A stretch of DNA of 64,000 bases, from IMG/VR virus record IMGVR_UViG_3300028412_000003. One strand, written 5' to 3'. Below are positions 1 through 64,000 of this stretch, piece after piece. The notes beneath the pieces were generated by a model. It was not told where the DNA came from. It saw only the letters and a program-made list of their open reading frames with translations, and searched no databases. Position 1 is the stretch's first letter. Each line of letters starts with the position of its first letter. Both the position numbers and the translations under genes were made by a program. This stretch comes from a virus (Duplodnaviria > Caudoviricetes).

Positions 1-3000
1 TACATCCTCTACAGATGTACTACTTGATGGTTCTAACGCTGTAGTACCAACCGCTCCTGTTACTATATTAAAAAATGCTATCTGTGTTGAAGGAAACCCT
101 TGGTTTCCTATTGCTAGTCTTATCCAATTATAACCATTTGGTTTCGCGTAAACTGAAAAAGTATACTCGGTTCCGGTTAATACACTAAATGTACTAGATT
201 GAATGTCGTGACTAGAAACCGAAGCTGTTGCTATTAGTCTGTCACTTAAGAAATAATCTGCTGGCGAAGCGGCTGACCAAGTTAAACCGTTATCATCTGA
301 AATTGCACCAATTCCGGAATTTCCAACTGCTAACAAATTATCAGTTCCGTCTCCGTCTAATGAATTATAATCACCAGCTGGTATAGTAGAACTAGACCAA
401 GTTATTCCGTCTGTTGTATAAGCTGATAAATCACTTTCTCCTACTGCAATTGCAGAACCATTTGAAATTGTAACATCTTTCCAGTTGCCTGACGAAGGAA
501 GTGTTCTATTATTTGCTGATGATGCTGGCGCCTCTATTGATACTCTAGGTAATATTTGATACCTTGAAGTTTCATCCAGTGCAGATTCAATATTCCATCC
601 ATTGCTTATATGATCCCATCCGGGTTCGTTATCAGATTCTCTGTATATAATTGCTATATTAGTTAGCGGATCGTAATTTTGTATCCATCCATATTGTCCT
701 ATTCCTGTTCCTGATATTAACAGAACTCTTTGTCCTTCTAATCTATCTGCTGTGTTATCATCTGCAGACGACAAGATTAAAGTAGTACCTGATCCACCCT
801 GGGCTCCGTTTATGAAATTAGTATAGTTTGCTCCACCTATTCTATTAGAGTCTTCTTCAGTTACTCTAATTTCAGATATTCCACCACTTCTAAATTCATC
901 AAATACAGCATCAACGCCGATACCAGATCCGGTTATGCCTATAGTTGCATCAGTGTAATCTTGTCCTGCGTGAGTAAATCCAACACTTAATATTTCTAAA
1001 GTTTTAGAGAGATACATCCTCTCTATTTGTGCTTCTTTTGTACGGTTGTTAAAGTTTGCTGTTATTGGTTCTTCTAAACCATTAAATCCCTCGGATACAG
1101 ATCCGTACGTACCATAAGAGTTATTACCGTTTGTTGCACGAACAAATCCACCATTTGTAGTTAAGTAACCAATATGACAATAGTATGTAAAAACCGATAC
1201 TAATTCAGATCTTCCTAGGTTATCCGCCCAAAATCCAATTCCATCAGATAGTATCTGTGTAAAGTCGTTTGCTACAACTGATCTATATCCATCATTGTGT
1301 AGACTTCCATCTACTTTAAGACCAACACATCCGGTTCCAAATGTTGAAACATTTTGTATGTAAGGAGATTTAAATAAAATTTGAACATCTGCATCGTCTG
1401 GTCCTGTTCCGGGATCAAGAGAAACAAATGCCCCAGCTGATGGTCTTCTAGTTAGATTTTCGTTAGGTTCACCTAACGTACCTGATAATCCTCTCAAACT
1501 CATATTTAGTATACCTGATCCGTTACGAACATAAAACATATTTGATTCTTGATATCCGGCAGCAGGTTTAATAACAGTTGATCTTAATTCGTCACCAACT
1601 AACGCTACATCTTGAGGAATACTTATTGGTAATATTTCTTCATAAGTTCCTGTTTTTATAAAGATAGTAGCCGGTGCACGCGCCGCTTCATCTGCTAAAA
1701 TATAATCACATGCGTATTTTACTGTTCTAAACGCCGATGAGATAGCTTTACCATTTTGTTCAGAATCAACTCCTCCAGGTGCAACATAATAAATTTTATT
1801 AACAATTTCAAAATTTTTCCAGTCTATTTCACTAGAATCTAAAGGTGATAACGCTTGGCCTACTGTTCCTATGGGTAAAGGCTTGTTACCAATTGAACTA
1901 GTGCTATCTTCATCAAAACCGTATGATAAAAGATCTCCAACTTCATTTAATGTTGCATCTTCGTTACCTTTTACTAGTATAGTCCAATATTGATTTGCAC
2001 CAGTTAAAGGATCAGTATCATATTTTGGCCTTGATTCAAATTCGTTTACTGAATGTTGTTTAATACATATAAAGGCAGTTGATTCATCTAATACAACATC
2101 ACCAAGGAAATAAACATTAGATGAACTATCATCTTCATTATATCTTGACCATTCTTTTCTATGATTTTGACTTGTTGAAAGTAATTCCCAATATATAGGA
2201 GATTCGCCAGGTTGTTCGTTTAAGTTACCTTCTTGATCTCTTAATGCCACGTAAAGATATCCTCCACGTGTTGTTAAGTCTCCTACTCGGTAAGAATTTG
2301 TAGAAACATATTCACCACTGTATTCATAAGCAGTTGTAATTACTTCCCAAAATCCCAAATCTTGAGTTAGTAGATCTGTTCCGGGTTCTTCCCCTGTATT
2401 AACTTGTAGAGAAATATAAGTGTATCCACCGTAAGAAACTATATCACCGATTTGATATTCTGTGTCAGAAAACCAAATGTCTTCAAATCCTAGTCCCGGA
2501 AGCCATATGTTCCAATTTCCATATTCAAAAGTTACATCTTCATTTCCACCGGTACAGATATAAAGGCTATCTGAATACTTTACGATATCATTTATAATGT
2601 ATCGAGTAGAACCTGCCCAGGTAGATCTATATCGTATACCCCTAAATACAATTTCCCAATTAGCATCATCAGTTTCTAATCCAAATGTTGTTGTTCCGGC
2701 AGAAGTGTGTCGAGTTACACAACGATGTAAATTTGCCCCGTACCTAGCAATATCGTTTACTTTGTAATCAGTATTAATTTGCCAATTGTTTTTCCAAGAA
2801 TCACTTCGAGTAACAATATCCCATTTAGATTGATCGTTTTCTAAACCATCTGCTAAAATAGAGCTAGTATGTTCCGTATTCGCAATGTATACAATTCCAT
2901 TATATTTTACAACATCATTAACACGATATAATGTAGATTGTACCCAATTATTGGTCCAATTTGATGTTGGAGCAATGATTATCCATTTTCCAATATCATT

Positions 3001-3306
3001 ATTTAATGTTGTGTCAGATGTATGTTCTGTAATTGCTCTGTAGACAATACCATTATCTTTTACAACATCATCTATTTTATAGAATGTAGAATTAGTCCAG
3101 TTACCTTTCCAGTCTATACCGTCAGAATGTAACTCCCATCTGTTAGCAGAAAAATCTGTAGCTATCAAAGCATCAGAAGTATGCGCCGAAAGTGCAACAT
3201 ATACTCGTGCACCGTAATAAACTATATCATCTTTTCGATATACAGTTGATCCTTCCCATTCTCCTTGCCACCTAAATCTTATTCGTGCTAAATTAAATTC
3301 TGCCAT
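1..3306 (-). CDS. Giant fibre/depolymerase-like virion protein, 3'-truncated at the window edge (>=1102 aa); missing from the ORF track
   Basis: ATG at 3306 (MAEFNLARIRFRWQGEWEGSTVYRKDD), and my manual translation stays open to position 1. About 8 W-x5-Y-x3-D-x-V-x-Y-x-G repeats (chitin/CBM-like) are followed by a pectin-lyase-like beta-helix entry motif (YYVAPGGVD...TIFIKTGTYEE), BNR-like motifs (TDGITWS, SDDNGLTWS) and a jelly-roll-like YTFSVYAK segment. TATAAATA lies 24 nt upstream. Confidence 0.8.
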   Translation of the reverse strand, partial: MAEFNLARIRFRWQGEWEGSTVYRKDDIVYYGARVYVALSAHTSDALIATDFSANRWELHSDGIDWKGNWTNSTFYKIDDVVKDNGIVYRAITEHTSDTTLNNDIGKWIIIAPTSNWTNNWVQSTLYRVNDVVKYNGIVYIANTEHTSSILADGLENDQSKWDIVTRSDSWKNNWQINTDYKVNDIARYGANLHRCVTRHTSAGTTTFGLETDDANWEIVFRGIRYRSTWAGSTRYIINDIVKYSDSLYICTGGNEDVTFEYGNWNIWLPGLGFEDIWFSDTEYQIGDIVSYGGYTYISLQVNTGEEPGTDLLTQDLGFWEVITTAYEYSGEYVSTNSYRVGDLTTRGGYLYVALRDQEGNLNEQPGESPIYWELLSTSQNHRKEWSRYNEDDSSSNVYFLGDVVLDESTAFICIKQHSVNEFESRPKYDTDPLTGANQYWTILVKGNEDATLNEVGDLLSYGFDEDSTSSIGNKPLPIGTVGQALSPLDSSEIDWKNFEIVNKIYYVAPGGVDSEQNGKAISSAFRTVKYACDYILADEAARAPATIFIKTGTYEEILPISIPQDVALVGDELRSTVIKPAAGYQESNMFYVRNGSGILNMSLRGLSGTLGEPNENLTRRPSAGAFVSLDPGTGPDDADVQILFKSPYIQNVSTFGTGCVGLKVDGSLHNDGYRSVVANDFTQILSDGIGFWADNLGRSELVSVFTYYCHIGYLTTNGGFVRATNGNNSYGTYGSVSEGFNGLEEPITANFNNRTKEAQIERMYLSKTLEILSVGFTHAGQDYTDATIGITGSGIGVDAVFDEFRSGGISEIRVTEEDSNRIGGANYTNFINGAQGGSGTTLILSSADDNTADRLEGQRVLLISGTGIGQYGWIQNYDPLTNIAIIYRESDNEPGWDHISNGWNIESALDETSRYQILPRVSIEAPASSANNRTLPSSGNWKDVTISNGSAIAVGESDLSAYTTDGITWSSSTIPAGDYNSLDGDGTDNLLAVGNSGIGAISDDNGLTWSAASPADYFLSDRLIATASVSSHDIQSSTFSVLTGTEYTFSVYAKPNGYNWIRLAIGNQGFPSTQIAFFNIVTGAVGTTALEPSSSTSVEDV

Positions 3307-3329
3307 TTGATTTCCTAATATTTTTCAAG

Positions 3330-3337
3330 TATTTATA
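3330..3337 (-). promoter_or_regulatory. T4-type late promoter TATAAATA
   Basis: Exact T4 gp55 consensus, overlapping the stop of the upstream ORF; a gp55-like sigma is encoded in the window. Confidence 0.75.
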
Positions 3338-3683
3338 TACCCGTTGGATAGACATAACTTTGATTAATCCTAACCACAAGTTGTCCGTCATCATCTATAT
3401 AATAAAGAAGATTTCTTTCGTCCCAACGAAATTGTTCATAATTAAGATTTTCATAAACAATTTCATGATTTTCATCTCTACCTTCTATATAATCTATTCC
3501 TTCTTCAAAAGTTGGATAATTTTCTTCTGAATCTCCGGGTGTGTTAATTTCTATTACGTCTGTTTTTTTAGACTGGTCTAACTTTGCTAGATAAAGTTCT
3601 CCATCGTCGGTTCTTCTAAATCCGTAAAAGAATCTTGGGTTCATTGCGTCAAAATAACGCGAGGTATCTCCACCTACTATCAT
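3333..3683 (-). CDS. Hypothetical virion-associated protein (116 aa)
   Basis: ORF with an AAGGAG RBS, inside the fibre gene array. Confidence 0.7.
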   Translation of the reverse strand: MIVGGDTSRYFDAMNPRFFYGFRRTDDGELYLAKLDQSKKTDVIEINTPGDSEENYPTFEEGIDYIEGRDENHEIVYENLNYEQFRWDERNLLYYIDDDGQLVVRINQSYVYPTGI

Positions 3684-3693
3684 AATTTACTCC

Positions 3694-4023
3694 TTATACA
3701 ATCTCAACATAGCTGATTATTGCATCAACTGATTCTAATTCATCGCTCCATACCTTTAAGGTATAATCTGGAGGAATTATTAATTTTTCACCATTAGTAA
3801 CTGCTCTTAAACTCTTTCTAGCAGGAATTGGTTCTTCGTTTAAATAATATGTTTCAATGCTAGTATCATCTGTTAATGTCACATTTACATTAACCGGATA
3901 ATCCGTAGTGTTGGTTAATGATAAACCAATAACAGTTAATTGCTGAACTGCAGAAGCTTCTAGTGCAGTAATAGGTGCTGTTCCTACATCGTTTATTAAT
4001 TTATTTCTAAAAAAGGTAGCCAT
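3694..4023 (-). CDS. Small beta-rich fibre adaptor/structural protein (109 aa), paralogue of 11257-11595
   Basis: Pattern TVIGLSLTN...V.L...IP..SL...EK.I.....L.V resembles the 112-aa protein; lies between fibre genes. Confidence 0.65.
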   Translation of the reverse strand: MATFFRNKLINDVGTAPITALEASAVQQLTVIGLSLTNTTDYPVNVNVTLTDDTSIETYYLNEEPIPARKSLRAVTNGEKLIIPPDYTLKVWSDELESVDAIISYVEIV

Positions 4024-4027
4024 TCTT

Positions 4028-7000
4028 TTATCCTAATGTTAATGCGTATTCAATTGCAAGATTTTCAGCATCGCCTGCTGAAATTCCGCCGCCTGCGCCT
4101 GCTAGTGAGGTCCAAAGAGTACCAGTATAAACTTCAACGCGCTTGTCATCTGTATTCCATCGAATTTGTCCTACTTGTGCTAACAATGAAGGTGGTCTAT
4201 CTCCGCCAGCCCCTCTTGGTAGAACTATACCATTTGCTCCACCAAATTTATAATATCCGTCTCCTGTTGACGACAACAAGGTTACTGCATCAAGTTGTAT
4301 ATTCGTTATTGTATTTCCACTAAATGCAAAATCTTCAACAATAACGGAACCTGTTCCGTTGCCGGATAATTGTATATCTTGATTAGTTGCTAGAGTTGAA
4401 ATAACATTCCCGTCAATATATAAATCGTCTGTTTCTATTCGGTCAAATCTTGCTCTTGTTGAATCTATGTCAGCTCTTAATACCCCGGCTGTATAGAATC
4501 TAATTATGTTATCGTTTGCTCCAGGAGTTAGTTCTGCGGTGATGTATGTATCACCGTCGTCGTCAATAACTCCTCCAATTTGTATCCAGCCTAGATCACT
4601 ATAACCTTCAAATCTGTTGTTTGTGGTATTGTATCTCAACATTCCTTCGGTTGTAGCTAATGGTCGTTCTGCTGTAGTTCCAGCAGGAATAGCAAGTGCT
4701 CCTGTACCTAATATTTCAACAATTTCGTTGGATGAAGAAAGTATTAAATTTCCTGAGGTACTAAGAATAGTTGCATCTGAAAAAGATAAATCGTCTATAA
4801 CAATATTACCGGTTCCTGAAGCTCTAAGTTCAAGATCGGCATTAGTATCAGTTGTCTCAATAACATTTCCTGTTATTCTTATTCCATCAAAGTCTGCAAT
4901 TGTTGAATAAATGTTATTCCATTTTAATATATCAGAACCTAAATTATAAGTTGCAGTCAATCTTGGTATTAAATCAGAATCTAAACTACCTGCTATTGTT
5001 ATTGAATCAGCACTTGAATCACCTATTGTTATATTCCCGCCGAGGAATATATCTTCATCTACTATTATGTTACCACTAATATAAACATTATTTAATAAGT
5101 TGATTGTGCCAGATGCTGAATTAAGATTAAGGTCACCGTTTAATGCTTCGATTGTATTGCCAGAAATTCTAATATTACCAGTATCAATTTCACTGCCTGA
5201 AATTATTGTTGTACTAAGACCTTCTGTTAATGTTATCACTTCACCTGAATTAAAGTTAACATTAGCAGACGTAAATTCAATAGCACCTGTTTCTTGATTA
5301 ATATAAAATAGATCCCCTACTCGAAAATCTCCCTTATGATCAACACTTGAGAATCTTATTTTTGCACGATTAAGTTCAACTACTTCATTCTCTTGTATAA
5401 CATCTATTACGTCGTTGTCTGATTTTTTACCAGCACCAACATAGGCCATATTATGACCAACAAGATACATAATAACACCTTCACCGTCACCGTACGCACC
5501 AAAATTACCATATATACTTGCAGATGAAATTGAACGAAGTTCTCCTCCAAAATCACTATAGTCAGCAAGTATTACCTTTGTAGAAGTTGCACCACCTGAA
5601 AATCTTATATCCTGTGCTAATTGTATATCATCAATAAAGATTGTCGACCCGTTAGTTCCGTTAAAATGAGCAAGTAATCCGGTTGAATTATTAGATAAAA
5701 ATTCTGATGTCGGTACTGAAGCAGTTGGTCCACTATAACCTGTTCCGCTTTCTATTCTAAGTTCGTCTATGTATCCAGAAAAAGTTCTTGTACTATCCCA
5801 TCGAGCACCAATTATTAACGGTTTAAGTACTCCGTAATTTGTAGTGTCTACATAGGTACCAATCCTTGTTGAGTTAATGTAAGCAGATGTTATCCCTGAT
5901 TTTCGAGTTACTAATATATATTGCCAAGACCCTGTTGAAATAGAACCTCCGGATATTATGGTTGTACTACCTGCTTCTACTCTTAACGTTGTGCCTTGTA
6001 AATATATTGATATTGCTGAGTTTGAAGCTGATCCTGCTCGGAAATCAACTAAGTATTGTACTCCTGATGTTGAAGTTGGATAGATAAAAAATTTAACTTC
6101 AAAGTCTCCTGTACCAAATCCAAATTCAGTAGTAGCAGCTACAGAAACATAATCTCCTAATCCGTCAAGTAACAAGGAAGCAGATCCAAATTTAGATCGC
6201 ACTGTTGATAATTTTGCATTTCCGTTTGGTTGCAATACTCTGTTTGCACGTTCTGCAAATGTTTCAAATCCGGTTGCCTTTCCGTCTAAGAATACTTTTC
6301 CGTCTGCTGAAATAGATTCAATAGTTCCCGATGCCAATAGTGTTGTATTATCTAAATCATAATACTCTACAGTTTCACCTGGCAAATAAGTTCCGGTTAC
6401 GTTTTCAAATCTTAATTGTGTTCTACCAATACCATATAAACCTGTAGCACCATCAACTCCGTAAATACCTTTATCTGCAAAATAAGTAAACGAATTAACC
6501 CATTCAATTCTAACACCATTTGTATAAGTTATTGCATCAACACCCGGGCATATAAGTGTTACTGAATGAAATAAAACAGCCGCTTCTATTGAAGTTGAAG
6601 TTGCTACTGCTCCATCAAAATATCCAGCTTTTCCTGCATCACCCGAATCAAATCCTCTAGGATCATTTGCGCTAGTAACTGAACCTTGTGTTATAACCGA
6701 ACAATTTCTTATATAAGGAGAACGACTAGTTATTTCAAATCCTGGTGCAAATCGAAAAGCATATCCTGTATTGTTTCCTGCATTATAGAAAAATCCAGAT
6801 ACAGTTAGATCTTCAATAGTAGACCCGCCATTTATTAAAAATGCATCTTCATCATTTGTCATTGGGGTTGGAGTAATGTTAACTGCTCGTAAATTTTCTC
6901 CTTTAACTGTTACTCCTGCCGGTACAATTAAAGGGAACATTTCTTGATATGTTCCGGGATAAATGTGAATAGCATCACCGGCTACTGCAACAGAAAGAGC

Positions 7001-7744
7001 TTGAGTTAGACTTGCAAAAGGTCCTTGGGGATGATCGCCAGTGAAATTTGAATCATCTCCGTTCTCTGCAACATAATAGATATTACCTTGTCTTAATTCT
7101 AAATCAACACCTGTTACCGAAAAGTTATTTGCAGTCAATGTATCTGCAAAAACTTCTCTAACATTAATGTCACTCCATCGATTAGTAAGAGATCCTAAAT
7201 CATACAAATCATCAACTGAAGGTATTAAGTCTCCTTCTATTTCTGCATTTAATGTAATAGAATCTGTATTCTCGTCTCCTACTATGATATTTCCATCTGT
7301 AGAAAGATTACCGGAGATATTAATATCTCCTGTTACGTTTGTAGTAGCAAGTAATTCAATAGTTCCGGTGCCATTTGGATTTAATTCTAAATTTGCATTA
7401 GACTCGTTTGTTCCAATTACATTACCGTCAAAACTAAGACTGTCAACTATTAATTTATTTTGATATATAACATTTCCTGGTGCAGAAAAAGTTAAGGTTG
7501 GATTAGTACTGATAATGCTATTAGAATCGATTAATATTCCATTTATGTTAGCACTGTCAGCTGCAATAGTATCAGTTGTAATAGGACCCTGTATATCAAG
7601 CGCGAACTGTGGAGTTGACGTGTTAATACCTACCCTATTATTGGTAACGTCTAGGTAAAGTAAATCCGTCTCAAAGGCTAGATCTACACCCAATCGTGTA
7701 AGGTCAGCTTTAAGCATGGGACCTGAAATTCGACCAAGTGCCAT
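4028..7744 (-). CDS. Large fibre protein with beta-helix and LamG/ConA-like domain (1238 aa)
   Basis: N-terminus MALGRISGPML; beta-helix entry YYVAENGDD...IHIYPGTYQE; LamG-like segment (KFGSASLLLDG...DFEVKFFIYP...YIDELRI); two IP.GTTAERP...RYNT...FEGY modules. Confidence 0.75.
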   Translation of the reverse strand: MALGRISGPMLKADLTRLGVDLAFETDLLYLDVTNNRVGINTSTPQFALDIQGPITTDTIAADSANINGILIDSNSIISTNPTLTFSAPGNVIYQNKLIVDSLSFDGNVIGTNESNANLELNPNGTGTIELLATTNVTGDINISGNLSTDGNIIVGDENTDSITLNAEIEGDLIPSVDDLYDLGSLTNRWSDINVREVFADTLTANNFSVTGVDLELRQGNIYYVAENGDDSNFTGDHPQGPFASLTQALSVAVAGDAIHIYPGTYQEMFPLIVPAGVTVKGENLRAVNITPTPMTNDEDAFLINGGSTIEDLTVSGFFYNAGNNTGYAFRFAPGFEITSRSPYIRNCSVITQGSVTSANDPRGFDSGDAGKAGYFDGAVATSTSIEAAVLFHSVTLICPGVDAITYTNGVRIEWVNSFTYFADKGIYGVDGATGLYGIGRTQLRFENVTGTYLPGETVEYYDLDNTTLLASGTIESISADGKVFLDGKATGFETFAERANRVLQPNGNAKLSTVRSKFGSASLLLDGLGDYVSVAATTEFGFGTGDFEVKFFIYPTSTSGVQYLVDFRAGSASNSAISIYLQGTTLRVEAGSTTIISGGSISTGSWQYILVTRKSGITSAYINSTRIGTYVDTTNYGVLKPLIIGARWDSTRTFSGYIDELRIESGTGYSGPTASVPTSEFLSNNSTGLLAHFNGTNGSTIFIDDIQLAQDIRFSGGATSTKVILADYSDFGGELRSISSASIYGNFGAYGDGEGVIMYLVGHNMAYVGAGKKSDNDVIDVIQENEVVELNRAKIRFSSVDHKGDFRVGDLFYINQETGAIEFTSANVNFNSGEVITLTEGLSTTIISGSEIDTGNIRISGNTIEALNGDLNLNSASGTINLLNNVYISGNIIVDEDIFLGGNITIGDSSADSITIAGSLDSDLIPRLTATYNLGSDILKWNNIYSTIADFDGIRITGNVIETTDTNADLELRASGTGNIVIDDLSFSDATILSTSGNLILSSSNEIVEILGTGALAIPAGTTAERPLATTEGMLRYNTTNNRFEGYSDLGWIQIGGVIDDDGDTYITAELTPGANDNIIRFYTAGVLRADIDSTRARFDRIETDDLYIDGNVISTLATNQDIQLSGNGTGSVIVEDFAFSGNTITNIQLDAVTLLSSTGDGYYKFGGANGIVLPRGAGGDRPPSLLAQVGQIRWNTDDKRVEVYTGTLWTSLAGAGGGISAGDAENLAIEYALTLG

Positions 7745-7843
7745 CTTTTTCCTCGCGCGGGGATCCTGTCCCTCAAACCACCTTACATTGCGGGTTTACC
7801 ACAGTTTGTCCTGAGGCGTTGCCTCCTCATTAATAGTATTTAG
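7745..7843 (-). promoter_or_regulatory. Late promoter (CTAAATA, 7837-7843) followed by a ~90-nt GC-rich structured 5' leader
   Basis: Hairpins GAGGC-AAC-GCCTC, CAAACT/GGTTTG enclosing GTGG/CCGC, and GGGA/TCCC; RBS GAGG before the ATG at 7744. Confidence 0.55.
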
Positions 7844-7855
7844 CGGAATTGTAAA

Positions 7856-10723
7856 TTAACCTAGAACGAGAGCCCAGATGGTACGAATTTCATCAAATTC
7901 TTCTTGATTTATATCTGCACCTTCTCCTAATGAAGGCACCCATTTAGTTCCGGTCCAGGATTCAAGTTCTTCTTCTGTTGTATTGTACCTAGTTAGGCCT
8001 TCTTCTGTTAATGTAGGCCTTTCTGCAGTAGTACCAGTTGGTAAAGATATACCAAATGTATCAGTAAATCTAACTTTACCAAAATCAGTTATATCAATAA
8101 TGAAAGTTGAATTAGTTTCATTTAACCAACTTTCATCATTGAATCCTATGTTTGTACCAATGTAGGTATTTCCAGAACCTCTTGCTAAAATTTCAAGATT
8201 TGAATTTGAATCAGAAGTTGCTATGGTATTGTTCTCTATTATTGTTCCATCTATGTGTACTCTTTCAAACTGAAAAGAGTTTACGTCAATATTTGCTACC
8301 TGTAAATCATCTGTTTTAAAATATATAGAATTAATTATTGGTACTGCTCTAATACCAGTTCTTCCGTCGTCTGAAAATAAACCAGATAATCTTTGATTAA
8401 ATGTAGAATATCCTTCAAAATTGTTTTCTTCAATATTATATCTTAAATCGCCAAGAGTTTCTCTTCTCTCTGCAGTAGTTCCTTTTGCTAATACAAGAGC
8501 AGAATTACCTGACAAATCAATTATATTAGTTGAAGAACTTAGAGTTATAGGTTGATTAAAATTAGATGACACTATGTTAGAATCTAAACTAATATTTGAA
8601 AATCTTACTTTTCCTAATCCGCTTGATCTTAAATCTAAATTAGAATTACTTTGAGTTGTTGTAATGACATTATTGAATATCTCTATATCATCAAATGCTA
8701 ATTTTTTTGCAAACAGAATATTCCAATTATAAGAGTTTGATCCAATGGTAAATCTGCTATCGTCTCCCGGATTTAAATTTTGATCAAACGGTACATTAAA
8801 ATCAACTGTATCAGTTTGTTCGCTACCTAGAGAAATAACATTGCCACTAATGTCTATATCACCTGTAATTTCTAAACTTCCCGAGATATTCATATTATCG
8901 TTGAAATAAATTAGATTACTATTTTGTGAAAGAAAATTAAGATCTCCGGTTACAGTAGAAATAGTATTATCTGTTATAAAGATATTTTGTTGAGTGATAG
9001 TTGATGCGGTAATTATAGTTTCTTTAAATCCGTCAACTATTTTAATTCTTGAACCTCCACTAAAGTTAATATTTCCTGAAATACTAGTAAACCCTTGTTC
9101 AAAGTCAACATAAAATGAATCACCTATTTTATATTTTCCTACAGAATCAATTGAGGTATAATATATTTTTCCATTGTTTGCTTCAATTATTTGATTATCT
9201 TCTATCTGAAGTGTTCTATCATTTTCTTTATCTTTACCAGAACCGATATAATGAAAATTATGATTAATTGCATAGACTAACGTGTCAGCACCGTCTGCTA
9301 ATATACCTTCTTCTCCGTAACACGAGGCAGAACCAATTACCCTTAATTCACCACCGTATTCTGTAGTAGAACCATCTAAACCAATTCTTCCTACGCCTTG
9401 ACTTACGTGAATAGATTTTGATCCAAAATATGTAAAGATATTAATTAATTCAGCACGAGCCCCATTTGTTACGGTTAAGATATCAGCGCCTGGGCAAATA
9501 AATGTTACAGAATAAAATAACATTGAAACATTAGGACTAGTTGAATTTATCTCAGCACCGTCTACTAGTGCTCCCCTACCTGCATCTCCTTCGTCGTAAC
9601 CTCTAGGATCATTATCAGGCGTTGACGAACCTTGTGTTATAACCGAACAATTTCTTACATAAGGAGAACGAGACACAATATCAATTTCGTTTTTAAAACG
9701 AAATGCGTATCCTGTATTACCTATACTATCATAAAAAAATCCAGTAACAGTAATATTTTCAATAGTAGTTGTATCATTTAATAAGAATGCATCGTTGCTT
9801 TCTGTACCTGTATTAGGACGAATAATAACGTTTCTCATTTCTTCTCCAGAAATAGCAACATTCTGAGGAACTTCTAATGGAAAGTCTTCATCGTATGTTC
9901 CCGGAGCAATGTGTATCATTACAGGTCCAGCAGATGATGCATCTGCAGCTTGAAGAGCAGCTTTTATAGTTCTAAGTGGTTCTTGAGTTCTAGTTCCCGT
10001 AAATGAATCACTACCGTTAGTTGACACATAAAATGTGTTTCCTTGTTCAAGTGTAACGTCTTGCCCTGGAAGATTTAATCCTTGTTCAAGAGTTAATGTT
10101 TCGATATTAACTCGATTTGCATATGCTCGTGCATATCTTTTTGAAGGAGTTCCTATTGAATTAAGATAATCAAATTTCGGAACTATGCTACTAGCAATTG
10201 GACCTGATATAGTTACGCTGTCAACCGTTGAATCATCACCAAATGTGATATTACCACCAATAGTTATATTACCGGTAGAGGTTAAATCACCTGATACATT
10301 AACTATACCAACTAAATCTATTTCTCCTGTACCATTTGGAGAAAATTCTAAATTAGCATTAGAATTGAGAGATGTAATTCGATTACCATCAAACAAAAAA
10401 TCATCTGTCTGTAATCCAGGTAATATAGTTTGAGATGCTGCACCTATTGTTAGATTACCGGTTACTACTGATAATGATCCATCTTGTACTGTTAGGTTTC
10501 CGTAATCTTGAGGATCTATTAGGATTACTTTGGTAAATTTAATTCCTCCTACTACTTCTAATTCAGTAGCAGGAGAATCAGTATTAATACCAATTCTACT
10601 ATTAACAGCATCAAGATAAAGCAATGGCGTGCTTAATGCCGTGTCTTTTATTGAAAGATTTCGACCGTTTAGAAGCAGATCTGCTTCTAACATCGGACCG
10701 CTTATACGTCCTAATTGTGCCAT
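7856..10723 (-). CDS. Large beta-helix fibre protein (955 aa), paralogue of 4028-7744 lacking the LamG insert
   Basis: MAQLGRISGPML start; shared SRSPY.RNCSVITQGS motif; FYVSTNGSD...IHIAPGTYDE; two GTTAER modules. Confidence 0.75.
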   Translation of the reverse strand: MAQLGRISGPMLEADLLLNGRNLSIKDTALSTPLLYLDAVNSRIGINTDSPATELEVVGGIKFTKVILIDPQDYGNLTVQDGSLSVVTGNLTIGAASQTILPGLQTDDFLFDGNRITSLNSNANLEFSPNGTGEIDLVGIVNVSGDLTSTGNITIGGNITFGDDSTVDSVTISGPIASSIVPKFDYLNSIGTPSKRYARAYANRVNIETLTLEQGLNLPGQDVTLEQGNTFYVSTNGSDSFTGTRTQEPLRTIKAALQAADASSAGPVMIHIAPGTYDEDFPLEVPQNVAISGEEMRNVIIRPNTGTESNDAFLLNDTTTIENITVTGFFYDSIGNTGYAFRFKNEIDIVSRSPYVRNCSVITQGSSTPDNDPRGYDEGDAGRGALVDGAEINSTSPNVSMLFYSVTFICPGADILTVTNGARAELINIFTYFGSKSIHVSQGVGRIGLDGSTTEYGGELRVIGSASCYGEEGILADGADTLVYAINHNFHYIGSGKDKENDRTLQIEDNQIIEANNGKIYYTSIDSVGKYKIGDSFYVDFEQGFTSISGNINFSGGSRIKIVDGFKETIITASTITQQNIFITDNTISTVTGDLNFLSQNSNLIYFNDNMNISGSLEITGDIDISGNVISLGSEQTDTVDFNVPFDQNLNPGDDSRFTIGSNSYNWNILFAKKLAFDDIEIFNNVITTTQSNSNLDLRSSGLGKVRFSNISLDSNIVSSNFNQPITLSSSTNIIDLSGNSALVLAKGTTAERRETLGDLRYNIEENNFEGYSTFNQRLSGLFSDDGRTGIRAVPIINSIYFKTDDLQVANIDVNSFQFERVHIDGTIIENNTIATSDSNSNLEILARGSGNTYIGTNIGFNDESWLNETNSTFIIDITDFGKVRFTDTFGISLPTGTTAERPTLTEEGLTRYNTTEEELESWTGTKWVPSLGEGADINQEEFDEIRTIWALVLG

Positions 10724-10740
10724 ATATTACCCCTTATGAG

Positions 10741-10748
10741 TATTTATA
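10741..10748 (-). promoter_or_regulatory. T4-type late promoter TATAAATA
   Basis: Exact consensus 18 nt upstream of the ATG at 10723. Confidence 0.75.
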
Positions 10749-10753
10749 GCATA

Positions 10754-11257
10754 TCACTTATCAAAATTGTGTAATACTGTAACTGGTTTTCCTAGAGGCG
10801 GTGGAGTTCCAAATTGTATATAAAATCCAGGTGCATAAGGACCAGCTGGGTTTTGAACTAATGTATAATTGGTGGTTGCTATTTGAAAAACATTTTCAAC
10901 TAATACCAAAATTGATTCTGCGCTGTCTGGAACAGGAAACGAAGGATCTCCTGAATTTAATGGACCAAATACTGTTTCAGCATCGTCACCAACGCCAAGA
11001 TTTTGTTGCACAATATTTCCAGGAGCAGAAGTACCAATATCAGTCCAGGAATTTCCAACATAAAATTCAAAAATATTATTATCAGTATTGTAACGCATCA
11101 TTCCATTTTCAGGAGTTTGTGGACGTTCACTTGTATTTCCAATTGGCACCCTTACTGATTTAGTTGAGTCCATAACAATTTCTCGATTGGTTTCGTACCG
11201 GACACCGTTACCTCGTATAACTCTTAAATTTGTAGAATTTGCTTTAATTAATCTCAT
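10754..11257 (-). CDS. Virion structural protein (167 aa) carrying the fibre-associated GTTAERP/RYNT module
   Basis: VPIGNTSERP..PENGMMRYNTDNNIFEFY matches modules in the two large fibres; the C-terminal GDDAETVF...VLVENVFQ resembles Ig-like repeats in the 5035-aa protein. Confidence 0.7.
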   Translation of the reverse strand: MRLIKANSTNLRVIRGNGVRYETNREIVMDSTKSVRVPIGNTSERPQTPENGMMRYNTDNNIFEFYVGNSWTDIGTSAPGNIVQQNLGVGDDAETVFGPLNSGDPSFPVPDSAESILVLVENVFQIATTNYTLVQNPAGPYAPGFYIQFGTPPPLGKPVTVLHNFDK

Positions 11258-11595
11258 TATACTTCCAAATAACTCACAGTTGCTGATAAAGTATTAGGAG
11301 AATCGCCGACTACTACAATGCTGTCGCCGTCGCCTAATATTATTTTTTCTGAATCAAAAGTAAATGTTTCTCCAGCCGGAAGCTCAAGATCATTTATAAC
11401 CTGATTAGTAGTATTTTTTGGATCACCTTGTTGGACAAGGTGCATATCAAAGGTTGTTTTACCATCATCTTCGTCAAGTGGATTTGGTGTCCAAGTATTG
11501 CAGACTAAGATTGTTGTTACCGCATATTGTTTACCTGCTGGTACGAGTAATAATACGGTGTCAGTACTCGCTATTGCCACGCTATTTATTGCCAT
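11257..11595 (-). CDS. Small beta-rich fibre adaptor/structural protein (112 aa)
   Basis: Paralogue of 3694-4023; 1-nt overlap with the downstream gene. Confidence 0.65.
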   Translation of the reverse strand: MAINSVAIASTDTVLLLVPAGKQYAVTTILVCNTWTPNPLDEDDGKTTFDMHLVQQGDPKNTTNQVINDLELPAGETFTFDSEKIILGDGDSIVVVGDSPNTLSATVSYLEV

Positions 11596-11605
11596 TTTTG
11601 TTCCT

Positions 11606-12592
11606 TTAGAATATCATGCTTAAAACTAAGGCTTTATTCTTTGAAATTAATTCTCCACCTGTGTCATTAGCAGTAACAAAGTATATACCAGTTCCGCCTG
11701 TTCCTTCAGTGCTAGTATAGATTGCAACACCATCTACTGGTGTTGGAGGTGTAGTAGTTAGATCATCAATACCAGGAACTGAATTAATAACGATTGTATC
11801 ATCTATTCTAATTACTCCTGTTCCTGGAGAAGATAATACAAGATCTTGGTTAGAATCAATTACTTGTATCTTCGTTCCATCAAATCGAAAACCTGCTACT
11901 TCAAATCTATCAGGCGTTAAGGTTGAAACAACAACTCCATCTAACGCAATTTCAATAGAACTAGGATCACCTGTAGTTTCAAAATCTTGTACTTCAATGT
12001 ATGATTTTGTAACAGTTCCATCTTCAATTCTAACTTGGAAAACTGAAGTTAAAGAAGCGGCAATTGCATCGTCTACGAATTTTTTGTTAGGTATGTCATT
12101 ATCATCTGTAACAAAACTTGAATAGTTTGCACTGATAACTGCTAATACACCGTCGCCACCGTCAAAATCAAAATTGATGTCAGAGTCTGTTCCGCCATCA
12201 TGTGCAACAATTGCAGTGGTTTTTATAGCAAGAGTTTTATCATTTCCGTCTTTGCTATGCCATGCTCCTGTTACTGTAGTTTCAGTTATTGGATCTTCAT
12301 ATGTTATTGAATCATCAAATACCCAACGTGCATTAACTAAACTACCTCTTTCAATTTCTAAACCTGAAGTACCTAAAGTAATTCCTGCGCCTTGTTCACC
12401 ACTATTGAGGACAATTGTATTGTCCTCAATAGTCATTTCAGAAGTATTAATAGTTGTGGTTGTTCCATCAACTATTAAGTTACCTGTTATACGAACAAAG
12501 CCTTGATCAATTCCAGTGTCAAGAAGAATGGTTCCTCCGTCTTGAACGTAGATATTATAATTACCATTAGGTATATTGAGGACTTTGCTCAT
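11606..12592 (-). CDS. Virion structural/fibre-like protein (328 aa)
   Basis: ITGNLIVDGTTTTINT..MTIEDNTIVLN...GLEIERG motif, also present in 58358-60193 (ISGNLIVEGSTTNID...VQDKNIEL). Confidence 0.65.
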   Translation of the reverse strand: MSKVLNIPNGNYNIYVQDGGTILLDTGIDQGFVRITGNLIVDGTTTTINTSEMTIEDNTIVLNSGEQGAGITLGTSGLEIERGSLVNARWVFDDSITYEDPITETTVTGAWHSKDGNDKTLAIKTTAIVAHDGGTDSDINFDFDGGDGVLAVISANYSSFVTDDNDIPNKKFVDDAIAASLTSVFQVRIEDGTVTKSYIEVQDFETTGDPSSIEIALDGVVVSTLTPDRFEVAGFRFDGTKIQVIDSNQDLVLSSPGTGVIRIDDTIVINSVPGIDDLTTTPPTPVDGVAIYTSTEGTGGTGIYFVTANDTGGELISKNKALVLSMIF

Positions 12593-12602
12593 TTATCAAT
12601 CC

Positions 12603-12962
12603 TTAAACTGCTGTTAGTATAAGTACGGTTTCTGTTGAATCGTCTTGTACTTCCCATGTATAACGATTGCTGTTAAAGTCAATTGCTGTACGATTAAACA
12701 ATTTTTGAATAGTAACTCGACCAACTCCGCCTGAAACATTACCAAAAATAACCATTTCACCTTCTGCAATAGCACCAATTGCTTTATCAACAAGTCTGCA
12801 ATCAAGTGTAGTTGTACCGTCGGTTACTTTAAATTTATTTGTTCCTCTTTGAGAGATAATATATGCTGTATCAACAGCGCCATTACCTGTATCTGCTTCA
12901 ACACGCAGTTGTGTTCCACCTACCGGATCACCAAAATATCTTTTATTTACTGGACGTCCCAT
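12603..12962 (-). CDS. Hypothetical late protein immediately downstream of the MCP (119 aa), possible head decoration protein
   Basis: Strong AAAGGAG RBS, its own late promoter and a structured leader; function inferred from position only. Confidence 0.65.
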   Translation of the reverse strand: MGRPVNKRYFGDPVGGTQLRVEADTGNGAVDTAYIISQRGTNKFKVTDGTTTLDCRLVDKAIGAIAEGEMVIFGNVSGGVGRVTIQKLFNRTAIDFNSNRYTWEVQDDSTETVLILTAV

Positions 12963-13048
12963 TTGTTTTCTCCTTTGACGTTCTAGGTCATTACGGGGTG
13001 GGTAACCCCATAAGTCCGTTGTTACGGTTCTTTGACATTGTATTTATG
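12963..13048 (-). promoter_or_regulatory. Late promoter (CATAAATA, 13041-13048) with a three-hairpin 5' leader
   Basis: Hairpins CCGT-AACA-ACGG, TTATGGGGT-TACCC-ACCCCGTAA and TGAC-CTAGAAC-GTCA directly before the RBS. Confidence 0.6.
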
Positions 13049-13050
13049 TC

Positions 13051-13078
13051 AAAAGGAAAGGCCCTTTCGGGCCTTTCC
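13051..13078 (-). terminator. Rho-independent terminator after the major capsid gene
   Basis: GGAAAGGCCC-GAAA-GGGCCTTTCC perfect 10-bp stem with a GNRA loop followed by TTTT. Confidence 0.85.
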
Positions 13079-13094
13079 AACTTGTTTTTCAGTA

Positions 13095-14273
13095 TTACTG
13101 GAAAGTAACGGTACCGTTAGTAATTCCAACAAGACCTAGATAGTCAGCTGCATTACCAAGCGACGAAGCTGTGTTGTTAAGCTCAACATACCCGTAACGA
13201 GTCATAAAGCTAACGACTGGCTCAAAAGTCGATGGATCAAGCACTGTACCAGAGCTCATTAGTGGTATATATGGGCAGTAGAATGCAGGAGCATCCGACT
13301 CACTAGCACCCTTATAACCAACAAGAACGCCGGTGCTGTCTGATGCATAGGTGTTCACATAAACGCGCATTGAACCGTTTAGAGTACCAGCAAACTTTGT
13401 GTTTGTTGGTGCTTCAAACGAACCTTCAGTTGTACGTGCAAATGCCGAAGTAGTTGCACTCTGTAGGATGGTTAGCGTGAATGGTGAAACAACACACCAG
13501 TTACCAGCGCCACGACGTGTGCGCTGTGCGATCAAGTTTGATACTCTGTTGATCTGAACAGCAAGAGCTGCGTGCTCGTCACCAACGAAAGTAGCAGTAC
13601 CAGAAACGCTTGACTGATCATATGTAAGTGCCGCAGCGCCCGCAAGTGAGTTTAGGCTCTGTAGAACTTCCTGATCAATTTCAGCAGTAATTTCCTGTGC
13701 TAATGCCGCCATGATTTCTGCCTCAACATCAATACCGTGTTGTGACTGAGCATCCTGTGCAGATTCAAAAGTCCAGCGAGCAGATAGCTTACGCGTCTTT
13801 GCTTCGACTGTTTGCTTTAGGATCTGGATGTTCATGCGGTTACCAGGAACAGCTTCAAGACTAGCTGTTGGTCCAGCCTTATCATCTGCAGCGTTACCGG
13901 AGTAACCCTCTGCAATCTTGAATGGGCTGAGTGCTTCTTCACCTGCTCCAACATCAGTACCAGTAGCACTGTTGAATGAATCGGCGTAGCGTACACGTAG
14001 AGTGTGGATCTGACCAACCGGACCAGTCATAGGCTGTACGCCAACTAGTTCGTTTGCAATTACAGTAGGCATAACCCTACGGATAACTGGCAGGATGACC
14101 CTGTTTAGTGTTGCAACGTTACCTGCGCTTGTCGCGCCTGCAGTTGCGGTTTCTGCAAGATACTTGCGGGTATTTTCAAGTGTGACGTCCATGACACCTT
14201 TTTTGGTACCATTAAGCCCCTCTAAAAGAGCACCCTTAGTTTCTTGCCAGCGGCTTTCTAATAGTTCTGACAT
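13095..14273 (-). CDS. gp23: Major capsid protein, T4 gp23-like (392 aa)
   Basis: Motifs VILPVIRRVMP...ELVGVQPMTGPVGQIHTLR, EAKTRKLSARWT.E.AQD, RRGAGNW, FYCPYIPL, MTRYG. Confidence 0.95.
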   Translation of the reverse strand: MSELLESRWQETKGALLEGLNGTKKGVMDVTLENTRKYLAETATAGATSAGNVATLNRVILPVIRRVMPTVIANELVGVQPMTGPVGQIHTLRVRYADSFNSATGTDVGAGEEALSPFKIAEGYSGNAADDKAGPTASLEAVPGNRMNIQILKQTVEAKTRKLSARWTFESAQDAQSQHGIDVEAEIMAALAQEITAEIDQEVLQSLNSLAGAAALTYDQSSVSGTATFVGDEHAALAVQINRVSNLIAQRTRRGAGNWCVVSPFTLTILQSATTSAFARTTEGSFEAPTNTKFAGTLNGSMRVYVNTYASDSTGVLVGYKGASESDAPAFYCPYIPLMSSGTVLDPSTFEPVVSFMTRYGYVELNNTASSLGNAADYLGLVGITNGTVTFQ

Positions 14274-14285
14274 AGTGTTCTCCTT

Positions 14286-15377
14286 TTATATTCCAGCAAG
14301 TCTACGCAGCTCTACCACGTTCTCATTGCTTGTACTACGTTTGTCATTTAATTCTCTGTTGCCTGTTACTGATGTGCCTTCATTAAGTTGTGCCTTCTGC
14401 TTAGATGGACCTTTCCCTTCGTTTACAACGGAAGGAAGATATCGTTCAAATGATGCTTGTAGCTTCGGAGTTTGAACACTTTCCAATAAGTCTTTCATTA
14501 TTTCTCGCTGTTCACGTCCTAATGGAGCAATAAGCTCATTAATGGTGTCTTTACGCGACTGAGATTCAACTAACATTTTCTTCTCATTTGCCGCAGTTTC
14601 TACGAGATTCTTTGCCTTCGCCGCAAATGTACGAGCTTCTGCAAGTTGCTTATCCTTAACGGAAAGAACCTTCATAAGTTTAGCCGTTTCTGACTTCTCA
14701 TTTAGATAGCTTGTATTGTATTCGCTTGAAAATGCTTCGAATATTTTACGACCAAAGTCGTTCTTACGCGCAATATGGATGTCTTCCTTAAGCTGTTTAA
14801 TTTCGCTCTGTAGTGTCTTTGCAGTAGTTTCTGCAACCAATTTTGCGCTTCTTTCAATAAAGTTGTTCTTAACTTTGTTGAAGTGTGCCTTGCCCTCTCG
14901 GACTAGACGAACCTTAGTTTCTGCAAGGTCCTTTTTGTCTTCATAAAATTCTGCTATTTCTTTAGCAAGAGATTCAACAACAAACTCTTCTAACTTTGCG
15001 AAGTTATCAGCAACAAGTTTCTGGTCCTCGTGGAGGTCCTTAATTTCTTCTGATAATTGCTTGGTAACAAATTTCTGCATCAACTTTGCATTTTCACGCA
15101 TTGCCACCGCATATTTTGCCTTTGCTTCAGCAAGTTGTTCACGATCTTCTTTAAGTTCAGCCATCTCTACAGATAGACGTTCCTCAAGCATTGATTCAAT
15201 TGCTTCAATCATTACTTCTTTGTCGTGTTTGTACTTCTTTGCAAATTCTTCGCGAAGTTCACCTGTTACGCTAAGACGATTTTCTTTCACCTTTGCGTTC
15301 CATGCTTCTTCGATCTCGCTCTTGATTTCTTCAGAAACAACATTGTTTTCGAATAGTGTTTTTAGTGCATCCAACAT
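14286..15377 (-). CDS. gp22: Prohead scaffold protein, T4 gp22-like (363 aa)
   Basis: Glu/Lys-rich coiled coil lying between the protease and the MCP; C-terminus ...ELRRLAGI. Confidence 0.8.
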   Translation of the reverse strand: MLDALKTLFENNVVSEEIKSEIEEAWNAKVKENRLSVTGELREEFAKKYKHDKEVMIEAIESMLEERLSVEMAELKEDREQLAEAKAKYAVAMRENAKLMQKFVTKQLSEEIKDLHEDQKLVADNFAKLEEFVVESLAKEIAEFYEDKKDLAETKVRLVREGKAHFNKVKNNFIERSAKLVAETTAKTLQSEIKQLKEDIHIARKNDFGRKIFEAFSSEYNTSYLNEKSETAKLMKVLSVKDKQLAEARTFAAKAKNLVETAANEKKMLVESQSRKDTINELIAPLGREQREIMKDLLESVQTPKLQASFERYLPSVVNEGKGPSKQKAQLNEGTSVTGNRELNDKRSTSNENVVELRRLAGI

Positions 15378-15391
15378 ATGTTTCTCTCCTT

Positions 15392-16030
15392 TTATTGGAG
15401 TCCCCTGATCACATTGATCAGCGATTCTTTAAGATACTTCTGTGCCTTTGGGTCGTTCATTGTTGCCTCTGCGAGTCTAAATGAGGCGTATCCGCCTTTT
15501 GTGTTCATTAAATGCTCGTATATTGGTGTCGGGTATGCGCCCGGCGCGCTAGGTTGTGCAACGATGTCAACGGTGATAATCTCAAAACCTGAGACCTCAC
15601 CGTTGCCATCTTCACTTACATTTCCACTACCACGAGATGAAACTCCTAACTTAACTCCGCTTTCAAGCATTGTCTGTATTAGTTTTCCCTTCTCAGTTGG
15701 TAATATTTTTAGTTTACCATAACCGTTTGCTTCATCCATCCACATTCCTGTAATCATATGAGACACTCGGTCAAGGTTTATATTAAGGCCATCTGGATGA
15801 TCAACTTCTCCGAGAACTGAATAACCTCCTATGATTTGATCGTTAAGAGTTTTGACAGCCCTACCAATTTCGTTCACAGGGTAAACTCGTTGGTTTGCAT
15901 TACGCACACCACCTTGGATACAAATACCCTTAAGGTAAAGATCCTTACCACCATTTGGATTATCAGCAGACTCAACGACCATTTTAGCTTGGTCCATTGT
16001 CAATGTCTCTCGTAGAAAGTTGTTTGCCAT
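15392..16030 (-). CDS. gp21: Prohead protease, T4 gp21-like (212 aa)
   Basis: LYLKGICIQG..RNANQRVYP, LGEVDHP, LGVSSRG.G and D.VAQPSAPGAY motifs. Confidence 0.93.
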   Translation of the reverse strand: MANNFLRETLTMDQAKMVVESADNPNGGKDLYLKGICIQGGVRNANQRVYPVNEIGRAVKTLNDQIIGGYSVLGEVDHPDGLNINLDRVSHMITGMWMDEANGYGKLKILPTEKGKLIQTMLESGVKLGVSSRGSGNVSEDGNGEVSGFEIITVDIVAQPSAPGAYPTPIYEHLMNTKGGYASFRLAEATMNDPKAQKYLKESLINVIRGLQ

Positions 16031-16043
16031 CTATTTAATTGCC

Positions 16044-17093
16044 TTACTTCTTGCTACCAATTAAGCTGCGCTTATTTGGAGCAGTATCAGCTGCGCCCTT
16101 CTTTTCAGTGCCGTGGCCCTTAGGCATTGGCTTGTTAGACTTAGCAGCCTTTCCACCTGGTACATTTACATTACCGTGTGAATCTTCTTTCTTGTTCTGA
16201 TCGTTTAGTGCAGAACCCTTAATATTACCCTTGTTTGCTTCTCCTGAATTTTCAGTATCTGTACGTAGGATATTTTGGCTTGTTCCGCCCATATCGTTCT
16301 TAGAAGCAACAGTAGATTTAGTATTTGCACCATTTTCTGTCTTACCTAAAACGCTATTATTGTCTAGGCCACCACCGTTGATTTTATCAACGTATTCGCG
16401 CATTACTTCACCTTGTGTCTTCTTTCTTTCGGTAACTCCTTCGTCGTCGTCATCGTCAGATTCAAAAGAAAAGTCTTCAAATTCATAACCTTCTTCTTCA
16501 TTGTCGTCGTCGTCTTCACCGTCGTCGCTATCGTCATCTTCTTCGTCGTCACCGCCAAAAGTCTGTTGGTCATCGTCGCTATCGTCGCTATCGTCATCTT
16601 CTTCGTCGTCATCGCCCATCATCTTGTTAAATTCGGCCTTTAGATCGTCAAGTGCATCTTCTAAGTCAACAACTCGGTCTCCTATGTCACCGTCGTCGTC
16701 TTCATCGCCCATGTCGCCCATGTCGTCGCTATCGTCATCTTCTTCGTCGTCATCGCCACCAAAACTAACATCCTTCATCAAGTTGTCAGTTGGATCTGCT
16801 TCTACTTCAAATTCACCGAGATCAAAATCTTCTTCTAGATCGTCATCGTCATCGTCGTCTTCTTCTAGATCGTCATCTTCTGACTCATCAACGTCGTCAT
16901 CATCGTCGTCTTCTAGATCATCATCGTCTGACTCATCAACGTCTTCATCATCGAGGTCAGCTTCGAGAATTGTTTCATAAATTGTGCGAGACTGCTCAAC
17001 AACAATTTCGTGAAATAGCTCAGTAGCTCCTTCACGATCTTCGTTGACGAGAAGTTCTAGCATCTTTTCAAATTTTTGCTTGTCTGCCATCAT
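16044..17093 (-). CDS. Extremely acidic low-complexity prohead core/internal protein (349 aa), positional analogue of T4 gp67/68
   Basis: Long Asp/Glu tracts; position between portal and protease; preceded by a late promoter and GGAG RBS. Confidence 0.65.
   Translation of the reverse strand: MMADKQKFEKMLELLVNEDREGATELFHEIVVEQSRTIYETILEADLDDEDVDESDDDDLEDDDDDDVDESEDDDLEEDDDDDDDLEEDFDLGEFEVEADPTDNLMKDVSFGGDDDEEDDDSDDMGDMGDEDDDGDIGDRVVDLEDALDDLKAEFNKMMGDDDEEDDDSDDSDDDQQTFGGDDEEDDDSDDGEDDDDNEEEGYEFEDFSFESDDDDDEGVTERKKTQGEVMREYVDKINGGGLDNNSVLGKTENGANTKSTVASKNDMGGTSQNILRTDTENSGEANKGNIKGSALNDQNKKEDSHGNVNVPGGKAAKSNKPMPKGHGTEKKGAADTAPNKRSLIGSKK
16500..16960 (-). repeat. Coding low-complexity repeats (three DDEEDDDSDD copies; DVDES and DDDLEE repeats)
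   Basis: gtcgctatcgtcatcttcttcgtcgtca recurs near 16525, 16584 and 16725. Confidence 0.8.
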
Positions 17094-17134
17094 TATCTCC
17101 TATATGGTTTATTACCTAGCAAGGCTGTCAATAA

Positions 17135-17141
17135 TATTTAG
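17135..17141 (-). promoter_or_regulatory. Late promoter CTAAATA
   Basis: TAAATA core 42 nt upstream of the ATG at 17093. Confidence 0.6.
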
Positions 17142-17170
17142 TGATTATGAAATAATCGGGTAGGAAACAA

Positions 17171-17193
17171 TGCCAAAAGAGGTATTTTTGGCA
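17171..17193 (-). terminator. Probable terminator hairpin after the DUF115-like gene
   Basis: TGCCAAAA/TTTTGGCA 8-bp stem followed by a weak TTGTTT tail. Confidence 0.5.
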
Positions 17194-17199
17194 AAGTTC

Positions 17200-17919
17200 T
17201 TAATTTAAACCAAACATTTTTATAAATTCAGGCACTGTTATATGCTCTAAATTTGAAATTTGTTTAATTGTGGGGGGAATAAATCCCCCCTTCTCTATTA
17301 CTCTTATATATCTCGTTTGCGGATTTTTTTCTATAGTAATAGTAGTTTGACGTAACCAATTTCCAAAATAAGTTTCTTTATCTATTGATCTCTTGTAATT
17401 AGGTGTATCAGCAAATACATTATTGACTTTGTGTTCATCTGTTCCTTTAAAATCAAAACCTAATATATAAATTTCGGTATGGCCATGTCTTGTTGCTAAA
17501 TCAAGTGCAGTAGGGCCCGAACTCCATCCTTTAGAAGGATTAAAATAATTTAGATTAGAAATTTTGTCATACACTCGATTGTAGTTAGTCCAAACACGAC
17601 CATTATTCTGCCATTGAGTTCTTGCAATTTCAAGAATCATTTTTGTATCTACTGCTACGAGATAGTCTGGTTCAAAATCTCTATAAACTGCATTACAGGC
17701 ATAGATAGTTCCATTTGTTTTTAATTTAGGAAGTTCTATTGGTTTTCGAGACATCCCATTACCTAGTACAAAGGCAACTGGATTTGTAGGACGAGGTCTT
17801 TCTTTAGTTATTAACTGAAGTTCTTCTTTTAATTTTTTTTGAGTTTTTTCTTCTCGACGTTTGGCTCGTATTTTTTGCCACTCTTCTTTAGTGTAAAGGT
17901 TTTTATCAACCTTTGCCAT
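17200..17919 (-). CDS. DUF115/MptE-Maf-like nucleotide-sugar transferase-fold protein (239 aa)
   Basis: AFVLGNG.S, IYACNA.YRDF.PDYLVAVD, SSGPTAL.LA...G..EIYILGFD are typical of the Maf/DUF115 (sialyltransferase-like) family. Confidence 0.7.
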   Translation of the reverse strand: MAKVDKNLYTKEEWQKIRAKRREEKTQKKLKEELQLITKERPRPTNPVAFVLGNGMSRKPIELPKLKTNGTIYACNAVYRDFEPDYLVAVDTKMILEIARTQWQNNGRVWTNYNRVYDKISNLNYFNPSKGWSSGPTALDLATRHGHTEIYILGFDFKGTDEHKVNNVFADTPNYKRSIDKETYFGNWLRQTTITIEKNPQTRYIRVIEKGGFIPPTIKQISNLEHITVPEFIKMFGLN

Positions 17920-17921
17920 CT

Positions 17922-18176
17922 TTAAATTGCTGCTACTTCTCCGCCGCCTGGTGGAATTCCATACATTTGTTTAACAAAATGTAACTCCTTGGCAGCATCT
18001 TTGTCATGTAAGTCACTTGCCTTACGTATCTTATTGATTGCTCTTAGAGTTAATTTAGTTTTTCTGGTATCATCATATTTTAATGGTGATTCATCATCTC
18101 GTGGAGAATATCCATCTTGATCTTCCATCTCTGTTGATTCTCTATCAAAATAAAATAATTCTCTTAATAATGCCAT
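17922..18176 (-). CDS. Hypothetical head-module protein (84 aa)
   Basis: ORF with TATAAATA directly upstream; N-terminal LRE could be a protease site. Confidence 0.65.
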   Translation of the reverse strand: MALLRELFYFDRESTEMEDQDGYSPRDDESPLKYDDTRKTKLTLRAINKIRKASDLHDKDAAKELHFVKQMYGIPPGGGEVAAI

Positions 18177-18180
18177 AACG

Positions 18181-18188
18181 TATTTATA
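18181..18188 (-). promoter_or_regulatory. T4-type late promoter TATAAATA
   Basis: Exact consensus between the portal stop and the ATG at 18176; the leader is very short. Confidence 0.7.
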
Positions 18189-18190
18189 CC

Positions 18191-19969
18191 TTAAAGTCCA
18201 GAGCCGCCGCCTGTTGAGCCGCCGGGATTAGGATCACTTGCTCCGCTACCTAATGCATCACCAGTTGCTGTACTAGGAGGTTCTCCGGAACCTGCTTCTA
18301 AACTACCTTCATCGTCTGGCATTGTAGTATCAAGTCCTCCTAGATCACTCCCAAGACCTGCACCTGTTACACCTGCTCCACGCATTTCTGCATCAGCATC
18401 AGTTGGATATGGTTCTAAGTTTTCTTCGTTCTCTTCTTTCCATGATTTTTCGTTTTTAGCTATTTCTTCAGGAGTCATTCCTAGATATCTTTCCATAGCA
18501 AATCTGTTAGATATAAATGGTACATCTTTCATTTGAATAAACGTAGGTATACGAGCATTATCGAGTTCAGAAAGTCTATATGCTGCAAAGTTTTGCGGAG
18601 GTTGAAATTTAAGATTGAACATTGCTGTATCAATGTTTAAACCCTTTTCGAGCAAATAACGCTTAAATTCTGTATCAAATTCTTCAGTTACAAGAGATTG
18701 TAACCGTTGACAGTATGTATTAAACCGTAATTCTTGAATATACGCAGTTCCAACTCGACCATCATTGTATTGAGAAGCTGAATCTTCAGCACCTGTTGGT
18801 AGATATGAACTAGGAATTCTTAAACCACGTATCATTTTATTAGTAAAGTATCTTAAATCGTCGATTTCTCCAAGATTCGTTCCTCCTGGTAACGTTTCGA
18901 CCTTAGAGCCTCTTCCTTCTGCAGTTTGCGGAAAGTAGTAATCTTCATTAATGGATAAAGGGTTATAGGAGGAGTCAATAACACTTTGTCCCCCGCCCGT
19001 TTGTGACGGTATGCGCCTTTGATGGATTTCAGTTTTGACTCTTTCAACGAACTGCATTGCCAAATGTGTTGGCATGTTACCAACATCCACGTAAAAAACC
19101 CTACGCTCAGGAGCACGCTGAACACGATATATAATGATTGCATCTTCTAATAGTTCCTTTTGCTTGTATACTTTGAATATAGTTTCAAGCAAAGAATTCC
19201 CAAACGGAAAATTATTATCTAAACCTTCAGATAATGATAAATGAACCATATGTTCCGCACCTATTGATACTTCGCCCTCTTCTAATTGATATCTTGAACC
19301 GCCACTTTGTTTATTTGGGGTTCCTACCATTCCATAAGAATTACCTTTTTGATAACCTGATGGACCTCCAGCACCTGTTACATTACCACTTGTTTGTAAA
19401 GGGGTGGTAGCAACAAGATGTTTGAAATTTAAATTTACGTCTTTAACAATATATTGTTCTGGTTCTTTACCTTCAGACTCGTTAACAATAATTCTTAATA
19501 CTCTTCCTGGGTCAACATGAAACCATTTTTTAGTTTCTGGATCACGTAAGAAGAAAGCATCACCATTCTTAAGTATGTTTCTCATAATTCGAAACATACG
19601 TGTTTCAAATTTTTGTAATTTACACCATTGTTGTAGATATTGATGAATTACCGAAGTTTCAGAACTTGTTGAATCTTTTATAAATTCAACAGCAAATGGT
19701 GTTTTGTTGGTTTGATTCTTTTGAGTACAAAATTCTGCAAGAATATCAAGTGCAGCATTTACTTCTGCATCAAGATCCATTACGTTATACTGTCCGTATC
19801 TATCTATACGATTAGGAGCTCCGGTGTATACATCAGGAAGATACGAAGAATAATTTGAGCGTGCTGGTCCAGGTTTGGTTCCTCTCGCAAATGCTCCACT
19901 TATAGGGCTATAATTTCCGCTAGAGGTTCCATCTGTATTAACGGGATTAAAATATTTTTTCCAGCTCAA
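18191..19969 (-). CDS. gp20: Portal vertex protein, T4 gp20-like (592 aa)
   Basis: EDAIIIYRVQRAPERRVFYVDVGNMP, EDYYFP...GRGSKVETLPGG.NLGEIDDL.YF motifs. Confidence 0.95.
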   Translation of the reverse strand: MSWKKYFNPVNTDGTSSGNYSPISGAFARGTKPGPARSNYSSYLPDVYTGAPNRIDRYGQYNVMDLDAEVNAALDILAEFCTQKNQTNKTPFAVEFIKDSTSSETSVIHQYLQQWCKLQKFETRMFRIMRNILKNGDAFFLRDPETKKWFHVDPGRVLRIIVNESEGKEPEQYIVKDVNLNFKHLVATTPLQTSGNVTGAGGPSGYQKGNSYGMVGTPNKQSGGSRYQLEEGEVSIGAEHMVHLSLSEGLDNNFPFGNSLLETIFKVYKQKELLEDAIIIYRVQRAPERRVFYVDVGNMPTHLAMQFVERVKTEIHQRRIPSQTGGGQSVIDSSYNPLSINEDYYFPQTAEGRGSKVETLPGGTNLGEIDDLRYFTNKMIRGLRIPSSYLPTGAEDSASQYNDGRVGTAYIQELRFNTYCQRLQSLVTEEFDTEFKRYLLEKGLNIDTAMFNLKFQPPQNFAAYRLSELDNARIPTFIQMKDVPFISNRFAMERYLGMTPEEIAKNEKSWKEENEENLEPYPTDADAEMRGAGVTGAGLGSDLGGLDTTMPDDEGSLEAGSGEPPSTATGDALGSGASDPNPGGSTGGGSGL

Positions 19970-22599
19970 TGTACTACTCCTCTTATTCTACCTAATGAAG
20001 TTATAATCTCTCGATTTTGTCGAGTATTCTGTTCCGTTAATATTACTAGTTTTGCCATCATGTTATTTAACTGATCTAAACTTTCTGATGAACTGTTGCT
20101 GGATCCTCCACCTAATGTTGTTCCACTTAACAGTTGTCCTGCATTTGCTTGCGGTCTTCCTCTAGGTCCTCCGCTGTTTTGTTCATTTAATTCACTATTT
20201 AATTTAGCTATTGCTTCTGTTAAATCTTCTATTGCATCTTTGTAATCAATAATAGAATCTGCATTTAATTCAAGATCAGAAAATTTTGATAAGTTTTGTA
20301 ACCCAGATGATATTTGATCAATATTCGAAGAGTTAACTGATGCAATTGCGTCTAATCCAACTGCTAATTTTTCAAAAAATTTATCTCCTAATAATTTAGA
20401 TATAATTCCACTTTTTGCTAATTCATAAAGGTTTTCTTCTAAAGGTCCTAAACTGGTTGCAACAGACAAGATCTTTTTAGAATCAAGTCTTTCAAACTTT
20501 ATTACACCTTCTGCAAAAGTATCAACTGCATCGGCTATAGTTTTAATTCCATCTGCTAACAATCCCATTGCAAAACCATTTCCAATAAAGAAAGCAGTTA
20601 ATACACCCATACCTATTGCAACAGGACCTACTCCAAATAGAGTTACAACGCCAGCTAATGCAGCTAATCCACCGATTATCCACCCACCTGCACTTAATGC
20701 TTGTTCAAGTGTAGGTAAATTACTCATCAATGCAGCAATTAATCCACCCCCTCCTGCCGATGGAGCAGTCGAAGGATGAGAAGCTGGGTGCATTGGTCCA
20801 GTATTTGGAGTAGTTGGAGATCCTGTAAAGAGTTGTGAAAATTTTTCTCCTATCAAAGTGCCTATTTCACCCCAATGTATTAAATTAAATCCATTCTTTA
20901 TTATGTCTGTTAGACCAGCAAATAAATTCTTATCAAGATCTATATCAAAAAGATTCTTTATTGAATTTGATAATGTATCTGCCAGACCTGCAAATAAACT
21001 CTTATCAAGATCTATATCAAAAAGATTTTTAATAGCTCCAATAAGTCCAAATTCTTTAATATCTTTTGTAAGATTTATAATTGTTTCTTTAAATTTCTCA
21101 AAATATCCTGATTCAATAAGGCTTCCAACAGATTCACTTATTGAATCTACTAATAATTCTAATTGAGGTCCTAACAAATTCATCAATGGAGAAATTATAT
21201 TGATGACCAATGCTTGATTTATTCGACGCAACATATTTTGAAACTTAGTTAATGCCTCTACCGAACTATTCCTAACATCAGATTCTTTTTCTGCTTGTTC
21301 AATGTCAAGTGCAACTTGTTTCTGTATTTCTTTCCTTGACATGTTTGAATATTTTGCAAGATCAATTCCAGCTGCTTGTAACATTTCTATCATTTCTGAT
21401 CCAATGCCTTGGCCGGATAATGCACCAAATGTTAATGCACTTTCTGCTTTATTAATTCCTTCAATCATATCAGCTATTGCTTCTGCTGACTTTTTATTCA
21501 ATTTTGTTTTAAATTCTTCAGTTGTTCCACCACTCTTTACTAATGCAAGATAAGATCTTAATGCTTCTTCCCCTCCTTGTACCGTTGCTGTAAATATCTG
21601 TGTCTCTCTAGTCAATGGTGGGAATCCCATAACCATTTCTTTTAATCTTGCTACAGCGCCAGGTCCTTGTAATTCAGCTTGTGCCATTGCTGTTTTAACT
21701 CTAGCTGCTTCTTCTTCACTCATATTTGCTAGTTTTCTTTGAAACATCACATCATTCTGTTGTTCTTTTTGACGATCTCTTATTGAATTAATATCATCTC
21801 CTGTTAATTTTGAAAGAGTCATTAAGGTACTAGCGTATTCAGCAGCATTTTTTGCCACTGTTTGGGCATTTTGAGAATTTAATCTTTCTCTTGACCTATT
21901 TAATACTGCATAATTGATTAAATTTTCATTTATTTCTTCAAATGTGTAACCCATTGACAGCATTTTTTCTCTTAGTTCTTCTCCCATAACGTTGTTAAGA
22001 AGTCCTAAACGTTTTGCACCTTCGGTTACTGAACCAGCTAACATTTGTAAATTTTGTGAATTTGAAATTATCAATCCTGCAAATTCATCAAGTGGTAATC
22101 TTGATCTTGCTGCTGCATCTCTAATACTATTGAGGTCGTTCCCAAAAGATGCACCTACTTTAGAAAGACTTTGAAATACTGTTAATGTTTCGTCTAAATA
22201 TCCTGTTATTTTACCTAACAAAGAACCAATTATAGGAATTTGGTTTGCAAAATCGGTTAACGTTCCGGTTCCACCTTTAAATGCATCAACCATATTAGCA
22301 AAGGTTCCCAAAGTAAAACCTACCAACGCTTTACCTAATCCCCATACTGCTCCTAGTACACCGCTTATAGCGTTACCAAAATTATCAACCGAATCTGTTG
22401 CTTCTTCTATTTCAACGCCAAATTCATCTACTTTTTTAGTGCTTGATACTATTTCTCGATTTGCAGCTTCTTGTATTTTTCGAGCATCTCTGCTAGTTCC
22501 GCCATTTTTATTAAGTGCGTCTAATAATTTTTGTAATGTAGCTTCCGAAGCAGGCCCAAGATTTCCTACTACATTTACAATTTCAACTTCTTCTGCCAC
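19966..22599 (-). CDS. Tape measure protein (877 aa, GTG start)
   Basis: Long Ala/Leu helical protein with a hydrophobic Gly-rich segment (WIIGGLAALAGVVTLFGVGPVAIGMG) and tandem repeats; adjacent to the chaperone gene; AAGGAG RBS. Confidence 0.75.
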   Translation of the reverse strand: MAEEVEIVNVVGNLGPASEATLQKLLDALNKNGGTSRDARKIQEAANREIVSSTKKVDEFGVEIEEATDSVDNFGNAISGVLGAVWGLGKALVGFTLGTFANMVDAFKGGTGTLTDFANQIPIIGSLLGKITGYLDETLTVFQSLSKVGASFGNDLNSIRDAAARSRLPLDEFAGLIISNSQNLQMLAGSVTEGAKRLGLLNNVMGEELREKMLSMGYTFEEINENLINYAVLNRSRERLNSQNAQTVAKNAAEYASTLMTLSKLTGDDINSIRDRQKEQQNDVMFQRKLANMSEEEAARVKTAMAQAELQGPGAVARLKEMVMGFPPLTRETQIFTATVQGGEEALRSYLALVKSGGTTEEFKTKLNKKSAEAIADMIEGINKAESALTFGALSGQGIGSEMIEMLQAAGIDLAKYSNMSRKEIQKQVALDIEQAEKESDVRNSSVEALTKFQNMLRRINQALVINIISPLMNLLGPQLELLVDSISESVGSLIESGYFEKFKETIINLTKDIKEFGLIGAIKNLFDIDLDKSLFAGLADTLSNSIKNLFDIDLDKNLFAGLTDIIKNGFNLIHWGEIGTLIGEKFSQLFTGSPTTPNTGPMHPASHPSTAPSAGGGGLIAALMSNLPTLEQALSAGGWIIGGLAALAGVVTLFGVGPVAIGMGVLTAFFIGNGFAMGLLADGIKTIADAVDTFAEGVIKFERLDSKKILSVATSLGPLEENLYELAKSGIISKLLGDKFFEKLAVGLDAIASVNSSNIDQISSGLQNLSKFSDLELNADSIIDYKDAIEDLTEAIAKLNSELNEQNSGGPRGRPQANAGQLLSGTTLGGGSSNSSSESLDQLNNMMAKLVILTEQNTRQNREIITSLGRIRGVVH
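20912..21029 (-). repeat. 72-nt-period tandem duplication within the tape measure gene
   Basis: cttatcaagatctatatcaaaaagatt is identical at 20929-20955 and 21001-21027; encodes KNLFDIDLDK.LFAGL twice. Confidence 0.9.
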
Positions 22600-22625
22600 G
22601 CTGACGACTCCTTAATAACTGCGCA

Positions 22626-22661
22626 TATAAATAGATATGGTATATACTAGTAGTATTTATC
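22626..22661. promoter_or_regulatory. Face-to-face late promoters: TATAAATA (+, 22626-22633) and GATAAATA (-, 22654-22661)
   Basis: Both motifs are read directly; the + promoter serves the chaperone gene and the - promoter serves the tape measure/head operon. Confidence 0.65.
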
Positions 22662-22672
22662 GGAGGAAAACC

Positions 22673-23545
22673 ATGACAATAGAAGCACAGACTGCGGATA
22701 ATCCGCTAAAAAAGTATTTTAGACAACCAAAATTGTATGTTGAACTACCAAGTCAGGGTAGATTTTATCCAACAGGTGCTATAGAAGTACCGGATACCGG
22801 TCAATATCCGGTATATTCAATGACTGCTCGAGATGAACTAACCTTTAAAACTCCGGACGCATTATTGAACGGACAAGCCACTGTTGAAGTTATTCAATCG
22901 TGTTTTCCTAATATTAAAAATGCTTGGCAGATGCCAAGCATTGATATTGATGCTGTGTTAATAGCATTAAGAATAGCAACCTATGGTGAAGATCTTTCAA
23001 TAGATATTACAATTCCCGGAACAGATATTGAAAAAACATATCAAACAGATCTACGAGTATTACTAGATCAAATTAGTGTTTCGGAATACAACGAAGTAAT
23101 TAATTATAATGGTATGACAATTTACATTCGTCCGTTAACTTACCAAGAATTTACTAAACAAGCAATGAAAACCTTTGAAGAACAACGTATCATTGCAATG
23201 GTAAACAATGATAATTTAACCGAAGAGGATAAATTGGTAAAATTTCAACAAAGTTTTGCTAAATTAACTGATCTTACGGTAGCTGCGGTTACTCAAGGTA
23301 TATACAAAATTGAAGTTGATGGAGAAGTTGTAAGCGATACTGCTTTTATATCTGAATTTATTTCAAACGCGGATAGCGGGCTCTATACAGCCGTAACTGA
23401 TCATTTAGAAAAGCAAAAAGAAAATTTTTCAATTAAACCATTGACAGTAACTACATCTGACGAAGAAAGAACAGCAGGAGCTCCTGATACATTTGAAGTT
23501 CCTATATCGTTTGATGCTTCAAATTTTTTCGTATCAAGATCCTGA
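22673..23545 (+). CDS. Tail assembly chaperone / baseplate hub assembly protein (T4 gp26-like, lambda G-like), 290 aa
   Basis: KYFRQPKLYVELPSQGRFY...VYSMTARDE..FKTPDALLNG. The start is moved from 22637 to the ATG at 22673 because GGAGG lies 6 nt upstream and 22637 sits right at the promoter. Confidence 0.7.
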   Translation: MTIEAQTADNPLKKYFRQPKLYVELPSQGRFYPTGAIEVPDTGQYPVYSMTARDELTFKTPDALLNGQATVEVIQSCFPNIKNAWQMPSIDIDAVLIALRIATYGEDLSIDITIPGTDIEKTYQTDLRVLLDQISVSEYNEVINYNGMTIYIRPLTYQEFTKQAMKTFEEQRIIAMVNNDNLTEEDKLVKFQQSFAKLTDLTVAAVTQGIYKIEVDGEVVSDTAFISEFISNADSGLYTAVTDHLEKQKENFSIKPLTVTTSDEERTAGAPDTFEVPISFDASNFFVSRS

Positions 23546-23760
23546 GTTGGACTGTCGACCGGATCTTACAAGAGGTTACTAACCTTGAACAACAGTCCAA
23601 GCAACTCAAACATGAATTGTATAAATTATGTTGGTATATGAGGGGTTCTGTTTCTATGGAAGAAGCATGGGCTATGGATATAACAGATCGTCAAATAATT
23701 ATGAAAATAGTTGAAGAAAATTTCGAAACCACAAAAAAAAGTGGACTGCCTTTTTTCTAA
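23524..23760 (+). CDS. -1 frameshift extension (GT/gp51-like segment, 76 aa after FF); predicted fusion about 362 aa
   Basis: In-phase slippery heptamer T TTT TTC (23524-23530), hairpin AAGATCC/GGATCTT 5 nt downstream, and an open -1 frame to TAA 23760 (RIKILSWTVDRIL...LCWYMRGSVSMEEAW...GLPFF). Confidence 0.7.
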   Translation, partial: FFRIKILSWTVDRILQEVTNLEQQSKQLKHELYKLCWYMRGSVSMEEAWAMDITDRQIIMKIVEENFETTKKSGLPFF

Positions 23761-23775
23761 GCAGTCCACTTTTTT
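23735..23775. terminator. Bidirectional terminator between convergent genes
   Basis: AAAAAAGTGGACTGC-11 nt-GCAGTCCACTTTTTT perfect 15-bp inverted repeat with U-tails on both strands. Confidence 0.85.
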
Positions 23776-23785
23776 ATTTCTTATT

Positions 23786-24589
23786 TTATCTTGAAGGTTT
23801 AGTTACTCTATATCCTGCATCTTTAACTTGGTCAAGTGCTGATTGTAGGTTAGCACCTTGACTACCAGTTGCTACATTTCCAGAACTTGCTTTCTGTCCA
23901 GGAGAAAATCCAAAATTAGACTTAGTAACGTTTGATCCGTTTTTACTAAATCCTTTCTTAGCTAGATATGTAAAGAGACTTTTAACTTCACCACCCGATA
24001 ATACACGCTTCTTAGGATTAGCTGCAGGTGCCGCTGGTTGACCACCCGGAGCAGGAGCAGCACTTGGTGCCGCTGGTTGACCGGCATTTTGAGATTTAAG
24101 TTCTTGAGCAACTGCTCTTTGTGCTACACGCCTGGTCTTAACATTTAAAAATTGTTGACCCATCCATTTGTAAGTTTCACCATCCGAAGCTTGATAAGAT
24201 TGACCCTTTACTAATTCTTCTCTAACATAATTTTCACGTGGTGCTGCAACACTTTTACCACCTGTTGGCATCATCTTGCTAAGTCCACGCTTTATTTTAG
24301 CACCGGTTGTTCTTGAACCAGCTGCTTTAAGATACTTCATAACATCTTGAGGAGACTTAACTGGAAAACCTGCCTTACCTAAAAATTTAGCTACAAGATC
24401 AACAGTTGGTTGTCCTTGGTTAGTGTTTTTATAGAAAGCCTTAAATTGCTTGAGCATTCCATTGACGTCTTTGTCAATAGCTATCCCAGTAGCAGCAGTA
24501 TCACTTCCCATCTTAGCAGCAATGCCTCTAAGAGGTCCTTCGTTTGTTTTCTTGCGAACAGGCAACGCAGTAACTTCATATATCTTCAT
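23786..24589 (-). CDS. Basic, Ala/Pro-linker late protein (267 aa), possible internal head protein
   Basis: Starts MKIYE; Lys-rich; QPAAP duplicated (17-nt direct repeat at 24027 and 24066); late promoter and GGAG RBS upstream. Confidence 0.65.
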   Translation of the reverse strand: MKIYEVTALPVRKKTNEGPLRGIAAKMGSDTAATGIAIDKDVNGMLKQFKAFYKNTNQGQPTVDLVAKFLGKAGFPVKSPQDVMKYLKAAGSRTTGAKIKRGLSKMMPTGGKSVAAPRENYVREELVKGQSYQASDGETYKWMGQQFLNVKTRRVAQRAVAQELKSQNAGQPAAPSAAPAPGGQPAAPAANPKKRVLSGGEVKSLFTYLAKKGFSKNGSNVTKSNFGFSPGQKASSGNVATGSQGANLQSALDQVKDAGYRVTKPSR

Positions 24590-24598
24590 AGATAGGGT

Positions 24599-24639
24599 CT
24601 CCGTAAGTTGCTTTTATTTATCATATAGAACTTACAAAG
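24599..24639 (-). promoter_or_regulatory. Late promoter GATAAATA (24615-24622) in the loop of an RBS-sequestering hairpin
   Basis: CTTTGTAAGTT pairs with AACTTACGGAG (11 bp, 2 G-U), covering the GGAG RBS. Confidence 0.65.
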
Positions 24640-24789
24640 AAGTATTACAATCAGATATTTTAATTCTTTCTAGAGTTGTGTGCAACATAATGATATACAG
24701 TTAGTGGCGCACGCGCCAGTGCTTCGCTTGCGCTCGCACACTAATTTCTCTTAAGTAATTAGCTTTATTAATCTCTCTTATGTGATTAA

Positions 24790-25180
24790 CTGTTAGCGCG
24801 AGATGATTTCTGTAGATCCGGTCATACTTCGCCCTTACGGGCGAAGTATAAAAAAAAGCGCTTCGAATCTTTTCTGTGAGTCGTACACCATTCTTGGTAA
24901 AAGAGATTTGCAAGTTGCCTTTTGCAGTGGAAGCGGTTGACCTGTACTCCCTACTCTAGCTTCGCGTGTCAACGGGCGGCAGTAATATCCGTACCAATCC
25001 AAATTACTTACCGTGTAGGTTGCATCTGTTTCGCAGCGCCTACGTCGTTTGAGCCTTAAGTTAGCTTTATCCTTCGAACAACTCCAGTATCCGGCAATGG
25101 ACTAACCATAACCTCAAGGAGGGCTTTCACCAATAGGGTTCGTATTTTAAAGCCTTAATTGCCCAAACGCCTTTACTGCC
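24790..25180 (-). ncRNA. Candidate large structured non-coding RNA (boundaries approximate, family unknown)
   Basis: About 600 nt without a credible CDS; sampled 60-mers are ~48% GC against an AT-rich background; many helices, GNRA loops, a predicted pseudoknot and an 11-bp perfect hairpin. Confidence 0.5.
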
Positions 25181-33397: not shown

Positions 33398-35798
33398 TAG
33401 AACTGAATCAAGAAGTTCGAGTAACATTTCTCCTAAATTAGATGGCGGCCCTTATGAGGCCATTGTTGTTTCTCATTTAGATCCAAAATACATGGGTGGA
33501 CTCGAAGTTGAATTATTAAAGAATACATCATCCGGTAATTCTCCTCAGCGAACCGGTCAAATGGTAGAAGTACGATATTTGAGTCCCTTTTATGGAACTA
33601 CGTCAAGAGATGCAACAAAGCCCGAAAAAGGATATGAATATTCTCAAAAATCTTACGGTATGTGGTTTGTTCCGCCTGATGTAGGAACAAGGGTTCTTGT
33701 TATTTTTGCAGAAGGAAATCCCGGACAAGGATTTTGGATAGGCTGTGTACAAGACGATTATATGAATTTTATGTTACCTGGTTATGCAGCAACTTCTAGA
33801 ACGATAGATGAAACACCATCGGCTCTTAAGGGATTAAAAGTTCCGGTTGCTGAATATAATAAAAAATTAGGAACCTCATCTAACTATGCCGAAAAGAAAC
33901 CTACCGTGTTTAAAAAATCATTTCATAAAGAAATGGTATTAAATTTTATAAGACAGGGATTGTTAGAAGATGAAATAAGAGGAACTACAACGTCGAGTGC
34001 AAGAAGAGAAGTTCCTTCGGCAGTATTTGGAATTTCAACCCCAGGACCGATTGACAAGAACGGTCCAAGACATAAATTAGGTCCAGTTGATTCAAAAGCA
34101 AACATCTATGTAAACAGATTGGGTGGTTCATCTTTTGTTATGGACGACGGTGACGATAAGATATTAAGAAAAGGATCTCCCGAAAACTCACCAGCAGATT
34201 ATGTTAACGTAGAACGCGGTGAAAAAGGTGGTAACACTAAATTTCCACACAATGAATTAATAAGACTTAGGACTCGAACCGGGCATCAAATATTGATGCA
34301 TAACACTGAAGACTTGATATACATAGCAAATGCTCGAGGAACTACATGGATTGAAATGACGTCAAACGGAAAAATTGATATTTTTGCACAAGATAGTGTT
34401 TCTGTTCATTCACAACAAGATTTAAATTTAACTGCTGATAGAGATATAAATTTTACAGCATACGAAAATATGAACATAGTAGTTGGTAAAGAATTAAAGA
34501 TAGACGTTGGTGATTCAATCAGCACAACAGCAGGAACTTTTATAGCATCAAATGCAGGAGATAGTATAACAGAGAATGCAAATACCTTTATAACAAATTA
34601 TGCAAAAGAAAGTATAACTCATACTGCAGAATCTGACAATATAACCATACTTTCTGGATCTACTATTAATTTAGGTGCATTAGATGAAATTGGAATAGAA
34701 GCTAATAATAATATTAAGATAACAGCAAGCCAAGCTATGCATCTAAAATCTATAAATTCAATGTTTGTTACAACTGATCAAACTTATAATCTATATTCTA
34801 AAAATGACAGTTTTCATACTTCTGAAACTAATATACATCAAAATTCTCTACTTGATACAAGATTAACACAAGGTGGAAAAATGGATGTTAAAACAACAGG
34901 ATTGAATACAACAACCGCATTAAAGATACATCGTAATGGGCCAATAGCAGTCGAAGCAGATTCTGCACTTGAAGCAATACTTGCACCAATAGCTAATCCA
35001 ATTGAACCTGTGCCTCCATTAAGGGCAGCAACTACAGCAAGAGTTCCCGAACATGAACCATGGTATGAACACGAAAATATAAATCCTTTGAACGTTACAC
35101 CGGATAAAACAAGGGCAGGTACTCAACAAACACAAAGTTTTTCAACTCCTGTATTTGATACATTTGATACTAGAACTACTGGTATTGTAACAGCATCATT
35201 CACTACTTCAACCGAAGACAATCCATATGATGCAACACGAGCACCTCGCCCTGTAACACAACCAGTACCAAGAGCAACAAGAGGAACAACCACAGTTCCG
35301 TTAGAAGCACCAGGGGAAATCACAGCTTTAGGTTCAAAAACTCAAGCATATGTTGATGCATTAGGTCAACGTGAAAGCGGCAATTCATATGATGCAGTTA
35401 ATACAATTGGTTTTATTGGAAGGTTTCAATTTGGTACGTCTGCATTAAAAGACATTGGGTACATTAAAAGAACATCAAAGAATAGGAATAGTGCATTAGA
35501 TAATCCTGTTAATTGGACTGGAAAAAATGGTATAACAAGTAAACAGGCATTTCTCGAAGCAAAAGAAGTACAAGAACAGGCCATGATTGAATATACAAAT
35601 CTTAATTATCGTTATCTTCTTTCTAAGGGAGGATTATCAAATGATTCTCCTTTAGACGAAAAAGGAGGAATGTTAGCAGGAGCACATTTACTTGGCGCAG
35701 GCGGTATGACAAATTGGCGACGTGGAAACGGAGGACGTGATGCTTATGGAACAACAGGTGATGAATATTACAATCTTGGTAGCGGAGCAGTAACATAA
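33387..35798 (+). CDS. gp5: Baseplate central spike, gp5/VgrG-like, with C-terminal lysozyme-like domain
   Basis: OB-fold GMWFVPPDVGTRVLVIF, RLRTRTGHQILMH, beta-helix repeats, then GQRESG...GRFQFG...LAGAHLLG. The GTG at 33387 is preferred over the ATG at 33324, which overlaps the hub gene by 74 nt. Confidence 0.8.
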   Translation: MAYNRTESRSSSNISPKLDGGPYEAIVVSHLDPKYMGGLEVELLKNTSSGNSPQRTGQMVEVRYLSPFYGTTSRDATKPEKGYEYSQKSYGMWFVPPDVGTRVLVIFAEGNPGQGFWIGCVQDDYMNFMLPGYAATSRTIDETPSALKGLKVPVAEYNKKLGTSSNYAEKKPTVFKKSFHKEMVLNFIRQGLLEDEIRGTTTSSARREVPSAVFGISTPGPIDKNGPRHKLGPVDSKANIYVNRLGGSSFVMDDGDDKILRKGSPENSPADYVNVERGEKGGNTKFPHNELIRLRTRTGHQILMHNTEDLIYIANARGTTWIEMTSNGKIDIFAQDSVSVHSQQDLNLTADRDINFTAYENMNIVVGKELKIDVGDSISTTAGTFIASNAGDSITENANTFITNYAKESITHTAESDNITILSGSTINLGALDEIGIEANNNIKITASQAMHLKSINSMFVTTDQTYNLYSKNDSFHTSETNIHQNSLLDTRLTQGGKMDVKTTGLNTTTALKIHRNGPIAVEADSALEAILAPIANPIEPVPPLRAATTARVPEHEPWYEHENINPLNVTPDKTRAGTQQTQSFSTPVFDTFDTRTTGIVTASFTTSTEDNPYDATRAPRPVTQPVPRATRGTTTVPLEAPGEITALGSKTQAYVDALGQRESGNSYDAVNTIGFIGRFQFGTSALKDIGYIKRTSKNRNSALDNPVNWTGKNGITSKQAFLEAKEVQEQAMIEYTNLNYRYLLSKGGLSNDSPLDEKGGMLAGAHLLGAGGMTNWRRGNGGRDAYGTTGDEYYNLGSGAVT

Positions 35799-36556
35799 TG
35801 GCTAGGATAATAATACCTACAACTCCTTGTGTTGATCCGGCAAGATTAATAACTGAAGATGAGCTTGAAGTTTTTATACCTCAAATTAATGCTGCTGCTT
35901 TAGATGCACCCGGAACTGATGTAAACGGAGTTAAGGATACAGGAGCATATCATACTGGTTCACCTGCAGGGTCAGCAAGCGAAGGTAATTCTGTAGCATA
36001 TACAAATACCATAATAGAATCAAATGGAGCAGGAAGTCTTGCTAGATTAAATACTTTGTTAGTTGAAGTAGAAAGACAAGATTGGGCAGAAAACGGATCT
36101 AATCCTCGTATACTCGAAGCACTTGCAGTAGCAGGATATGATAGAACAAATGACAGAAAAACTTCTTGGTGTGCAGCCTTTATGTCGTGGGCCTTAGTTC
36201 AAGCAGGATTTGAAGGTTTAAGAACAGGTAGTTCACAAGCATATAAATCATATGGTTCACCAGTAGACTGGAGGACTTGGTCTAATGTTCGCAAGAATGA
36301 TATAATTGTTTTCAAAAGCAGAAAAGGTCCCGGGGGACATGTTGGATTTGTAGATCGATATATTCCTTCAACTAACAGAGTTAGGGTGTTTGGTGGCAAC
36401 CAAGCTGATAGAGTAAAATATTCAAATTTTTCTGTAAATGGTAATTTATATGTAACTGACGTAAGAAGAATAACGGAAATATCCGATATACCAGATACTG
36501 GACCAACGTTTGATGAAAAAGAATTTTTATCACCGTCTAAAACCCTAAGCGCATAA
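35798..36556 (+). CDS. CHAP/NlpC-P60 (TIGR02594-like) peptidoglycan peptidase (252 aa)
   Basis: WCAAFMSWAL, GHVGFV and GGNQ..RV motifs. Confidence 0.8.
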   Translation: MARIIIPTTPCVDPARLITEDELEVFIPQINAAALDAPGTDVNGVKDTGAYHTGSPAGSASEGNSVAYTNTIIESNGAGSLARLNTLLVEVERQDWAENGSNPRILEALAVAGYDRTNDRKTSWCAAFMSWALVQAGFEGLRTGSSQAYKSYGSPVDWRTWSNVRKNDIIVFKSRKGPGGHVGFVDRYIPSTNRVRVFGGNQADRVKYSNFSVNGNLYVTDVRRITEISDIPDTGPTFDEKEFLSPSKTLSA

Positions 36557-36560
36557 TGGA

Positions 36561-36566
36561 TAAGTA
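36561..36566 (+). promoter_or_regulatory. Late promoter variant TAAGTA
   Basis: Same spacing to the start as the TAAATA sites; the same variant recurs at 62615. Confidence 0.45.
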
Positions 36567-36571
36567 TTAAT

Positions 36572-37018
36572 ATGGCAGCGCTCGAAAAAAACTTAATCAA
36601 ACGTGTAAATGTATCATCAGGAAATTATCCTGATTCGGTAGTAAAAGGACGTGCTTACAGAGGACTTAGTACAGTTGATCCTAATCGGAGAAGTCTCCGA
36701 TTATATGATCTTGAATTAATTAAACAGGATCTTATAAATCATTTTCATATAAGACAAGGCGAAAAACTTGAAAATCCAGAATTTGGAACAATTATATGGG
36801 ATATAATATTCGAACCATTAACTGATGACTTAAAGGAAGCAGTAGCCGAAAACGTAACCACTATCGTTAACTATGATCCAAGAGTAGTAGTTAATCAAGT
36901 TACGGTTGATTCCTACGAAAGTGGAATACAAATTGAGTGTGATCTCACATATCTCCCTTATAATATTTCTGAATCTATGCAATTTCGATTTGATAGAGAA
37001 AACGGACTAATTTCTTAA
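36572..37018 (+). CDS. gp25: Baseplate wedge protein, gp25-like (148 aa)
   Basis: IKQDL.N.F..RQGEK..NP.FG..IWD..FEP...I...DPRV motif. Confidence 0.9.
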   Translation: MAALEKNLIKRVNVSSGNYPDSVVKGRAYRGLSTVDPNRRSLRLYDLELIKQDLINHFHIRQGEKLENPEFGTIIWDIIFEPLTDDLKEAVAENVTTIVNYDPRVVVNQVTVDSYESGIQIECDLTYLPYNISESMQFRFDRENGLIS

Positions 37019-37048
37019 TAGAAATAACAGAGCACTTTTCTATTCTTA

Positions 37049-37055
37049 ATAAATA
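37049..37055 (+). promoter_or_regulatory. Late promoter ATAAATA
   Basis: 24 nt upstream of the gp6 ATG, with a GGAG RBS. Confidence 0.65.
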
Positions 37056-37078
37056 CATTATAATAGGAGAATGAGTGT

Positions 37079-40000
37079 ATGTCGGCTACAGATCGTCAAA
37101 ATAGACTCCTCGTAGCAGAGGATTGGAAAAGGGTTTATCAAACATTTCGTAATGCAGATTTTCAAAGTTATGACTTTGACAATCTTCGCAGGACGATGAT
37201 TTCATATTTGAGAGAAAACTATCCTGAAGATTTTAACGATTATATTGAAAGTAGCGAATACCTTGCGTTAATTGATCTTATTGCATTCCTTGGACAAAAT
37301 CTTTCTTTCCGTATAGATCTAAATGCAAGAGAAAACTTTATTGAATTAGCAGAAAGAAGAGAATCAATCTTAAGATTGGCTCGATTGCTATCATATAATG
37401 TTAAAAGAAACCAAGCAGCAAACGGATTATTAAAATTTGATTCTGTTAGCACAACGGAAACATTACTTGATTCTAATAATTTCAATTTAGCAGGACAAAC
37501 AATTGTATGGAATGATCCGTCTAATTCAGATTGGTACGAGCAATTTATTAAAATAATGAATTCTGCATTACCAGTTAATGGCACGTTTGGTCGCCCTGAC
37601 AAGAAAGATACAGTAGCAGGAATACCAACTGAACAATATCGTTTTAATGCTATCAACACAGATCTTCCAATTTATAAATTTTCTAAATCAGTTGAAGGAA
37701 TAGATACACCTTTTGAAATAGTTTCAACTGATTTAGAAGACGGTGAAATAAAAGAAGAATTGCCTATTCTTGCAAATAGTCTTGCTTGTTTATACAGAGA
37801 TGATGGTCGAGGAGCAGGTTCTTCTAATACAGGATTTTTCAGTCATTTCCGTCAAGGAGTATTAGATCAAGGAATTTTTACAATCAATAATACAGTACCT
37901 AATCAAATTATTGGTGTAGATGCAAGGAATATTAATAACTCTGATGTTTGGTTATATCAATTAAATGATCAAGGTTCTGAAACAGAATACTGGACTAAGG
38001 TTGAAGCAATTGAAGGAAATAACGTAATCTATAACAGTTTGAACAAAGGCATAAGAAATTTTTATTCTGTTCTTACTAGGTCAGACGATAGAATCAATCT
38101 TATTTTTAGCGACGGCGTCTTTGGTAATCTACCAAAAGGAACATTCCGTGTATATTATCGTACTTCTGCTAACCGTCGAGTAATTGTTCAAACTCCAGAT
38201 ATGCAAAATATTAGTATATCTATTCCTTATCTTTCAAGAAACGGTACAGTTGAAACATTATCAATTGGACTTTCTCTAAAGGCAACAGTTGATAACGGAG
38301 CATCAACAGAATCAAACGACAGCATTCGTTCTAATGCACCTTCTACTTATTACACACAAAATAGAATGGTAACAGCAGAAGATTATAATATTGCCCCTCT
38401 TGGAATTTCTCAAGAGATTGTAAAGGTAAAAGCAGTTAATAGGACGTCAAGTGGAATTAGTCGTTATTTTGATTTAATAGACACTAGTGGAAAATATAGC
38501 ACAGTCAATCTTTATGGAGTAGATGGTGTATTATATCGTCAAAGTATTGAAGAGAAGCAAACCTTTACTTTTGCTACACAAACAGATATTGAAGGTATAA
38601 TCTTAAACACAATTGAACCAATATTAAAAGATAGAAAAGTCTTAAATTTTTATTATAAAGAATTTCCAAGAATATTTACATCTGATTTATCTGCAACATG
38701 GGTTCAAAGTACGTCTGACACGAACCAGTCAACTGGATATCTAGAAGACGTAGATGGTCAGCCTTATACCGTTGGATCATTTACATCTAATTCTTTAAAG
38801 AGTATTGAATCCGGTACACTCTGTAAATTTATTCCACCTGCTGGTTATTATTTTAAAGCAAACGGGACTATTGATGTAGGTGACGGAACTGCTCCGGGAG
38901 CAACTCTTTATAAATGGACAAAGGTAATAAGTGTAAATGGTAGAGGTATCGCAGTTGACGAAACTGGTAAAGGTCCCATTGTTTTTAACGACGTTATACC
39001 ATCTAATGCAATATTAAGTGAATTAAAACCAAAATTAGCAACTTCGATAACTGCTCCGGTTAAAACACAGATTGTAGACCAAACATTTTCTTTTAATACT
39101 TTTGGATTAAGATATGATGTACCGTCAAGACAATGGAAATTAGTTGATAATACAAATATTGATATTAATTCAAATTTTTCAACAGGTAAAGCAGGAGACA
39201 CAAGCAATCAAAATCTTGATGCAAGTTGGTTAATTTTGTTTCAGACAAATGGAGAATCATATACATTAACTTATAGAGGGTTACGTTATATATTTGAAAG
39301 TGATAGAGAAATTAAGTTTTATTATGATTCTTCGGATACAATATATGATAATAGAACTGGTAATATAGTAAAAGATAAGATACAAATTATGTCAATTAAT
39401 ACACAACCTGATTCAAATTCTCCTTTCACTATTAATCATGATTGGGAAATTATTGAAGAATTTCGAGATAAAGAAGGATACGTAGATTCAAAGAAAATAC
39501 AAATTAGTTTCTTTGATAGCGACAACGATGGTGTAGTAGATGATATTGATATATTTGACGAAATTGTAAATCAATCAGTTAATGCCAATACTAAGTATAT
39601 TTTTGAAAAATCTTATAGGACATCAGACGGTGTAGAAGATTATCGTTATATTTCTCAGTCAGATGCAGGTATTTTGGTTGTTTCTTTTGAGCAAGACATA
39701 GGAGCGTTAAGTCAATATCAAGAGGGTGATATATTTTATGTTTCTAGTACCAATGTTTTTAAGGTAGTAGACCTAACTAACATAAGACTTGAAACTATTT
39801 CCGGATACAGAGCATATGTAGGACGTGATAATTTACGTTTCTATTATGTTCATGCAGCTGATTCAAATTCAAGAATTGATCCGGCAGTGAGTAATATAAT
39901 GGATGTTTATATGCTAACACGTCGATATGATTCTTCATTTCGCAACTACCTTGATGGAACTACATCTACTATTCCTCTACCACCTAGTTCTGATGAATTA

Positions 40001-40534
40001 TATCGTAATTTTGGACAACAGTTAAATCAAATTAAAACCATAAGTGACGAAGTAATTTATAATTCGGTTAAGTATAAGATATTGTTTGGTACAAAAGCAA
40101 AATCAGATCTAAGAGCTACATTTAAGATAGTAAAGAATCCAGACTTGGTAGTTAATGATAACGACGTTAAAACTCAAGTAATTGAAGCAATGAATCAATA
40201 TTTTGCTCTTGAAAATTGGGAATTTGGAGAGACTTTTTACTTTAGCGAATTGTCAACGTATGTAATGAATCAACTTGCTCCTGATGTAGTATCCTTTGTT
40301 ATTGTACCAATTCAAACATCACAAGCATTTGGTAGTTTGTTTGAAATTCGTTCTGAAGCAGATGAAGTTTTTATATCTGGGGCAACAGTTGACGATGTTC
40401 AAATAATTGATGCTATAACCGCAACTAGATTGCAAGCAGGAGGACTAGTGGTAACATCTAGCGTAGATCCTAATACAGGAATTCAAAGTAATACACTATC
40501 AACAATAAGCATAACTGGAGGAACTAGTTTCTAA
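37079..40534 (+). CDS. gp6: Baseplate wedge protein, gp6-like, extended (1151 aa)
   Basis: F.SYDFD.LR..MI.YL...YPE.FNDY.ESS, RENF...AERRESI.RLA, QNRMVTAEDY. Confidence 0.88.
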   Translation: MSATDRQNRLLVAEDWKRVYQTFRNADFQSYDFDNLRRTMISYLRENYPEDFNDYIESSEYLALIDLIAFLGQNLSFRIDLNARENFIELAERRESILRLARLLSYNVKRNQAANGLLKFDSVSTTETLLDSNNFNLAGQTIVWNDPSNSDWYEQFIKIMNSALPVNGTFGRPDKKDTVAGIPTEQYRFNAINTDLPIYKFSKSVEGIDTPFEIVSTDLEDGEIKEELPILANSLACLYRDDGRGAGSSNTGFFSHFRQGVLDQGIFTINNTVPNQIIGVDARNINNSDVWLYQLNDQGSETEYWTKVEAIEGNNVIYNSLNKGIRNFYSVLTRSDDRINLIFSDGVFGNLPKGTFRVYYRTSANRRVIVQTPDMQNISISIPYLSRNGTVETLSIGLSLKATVDNGASTESNDSIRSNAPSTYYTQNRMVTAEDYNIAPLGISQEIVKVKAVNRTSSGISRYFDLIDTSGKYSTVNLYGVDGVLYRQSIEEKQTFTFATQTDIEGIILNTIEPILKDRKVLNFYYKEFPRIFTSDLSATWVQSTSDTNQSTGYLEDVDGQPYTVGSFTSNSLKSIESGTLCKFIPPAGYYFKANGTIDVGDGTAPGATLYKWTKVISVNGRGIAVDETGKGPIVFNDVIPSNAILSELKPKLATSITAPVKTQIVDQTFSFNTFGLRYDVPSRQWKLVDNTNIDINSNFSTGKAGDTSNQNLDASWLILFQTNGESYTLTYRGLRYIFESDREIKFYYDSSDTIYDNRTGNIVKDKIQIMSINTQPDSNSPFTINHDWEIIEEFRDKEGYVDSKKIQISFFDSDNDGVVDDIDIFDEIVNQSVNANTKYIFEKSYRTSDGVEDYRYISQSDAGILVVSFEQDIGALSQYQEGDIFYVSSTNVFKVVDLTNIRLETISGYRAYVGRDNLRFYYVHAADSNSRIDPAVSNIMDVYMLTRRYDSSFRNYLDGTTSTIPLPPSSDELYRNFGQQLNQIKTISDEVIYNSVKYKILFGTKAKSDLRATFKIVKNPDLVVNDNDVKTQVIEAMNQYFALENWEFGETFYFSELSTYVMNQLAPDVVSFVIVPIQTSQAFGSLFEIRSEADEVFISGATVDDVQIIDAITATRLQAGGLVVTSSVDPNTGIQSNTLSTISITGGTSF

Positions 40535-43500
40535 TGGCTTACGACAATAATCAAAATGAATACCCAATAAACCCAGAAAAGCCTGATCGTAGTGTTAAAA
40601 GTACACAATTCCTCCCAAGATTTTTTCGTACACCAACTAATGAAAAATTCTTAAACGCTACCCTTGACCAAATGATACAACCCGGAGTAGCCGAAAAGCT
40701 ATCCGGATATTTTGGTCGCCGGGTTTCTAAAGCAAGAAAGAAAGATGATAGCTATGTCGGAGCAGTAACTTCTCAAAGAGAAAATTACCAATTAGAACCA
40801 GCAACAGTTATAAAAGACGATCTATCAAATGTACTCTTTTATAAAGATTACCAAGATTTTATTAATCAGACTACTGCATTCAAAGGCAATACGTCTAATC
40901 ATAATATATTAAATGCACAAGAATACTATGCTTGGAATCCAAATATTGATTGGGATAAAATTGCTAATTTTCGTGAATATTATTGGTTACCAAATGGACC
41001 ACAGCCGGTACCTGTTAGGGGTAATGCAAAAGAAGTACAATCAACTCTTACAGTAGAATTAGCAGAGCAAGGTGATAGCCTTGCCTATTTGTTTACTCCA
41101 AATGGGTTCACCCCAAACAAAACTTTAAAGTTATTTAGAGGTCAAACTTATCGTTTTCAAATTAATACCCCTAATCATCCTATAGCATTTGCTACATCTC
41201 GATCATTTACACCGGGCGAAGCCATTTTAGTTGCTACGACAGAGGGAATAAAAGCAAGTGGTCTATACGACAATGCTCCATATGACGGAGAACAATATGA
41301 TGTTGGACCTTTCGTAGTTGATCCTAATCCTGGAGGAGTAACCCCCGGAGAAGCAATTAATCGTTCACAAATATATAATGACGGTGTAACAAGATACAAC
41401 GAAGAATTTGAAGAAGTTGCTGTTGTCTATGTTGAAGAAGGATTTATTGAATTTAAAGTTCCAGAAAATGCACCAGACAAACTTTATTATATTTCAAAAA
41501 ATGATGTAAATGTAAGTGGATTTATAAAGATATATGATATTGAAGAAAATACCGAAATCAATGTAGAAGAAGAAATTATAGGAAAGCGTGCTTATAAAAC
41601 TTCAACTGGATATGATATTAGTAACGGAATGAAAATATATTTTCAAGGAGATGTAACTCCTGAAATATATTCTACAGGTGAATGGTATGTTGAAGGAGTT
41701 GGCAGTGAAATAAAGTTGATTAATTCAAATGATCTTGAAATTCCAGCTGCTTATTCAACTAATTTAGAAATACCGTTTGACACAGATGGATTTGATACAC
41801 TTCCGTATGCAAATTCGTCATCTTTTGCAGGAACGAAAGATTACATCGTTATAAACCGTGCAAGCCTTGACCGAAATGCGTGGACTCGTTATAATCGTTG
41901 GTTCCACAGAGGTGTAATAGAAACAAGTGCTATAATAAACGGAACTGAAGTAGAAGTTGACCAAGCACAGAGAGCAAAACGTCCTATTATTGAATTTGAA
42001 GCAGGATTAAAGTTATATAATTTTGGATCAGCTTCTAAAACTGATATTGCTCTTATTGATAATTTTACAACGGATGTATTTTCAACAATTGAAGGATCAA
42101 TTGGTTACAATGTAGATGGCATTGATTTAACTGAAGGACAACGTATCTTATTTACAGCAGATCCAGATAGTTTTGTTGCAAACAAAATATATGAAGTAAC
42201 CTTTGTTACTTTTGAAAACCGTCGTCAAATTGCGTTACGTGAAACTATTGATACACAACCGTTATTAAACGAAACTGTTTTGGTACAACAAGGTGTAGAA
42301 AATGCAGGACAAATTTATTTCTATAACGGGTCTAGTTGGATAAGAGGGCAAGAGAAAACAGAAATAAATCAAGAACCAAAATTTGATCTCTTTGACAAAA
42401 ACGGAATTTCTTACGCAGATCAAACTGTTTATGATGCAACAAACTTTCGTGGTAATTCTATTTTTTCCTATCGTCGAGGAACAGGAATAGTTGATACTGA
42501 ATTAGGTTTTGCCCTTTCATATCGTGCTTTTGAAAATGTAGGAGATATTGTTTTTGATTTTAATCTTTTAAATGAAAGCTATACCTATGCTCAATCAAAC
42601 ACACAAATAATGATTGATTCTAAAATAGCCTATCTTCAAAAATATTCACAGAGAGAAGAATTTAGTTATAAAAATGGCTGGACAAAAGGTCGTCGCAATA
42701 GTAGACAAAAAGTAACTAGACAATTTTTTGGTGAAGACATTGTTAATGATTTTCCTGTTGATGTCTATAACCGTAGCGGAGAGTTAAATGATCTGCGTGT
42801 TTGGGTATATGTTAACAATAACCTAAAGTTTTTTGAAATTGATTATGAAATTAATCGAATAAACGGTATTGCATATGTTCGATTTTTTACAGATTTAGTT
42901 CCGGGTGATAGAATATTAATAAAGAGTAATAGTTTAACTCCTAAAAATGATAATGGCTATTACGAAATACCAACTAACCTTGAAAGAAATCCACTTAACA
43001 ATAATATTCTTTCTTTTACACTAGGTGAAGTTAATGATCATGTTACTACGATAGTTGAAGAAGCATTTGAATTTAATGGTAATTTTCCCGGCAATTCAAA
43101 TCTAAGAGACTTGGGTGAAATAGATCAATATGGTACAAAGATAGTTAAGCATTCTGGTCCGTTTAACCTTGCTAATTTTCATATAACCGATAAAGAAAAC
43201 AATATAGTTAAGGCTTTAAGATTTAACAGAAAAGAATATGCTAAATTTAAGAGATTGTTTTTCCAAACTGCTTTTAATTTAGGATTTGATGGAACTATAA
43301 AGGAACATGTAGATAGAATTCTAGGAGAAATGAACAAGGCAAAAACCAATACTATGCCATTTTATTTCTCGGATATGTTGCCGTCTGGACCATCTAAAAA
43401 ATTAGAATATACAGTAGTAGATACAAGAAATGAATTTTTTGCTCTAACTCAGCCATTTACGCTTGGTGAACTATCACCAATTGCAGTTTTAGTTTATAAA

Positions 43501-46500
43501 AATGAATCTCAATTAATCCATGGTAAAGATTATACGTTTAATGACAATGGATTTTGTATTATTACGGCAGATAAAGAAATTGATGATATAATTGAAATAT
43601 ATGAATATGAAACAACAGATGGTTGTTTCATACCTCCTACTCCTACAAAATTAGGATTGTATCAGGCATATCGTCCTGCAATAATAAATGACACAACTTA
43701 TCGTACTCCTACAGTAATGATACAGGGTCATGATGGATCGTTAACTCGAGCATATGATGATTATAGAGATGATTTGTTACTTGAATTAGAGACTCGAATT
43801 TATAATAACCTTAAACAACCATATAGAACTGATATATTAGATATAAAAGATTTTGTCGGCGGTGAATTTCGTTCAACAAATTATACTAGAGATAGTATAA
43901 ATGATTCGATGATATATGATTTTACACAATGGTTATCTGTTGTCGGATCGGTTGATTATACCAACAATAATTTTTATGTAAACGGTGATACTTTCACTTA
44001 CAATTATAAATTTATGTCATCACCTAGCGGAAAACCATTACCGGGATTTTGGAGAGCAGTTTATAAAGAAGCTTATGATACTGATCGTCCACATACAAAT
44101 CCTTGGGAAATGCTTGGATTTACAGTTATGCCAGATTGGTGGACAGACAAGTATGGACCAGCCCCATATACTAGAGACAATTTAATATTGTGGAATGATT
44201 TAGAACAAGGTGCTATAAAAGAACCTGGAACAAATCCACAATATCTAACCAAATATGCTCGTCCAGGATTGACAACCCATATACCAGTTGACAGCCAAGG
44301 AAACTTGCTTAGTCCTTTAGATTCGAACTATGCAAAGGGTTATATTTCAAATTTAACTGTTAGAGAATTTGCATTCGGAGACGAAGCACCTGTAGAAACT
44401 GCATGGCGTAAAAGTTCTGAATATCCTTTTAGTTTAATAACTTCTTGGTTATTAAATCAGCCTTCAAAAGTGATGGGAATAGGATTTGACATTTCTCGTA
44501 TTGAAAGAGACTTAGCAGGTCATTTGGTATACACCGAATCACAAGAACAAATAAGAACAGCCGATTTGATTTTTCCTAATACAATAATGGGGAATACAAG
44601 AATTAACACAGCCGGATTAGTTAATTTTATGTATAATTATTTGGCTAGTTCTGTTTTATTAAGCTATGAAAATTATAAAGACAGGTTAACATCAATAACA
44701 ACACAACTAGGTGCAAAAATTGGTGGATTTACTGACAAGGATAAGTTTGAATTAATACTTGATTCTCGTACTCCATTTAACAAGAGTAATGTTTTAATAC
44801 CAAAAGAAAATTATAATATTTTCTTAAATACTAGTTCTCCGGTTGAAGTAATAAACTATTCCGGTGTAATAATTGAACGTCTAACTGGTGGATATGCAAT
44901 CCGCGGGTATGATCGTAATTCACCCGGGTTTAGTTATTTTAGAGCACACGAACTTAATAATGATACACTTATTAATATAGGTGGTGTGTCACAATCTTTT
45001 GTAAATTGGGATGTAAACAATAGATACTTAGTAGGACAAGTAGTTCAATACCAGTCTAAGTTCTACAGAACCAAAACAGCTCATGTAAGCGAATCATCTT
45101 TTGATATAGAAAAATTTGCGGTACTACCAAGACTACCAATAGATGGCGGCCGCGATGTTTATATAAGAAAAAGTTTTGATAAAAGAAGAGTGCTTGAAAT
45201 ACCATACGGATTTGTCTTTAAGACCATTCAAGAAGTAGCAGATTTTATATTTGGATACCAAGCATATCTTATCGATAAAGGATTTATATTTGACTATTTT
45301 GATAAAGATGCAGGAGTGGTTGAAGATTGGGTGCAATCAATTAAGGAATTTGCATTTTGGACAACACAAAATTGGCAGGAAAATTCAAGTATTACACTTA
45401 GCCCCGGAGCTGCTCAAATTAAATTTAAGAGTGAATTTTCTGTAGTTGATAATTTGTTTGATAATTTTTATGATTATAGTTTGTTTAAAGCTGATGGACA
45501 AAAACTAAAAGAAGATTTTACTAGTCGTGTTCGTAATAACGAAAATGATTTTATTGTTTCTCCTCGTGAAACAGCAGATGGAATTTACAATATTAAATTG
45601 CCATTAGTTCAAAAAGAACATGTATTGTTATTAGATAATAGAACAGTCTTTAATGATATATTGTATGATTTAGAACCAGGTTATCGCCAGGAGAGAATTC
45701 GAGTAGTTGGATATCGTTCAGATAACTGGACAGGTGGTCTTAACATACCTGGATTCATATACGACAGTGCAACGGTAACAGAATGGGAAACAAACAAAGA
45801 TTATTCAATAGGTGATCTAGTTAAGTACAAAGAATTTTATTATGTTTCGAATAATAAAATTTCTGGAACAGACAAATTCTCCACAAAAGACTGGACTCGT
45901 CTAGGCGAAAGACCAGAACCAAAACTTCGTACTAACTTTGATTTTAAAATTTCAGAATTTTCTGATTTTTATAGTTTAGACACGGATAATTTTGATGGAG
46001 AGCAACAGAGAATGGCTCAGCATCTAATTGGTTATCAAGATAGAGACTACCTAAAGAATATTATAAATGATGACATAAGTCAATACAAATTTTATCAAGG
46101 TTACATTGCTGATAAAGGTACAAAGAATTCACTTACTAAGTTGTTTGATGCACTTGCTTCGGCAGATAAAGAAAGTCTTGAATTTTACGAAGAATGGGGA
46201 GTTCGTGTAGGACAAATTGGAGCAGTTGAAAAATTTAGTGAAATTGAATATGCACTTGATGAAACAAAGTTTTTCTTAACTCCACAACCTATCGAATTAA
46301 CTAATACAATTGATACAAATGACACTCGTTTAATTTACAAGATACGAGAAAGCGAGACATATCTTAAAAATTTAAATTATGATCATACACCCTTTCCGAC
46401 AGTAGCAAATTTTACAGAATTCTTAAAGACGGCGGGTTATATTCATACAGACGATGTAGTACAGTCTTTAATTGACTACAAAAGCATTCTTAATCTTGAT

Positions 46501-49500
46501 TTTAGTGATCTAACAGAAGGTGATTATGTATGGGTAGGTAAAGAAAATAACACATGGAATGTTTATAGATTTTCTTCATCTAATTATCAAATTGAAAAGA
46601 TAACCGATTCTTATACAATAAGACAAAACGATTCAACTGCGTCTAATATAACAGATGGAACAGTCATTGTATTGAATGATTCACCTGATTTTGAACCAGG
46701 TGAAATAATAGGAATATTTGATGTTAACGAGGGTGAAGGATTTTATGAAATCCTTGATGTTAGAGCAAACGTGTTGGTTCTTGCTACAGAAGGTTTAGGT
46801 ACAGAAGAAATTTCAAAAGGACGAATCGCAAGATTTAAAAGTAAGAGATTTAGTAACCTACAGTTAGCAAATCAAACTATACAGGACCTAGGTCTTAAGA
46901 ATGGTGAAATTATATGGATTGACAATGGGTTAAACAGTAATTGGTCAGTATTCAAAAAAGATACCATTTATGCTCAACAAACTCAGATATTAAATCCAGA
47001 TGCATTTGATTCAAATGATGATCAATTTGCTACATCAGTTAGTGCATCTTCTACTAATAATGAATTAGTAGTTGGTTCTCCCGGAACATTAGATGGTAAA
47101 GTTCATGTGTACTCAAGGTCAGCAGATCTTAATAATTTAGTATTTCGCAATTCTATAACACCACCGGAAAATATAATGGATATTGGTGGAAGATTTGGTA
47201 CTTCTGTTGCACTTTCAGAAGACGGAAAGTATTTAATAATTGGTTCTCCAGAAGCATCAAACGTTAAGACACGATATAAAGGTGAATATTCAACAGTAAT
47301 AGATTATGAAAAAAATGCAGTTGTTCGTTATCTTGATAGTTTGTGGAAAGCTCGTCTAAGAATATTAGGTGCAACTGACAATATTGAATTTTCAACATTT
47401 GATTCTTATAGTCAAATTGCAGAACGTTCTGACTCTAGTCTAATTAAACTTCTAACTCTTGGTAATTATAATTTAGAAGAAACAAACGTTGATCACATAT
47501 TAGTTCGAGCACCTGCAGATATATATGCCGGTGTTGCAGTTGGAGATGATATAGTATTAAAATGGAATAGTTATACACAAGAAAACGGAGATCAATCAAC
47601 AGCAGTAGAACCTTTTGACGGAAACATAATAGGCATTGATGCAGATTACATAAGTGATAGGCACACAATTGAAGAAAAAATAGAGCATATCATCTATGTT
47701 AATAGATGGAGTGCATTGCCAGAGATAGGGGAACAAATATCTTCAGACTCTGCTTCTGGAATTGTAACCTATTTTGATAACAGTGATGCATCATTAATAA
47801 TTTATATTAAAAATTTAAATGGAACTTTTGATAGCTCGGGTGACATTTATGATAGTGAAAATACTTTAATTGGTAGTTATGTTATACCTGATTACGATGC
47901 AGGAACTGGTCTTGGTGGATACTTACAAATTTCAGCACCTTCTTATGTTAACAGTGTAGTTGACGATGTGTATACAGACGAAGGTAGAGGATTAATAATA
48001 CAAGATGTATTGCGAGCAACCGAAGCCGAATATACCGATCCACTTCGTCCTAATTTCTATTACAATGTAACTGAAATATTGCAAGATCTTGGTACAATTG
48101 CAAATCAAAACGAAGAAATATCATATCTATCTGTGCTTTCGTATAGAGGAGATCCTTACGCATTAATAGAATCTGACCAATTAGACGATCGCTGGGTAGT
48201 AAGAGCACCAAAAGCATTTACAGACACGATAACTAATACTTCATTATTAGCAGGAACAGGAAACGGAGATAAATTCCGTTTTTATCCAAATACAGAAATT
48301 CCTTTAACTAATCTTGGATTAGGTAATGTAGATTTTGATGTTGAATTAGAAGTTAAGGATCTTTGGGATGGTTATATTGATTTTGAATTTACAGAATTTC
48401 AGATAGCAGACGAAGAGCCAGACGGAGTAGTAGGGGATCCATTTGAACCAGTAGTTGGAGATGTCATATCTGATAATACAACCGGAGCAACGGCTGAAGT
48501 TGTATTCTATAAGAGAAACTTCAATGATGTTAGGGTTTATGTTAAGAATGTAACAGGAACTTGGAGACTTGGTTCATTATGGGGAGAGTCGGGTAACGTA
48601 TCAAGACAGGGTTCTCCTGTTCGTACCATAGGAGCAATACGTCAGGTATCGTTAGGAACTTCTGAAGTTGGTAAACTTATCGTAATAGAAGAAAATGATC
48701 TACTACAAATACCAAATCTACAAAGTATATCAAGTCAAGAATATTGGTTTTATACAGAAGATTTTAATATATCTGGTATTCCTAGGGACGCTAATTTACC
48801 ATCTTCTAATAACAGAGATTGGATACAAGTTTACAATATAGAAGCAACGGAATTTGGAACAGAAAGTGGATACACAAACCAAGGAATGTATTCAGTATAT
48901 GAACGTAGAGTAAGAGGTTCATACGAATACGTCAATTCGTTTGTTGTTCCAGAAGCAGAAAATGATAGAAGATTAGGAGCCCAAGTTAAAGTTTCTAAGC
49001 AAAATGATTTGTATACTTTTTATATTTCTTCAAGTGGAAACGGAACGGTTAACTTACCTGGTACTATTAATATGGTACTACACGGAAATAGAAATGGAAT
49101 AACGTATGTTTGGGAAAGAGCAAAAGATCGAAATTACCGAGGAATTTTCCAGGATAATGTTTTCTATAAAGAAAATGAAATTGTAAGAGTTGGAACAAAA
49201 ACCTACCATTCTATAACTAATTTAGCACCCGGTGTGTTTGATGAAGAAGATTGGATTGAAAGTTCTTCTGATGTATCATACACAGGATATATTCCAATAA
49301 ATGCAGAAGATAACATAAATGACGATATCTTTTCACCTGGAAATCCAGATAGCTCTGTTCCGGGAATCTTGCAATTTGCATATGATTTTGACATATCTGA
49401 CAATGGACAGATACTTGCAGTTTCTTCAAAGCTAACTGGAAATGATAGTACAAAACAATCAACTATTGAAATTTATCGTAGAGAAAATGACCATTTTAGT

Positions 49501-52500
49501 TTGTCACAAGTGATACAAGCACCTGAAGATTTTACAGGATACGGAGAATCAATAGCATTATCAAATAATGGTAATTTCTTAGCAGTGGGTGAACCATACA
49601 ATGATTCAAGACGAGTTGATCAAGGCCGTGTTCATATCTATAAACAAACAGCCGGAACTTTTGTTTCAAATCAAATATTAAAAAGTACCAGTAACGAAAA
49701 AGCTGAAAAATTTGGATACAAATTATCTTTTGACGACAACCAATTAGTTATCACAAGTTTAAATGGAGATATCAAAGCAAAAACTACTTTTGACGGAGAT
49801 TCAACATACTTTGATCAAAGATTAACACGATTTGTAAATATAGACTTTAATACAGGATTGGTACAGCTTTATGAAAAAATTAATGATACATTAGTTTATG
49901 CTGATGCATTCTCTTTTAAGGACATAGATACCGATTTAACATTCTTTGGTGAAAATGTATTAGTGAAAAATAATCATGTATACATCGGAATACCACGAGC
50001 TAGATTACAAGATGATCTGTATGAAGGATTGTTGTTAGATTACAGAAAGCCAAAAAATACAAATACATGGTCGCTTCATCGTGAACCAATAGATCCTGTA
50101 AATATAAATGATATTAAAACCGCATTTGTTTATAATAAAAGAACAAATCAATACGAATCTAATGTTGATTTTATTGATCCAATACAAGGAAAAATTGCAG
50201 GTATAGCAGATCAAGATATTACCTATAAGACATATTATGATCCTGCCATTTATAATATAGGAGATGAAGAGGTTATAGTAGATGAAACTGAACATTGGGC
50301 AGAACGTTATGTTGGAAGAGTTTGGTGGGATTTAACCAATGCGTTGTTTATAAATCCTTATCAAGGAGATATAATATATCAAACCAATTCCTGGAATAAA
50401 TTATTTCCTGGGGCTAGTATTGATGTATATGAGTGGGTAGAAACAACCTTGTTGCCATCCGAATGGGATAGTTTGTCTGACACAGACGAAGGTCTTGCAA
50501 ATAATATTTCAGGAACGACAAAATATGGTGATGCCGCATATACAACTAAACAAAAATATGATAGCATTGCACAAAGTTTTGAATCAAGGTATTATTATTG
50601 GGTTAAGAACAAAGTAACGGTACCAAATGTAGAATTTCGTACTATAAGCATTAATGATATAACAAATCTAATTGCAAATCCATTTAGACAACAGTATCGT
50701 TTTGCAAGTTTATTATCTGAAAATAGATTTTCTCTTAATAATTTAGATAGATTCCTTGAAGATAAAAATCTAATAATTAGTTTCCAATTTTGGGAATTAA
50801 ACAATAGAGATATGAACATACATAATGAATATCAATTAATTACTGATGGATTAGGAACAAGTAAACCAAAAAGAGATATTGAAACAAAATGGTTTGATTC
50901 TTTGGTCGGAAAAGATAGATTCTTCCAAGAAGTACCAAATATAGAACTAAGTCCAAAAATAAGATATGGAAACCTAAATCGACCAAGACAAAGTTGGTTT
51001 ATTAACCGCAAAGAAGCACTTAAACAAGTAGTTGAAAGAACTAATGCAGTATTGCTCGAAAATCTAATAGTGGATGATTTTGATCTATCAGCACTCGAAG
51101 ATCAAGATCCTGCACCTTCTATTGTAACCAATTTATTTGATAATATAGTTGATAATTTTGCACAATTACAGTTTGTTGGAACATCCCGATTTTCTCGAGC
51201 AATATTAACTCCTGTTATAGAAGATGGAAAAATAACAAGAATTGATATAGCAGAGCAAGGTAGAGGATATCTAAGAATACCAACATTTCAGATTATAGGA
51301 AAAGGTCAGGATGCTGATTTTGAAATCACACTTGACGGAATTGGTCGAATTTCCGGTGTAACTGTAACAAATGAAGGTTTTGGATATGATTCTACAACTT
51401 CTATAATTGTACGTCCGTTCTCTATATTAGTTGAAAATGATGAATTTATTAATAATAAATGGAGTATATATAGCTGGAATCAAACCCTAAGAGAATGGGA
51501 ACGTCGCAGAACACAAGATTATGATGTAACTTCATATTGGGAATATTCAGATTGGTATGCAACCGGTTATAATACATTTTCACAAGTTGATTATACAATT
51601 GACGAAGCATATGAATTAACTGCATTAAATGATATAATTGGAAATGTAACTAAGATTCGTAATATTGGTTCAGGTGGTTGGTTATTGCTTCTTAAAGTAG
51701 ACGATCAAGATACTATTGACTATACTGTTAATTATGAAACAATAGGTAGAGAAAATGGAACAATACAATTTAGTTCTTCTCTTTATGATCCAGCTGCTGG
51801 ACAAACAGGATTTGATGTTAACAATTATGATATTACATTATATGATAGTGAGCCAGCAATAGAGATACGTAAGATATTAGAGATAATAAGAGATGATCTG
51901 TTTGTTGATCAATTAGAAGTTGAGTATAACAAACTTTTCTTTGCAAGTCTCCGTTATGTATTTACAGAACAAGGATATGTTGATTGGGCCTTTAAAACTA
52001 GTTTTGTTAAGGCAACCCATAATGTTGGAACTTTGCAACAAAAGACTACTTATCAAAATGATAATCTTCCAAGTTACGAAGATTATATATTTGAAGTTAA
52101 ACCTTACAAAACAAAGATAAGAGAATATCTTTCAACATATGATAGCAAAGATGACACCCATTCTGTTGTAACAGATTTTGATCTACCACCTTCGTATAAC
52201 GAAGACCGTAAGAAAATACTTCCAGAAAGTGTAAAAATAAGAGATGGAGTATTAACAGGTGTAACAAATAAGACACAGTCTTATCCTTGGAAACATTGGC
52301 TTGATAATTATGCTTATTCGGTTACGGAAATAAGAATAAGCAATGGTGGAACAGGATACACAGAAAGACCTGTTGTTCGCCTAATAGGTGGCGGCGGTAC
52401 AGGAGCCACCGCAAGGGCAAATATCGGATCAGGTTCTGTAAATTCAATTACTGTATTAACTTCTGGGTCTAATTATACATCGGCACCAAAAGTTGAAATA

Positions 52501-55500
52501 GAAAGACCTCAAATCGAAGGAAGTGTACCAGCAAGAGCGTCTGCTATAATTGGAGACTCACCTGTTCGTAGTTCTCATATAGCTGTTAAATTTGATAGAG
52601 TTAATGGATCGTATTACATCCTTAATATAGATGAATCAGAATCATTTAATGGTACTGCTTCTCGTACAAACTTCAATTTAAAATGGCCTATGGATTTAAG
52701 AACCAATACAGTTTCTATAACAATAAATGGACAAGAAGTATTACGTTCTGAATACGAATTTAGCAATTTACTTGATGAAAGTAAAGGATATGATAGATAT
52801 AAAGGACAAATAAGATTTACTAATCCACCATCTAATGGTGCAGCGATTGTAATCAATTATAAGAAAAATGCTCTTATGCTCACAGCACAGGATCGTATTA
52901 ATTTCTATTATAATCCAACGTCGGGACAATTTGGTAAAGATCTTGGACAGTTAATGGATGGTATTGATTATGGTGGAGTTGAGGTTCGTTCGTTTGGATT
53001 TTCAGGCGGCGGCGGCTGGGATACCGAACCATGGTATACCGGAACATGGGACACATATGATACTACCTTTGAAGATGAAATCTTTACTTTGGATGGATCA
53101 ACTATTGTTCTTGAACTAGCACAACCATTAGAAAACGGAGTTGAATATAACATTTATAAAAATGGTATTCGTTTAGATGATCCTAGTGATTCAACTCCAT
53201 CTAATCCAAACGCTGTAACACAACCAATACAAGGAGACGGTGTAACTGATGTTATAAATCTTCAAAATATTAATATTGATGCAGGCGATGGCGATGTTAT
53301 TATAGTAAGAAAATCAACTTCTGATGGTTCGTTCCTTCCAGATCCGGATTCTTATGACACCTTGTTACAAGGTGGAGACATGGCTTATCAAACTGCAAAA
53401 GGTATTGCAGCCGATCAAATTGTAGTAGACGGTGATGGATTTGTAACTCCGACTACCAGTAAAGGACCAGAAGAATTAATTCCTGGACAAGTACTTGATA
53501 CACTTGACATACAAGTGTATGACAGAGTTGGAAACGGAGGATCTCGAATTTATTCCGCTAATTATATAACAGATGGAATAACAGAAACCTATCCATTAGT
53601 TGAAAGACCAAATAGTCAAGATGCAATATTTGTTAAAATTTCAAATCAAATTGTAAATTCTTATTCAGTAGATTGGGAAACAAACGAATTAACATTTAAT
53701 GCAATACCGGTAGCAAATCAAGAACTTAATATTGTAGTGGTAGGGGAAAGCGGAACTAGTGTTCTTGATGCAATAACCTTAACAGGAAACGGAAGCACTT
53801 CAACTTTTTCAACAGCAGCAAGATATAGTGATGGAAATATAACAGCAAATGTGATGGTTAATGGAGTTCCAACCGAAGTTACCTTAACAAAGAATGTACG
53901 TGAAAATGAAATTTCTTTGATAGCAGACGGATCAACTGTAAACTTTGAACTTCCTTACTATCCAAGTATTGATTCAGTAATAACAGTAGACGGCATTGAG
54001 CAATTACCGCAATTCTATCAATATCAAATTTTAACTGACGAATTTGGTGATAATCAATATGTTCTATCATTCTTAGATAATATTCCGTTATCCGGAAGTA
54101 GTGTAATTATATACGACAATATTGGTAATACTGATATTGAATTTGCTGTTCCTCCAGCAGAAGGCGCAACAATAAGAGTTATTGTTTATGATAGTCCAAC
54201 GACTGTTTCTAGCGTAGTTGAACTTGAACAATTAATTGGTGACGGTTCAACAGAACAATTTGAATTAAGCAATGCACCTTTCTCTCAAGATCCAACTAGG
54301 TATCGTACCTTAGTTGAAGTAGACGGACAAATGCTATCGGCAGGATATACTCAAGAATTTAATGTAACAACTGCTCGCGAATATATTATTGAAACTTGGC
54401 AAATTCCAAGAGGAACCATTGCAACTGATAATCTTAGAGTTTTCTTAAATGGAGAAGAACTTGAACAAACAATTAGTTGGAGATGGGACACTTTTAATTC
54501 TTCAGTTCTGTTGTTTACAGACATAGGTACAGTAAATGACAAACTTCTAGTTTATATAATAGACGACGGTGAATATACTATTGAAGGATCTACTCTAACA
54601 TTTGATACAGCACCTGCAATAGATGCTACTATTAAAGTTTGGCAATTTTCTAATCATGATGTACAAGATATCAATCGCAAAACATATGATATAGTTGCCC
54701 GGGAAGCAATCATAGTAGGAACAGAAGCCTATTCAACGTATAATCAATTGTCAAATGGCATAATTAAATTAAAGTCACCTGCACAAGATGCACAATATGT
54801 ATGGGTTTCTATAAATGGTGAAACACTTTCTCCAAGTGTTGATTACTATGTAACAGACGATTTGAATAGTTTTCGAATCGTACGTGAATTAGCAGAAGGG
54901 GATGTTGTTGACTATATACACTTTACAGCTGATAAGAAAACTGATACATTTGGATTTAGACAGTTCAAGGATATGTTAAACAGGACTCATTATAAGAGAC
55001 TTGATGAAACCATGACTTATATTCTAGCATCGGATCTAAATTGGTGGGATCTTCGAATTGAAGTAACCGATGGAACAACATTACCAGAACCTAATAAAGA
55101 AAAAAATATTCCAGGAGTGGTTTTCTTAGATGGTGAACGTATTGAATATTTTGTCAAGCAAGACAACACTTTGCGTCAATTACGTCGAGGCACATTAGGA
55201 ACTGGAGTAAAAGATCTTTATGTAGCAGGTACAAAGGTGTACGAGCAAGGCCCTGGACAAACAATACCGTACAAGGATCAAACAAGAACTCAAGTTTTTC
55301 AATCCGATGGAACTACTAACCTTTACACGCTTGATTTTGTTGCATCAAATGTAGATGAAATAGAGGTTTTTGTTGGAGGAAGACGTTTAAGGAAAACAGA
55401 GATACAATCATTTGATAAAACAATTGATCAAGATTCTCCAGAAGCAGACATTACCCTTCCTGTAGAATTTTCAGTAGACGGTACAACTTTAACACTAACT

Positions 55501-55641
55501 GAAGATCCATTAGAAAATTCAAACATTGTTGTAGTACGAAAAATAGGAAAAACTTGGACAGACCAAGGAATATCCATTCGTTATGCAGATAATGACATAT
55601 CACGCTTTATCCGAGCAAGATCGGTTGAGCTACCAGAATAA
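40534..55641 (+). CDS. Giant baseplate wedge/fibre protein (gp7 position), 5035 aa
   Basis: Uninterrupted 15.1-kb ORF after gp6; contains FG-GAP-like propeller repeats, CBM-like W-x5-Y-x2-G-x-V repeats, I.I...G.GY...P repeats and (G/A)DG.T..F Ig-like repeats. Confidence 0.8.
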   Translation: MAYDNNQNEYPINPEKPDRSVKSTQFLPRFFRTPTNEKFLNATLDQMIQPGVAEKLSGYFGRRVSKARKKDDSYVGAVTSQRENYQLEPATVIKDDLSNVLFYKDYQDFINQTTAFKGNTSNHNILNAQEYYAWNPNIDWDKIANFREYYWLPNGPQPVPVRGNAKEVQSTLTVELAEQGDSLAYLFTPNGFTPNKTLKLFRGQTYRFQINTPNHPIAFATSRSFTPGEAILVATTEGIKASGLYDNAPYDGEQYDVGPFVVDPNPGGVTPGEAINRSQIYNDGVTRYNEEFEEVAVVYVEEGFIEFKVPENAPDKLYYISKNDVNVSGFIKIYDIEENTEINVEEEIIGKRAYKTSTGYDISNGMKIYFQGDVTPEIYSTGEWYVEGVGSEIKLINSNDLEIPAAYSTNLEIPFDTDGFDTLPYANSSSFAGTKDYIVINRASLDRNAWTRYNRWFHRGVIETSAIINGTEVEVDQAQRAKRPIIEFEAGLKLYNFGSASKTDIALIDNFTTDVFSTIEGSIGYNVDGIDLTEGQRILFTADPDSFVANKIYEVTFVTFENRRQIALRETIDTQPLLNETVLVQQGVENAGQIYFYNGSSWIRGQEKTEINQEPKFDLFDKNGISYADQTVYDATNFRGNSIFSYRRGTGIVDTELGFALSYRAFENVGDIVFDFNLLNESYTYAQSNTQIMIDSKIAYLQKYSQREEFSYKNGWTKGRRNSRQKVTRQFFGEDIVNDFPVDVYNRSGELNDLRVWVYVNNNLKFFEIDYEINRINGIAYVRFFTDLVPGDRILIKSNSLTPKNDNGYYEIPTNLERNPLNNNILSFTLGEVNDHVTTIVEEAFEFNGNFPGNSNLRDLGEIDQYGTKIVKHSGPFNLANFHITDKENNIVKALRFNRKEYAKFKRLFFQTAFNLGFDGTIKEHVDRILGEMNKAKTNTMPFYFSDMLPSGPSKKLEYTVVDTRNEFFALTQPFTLGELSPIAVLVYKNESQLIHGKDYTFNDNGFCIITADKEIDDIIEIYEYETTDGCFIPPTPTKLGLYQAYRPAIINDTTYRTPTVMIQGHDGSLTRAYDDYRDDLLLELETRIYNNLKQPYRTDILDIKDFVGGEFRSTNYTRDSINDSMIYDFTQWLSVVGSVDYTNNNFYVNGDTFTYNYKFMSSPSGKPLPGFWRAVYKEAYDTDRPHTNPWEMLGFTVMPDWWTDKYGPAPYTRDNLILWNDLEQGAIKEPGTNPQYLTKYARPGLTTHIPVDSQGNLLSPLDSNYAKGYISNLTVREFAFGDEAPVETAWRKSSEYPFSLITSWLLNQPSKVMGIGFDISRIERDLAGHLVYTESQEQIRTADLIFPNTIMGNTRINTAGLVNFMYNYLASSVLLSYENYKDRLTSITTQLGAKIGGFTDKDKFELILDSRTPFNKSNVLIPKENYNIFLNTSSPVEVINYSGVIIERLTGGYAIRGYDRNSPGFSYFRAHELNNDTLINIGGVSQSFVNWDVNNRYLVGQVVQYQSKFYRTKTAHVSESSFDIEKFAVLPRLPIDGGRDVYIRKSFDKRRVLEIPYGFVFKTIQEVADFIFGYQAYLIDKGFIFDYFDKDAGVVEDWVQSIKEFAFWTTQNWQENSSITLSPGAAQIKFKSEFSVVDNLFDNFYDYSLFKADGQKLKEDFTSRVRNNENDFIVSPRETADGIYNIKLPLVQKEHVLLLDNRTVFNDILYDLEPGYRQERIRVVGYRSDNWTGGLNIPGFIYDSATVTEWETNKDYSIGDLVKYKEFYYVSNNKISGTDKFSTKDWTRLGERPEPKLRTNFDFKISEFSDFYSLDTDNFDGEQQRMAQHLIGYQDRDYLKNIINDDISQYKFYQGYIADKGTKNSLTKLFDALASADKESLEFYEEWGVRVGQIGAVEKFSEIEYALDETKFFLTPQPIELTNTIDTNDTRLIYKIRESETYLKNLNYDHTPFPTVANFTEFLKTAGYIHTDDVVQSLIDYKSILNLDFSDLTEGDYVWVGKENNTWNVYRFSSSNYQIEKITDSYTIRQNDSTASNITDGTVIVLNDSPDFEPGEIIGIFDVNEGEGFYEILDVRANVLVLATEGLGTEEISKGRIARFKSKRFSNLQLANQTIQDLGLKNGEIIWIDNGLNSNWSVFKKDTIYAQQTQILNPDAFDSNDDQFATSVSASSTNNELVVGSPGTLDGKVHVYSRSADLNNLVFRNSITPPENIMDIGGRFGTSVALSEDGKYLIIGSPEASNVKTRYKGEYSTVIDYEKNAVVRYLDSLWKARLRILGATDNIEFSTFDSYSQIAERSDSSLIKLLTLGNYNLEETNVDHILVRAPADIYAGVAVGDDIVLKWNSYTQENGDQSTAVEPFDGNIIGIDADYISDRHTIEEKIEHIIYVNRWSALPEIGEQISSDSASGIVTYFDNSDASLIIYIKNLNGTFDSSGDIYDSENTLIGSYVIPDYDAGTGLGGYLQISAPSYVNSVVDDVYTDEGRGLIIQDVLRATEAEYTDPLRPNFYYNVTEILQDLGTIANQNEEISYLSVLSYRGDPYALIESDQLDDRWVVRAPKAFTDTITNTSLLAGTGNGDKFRFYPNTEIPLTNLGLGNVDFDVELEVKDLWDGYIDFEFTEFQIADEEPDGVVGDPFEPVVGDVISDNTTGATAEVVFYKRNFNDVRVYVKNVTGTWRLGSLWGESGNVSRQGSPVRTIGAIRQVSLGTSEVGKLIVIEENDLLQIPNLQSISSQEYWFYTEDFNISGIPRDANLPSSNNRDWIQVYNIEATEFGTESGYTNQGMYSVYERRVRGSYEYVNSFVVPEAENDRRLGAQVKVSKQNDLYTFYISSSGNGTVNLPGTINMVLHGNRNGITYVWERAKDRNYRGIFQDNVFYKENEIVRVGTKTYHSITNLAPGVFDEEDWIESSSDVSYTGYIPINAEDNINDDIFSPGNPDSSVPGILQFAYDFDISDNGQILAVSSKLTGNDSTKQSTIEIYRRENDHFSLSQVIQAPEDFTGYGESIALSNNGNFLAVGEPYNDSRRVDQGRVHIYKQTAGTFVSNQILKSTSNEKAEKFGYKLSFDDNQLVITSLNGDIKAKTTFDGDSTYFDQRLTRFVNIDFNTGLVQLYEKINDTLVYADAFSFKDIDTDLTFFGENVLVKNNHVYIGIPRARLQDDLYEGLLLDYRKPKNTNTWSLHREPIDPVNINDIKTAFVYNKRTNQYESNVDFIDPIQGKIAGIADQDITYKTYYDPAIYNIGDEEVIVDETEHWAERYVGRVWWDLTNALFINPYQGDIIYQTNSWNKLFPGASIDVYEWVETTLLPSEWDSLSDTDEGLANNISGTTKYGDAAYTTKQKYDSIAQSFESRYYYWVKNKVTVPNVEFRTISINDITNLIANPFRQQYRFASLLSENRFSLNNLDRFLEDKNLIISFQFWELNNRDMNIHNEYQLITDGLGTSKPKRDIETKWFDSLVGKDRFFQEVPNIELSPKIRYGNLNRPRQSWFINRKEALKQVVERTNAVLLENLIVDDFDLSALEDQDPAPSIVTNLFDNIVDNFAQLQFVGTSRFSRAILTPVIEDGKITRIDIAEQGRGYLRIPTFQIIGKGQDADFEITLDGIGRISGVTVTNEGFGYDSTTSIIVRPFSILVENDEFINNKWSIYSWNQTLREWERRRTQDYDVTSYWEYSDWYATGYNTFSQVDYTIDEAYELTALNDIIGNVTKIRNIGSGGWLLLLKVDDQDTIDYTVNYETIGRENGTIQFSSSLYDPAAGQTGFDVNNYDITLYDSEPAIEIRKILEIIRDDLFVDQLEVEYNKLFFASLRYVFTEQGYVDWAFKTSFVKATHNVGTLQQKTTYQNDNLPSYEDYIFEVKPYKTKIREYLSTYDSKDDTHSVVTDFDLPPSYNEDRKKILPESVKIRDGVLTGVTNKTQSYPWKHWLDNYAYSVTEIRISNGGTGYTERPVVRLIGGGGTGATARANIGSGSVNSITVLTSGSNYTSAPKVEIERPQIEGSVPARASAIIGDSPVRSSHIAVKFDRVNGSYYILNIDESESFNGTASRTNFNLKWPMDLRTNTVSITINGQEVLRSEYEFSNLLDESKGYDRYKGQIRFTNPPSNGAAIVINYKKNALMLTAQDRINFYYNPTSGQFGKDLGQLMDGIDYGGVEVRSFGFSGGGGWDTEPWYTGTWDTYDTTFEDEIFTLDGSTIVLELAQPLENGVEYNIYKNGIRLDDPSDSTPSNPNAVTQPIQGDGVTDVINLQNINIDAGDGDVIIVRKSTSDGSFLPDPDSYDTLLQGGDMAYQTAKGIAADQIVVDGDGFVTPTTSKGPEELIPGQVLDTLDIQVYDRVGNGGSRIYSANYITDGITETYPLVERPNSQDAIFVKISNQIVNSYSVDWETNELTFNAIPVANQELNIVVVGESGTSVLDAITLTGNGSTSTFSTAARYSDGNITANVMVNGVPTEVTLTKNVRENEISLIADGSTVNFELPYYPSIDSVITVDGIEQLPQFYQYQILTDEFGDNQYVLSFLDNIPLSGSSVIIYDNIGNTDIEFAVPPAEGATIRVIVYDSPTTVSSVVELEQLIGDGSTEQFELSNAPFSQDPTRYRTLVEVDGQMLSAGYTQEFNVTTAREYIIETWQIPRGTIATDNLRVFLNGEELEQTISWRWDTFNSSVLLFTDIGTVNDKLLVYIIDDGEYTIEGSTLTFDTAPAIDATIKVWQFSNHDVQDINRKTYDIVAREAIIVGTEAYSTYNQLSNGIIKLKSPAQDAQYVWVSINGETLSPSVDYYVTDDLNSFRIVRELAEGDVVDYIHFTADKKTDTFGFRQFKDMLNRTHYKRLDETMTYILASDLNWWDLRIEVTDGTTLPEPNKEKNIPGVVFLDGERIEYFVKQDNTLRQLRRGTLGTGVKDLYVAGTKVYEQGPGQTIPYKDQTRTQVFQSDGTTNLYTLDFVASNVDEIEVFVGGRRLRKTEIQSFDKTIDQDSPEADITLPVEFSVDGTTLTLTEDPLENSNIVVVRKIGKTWTDQGISIRYADNDISRFIRARSVELPE

Positions 55642-55644
55642 ATA
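55638..55644 (+). promoter_or_regulatory. Late promoter ATAAATA overlapping the giant ORF stop
   Basis: Motif read directly, 19 nt before the ATG at 55663. Confidence 0.65.
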
Positions 55645-55662
55645 CAATTGAAGGTAGAATAA

Positions 55663-56271
55663 ATGACATCATTTTTAGACAAACCAGGAGTGTTAATACA
55701 AGGACACATTCATATTTTTAACCCAGAATCTGGCGAAACAATAGTGAATAAAAGAAACGCCATACATTACGAAAACATGTCAATTTCATTAGCAGAGAGT
55801 CTTGCTAATGCAGGACAAGGTTTTATATATGAAATGACTTTTGGCAATGGAGGAACAAGTGTCGATCCAACTGGAATCATAACTTATCTAACTCCAAATA
55901 GTACAGGAACTAATGCTAGTTTGTACAATGAAACTTTTACAAAGATAGTAGATGATAGAAGTGTGAACAATTTAGATCCAGTTCGAAATAAGACAGAAAC
56001 ACGTCATGTAAGCGGAACAAATTATACAGATATATTGATAACATGTTTACTTGATTATGGGGAGCCTAATGGACAAGATGCGTTTGATACAGCAACAGAA
56101 TCTAACAGTCTTTATGTTTTTGATGAATTAGGACTGAGGGCATATTCAACGTCTGGCACCGGTCGTTTGATCACTCATGTTATATTTCATCCGGTTCAAA
56201 AAAGTTTAAACAGACTTATACAAGTTGATTACACTGTAAGAGTACAAAGTTTGACGGGGTTTAATGAATAA
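55663..56271 (+). CDS. Baseplate/fibre attachment structural protein (202 aa)
   Basis: FDELGL...L.THVIFHPVQKSLNR.I..DYTVR; position between the wedge and fibre genes. Confidence 0.65.
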   Translation: MTSFLDKPGVLIQGHIHIFNPESGETIVNKRNAIHYENMSISLAESLANAGQGFIYEMTFGNGGTSVDPTGIITYLTPNSTGTNASLYNETFTKIVDDRSVNNLDPVRNKTETRHVSGTNYTDILITCLLDYGEPNGQDAFDTATESNSLYVFDELGLRAYSTSGTGRLITHVIFHPVQKSLNRLIQVDYTVRVQSLTGFNE

Positions 56272-58358
56272 TGGCATATGAAATTGAATTTACAGATGTA
56301 GCCAACAAAGGTACAATTTCGATTGAAGACAATACAATCAATCAAGAACTTAGTATTGGTTTAGTTGGAAGAAGAAATACCAGCTTCGGCGCAGTCATTG
56401 CAGAAAATTCTCTTCAAATGTTAGAACATTTTGCATCCGATGAATCACCTAATAATCCTATTGAGGGACAACTTTGGTATGACACAAGTATTGGATCCGA
56501 ACAACTTAAAGTTTATAATGGAACTAATTGGGTTGGTGCAGGTGGACTTAAAAAAGCAACGACTGAACCCGATGTAAGTTCTTCGGTTGCAGGAGATTTA
56601 TGGGCAGATACAGATAACCAACAGCTTTATTTGTTTACTGGATCTGGCTGGTTATTAGTTGGTCCTCAATTTTCCGAAGGATTAACGACAGGGGCTAATC
56701 CAACAACTTTAACTGATACAGGTAATATTAATCATACAGTAATTGAGATTATAGTTGATGCTCAAACAGTTGGAATTATAGCAACCGATCAGTTTATTCC
56801 AAAAACGGCTATAGCTGGATTTAGTACAATTAAACCAGGTATCAATCTTTCTAATTTAGACGTAACAGGAGATGGGGTAACTAAGTTTCGAGGAACAGCT
56901 GAACAAGCAGAAAATTTGGTAATTGTTAATGAAACGATTGCAGCTTCAAATTTCTTAAGAAGTGATGTAGTTTCAACTACAAATAACACTTTTAGAATTA
57001 AAACAAACAGCGGATTAGTACTTGGTTCTTCTTTGCCTCTTAGCATAAGTATTGAAGGAGAAGCGGCAGTACTTACTCATAATACAACCGGTTCAAATAT
57101 TGATTTTCGTATTAATGATAATGGTACAGTTAAGACTGCAATTAGAATTAATTCAGACACAACGGTTGGTATTAACAATTCAAATCCTGAAGAATCATTA
57201 GACGTAGTTGGAAACATACAAACCGATTCATCTATAATTGTAAACGGAATTACTCAAAGTTCTACATTTGGAACCGGCGCAATTGTTACAAGAGGTGGGG
57301 CCGGCATTGCTAAAAACTTAAATGTAGGGGGAACATCTAGATTAATTGGTACTACTACTTTAGCAGACGCAATACCAGATACAGTAACAACTTCTACAAA
57401 TAGAGATTTAGGTTCAACATCTGCAAAATGGAATAACGTTTATGCGAATAATTTTCGTGGTAACTTAGTTGGAAACGTAACCGGTACAGTTTCAGGCAGA
57501 TCAGGGTCTGCAGATAAATTAACTTCATCTACTAATTTTAGATTGTCAGGTGATGTTAGTGCTCCGGAATTTATATTTGATGGCCAGACCGGCGGAACCA
57601 CTAAAACCTTTACTACAACCATAAGTAATACCTTTATATCAAATAAAACAGGAGTAACATCTTCGTTAATCGATGACGAAATATTAATTAATCGCGTATC
57701 TGGAACAACAGGATTATTTCGAATAAGTAGAGCTAATTTGTTTTCTTCTATTCCAACTAATCCCCCGGGAATGATTGTTCCTTATGGTGGAGCAACAGCT
57801 CCACCGGGTTGGTTCTTATGTGACGGAGCAGAATACAGCCAGGTTACATATTCTAATCTATTTAACGTTATCGCTTTTAATTTTAAAGATCCTCTATTAA
57901 TATCAGATGGCGGAGTAACATTATTTGGCATACCAGATTTACGTGGAAGATTTCCATTAGGTCTTGATGATATGGGAACAGATGAAGGTGCAGCTAACAG
58001 AAATACTTCAAATGCAGCAGACTCAATAGGAGCAAGCGAAGGAAATGAATCAAAAGATATTACCACTGCTAATTTACCAGAACATGAACACGATCTACGA
58101 GCTCCAAACGGAGATCAATTTTATGCTATAGCAGATATTGCAATAAGTGGTAGTTCGGATCCAACTGCTATATCGTATGATGCTCCAACCGGTACTAGTG
58201 CAGGTTCGTCTATTGCAACTTCTGGAGGAATTCTAGAAGGAGGATTAACAGGTAACAGTGATTACCGTTCAGTTGATGGAGAATCACTTGGATCAAAACT
58301 TGATGTTATGAACCCGTACCAAACAGTTAATTATATCATCTATCATGGGGTAACATAA
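56271..58358 (+). CDS. Tail fibre with phage tail-collar domain (695 aa)
   Basis: PPGMIVPYGGATAPPGWFLCDG...Y..LF.VI...F.IPDLRGRFPLG and C-terminal MNPYQTVNYII. Confidence 0.85.
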   Translation: MAYEIEFTDVANKGTISIEDNTINQELSIGLVGRRNTSFGAVIAENSLQMLEHFASDESPNNPIEGQLWYDTSIGSEQLKVYNGTNWVGAGGLKKATTEPDVSSSVAGDLWADTDNQQLYLFTGSGWLLVGPQFSEGLTTGANPTTLTDTGNINHTVIEIIVDAQTVGIIATDQFIPKTAIAGFSTIKPGINLSNLDVTGDGVTKFRGTAEQAENLVIVNETIAASNFLRSDVVSTTNNTFRIKTNSGLVLGSSLPLSISIEGEAAVLTHNTTGSNIDFRINDNGTVKTAIRINSDTTVGINNSNPEESLDVVGNIQTDSSIIVNGITQSSTFGTGAIVTRGGAGIAKNLNVGGTSRLIGTTTLADAIPDTVTTSTNRDLGSTSAKWNNVYANNFRGNLVGNVTGTVSGRSGSADKLTSSTNFRLSGDVSAPEFIFDGQTGGTTKTFTTTISNTFISNKTGVTSSLIDDEILINRVSGTTGLFRISRANLFSSIPTNPPGMIVPYGGATAPPGWFLCDGAEYSQVTYSNLFNVIAFNFKDPLLISDGGVTLFGIPDLRGRFPLGLDDMGTDEGAANRNTSNAADSIGASEGNESKDITTANLPEHEHDLRAPNGDQFYAIADIAISGSSDPTAISYDAPTGTSAGSSIATSGGILEGGLTGNSDYRSVDGESLGSKLDVMNPYQTVNYIIYHGVT

Positions 58359-60193
58359 TGAGTTATAGATTAAACAGAACAGACGGAACACTTTTAGTTG
58401 ATCTTATTGACGGAGAAATTGATACAGATTCAAGCGATTTAATATTTGTTGGAAAAAATTATAAAGGTTGGGGAGAACAATTTAATGAGAATTTTATTGC
58501 TCTACTTGAAAATTTTGCTAATTCGGCAGCACCAACCAAACCACTAGAAGGTCAGCTTTGGTATAATACTAGTTCTGGTAGACTTGAAGTTTATGATGGC
58601 GCAGGTTTTAAAGCAGCCGGTGGCCCGTCTGTTCAAAGTACCTTCCCAAATAATCCAGTAGCAGGCGACCTTTTTATTAATACGCAAGATAATCAGTTAT
58701 TTTTCTACGATGGTAATTTGTGGACATTAGTAGGACCATTGTGGACTACAGGACAAGGTAAAACAGGTTTTGAAACTTCTTCAATCCTTGATATTCTTGG
58801 ACGATCACGAGTAATATTAAGACAGTTTATCCAAGGAACTCTTGTAGGAATATGGAGTAATACTTCTTTTACACCTAGATCGGGAGCAGAGATTACAGGA
58901 ATATCATCACCTATATTAAAAGGATTTACTCCTGTAGATGAAGATACTTTTGAATTTAACGGAACAGCACTTAACTCAAGAAATTTGATAGATAATGTAG
59001 GCACGGTTCGTAATTCTTCATCATTTCTACCTGCAGATAGTGACGGTGTTACAGTTGGTACTTTAACGATACAAAACACAGGTGGCCTAACTATTGGTAC
59101 CGCACAAAATAATGTTCAAAAAATAGTAGGAACCACTGTTGTTACAGAGATGGGTCTATTAGATAATGATTATAAGATTCGGGTTCGCTCTAGTAATTTT
59201 GGATCTCTTTTGGTTGATGCAATAGTAGTTGATGCTTCGACTGGTAGAATTGGTATATTTGAATCAAATCCTGCTTACACTCTTGACGTTGATGGAGATG
59301 CAAGAATAAGTGGTAATCTAATAGTAGAAGGATCTACTACAAATATTGATGTTGCTACCCTACAAGTTCAAGATAAGAATATTGAACTTGCTATTACTTC
59401 TGATAGTACATTATTAGATGATGTAGATGTAGACGGTGGCGGCATTATATTAAGAGCGTCAGGTAGAGAAAAAACATTAACATGGAGTAATGCAAACACA
59501 GCGTGGACTTCGAGTGAAAATTTTGACTTAGATGCAAGCCGTACTTATAAAATAGACGGAACAACAGTTCTTTCTTCCACTGCTATAGGTACTGGGATTA
59601 CATCAGCAGACGGATTGACTTCGATCGGTACATTAGACGAACTTGATGTAGATAGTATTAATTTAAATGGTGTAACTATAACTTCAACTGGTTCGGGATT
59701 AAACCTTATTTCAGCTGGTACTATAACAGTTAATTCTCAAAAAATAACAGGAGTATCAACACCAACGGTTCCAACAGATGTAGTTAACAAATCTTATGCA
59801 GATTCTTTAATTTCTAGTAATCCGGTTTATCTCAGTCTTGATATTTCAGGATTGTCAAACGCACAAATTGCTACAGTTATTGAATCTCTTGTTTCAGCAT
59901 CAACTAAAACAGAAGGCACTGTAGCAAAGATAGTAACTACTTCGTTCTCAGGAACCACTGTTACTGGTATTGTAATTGACGTGGCTGTGTCACCGGCAAC
60001 TACAGAAGTGCTTGAAATTTCAAGAGTTGCAGTTGATTCAAATGGAACACAAAATGAATCCGTGATACAGGATATTGCGGCAAATAATACAGCTTCGGGT
60101 AATGTTACCCTTACTACTACTCGTGGATTAAAACAATTTACGGTAAGCAGCGGCGCATGGACTTTTGACCAAGACCTGCCAACAGGGCTGTGA
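58358..60193 (+). CDS. Tail fibre/baseplate protein (611 aa), N-terminal paralogue of its neighbours
   Basis: Shared DG.ID....L..VGKNY.G.GE..NENF..LLENF...P..GQ.WY module. Confidence 0.7.
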   Translation: MSYRLNRTDGTLLVDLIDGEIDTDSSDLIFVGKNYKGWGEQFNENFIALLENFANSAAPTKPLEGQLWYNTSSGRLEVYDGAGFKAAGGPSVQSTFPNNPVAGDLFINTQDNQLFFYDGNLWTLVGPLWTTGQGKTGFETSSILDILGRSRVILRQFIQGTLVGIWSNTSFTPRSGAEITGISSPILKGFTPVDEDTFEFNGTALNSRNLIDNVGTVRNSSSFLPADSDGVTVGTLTIQNTGGLTIGTAQNNVQKIVGTTVVTEMGLLDNDYKIRVRSSNFGSLLVDAIVVDASTGRIGIFESNPAYTLDVDGDARISGNLIVEGSTTNIDVATLQVQDKNIELAITSDSTLLDDVDVDGGGIILRASGREKTLTWSNANTAWTSSENFDLDASRTYKIDGTTVLSSTAIGTGITSADGLTSIGTLDELDVDSINLNGVTITSTGSGLNLISAGTITVNSQKITGVSTPTVPTDVVNKSYADSLISSNPVYLSLDISGLSNAQIATVIESLVSASTKTEGTVAKIVTTSFSGTTVTGIVIDVAVSPATTEVLEISRVAVDSNGTQNESVIQDIAANNTASGNVTLTTTRGLKQFTVSSGAWTFDQDLPTGL

Positions 60194-60195
60194 TG

Positions 60196-60202
60196 ATAAA
60201 TA
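60196..60202 (+). promoter_or_regulatory. Late promoter ATAAATA
   Basis: 25 nt upstream of the ATG at 60227. Confidence 0.65.
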
Positions 60203-60226
60203 TTACCAGCTAGGGGTTAAAACAAT

Positions 60227-61708
60227 ATGGCATATCAGGTTAATAGATACGATAATACACTAATTACTACGGTTGAAGATGGAACAATTGATCAAACAAC
60301 CGACATAAAGCTTGTTGGAAAGAATTATGCAGGCTATGGTGAGATACAGAATGAAAATTTCTTATTCTTACTTGAAAACTTTTCAGGAGCAAATCAGCCA
60401 CCAAGGGCAGTTTCTGGACAGGTTTGGTTTGATAGTTCAGCAAATAAACTAAAATTTTATGATGGAAATAAATTCCGTACTACTGGAGGTTCTGAAATTT
60501 CAACCTCTGAACCAACTGGATTAACAACCGGTGATTTTTGGTGGGACACAGGAAATGATCAACTTTATGTTTACAACGGAACTGCATTTGTCCTAATTGG
60601 ACCACAAACAGCAGGAGACGGCGTAACCCAAATACAATCGAGAAATATCAAAGATACACTTAATGTTAATCATTCTGTTATTGTTTCTGTTGTTGATGAT
60701 GAAGTTATCCAGGTTATTTCAGCAGACGAATTCACATCAAAACCTGGTGATCCAACAGAGATAGATGGTTTTGATGTAATTAAAAAAGGGTTAACCTTAA
60801 AGAATACAAAAGCAGCAACAAATGGTGTTACAACAACCGATCATGTATATTGGGGAACAAGCTCAAATGCACTAAGATTAGGTGGTGCATTAGCAAGTGA
60901 TTATGTTTTGGCAAATACTGCAAATTTCTCAGCAATCGTTAATTTTGCGGATTCTGGAATTACAATTGGTGATTCACAAGATCTTAAGATTGGTATTGAA
61001 AACGGAAATGAAGGTTATATATCAAATACTGTTGGTGCTTCTAACATTATCAAGCTAAAAGCCAATAATTCAGGAGGAACATTAACTCATTCATTAACAG
61101 TTACCGCAACAGGAATGAATCCTTCGGCTGATTCTACATTTAATTTAGGTACAAGTGGTATAAAGTATGCTACGGTTTATGCTGACGTATTTGATGGCGC
61201 AGCAACTCAAGCAGATACATTAAAAGAAGGTAGTAATTATCGTTCGGGTGATACTAGCGCAACAGCAAATACGGTTGCAGTTCGTACAGCATCCGGAAAT
61301 ATAGCAGCTAATCTTTTTCAGGGTGTTGCAACATCTGCTCGCTATGCAGACTTGGCAGAAAAATATCTTACAAATGGTAACCTCGAACCAGGTACAGTTG
61401 TTGAAGTTTGCTCACACAGTGATCATACAGATCATGAAGTTTGCGAAGCGTGTGGTTTGCATATGCCAGTGGGTGTTGTGTCGACAAATCCAGCAATGAT
61501 GTTGAATAGTGAGGCAGAAGGGCAATATATTGCACTTGTTGGACGTGTTCCGGTTAAAATTTCCGGCGCAGTAAACAAAGGGCAACCCATTTATGCTAGT
61601 CATTCAGGCATCGCTACAGTAAATAAAGCATCATACTTAATTGGTATTGCACTTGAGTCAAACTACGACGATGGTGTTAAATTAGTTGAGTGTGTATTAA
61701 AGGTATAA
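60227..61708 (+). CDS. Tail fibre with C-terminal intramolecular chaperone (peptidase G2-like), 493 aa
   Basis: ARYADLAEKY...GVVSTNPA...IALVGRVPVK..G.V.KG motif. Confidence 0.75.
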   Translation: MAYQVNRYDNTLITTVEDGTIDQTTDIKLVGKNYAGYGEIQNENFLFLLENFSGANQPPRAVSGQVWFDSSANKLKFYDGNKFRTTGGSEISTSEPTGLTTGDFWWDTGNDQLYVYNGTAFVLIGPQTAGDGVTQIQSRNIKDTLNVNHSVIVSVVDDEVIQVISADEFTSKPGDPTEIDGFDVIKKGLTLKNTKAATNGVTTTDHVYWGTSSNALRLGGALASDYVLANTANFSAIVNFADSGITIGDSQDLKIGIENGNEGYISNTVGASNIIKLKANNSGGTLTHSLTVTATGMNPSADSTFNLGTSGIKYATVYADVFDGAATQADTLKEGSNYRSGDTSATANTVAVRTASGNIAANLFQGVATSARYADLAEKYLTNGNLEPGTVVEVCSHSDHTDHEVCEACGLHMPVGVVSTNPAMMLNSEAEGQYIALVGRVPVKISGAVNKGQPIYASHSGIATVNKASYLIGIALESNYDDGVKLVECVLKV

Positions 61709-61712
61709 AAAA

Positions 61713-62603
61713 ATGGCAGTCGGAGATACAATAACCGCGGCGCGGTATAATAATATACAGGCAAGAATAGCAACTGTTCTAGGAATAGGTTCCGGCACAG
61801 ACGGATACGGACAAACATTAAATAGTTCAACAGTTAGTGTCGGTGCAACAGTTACGGCTCAGGATATGCAAAACTTATATGATGATATGGTTGCAGCTCG
61901 TGTGCACCAAAATGGAACTATTCCAACATCAATTGCAAGTATATCAATAGCAGATGTAATAGCAGAGGATGTTTCAACGGATCCAAATGGTGCAGCTAAG
62001 GGATATGCAGATTTCGAATCATTAATGCCAAATATTGAAACAGATAAGTTTCTTGTAGATGTAACTCAAGCATCTCTTGAATCGGCTATTAGTTCAACAA
62101 GGGTATCGGCTTGGAATGGTACATTAACTCATGAATTTAGCATTACCTTTAATAGTGCAGACGATCGCCGGCATTTTTTTAATGCAGGTGGTGAAATAAG
62201 ACTTACTGCATCATTAACTAGTCCATCGGGATCAAAAAGTACAGATTGGGCAACTATGTTGTCAAATATGGGAATAGTTAAATTAGGTTACACAAATACA
62301 ATTTCAACAGGATCAGGAACTGGGTCTGCTATTGGAAATTATGATTTAACTGGTTCTTATCAAAATATTTTTAATAAAACTGGTTCCGGCCTTTACACCG
62401 AAAATGATTATAACGTTCAAGCTAGGGAAGTCTCTCCGAGTGTAATACAGATTAGAGTTCTATTCCAAGATGATGATACGGGAGATCCAGGAACTGACGA
62501 AAATGTAAGTGGAACATTAACTAGTACCATTCAGCAATATCGTGCAACCGGTATATATGTTGAAGTAGATACACCTTCTTACTCAAACGATACCACTCTA
62601 TAA
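61713..62603 (+). CDS. Virion structural protein (296 aa)
   Basis: Thr/Ser/Gly-rich and beta-rich; follows the fibre genes. Confidence 0.65.
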   Translation: MAVGDTITAARYNNIQARIATVLGIGSGTDGYGQTLNSSTVSVGATVTAQDMQNLYDDMVAARVHQNGTIPTSIASISIADVIAEDVSTDPNGAAKGYADFESLMPNIETDKFLVDVTQASLESAISSTRVSAWNGTLTHEFSITFNSADDRRHFFNAGGEIRLTASLTSPSGSKSTDWATMLSNMGIVKLGYTNTISTGSGTGSAIGNYDLTGSYQNIFNKTGSGLYTENDYNVQAREVSPSVIQIRVLFQDDDTGDPGTDENVSGTLTSTIQQYRATGIYVEVDTPSYSNDTTL

Positions 62604-62614
62604 TACTTTTACGG

Positions 62615-62620
62615 TAAGTA
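62615..62620 (+). promoter_or_regulatory. Late promoter variant TAAGTA
   Basis: Intergenic, upstream of the GGAGG RBS of 62640. Confidence 0.45.
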
Positions 62621-62639
62621 GTTCAGTAGGAGGTTCCTC

Positions 62640-62987
62640 ATGGACGAAAGACTTGAAAAGGCGTTAGAATTTTCTAACTATACTGTCACTTTAAATAATC
62701 AGATACGATTATTAAGTGAAAAATTTGCAGAAAATAATATCTACTATTACGGCGGTGGACAATTTACTGCCACCGAACAACGTATGACTTTTTGTGATAT
62801 GTTGGTTAATAGAGGACTTGAATCTGTTACGTTAATAGACGATAATGGAACACCAATTGATATAACTGATATTTCCCAGTTTCTTCAAGAAATTATGGAT
62901 CTTTATTTTTCATCAACTAACGAATTTAGAACAGAATATGATAAGCTTCGAAAGAATCGCTCAGTTAAAGGAATAACCGAACTGTGA
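62640..62987 (+). CDS. Hypothetical protein (115 aa)
   Basis: ORF with a GGAGG RBS, coupled to the following glycosyltransferase gene. Confidence 0.7.
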   Translation: MDERLEKALEFSNYTVTLNNQIRLLSEKFAENNIYYYGGGQFTATEQRMTFCDMLVNRGLESVTLIDDNGTPIDITDISQFLQEIMDLYFSSTNEFRTEYDKLRKNRSVKGITEL

Positions 62988-63817
62988 GCAAAGGTATATT
63001 AGTTTTTGCTAGGAATAATAGTCAGGTTGATTATGTTAAACAAGCAGTATTTTTGGCAATAAGGGCAAAAGAATATTTAAACTTACCAGTTTCGATAGCA
63101 ACCGATGCAATTGACTATGTTAACACATTTCCAAAAGTTTTTGATCAAATCATTTCTGTTCCGTTTAGAGAAGGCAAATCATTAAAGAGATATCACAATG
63201 GAACACTAGTTCAAAAACAACTTGAATTTAAAAATGATGATAGGGTTAGGGCTTATGACCTAACCCCTTACGACGAAACATTAGTATTAGACACCGACAT
63301 AATAATAGGTGATGACAAATATCTTCATTGCTTTACTCAAATCGAAGATTTGTTGATGTATAAAACAGCATATGACTTGGCAAACTTTCGTGATTATTCA
63401 GAATTTAAATATCTTTATGATGCAGGGATAGATTTCTATTGGGCAACTTGTGTGTTCTTTCGTAAAACTAAAACTAATAAAATCTTTTTTGATCTCCTTC
63501 AACATATACAAGACAACTGGTACCATTACAGAACTATATTCCAAATAAGACAATCTACTTTTAGAAACGACCATGCTTTTAGTATAGGTGTACACATAAT
63601 GAACGGATATCAAAGTGGAAATTTTGCATCAGCTATGCCCGGAAAGTTATTTTACACAGCGGATAGAGATATATTGTGGGAATTAAAGGGCAATCAATAT
63701 TTGTTTCTAATTGAAAAACCAAATTATTTAGGAGAATATACTCCTATCAAATTTAAAGGTACTATACACGTTATGAATAAATTTAGTCTAAGTGATGTGA
63801 TTGATAAGGAAATCTAA
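62984..63817 (+). CDS. GT-A fold glycosyltransferase (GT8-like), 277 aa, GTG start
   Basis: Y..QA..LA.......V...TD, K......PYDETL.LDTD (DxD), NDHAFS, H.MNK. Confidence 0.8.
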   Translation: MSKGILVFARNNSQVDYVKQAVFLAIRAKEYLNLPVSIATDAIDYVNTFPKVFDQIISVPFREGKSLKRYHNGTLVQKQLEFKNDDRVRAYDLTPYDETLVLDTDIIIGDDKYLHCFTQIEDLLMYKTAYDLANFRDYSEFKYLYDAGIDFYWATCVFFRKTKTNKIFFDLLQHIQDNWYHYRTIFQIRQSTFRNDHAFSIGVHIMNGYQSGNFASAMPGKLFYTADRDILWELKGNQYLFLIEKPNYLGEYTPIKFKGTIHVMNKFSLSDVIDKEI

Positions 63818-64000
63818 TGAAAGGATATTTGGTATTAGCTCAAAATTCAGAATATGATTATGTCCTCCAAGCATGTTTATTAGCAATGAGTTTGCATGCC
63901 ACAAATCAAGATCCAAAAATTTCTATTGTAACTGATGATGTTGTACCTTCTAAATATGTTAAATATTTTGATCAGATTATTTCAATTCCTTGGGGGGACA
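63817..64000 (+). CDS. Second GT-A glycosyltransferase, truncated at the window edge
   Basis: MKGYLVLAQNSEYDYVLQACLLAMSL...ISIVTDD...FDQII is paralogous to the preceding gene; TAATG coupling. Confidence 0.7.
   Translation, partial: MKGYLVLAQNSEYDYVLQACLLAMSLHATNQDPKISIVTDDVVPSKYVKYFDQIISIPWGD

Follow-up and report, generated by a model that had tools for sequence, protein, structure and literature searches.

Comparative evidence that a gp26/gp51-family baseplate-hub gene of T4-related phages is probably decoded in two ways by a −1 frameshift

A −1 frameshift is conserved in the tail assembly chaperone genes of long-tailed phages (Xu, Hendrix & Duda 2004, Mol Cell 16:11, cited in PMC9024508). 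The E/E+E' frameshift of phage P2 takes place on T TTT TTG, and gpG, the short product of the lambda G/GT pair, is about 140 aa long. To our knowledge, no frameshift of the tail-chaperone type has been annotated or reported in the T4 superfamily. Our search of the open-access literature gave no account of a frameshift in the gp26 family, and none is mentioned in the genome papers of phages PA5oct and Atu_ph07; most subscription journals were outside the scope of this search and an earlier mention is therefore possible.

Leiman et al. (2010, PMC3004832, Table 2) list gp26 (208 aa) and gp51 (249 aa) of T4 as chaperones of hub assembly. Both proteins match the Pfam family PF12322 from end to end (8.8e-64 and 3.9e-52) and are thus full-length paralogues, gp51 having a C-terminal surplus of about 48 residues. 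Downstream of gene 26 lies gene 25, and genes 26 and 51 are transcribed divergently, which makes read-through from 26 into 51 impossible. The C-terminus of T4 gp26 (...EFFELL) coincides with the endpoint of the short product described below, and its FF is encoded by TTC TTT, which is not slippery.

We analyzed a stretch of 64,000 nt (hereafter the window) from the IMG/VR virus record IMGVR_UViG_3300028412_000003. DNA of the window was found in lake-water metagenomes, and the public runs listed as containing it are DNA runs only. The window encodes a T4-type portal, a major head protein, a PDDEXK/RusA-like nuclease, gp46/47-like nucleases, a gp55-like late sigma factor (28735-29604) and a gp5-like hub-lysozyme. 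These T4-type genes show that the phage is T4-related. It is an uncultured lake phage and only distantly related to T4. The gene order agrees with that of the jumbo phages PA5oct and 121Q, and the gp26-like gene has the same position as in these two phages, divergent from structural-protein and portal genes. On the plus strand it is a single isolated gene, flanked by a divergent gene for an 877-aa structural protein and by a terminator, past which lies a convergent 267-aa ORF. The features of the locus are collected in Table 1. That the TATAAATA box upstream of the gene serves as a promoter is inferred from what is known of T4 late promoters.

Table 1. Features of the gp26-like locus (positions in the window)
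Feature	Position	Strand	Basis or remark
Candidate T4-type late promoter TATAAATA	22626..22633	+	Read from the sequence; upstream of the gp26-like gene
Shine-Dalgarno GGAGG	22662..22666	+	Sequence; ATG 6 nt further on
0-frame ORF, gp26/gp51-family baseplate-hub assembly protein (role inferred), short form	22673..23545	+	Translation, 290 aa; ATG at 22673, C-terminus ...NFFVSRS
Slippery heptamer T TTT TTC (X XXY YYZ)	23524..23530	+	In phase, 0-frame codons AAT TTT TTC
−1 coding stretch FFRIKIL...KKSGLPFF + TAA	23524..23760	+	78 residues from the heptamer
Hairpin, possible stimulator	23536..23567	+	5 nt past the heptamer, encloses the 0-frame TGA
0-frame stop TGA	23543..23545	+	4 codons past the heptamer
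Terminator-like hairpin (A-run, 17-pair stem, T-run)	23735..23775	.	Loop holds the −1 stop

The 290-aa product of the 0 frame matched PF12322 (T4_baseplate) with 42.9 bits (cut-off 24.5, E=5.7e-11, residues 58-247) and the baseplate hub family phrog_150 (2.8e-13), and none of the proteins encoded in the window matched T4 gp26 in BLASTP. A role of the 290-aa protein in hub assembly is inferred from T4 genetics (PMC3004832). Near its 3' end the gene carries a heptamer that meets the criterion for −1 slippage, as both tRNAs are able to re-pair. The −1 frame opens at 23515, directly after a TGA at 23512, and runs to a TAA at 23758-23760; its first ATG comes only at 23638, it has no usable start codon, and no Shine-Dalgarno sequence precedes this methionine (Met39 of the extension). 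Joining residues 1-284 of the short form to the 78 residues read from the heptamer (286+76) would give a long form of about 362 aa. The terminator-like hairpin comes after the −1 ORF, 190 nt beyond the 0-frame stop. An earlier note on the same DNA had proposed a programmed −1 frameshift at this site, and its coordinates for the heptamer, the stem, the TGA, the −1 frame, the ATG and the terminator all held.

The presence of the heptamer is by itself a weak signal, as TTTTTTC occurs 27 times in the window with 38 copies expected by chance. Among these 27 only the copy at 23524 lies on the sense strand and in phase within an ORF of at least 100 aa, and one further in-phase copy, at 23751, lies at the very end of the −1 ORF, over its final two codons. 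The signal that rises above chance is the comparative one.

An obvious objection is that the change of frame is an artefact or a sign of decay, i.e. an indel from sequencing or assembly of the homopolymer, or a recent frameshift mutation. In favor of this, homopolymers are error-prone, and in one metagenome run the contigs break at 23509-23530. Against it, contigs from two other lake metagenome runs, of different studies, showed no difference over the slip site: a contig from one run spans the site and two contigs from the other run meet there. An assembly error is thereby ruled out as the source of the frame change. The same arrangement was also found in the 30 + 67 distinct sequences described below, finished genomes of cultured phages included, and we regard this explanation as all but ruled out.

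Conservation was examined in 31 IMG/VR loci with 34-60% protein identity and in seven cultured jumbo phages of different genera (PA5oct, Atu_ph07, Phosso, 121Q, XaC1, Kaldavass and GAP32). At the DNA level the locus had no match among cultured phages, and tblastn of the extension against cultured phages found only Atu_ph07 and Phosso. Every relative that could be evaluated has the in-phase heptamer followed by a −1 ORF of 73-79 residues, with the 0-frame stop 10, 16 or 19 nt past the first T of the heptamer. All seven bases were kept in 30/30 distinct relatives (about 28-60% identity), among them PA5oct, Atu_ph07, 121Q, GAP32 and XaC1, and within the 175 nt examined the heptamer is the longest invariant run of these 30 sequences, with wobble positions varying on both sides of it. 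Since the FF dipeptide is itself the conserved end of the domain, the run of T's is partly explained by coding. The first T of the heptamer, however, is a synonymous third position, and the codon it closes (AAT, ACT, GAT, AGT, GGT or CAT, for Asn, Thr, Asp, Ser, Gly or His) has T as its third base throughout, where C would encode the same residue.

The same alignments show that the −1 frame is coding from the slip site onwards. Variability peaks at third positions of the 0 frame 5' of the heptamer and at third positions of the −1 frame from 7 nt past its first base. The extension is 78-79 aa long in the metagenomic relatives and 73-78 aa in the cultured phages, and its alignment is nearly gapless, with one single-residue insertion shared by four sequences. 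The residues F1, F2, R3, W37, M39, R40, G41 and N66 are invariant; conservation thus begins at residue 1 (FFR), ahead of the only conserved methionine, and there is no conserved start. In most relatives of the jumbo-phage type the downstream ORF has no start codon. Start calls are inconsistent, as seen in the lengths of the profile hits described below and in GenBank records, where the stretch may also be left blank.

A similar arrangement was found in more distant branches. In a set of 67 distinct P-SSM2-like and KVP40-like sequences, mostly P-SSM2-like IMG/VR contigs, T TTT TTC lies exactly 10 nt before the gp26 stop in every one. The 3' end of the gp26 gene reads T TTT TTC GNN TAA in cyanophage P-SSM2 and in KVP40, and T TTT TTT TAA in pelagiphage HTVC008M, and in all three the −1 ORF is the stub annotated as "gp51 / baseplate hub assembly catalyst". 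A likeness of the KVP40 stub to the C-terminus of T4 gp51 is already noted in its own record. Reading P-SSM2 in the −1 frame from the slip site gave a match to T4 gp51 residues 200-246 (BLASTP, E=2e-6) and to phrog_634 (2e-29). These stubs share with the window's extension the −1 position after a gp26-like gene and the FFR start. They differ in being 45-57 aa long as annotated, with an ATG near the stop and a strong phrog_634 match, whereas the extension of the window is longer and does not match phrog_634. In some lineages an ATG overlaps the 0-frame stop, as TAATG in KVP40 and 121Q and as ATGA in Atu_ph07, Phosso and one metagenomic locus (L012), and in the cyanophages an ATG lies 2 nt past the TAA. 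According to the earlier note, homologues lacking a slippery site and using an independent, ribosome-binding-site-supported start would have refuted the frameshift. With the heptamer kept in 30/30 jumbo-type and 67/67 cyanophage/KVP40-type sequences, this was not met.

The annotations point to a second explanation, in which the extension is a separate small gene (a "gp51 stub") with its own start or expressed by termination-reinitiation, the heptamer being a mere by-product of encoding Asn-Phe-Phe. It is supported by GenBank, where the ORF is annotated in this way in P-SSM2 (gp51), KVP40 (KVP40.0327), HTVC008M (gp022), 121Q (gp595) and others, and by the closely spaced or overlapping stop and start codons in KVP40, 121Q, Atu_ph07, Phosso, L012 and the cyanophages, where coupled re-initiation could yield a free small protein. 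In phage PAU an ORF in the +1 frame after the gene has an AAGGAG-ATG start. Several observations speak against it. The window and most relatives have no ATG before the conserved Met39, yet residues 1-38 are conserved and show the codon periodicity of the −1 frame. No sequence of the frameshift lineages makes the synonymous choice of TTC TTT, as T4 gp26 does, or of an NNC codon ahead of the run, and in-frame fusions are known. We consider a separate gene very improbable. Non-ATG initiation just past the slip site was a further candidate and was rejected: column 4 of the extension is Ile in 10/21 sequences and Met in 1/21, and the column is not conserved.

Programmed −1 sites may be stimulated by an RNA structure 5-9 nt past the heptamer, and the region downstream of the heptamer was folded in 19 sequences. 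In the window the hairpin consists of the stem 23536-23542 / 23561-23567 and an inner 5-bp stem, folding as the earlier note had described, and its MFE of −11.7 kcal/mol is unexceptional in comparison with shuffled sequences (z = −0.55). Values of z <= −2 were obtained for 8/19 folded sequences, three of which have stems that begin >10 nt past the heptamer. At frameshift-type spacing L002, L017, L022 and PA5oct have a strong hairpin (z −3.2 to −4.4) and L009 and L020 a less stable one (z about −1.6). In a further eight of the 19 no stable hairpin was found (z between −0.8 and +1.1). Given these eight relatives and the value for the window, no universal stimulator was identified.

The lack of a universal RNA stimulator is one of the points in favor of a third explanation, transcriptional slippage, in which RNA polymerase would lengthen the T6 run by one U, so that a minority of mRNAs would encode the same 362-aa protein in a single frame. 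The site is moreover a homopolymer run, of T7 in HTVC008M and RM378, and comparative data cannot separate transcriptional from ribosomal slippage. Efficient transcriptional slippage in bacterial and IS-element cases uses runs of about 8-9. A T6 run is short by this measure, and the exact X XXY YYZ phase with six T's and a C is found in 97 distinct sequences without lengthening. Strong hairpins at frameshift-type spacing are also far commoner than chance, with the reservation that three of the eight low-z stems are the distant ones. We therefore judge transcriptional slippage unlikely, but it is not excluded, and the ribosomal nature of the shift remains an inference.

Long forms that need no slip were found among metagenomic relatives. 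When 1.84 billion representative proteins were searched with a profile built from the extension, 480 hits were obtained at E<=0.001, for the most part orphan ORFs (44-98 aa). Among the top 150 hits are about 20 proteins of 319-351 aa in which the gp26-like domain and the extension are joined in frame, with a junction of the form ...LDxxxxFRxKIL. A word-indexed search for longer proteins bearing the extension found two, fewer than the exhaustive profile search. For five of the fused loci the DNA was examined, and in 5/5 a short PF12322 paralogue lies directly 5' of the long gene. One of the five (L042) is a short contig with only the C-terminal end of the upstream gene, and here the end of the short gene relative to the FF is looser; in the four complete tandem loci the short gene ends 2-4 residues past the conserved FF (NF in L045). 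Two of the tandem short genes still carry TTTTTTC as a relic, but a stop closes the −1 frame immediately, and in the two-gene lineages the heptamer is varied or lost. The flanking genes are window-like in the two longer fused-locus contigs. By comparison, the complete heptamer-bearing genomes (PA5oct, Atu_ph07, a 355-kb IMG/VR genome, P-SSM2, HTVC008M and KVP40) have a single PF12322 gene, and T4 has two.

These forms were compared in a quick maximum-likelihood tree with T4 gp26 and gp51 as the root. Genes of the frameshift type branch basally and are paraphyletic, the long forms with the extension in frame make up one clade (95), and three of the four tandem short forms fall inside the window's own subclade (99). 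The distant root is the weak point of this tree; taken at face value, it suggests that the slip is the older state in the window's clade and that its loss accompanies the presence of two genes. A model of one fused relative (P0011) has a mean pLDDT of 91 and a pTM of 0.87, with the extension predicted as four helices. Its matches in BFVD are exclusively baseplate hub proteins of the gp26/gp51 type, from many myoviruses; as they come without aligned ranges, they do not address homology of the tail. A Foldseek search of the model against the PDB gave no match at E<=0.001.

How far the extension corresponds to a part of T4 gp51 is less clear. Pfam and PHROGs gave no direct family match for the extension of the window, and PHROGs gave no credible family for 21 extensions. 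For gp51s, Pfam PF28602 is on record. By hhalign the window extension aligned to the gp51 tail with a score of 24.3 (P about 4e-4), as compared to 10.3 +/- 2.0 for shuffles, and 0/300 column shuffles reached this score. The alignment is colinear (FR.KLI/FK.LL, EEI/DEI, ...ER..I..II/...ER..L.LI). The extension profile against the whole gp51 alignment gave E=0.015, and against the single P-SSM2 extension only FFR... was aligned. When single T4 sequences or whole-length profiles were used, only the N-terminal domain aligned (prob 47-76%). The link between the window extension and the gp51 tail is thus weaker than that between P-SSM2 and gp51. The label "gp51-like", which the earlier note gave to the −1 segment, holds for the annotated stubs of P-SSM2, KVP40 and HTVC008M and is less firmly supported for the window's own extension. 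Its treatment of T4 genes 26 and 51 as the equivalents of the two segments needs correction, as gp51 corresponds to the whole long product and not to the extension alone. T4 and the window are alike in PF12322, in a short form ending past the conserved FF and in a long form that adds a helical tail. They differ in that T4 has two divergent genes and no frameshift where the window has one gene, and the extension of the window is about 76 residues, as compared to about 48 in the gp51 tail. T4 also makes gp26' from an internal start, for which no counterpart was seen in the window.

Taken together, our results make it very likely that one PF12322 gene is decoded in two ways by a −1 frameshift, as the earlier note had proposed; the support is strong but comparative, and there are no protein, ribosome-profiling or RNA data for any member. 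According to this model most ribosomes would read AAT TTT TTC GTA TCA AGA TCC TGA and release the 290-aa protein. In a minority, tRNA-Phe in the P and A sites on UUU UUC would slip back one base to UUU UUU, and these ribosomes would continue in the −1 frame (CGU AUC AAG ...) for 76 more codons to give the long form (about 362 aa). Possible enhancers are the 0-frame stop close by and the hairpin that many lineages have 5-6 nt downstream; the efficiency of the slip is inferred only. In T4 gp51, the counterpart of the extra helical domain of the long form would be the C-terminal tail. Both nested proteins would take part in assembly of the baseplate hub, and possibly of the tape measure, at a ratio set by the efficiency of slipping, as with lambda G/GT. 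A chaperone function is likewise an inference; it rests on the listing of gp26 and gp51 as chaperones (PMC3004832) and on proximity to the tape measure, seen only in HTVC008M and T4, where the gp26-family gene lies close upstream of the tape-measure gene. In P-SSM2 and KVP40, PHROGs assigned none of the genes that follow "gp51" to a tape measure.

The comparison with lambda, which the earlier note had put forward as a shared G/GT logic, holds as an analogy only, in the nested short and long forms. As in G/GT, a tail-assembly gene would have an X XXY YYZ site for a −1 slip just a few codons short of its stop, and, by comparative inference, the two products would have a common N-terminus with a C-terminal extension in the minor form. 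The short form of the window is, however, much larger than gpG, and the gene is not adjacent to a tape-measure gene as G/GT is; here, as in PA5oct and 121Q, it stands alone by portal-side structural genes. Homology to G/GT-type chaperones was not detected in sequence, PF12322 being the sole Pfam match, and as Foldseek matched the P0011 model to no solved structure, no link at the level of the fold was detected either.

A bolder reading is that the slip is ancestral to the whole T4 superfamily, comprising jumbo phages like Rak2, PA5oct and Atu_ph07, cyanophages, pelagiphages and KVP40, as the T4-side counterpart of G/GT for making chaperones in a fixed ratio. The T-even phages and one uncultured lineage would then have switched independently to two genes, and the "gp51 stubs" would be mis-annotated trans-frame halves. 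We lean slightly towards this reading, with far less confidence than towards the frameshift itself. If it is true, the stubs in hundreds of genome records are mis-annotated.

If the frameshift is confirmed, the conserved frameshift of tail chaperones would extend to the T4 superfamily and to an unrelated protein family. The "gp51" ORFs of 45-57 aa in cyanophages and KVP40, so far a puzzle, would be accounted for, with the correction of many genome annotations, and there would be a simple reason for the two paralogous hub-assembly genes 26 and 51 of T4. From the comparative series we infer that both forms are needed. The series itself, from a gene with a slip site, to a short and a long gene in tandem, to divergent paralogues, would illustrate recoding and gene duplication as interchangeable solutions.

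In uncultured relatives, tandem PF12322 genes, a short one and a long one in which the extension is fused in frame, are found in place of a frameshift, and the loci are listed in the table below. The short genes of two of them (L041 and L044) have retained an in-phase TTTTTTC, after which the -1 frame is shut immediately.

Tandem arrangement of short and long PF12322 genes in uncultured relatives
Locus	Feature	Coordinates
L041	tandem short and long PF12322 genes	820-2744
L043	tandem short and long PF12322 genes	4931-6914
L044	tandem short and long PF12322 genes	411-2389
L045	tandem short and long PF12322 genes	1959-3790
L042	tandem short and long PF12322 genes, partial	

In T4, the terminal Phe-Phe of gp26 (gene 26, L035:2803-3429) is encoded as TTC TTT, a synonymous and non-slippery order for which we found no occurrence in the frameshift lineages. 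For the same gene an internal-start product, 26', is annotated and spans the last 95 residues.

In the metagenome run X2 two contigs terminate and overlap precisely across the slip site (window 23509-23530), which could reflect either a homopolymer assembly break or a strain variant. A second in-phase TTTTTTC is located at 23751-23757, where it encodes the end of the extension (...PFF) immediately 5' of its TAA and within the terminator loop; this copy is probably without consequence.

Candidate tails in the +1 frame were seen in two other phages. The gp26-like gene of Rhodothermus phage RM378 ends in a T7 run (TCC TTT TTT TGG; L058, about 2015-2245) and is accompanied by an extension-like ORF of 67 codons (PFFGISYDSEEE...) in the +1 and not the -1 frame. 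Possibly, this arrangement results from +1 or -2 recoding, from RNA-polymerase slippage or from a homopolymer error in the record. Sphingomonas phage PAU has a 72-codon +1-frame ORF 3' of its PF12322 gene (NFLKERMM...; L059, about 2150-2482), with AAGGAG a few bases upstream of an ATG ATG, and this tail may be a gene with its own initiation.

T4-type gp51 proteins (among the homologues P0155-P0246) are assigned in precomputed annotations to the Pfam family PF28602, which we take to be a probable model of the gp51 tail. Two cysteine pairs (CxxC ... CxxC) are retained in T4 gp26, in T4 gp51 and in the in-frame long forms, being invariant in the alignment of the latter (A2), and suggest a zinc site in these proteins. 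All four cysteines have been lost from the protein encoded in the window and from those most closely related to it.
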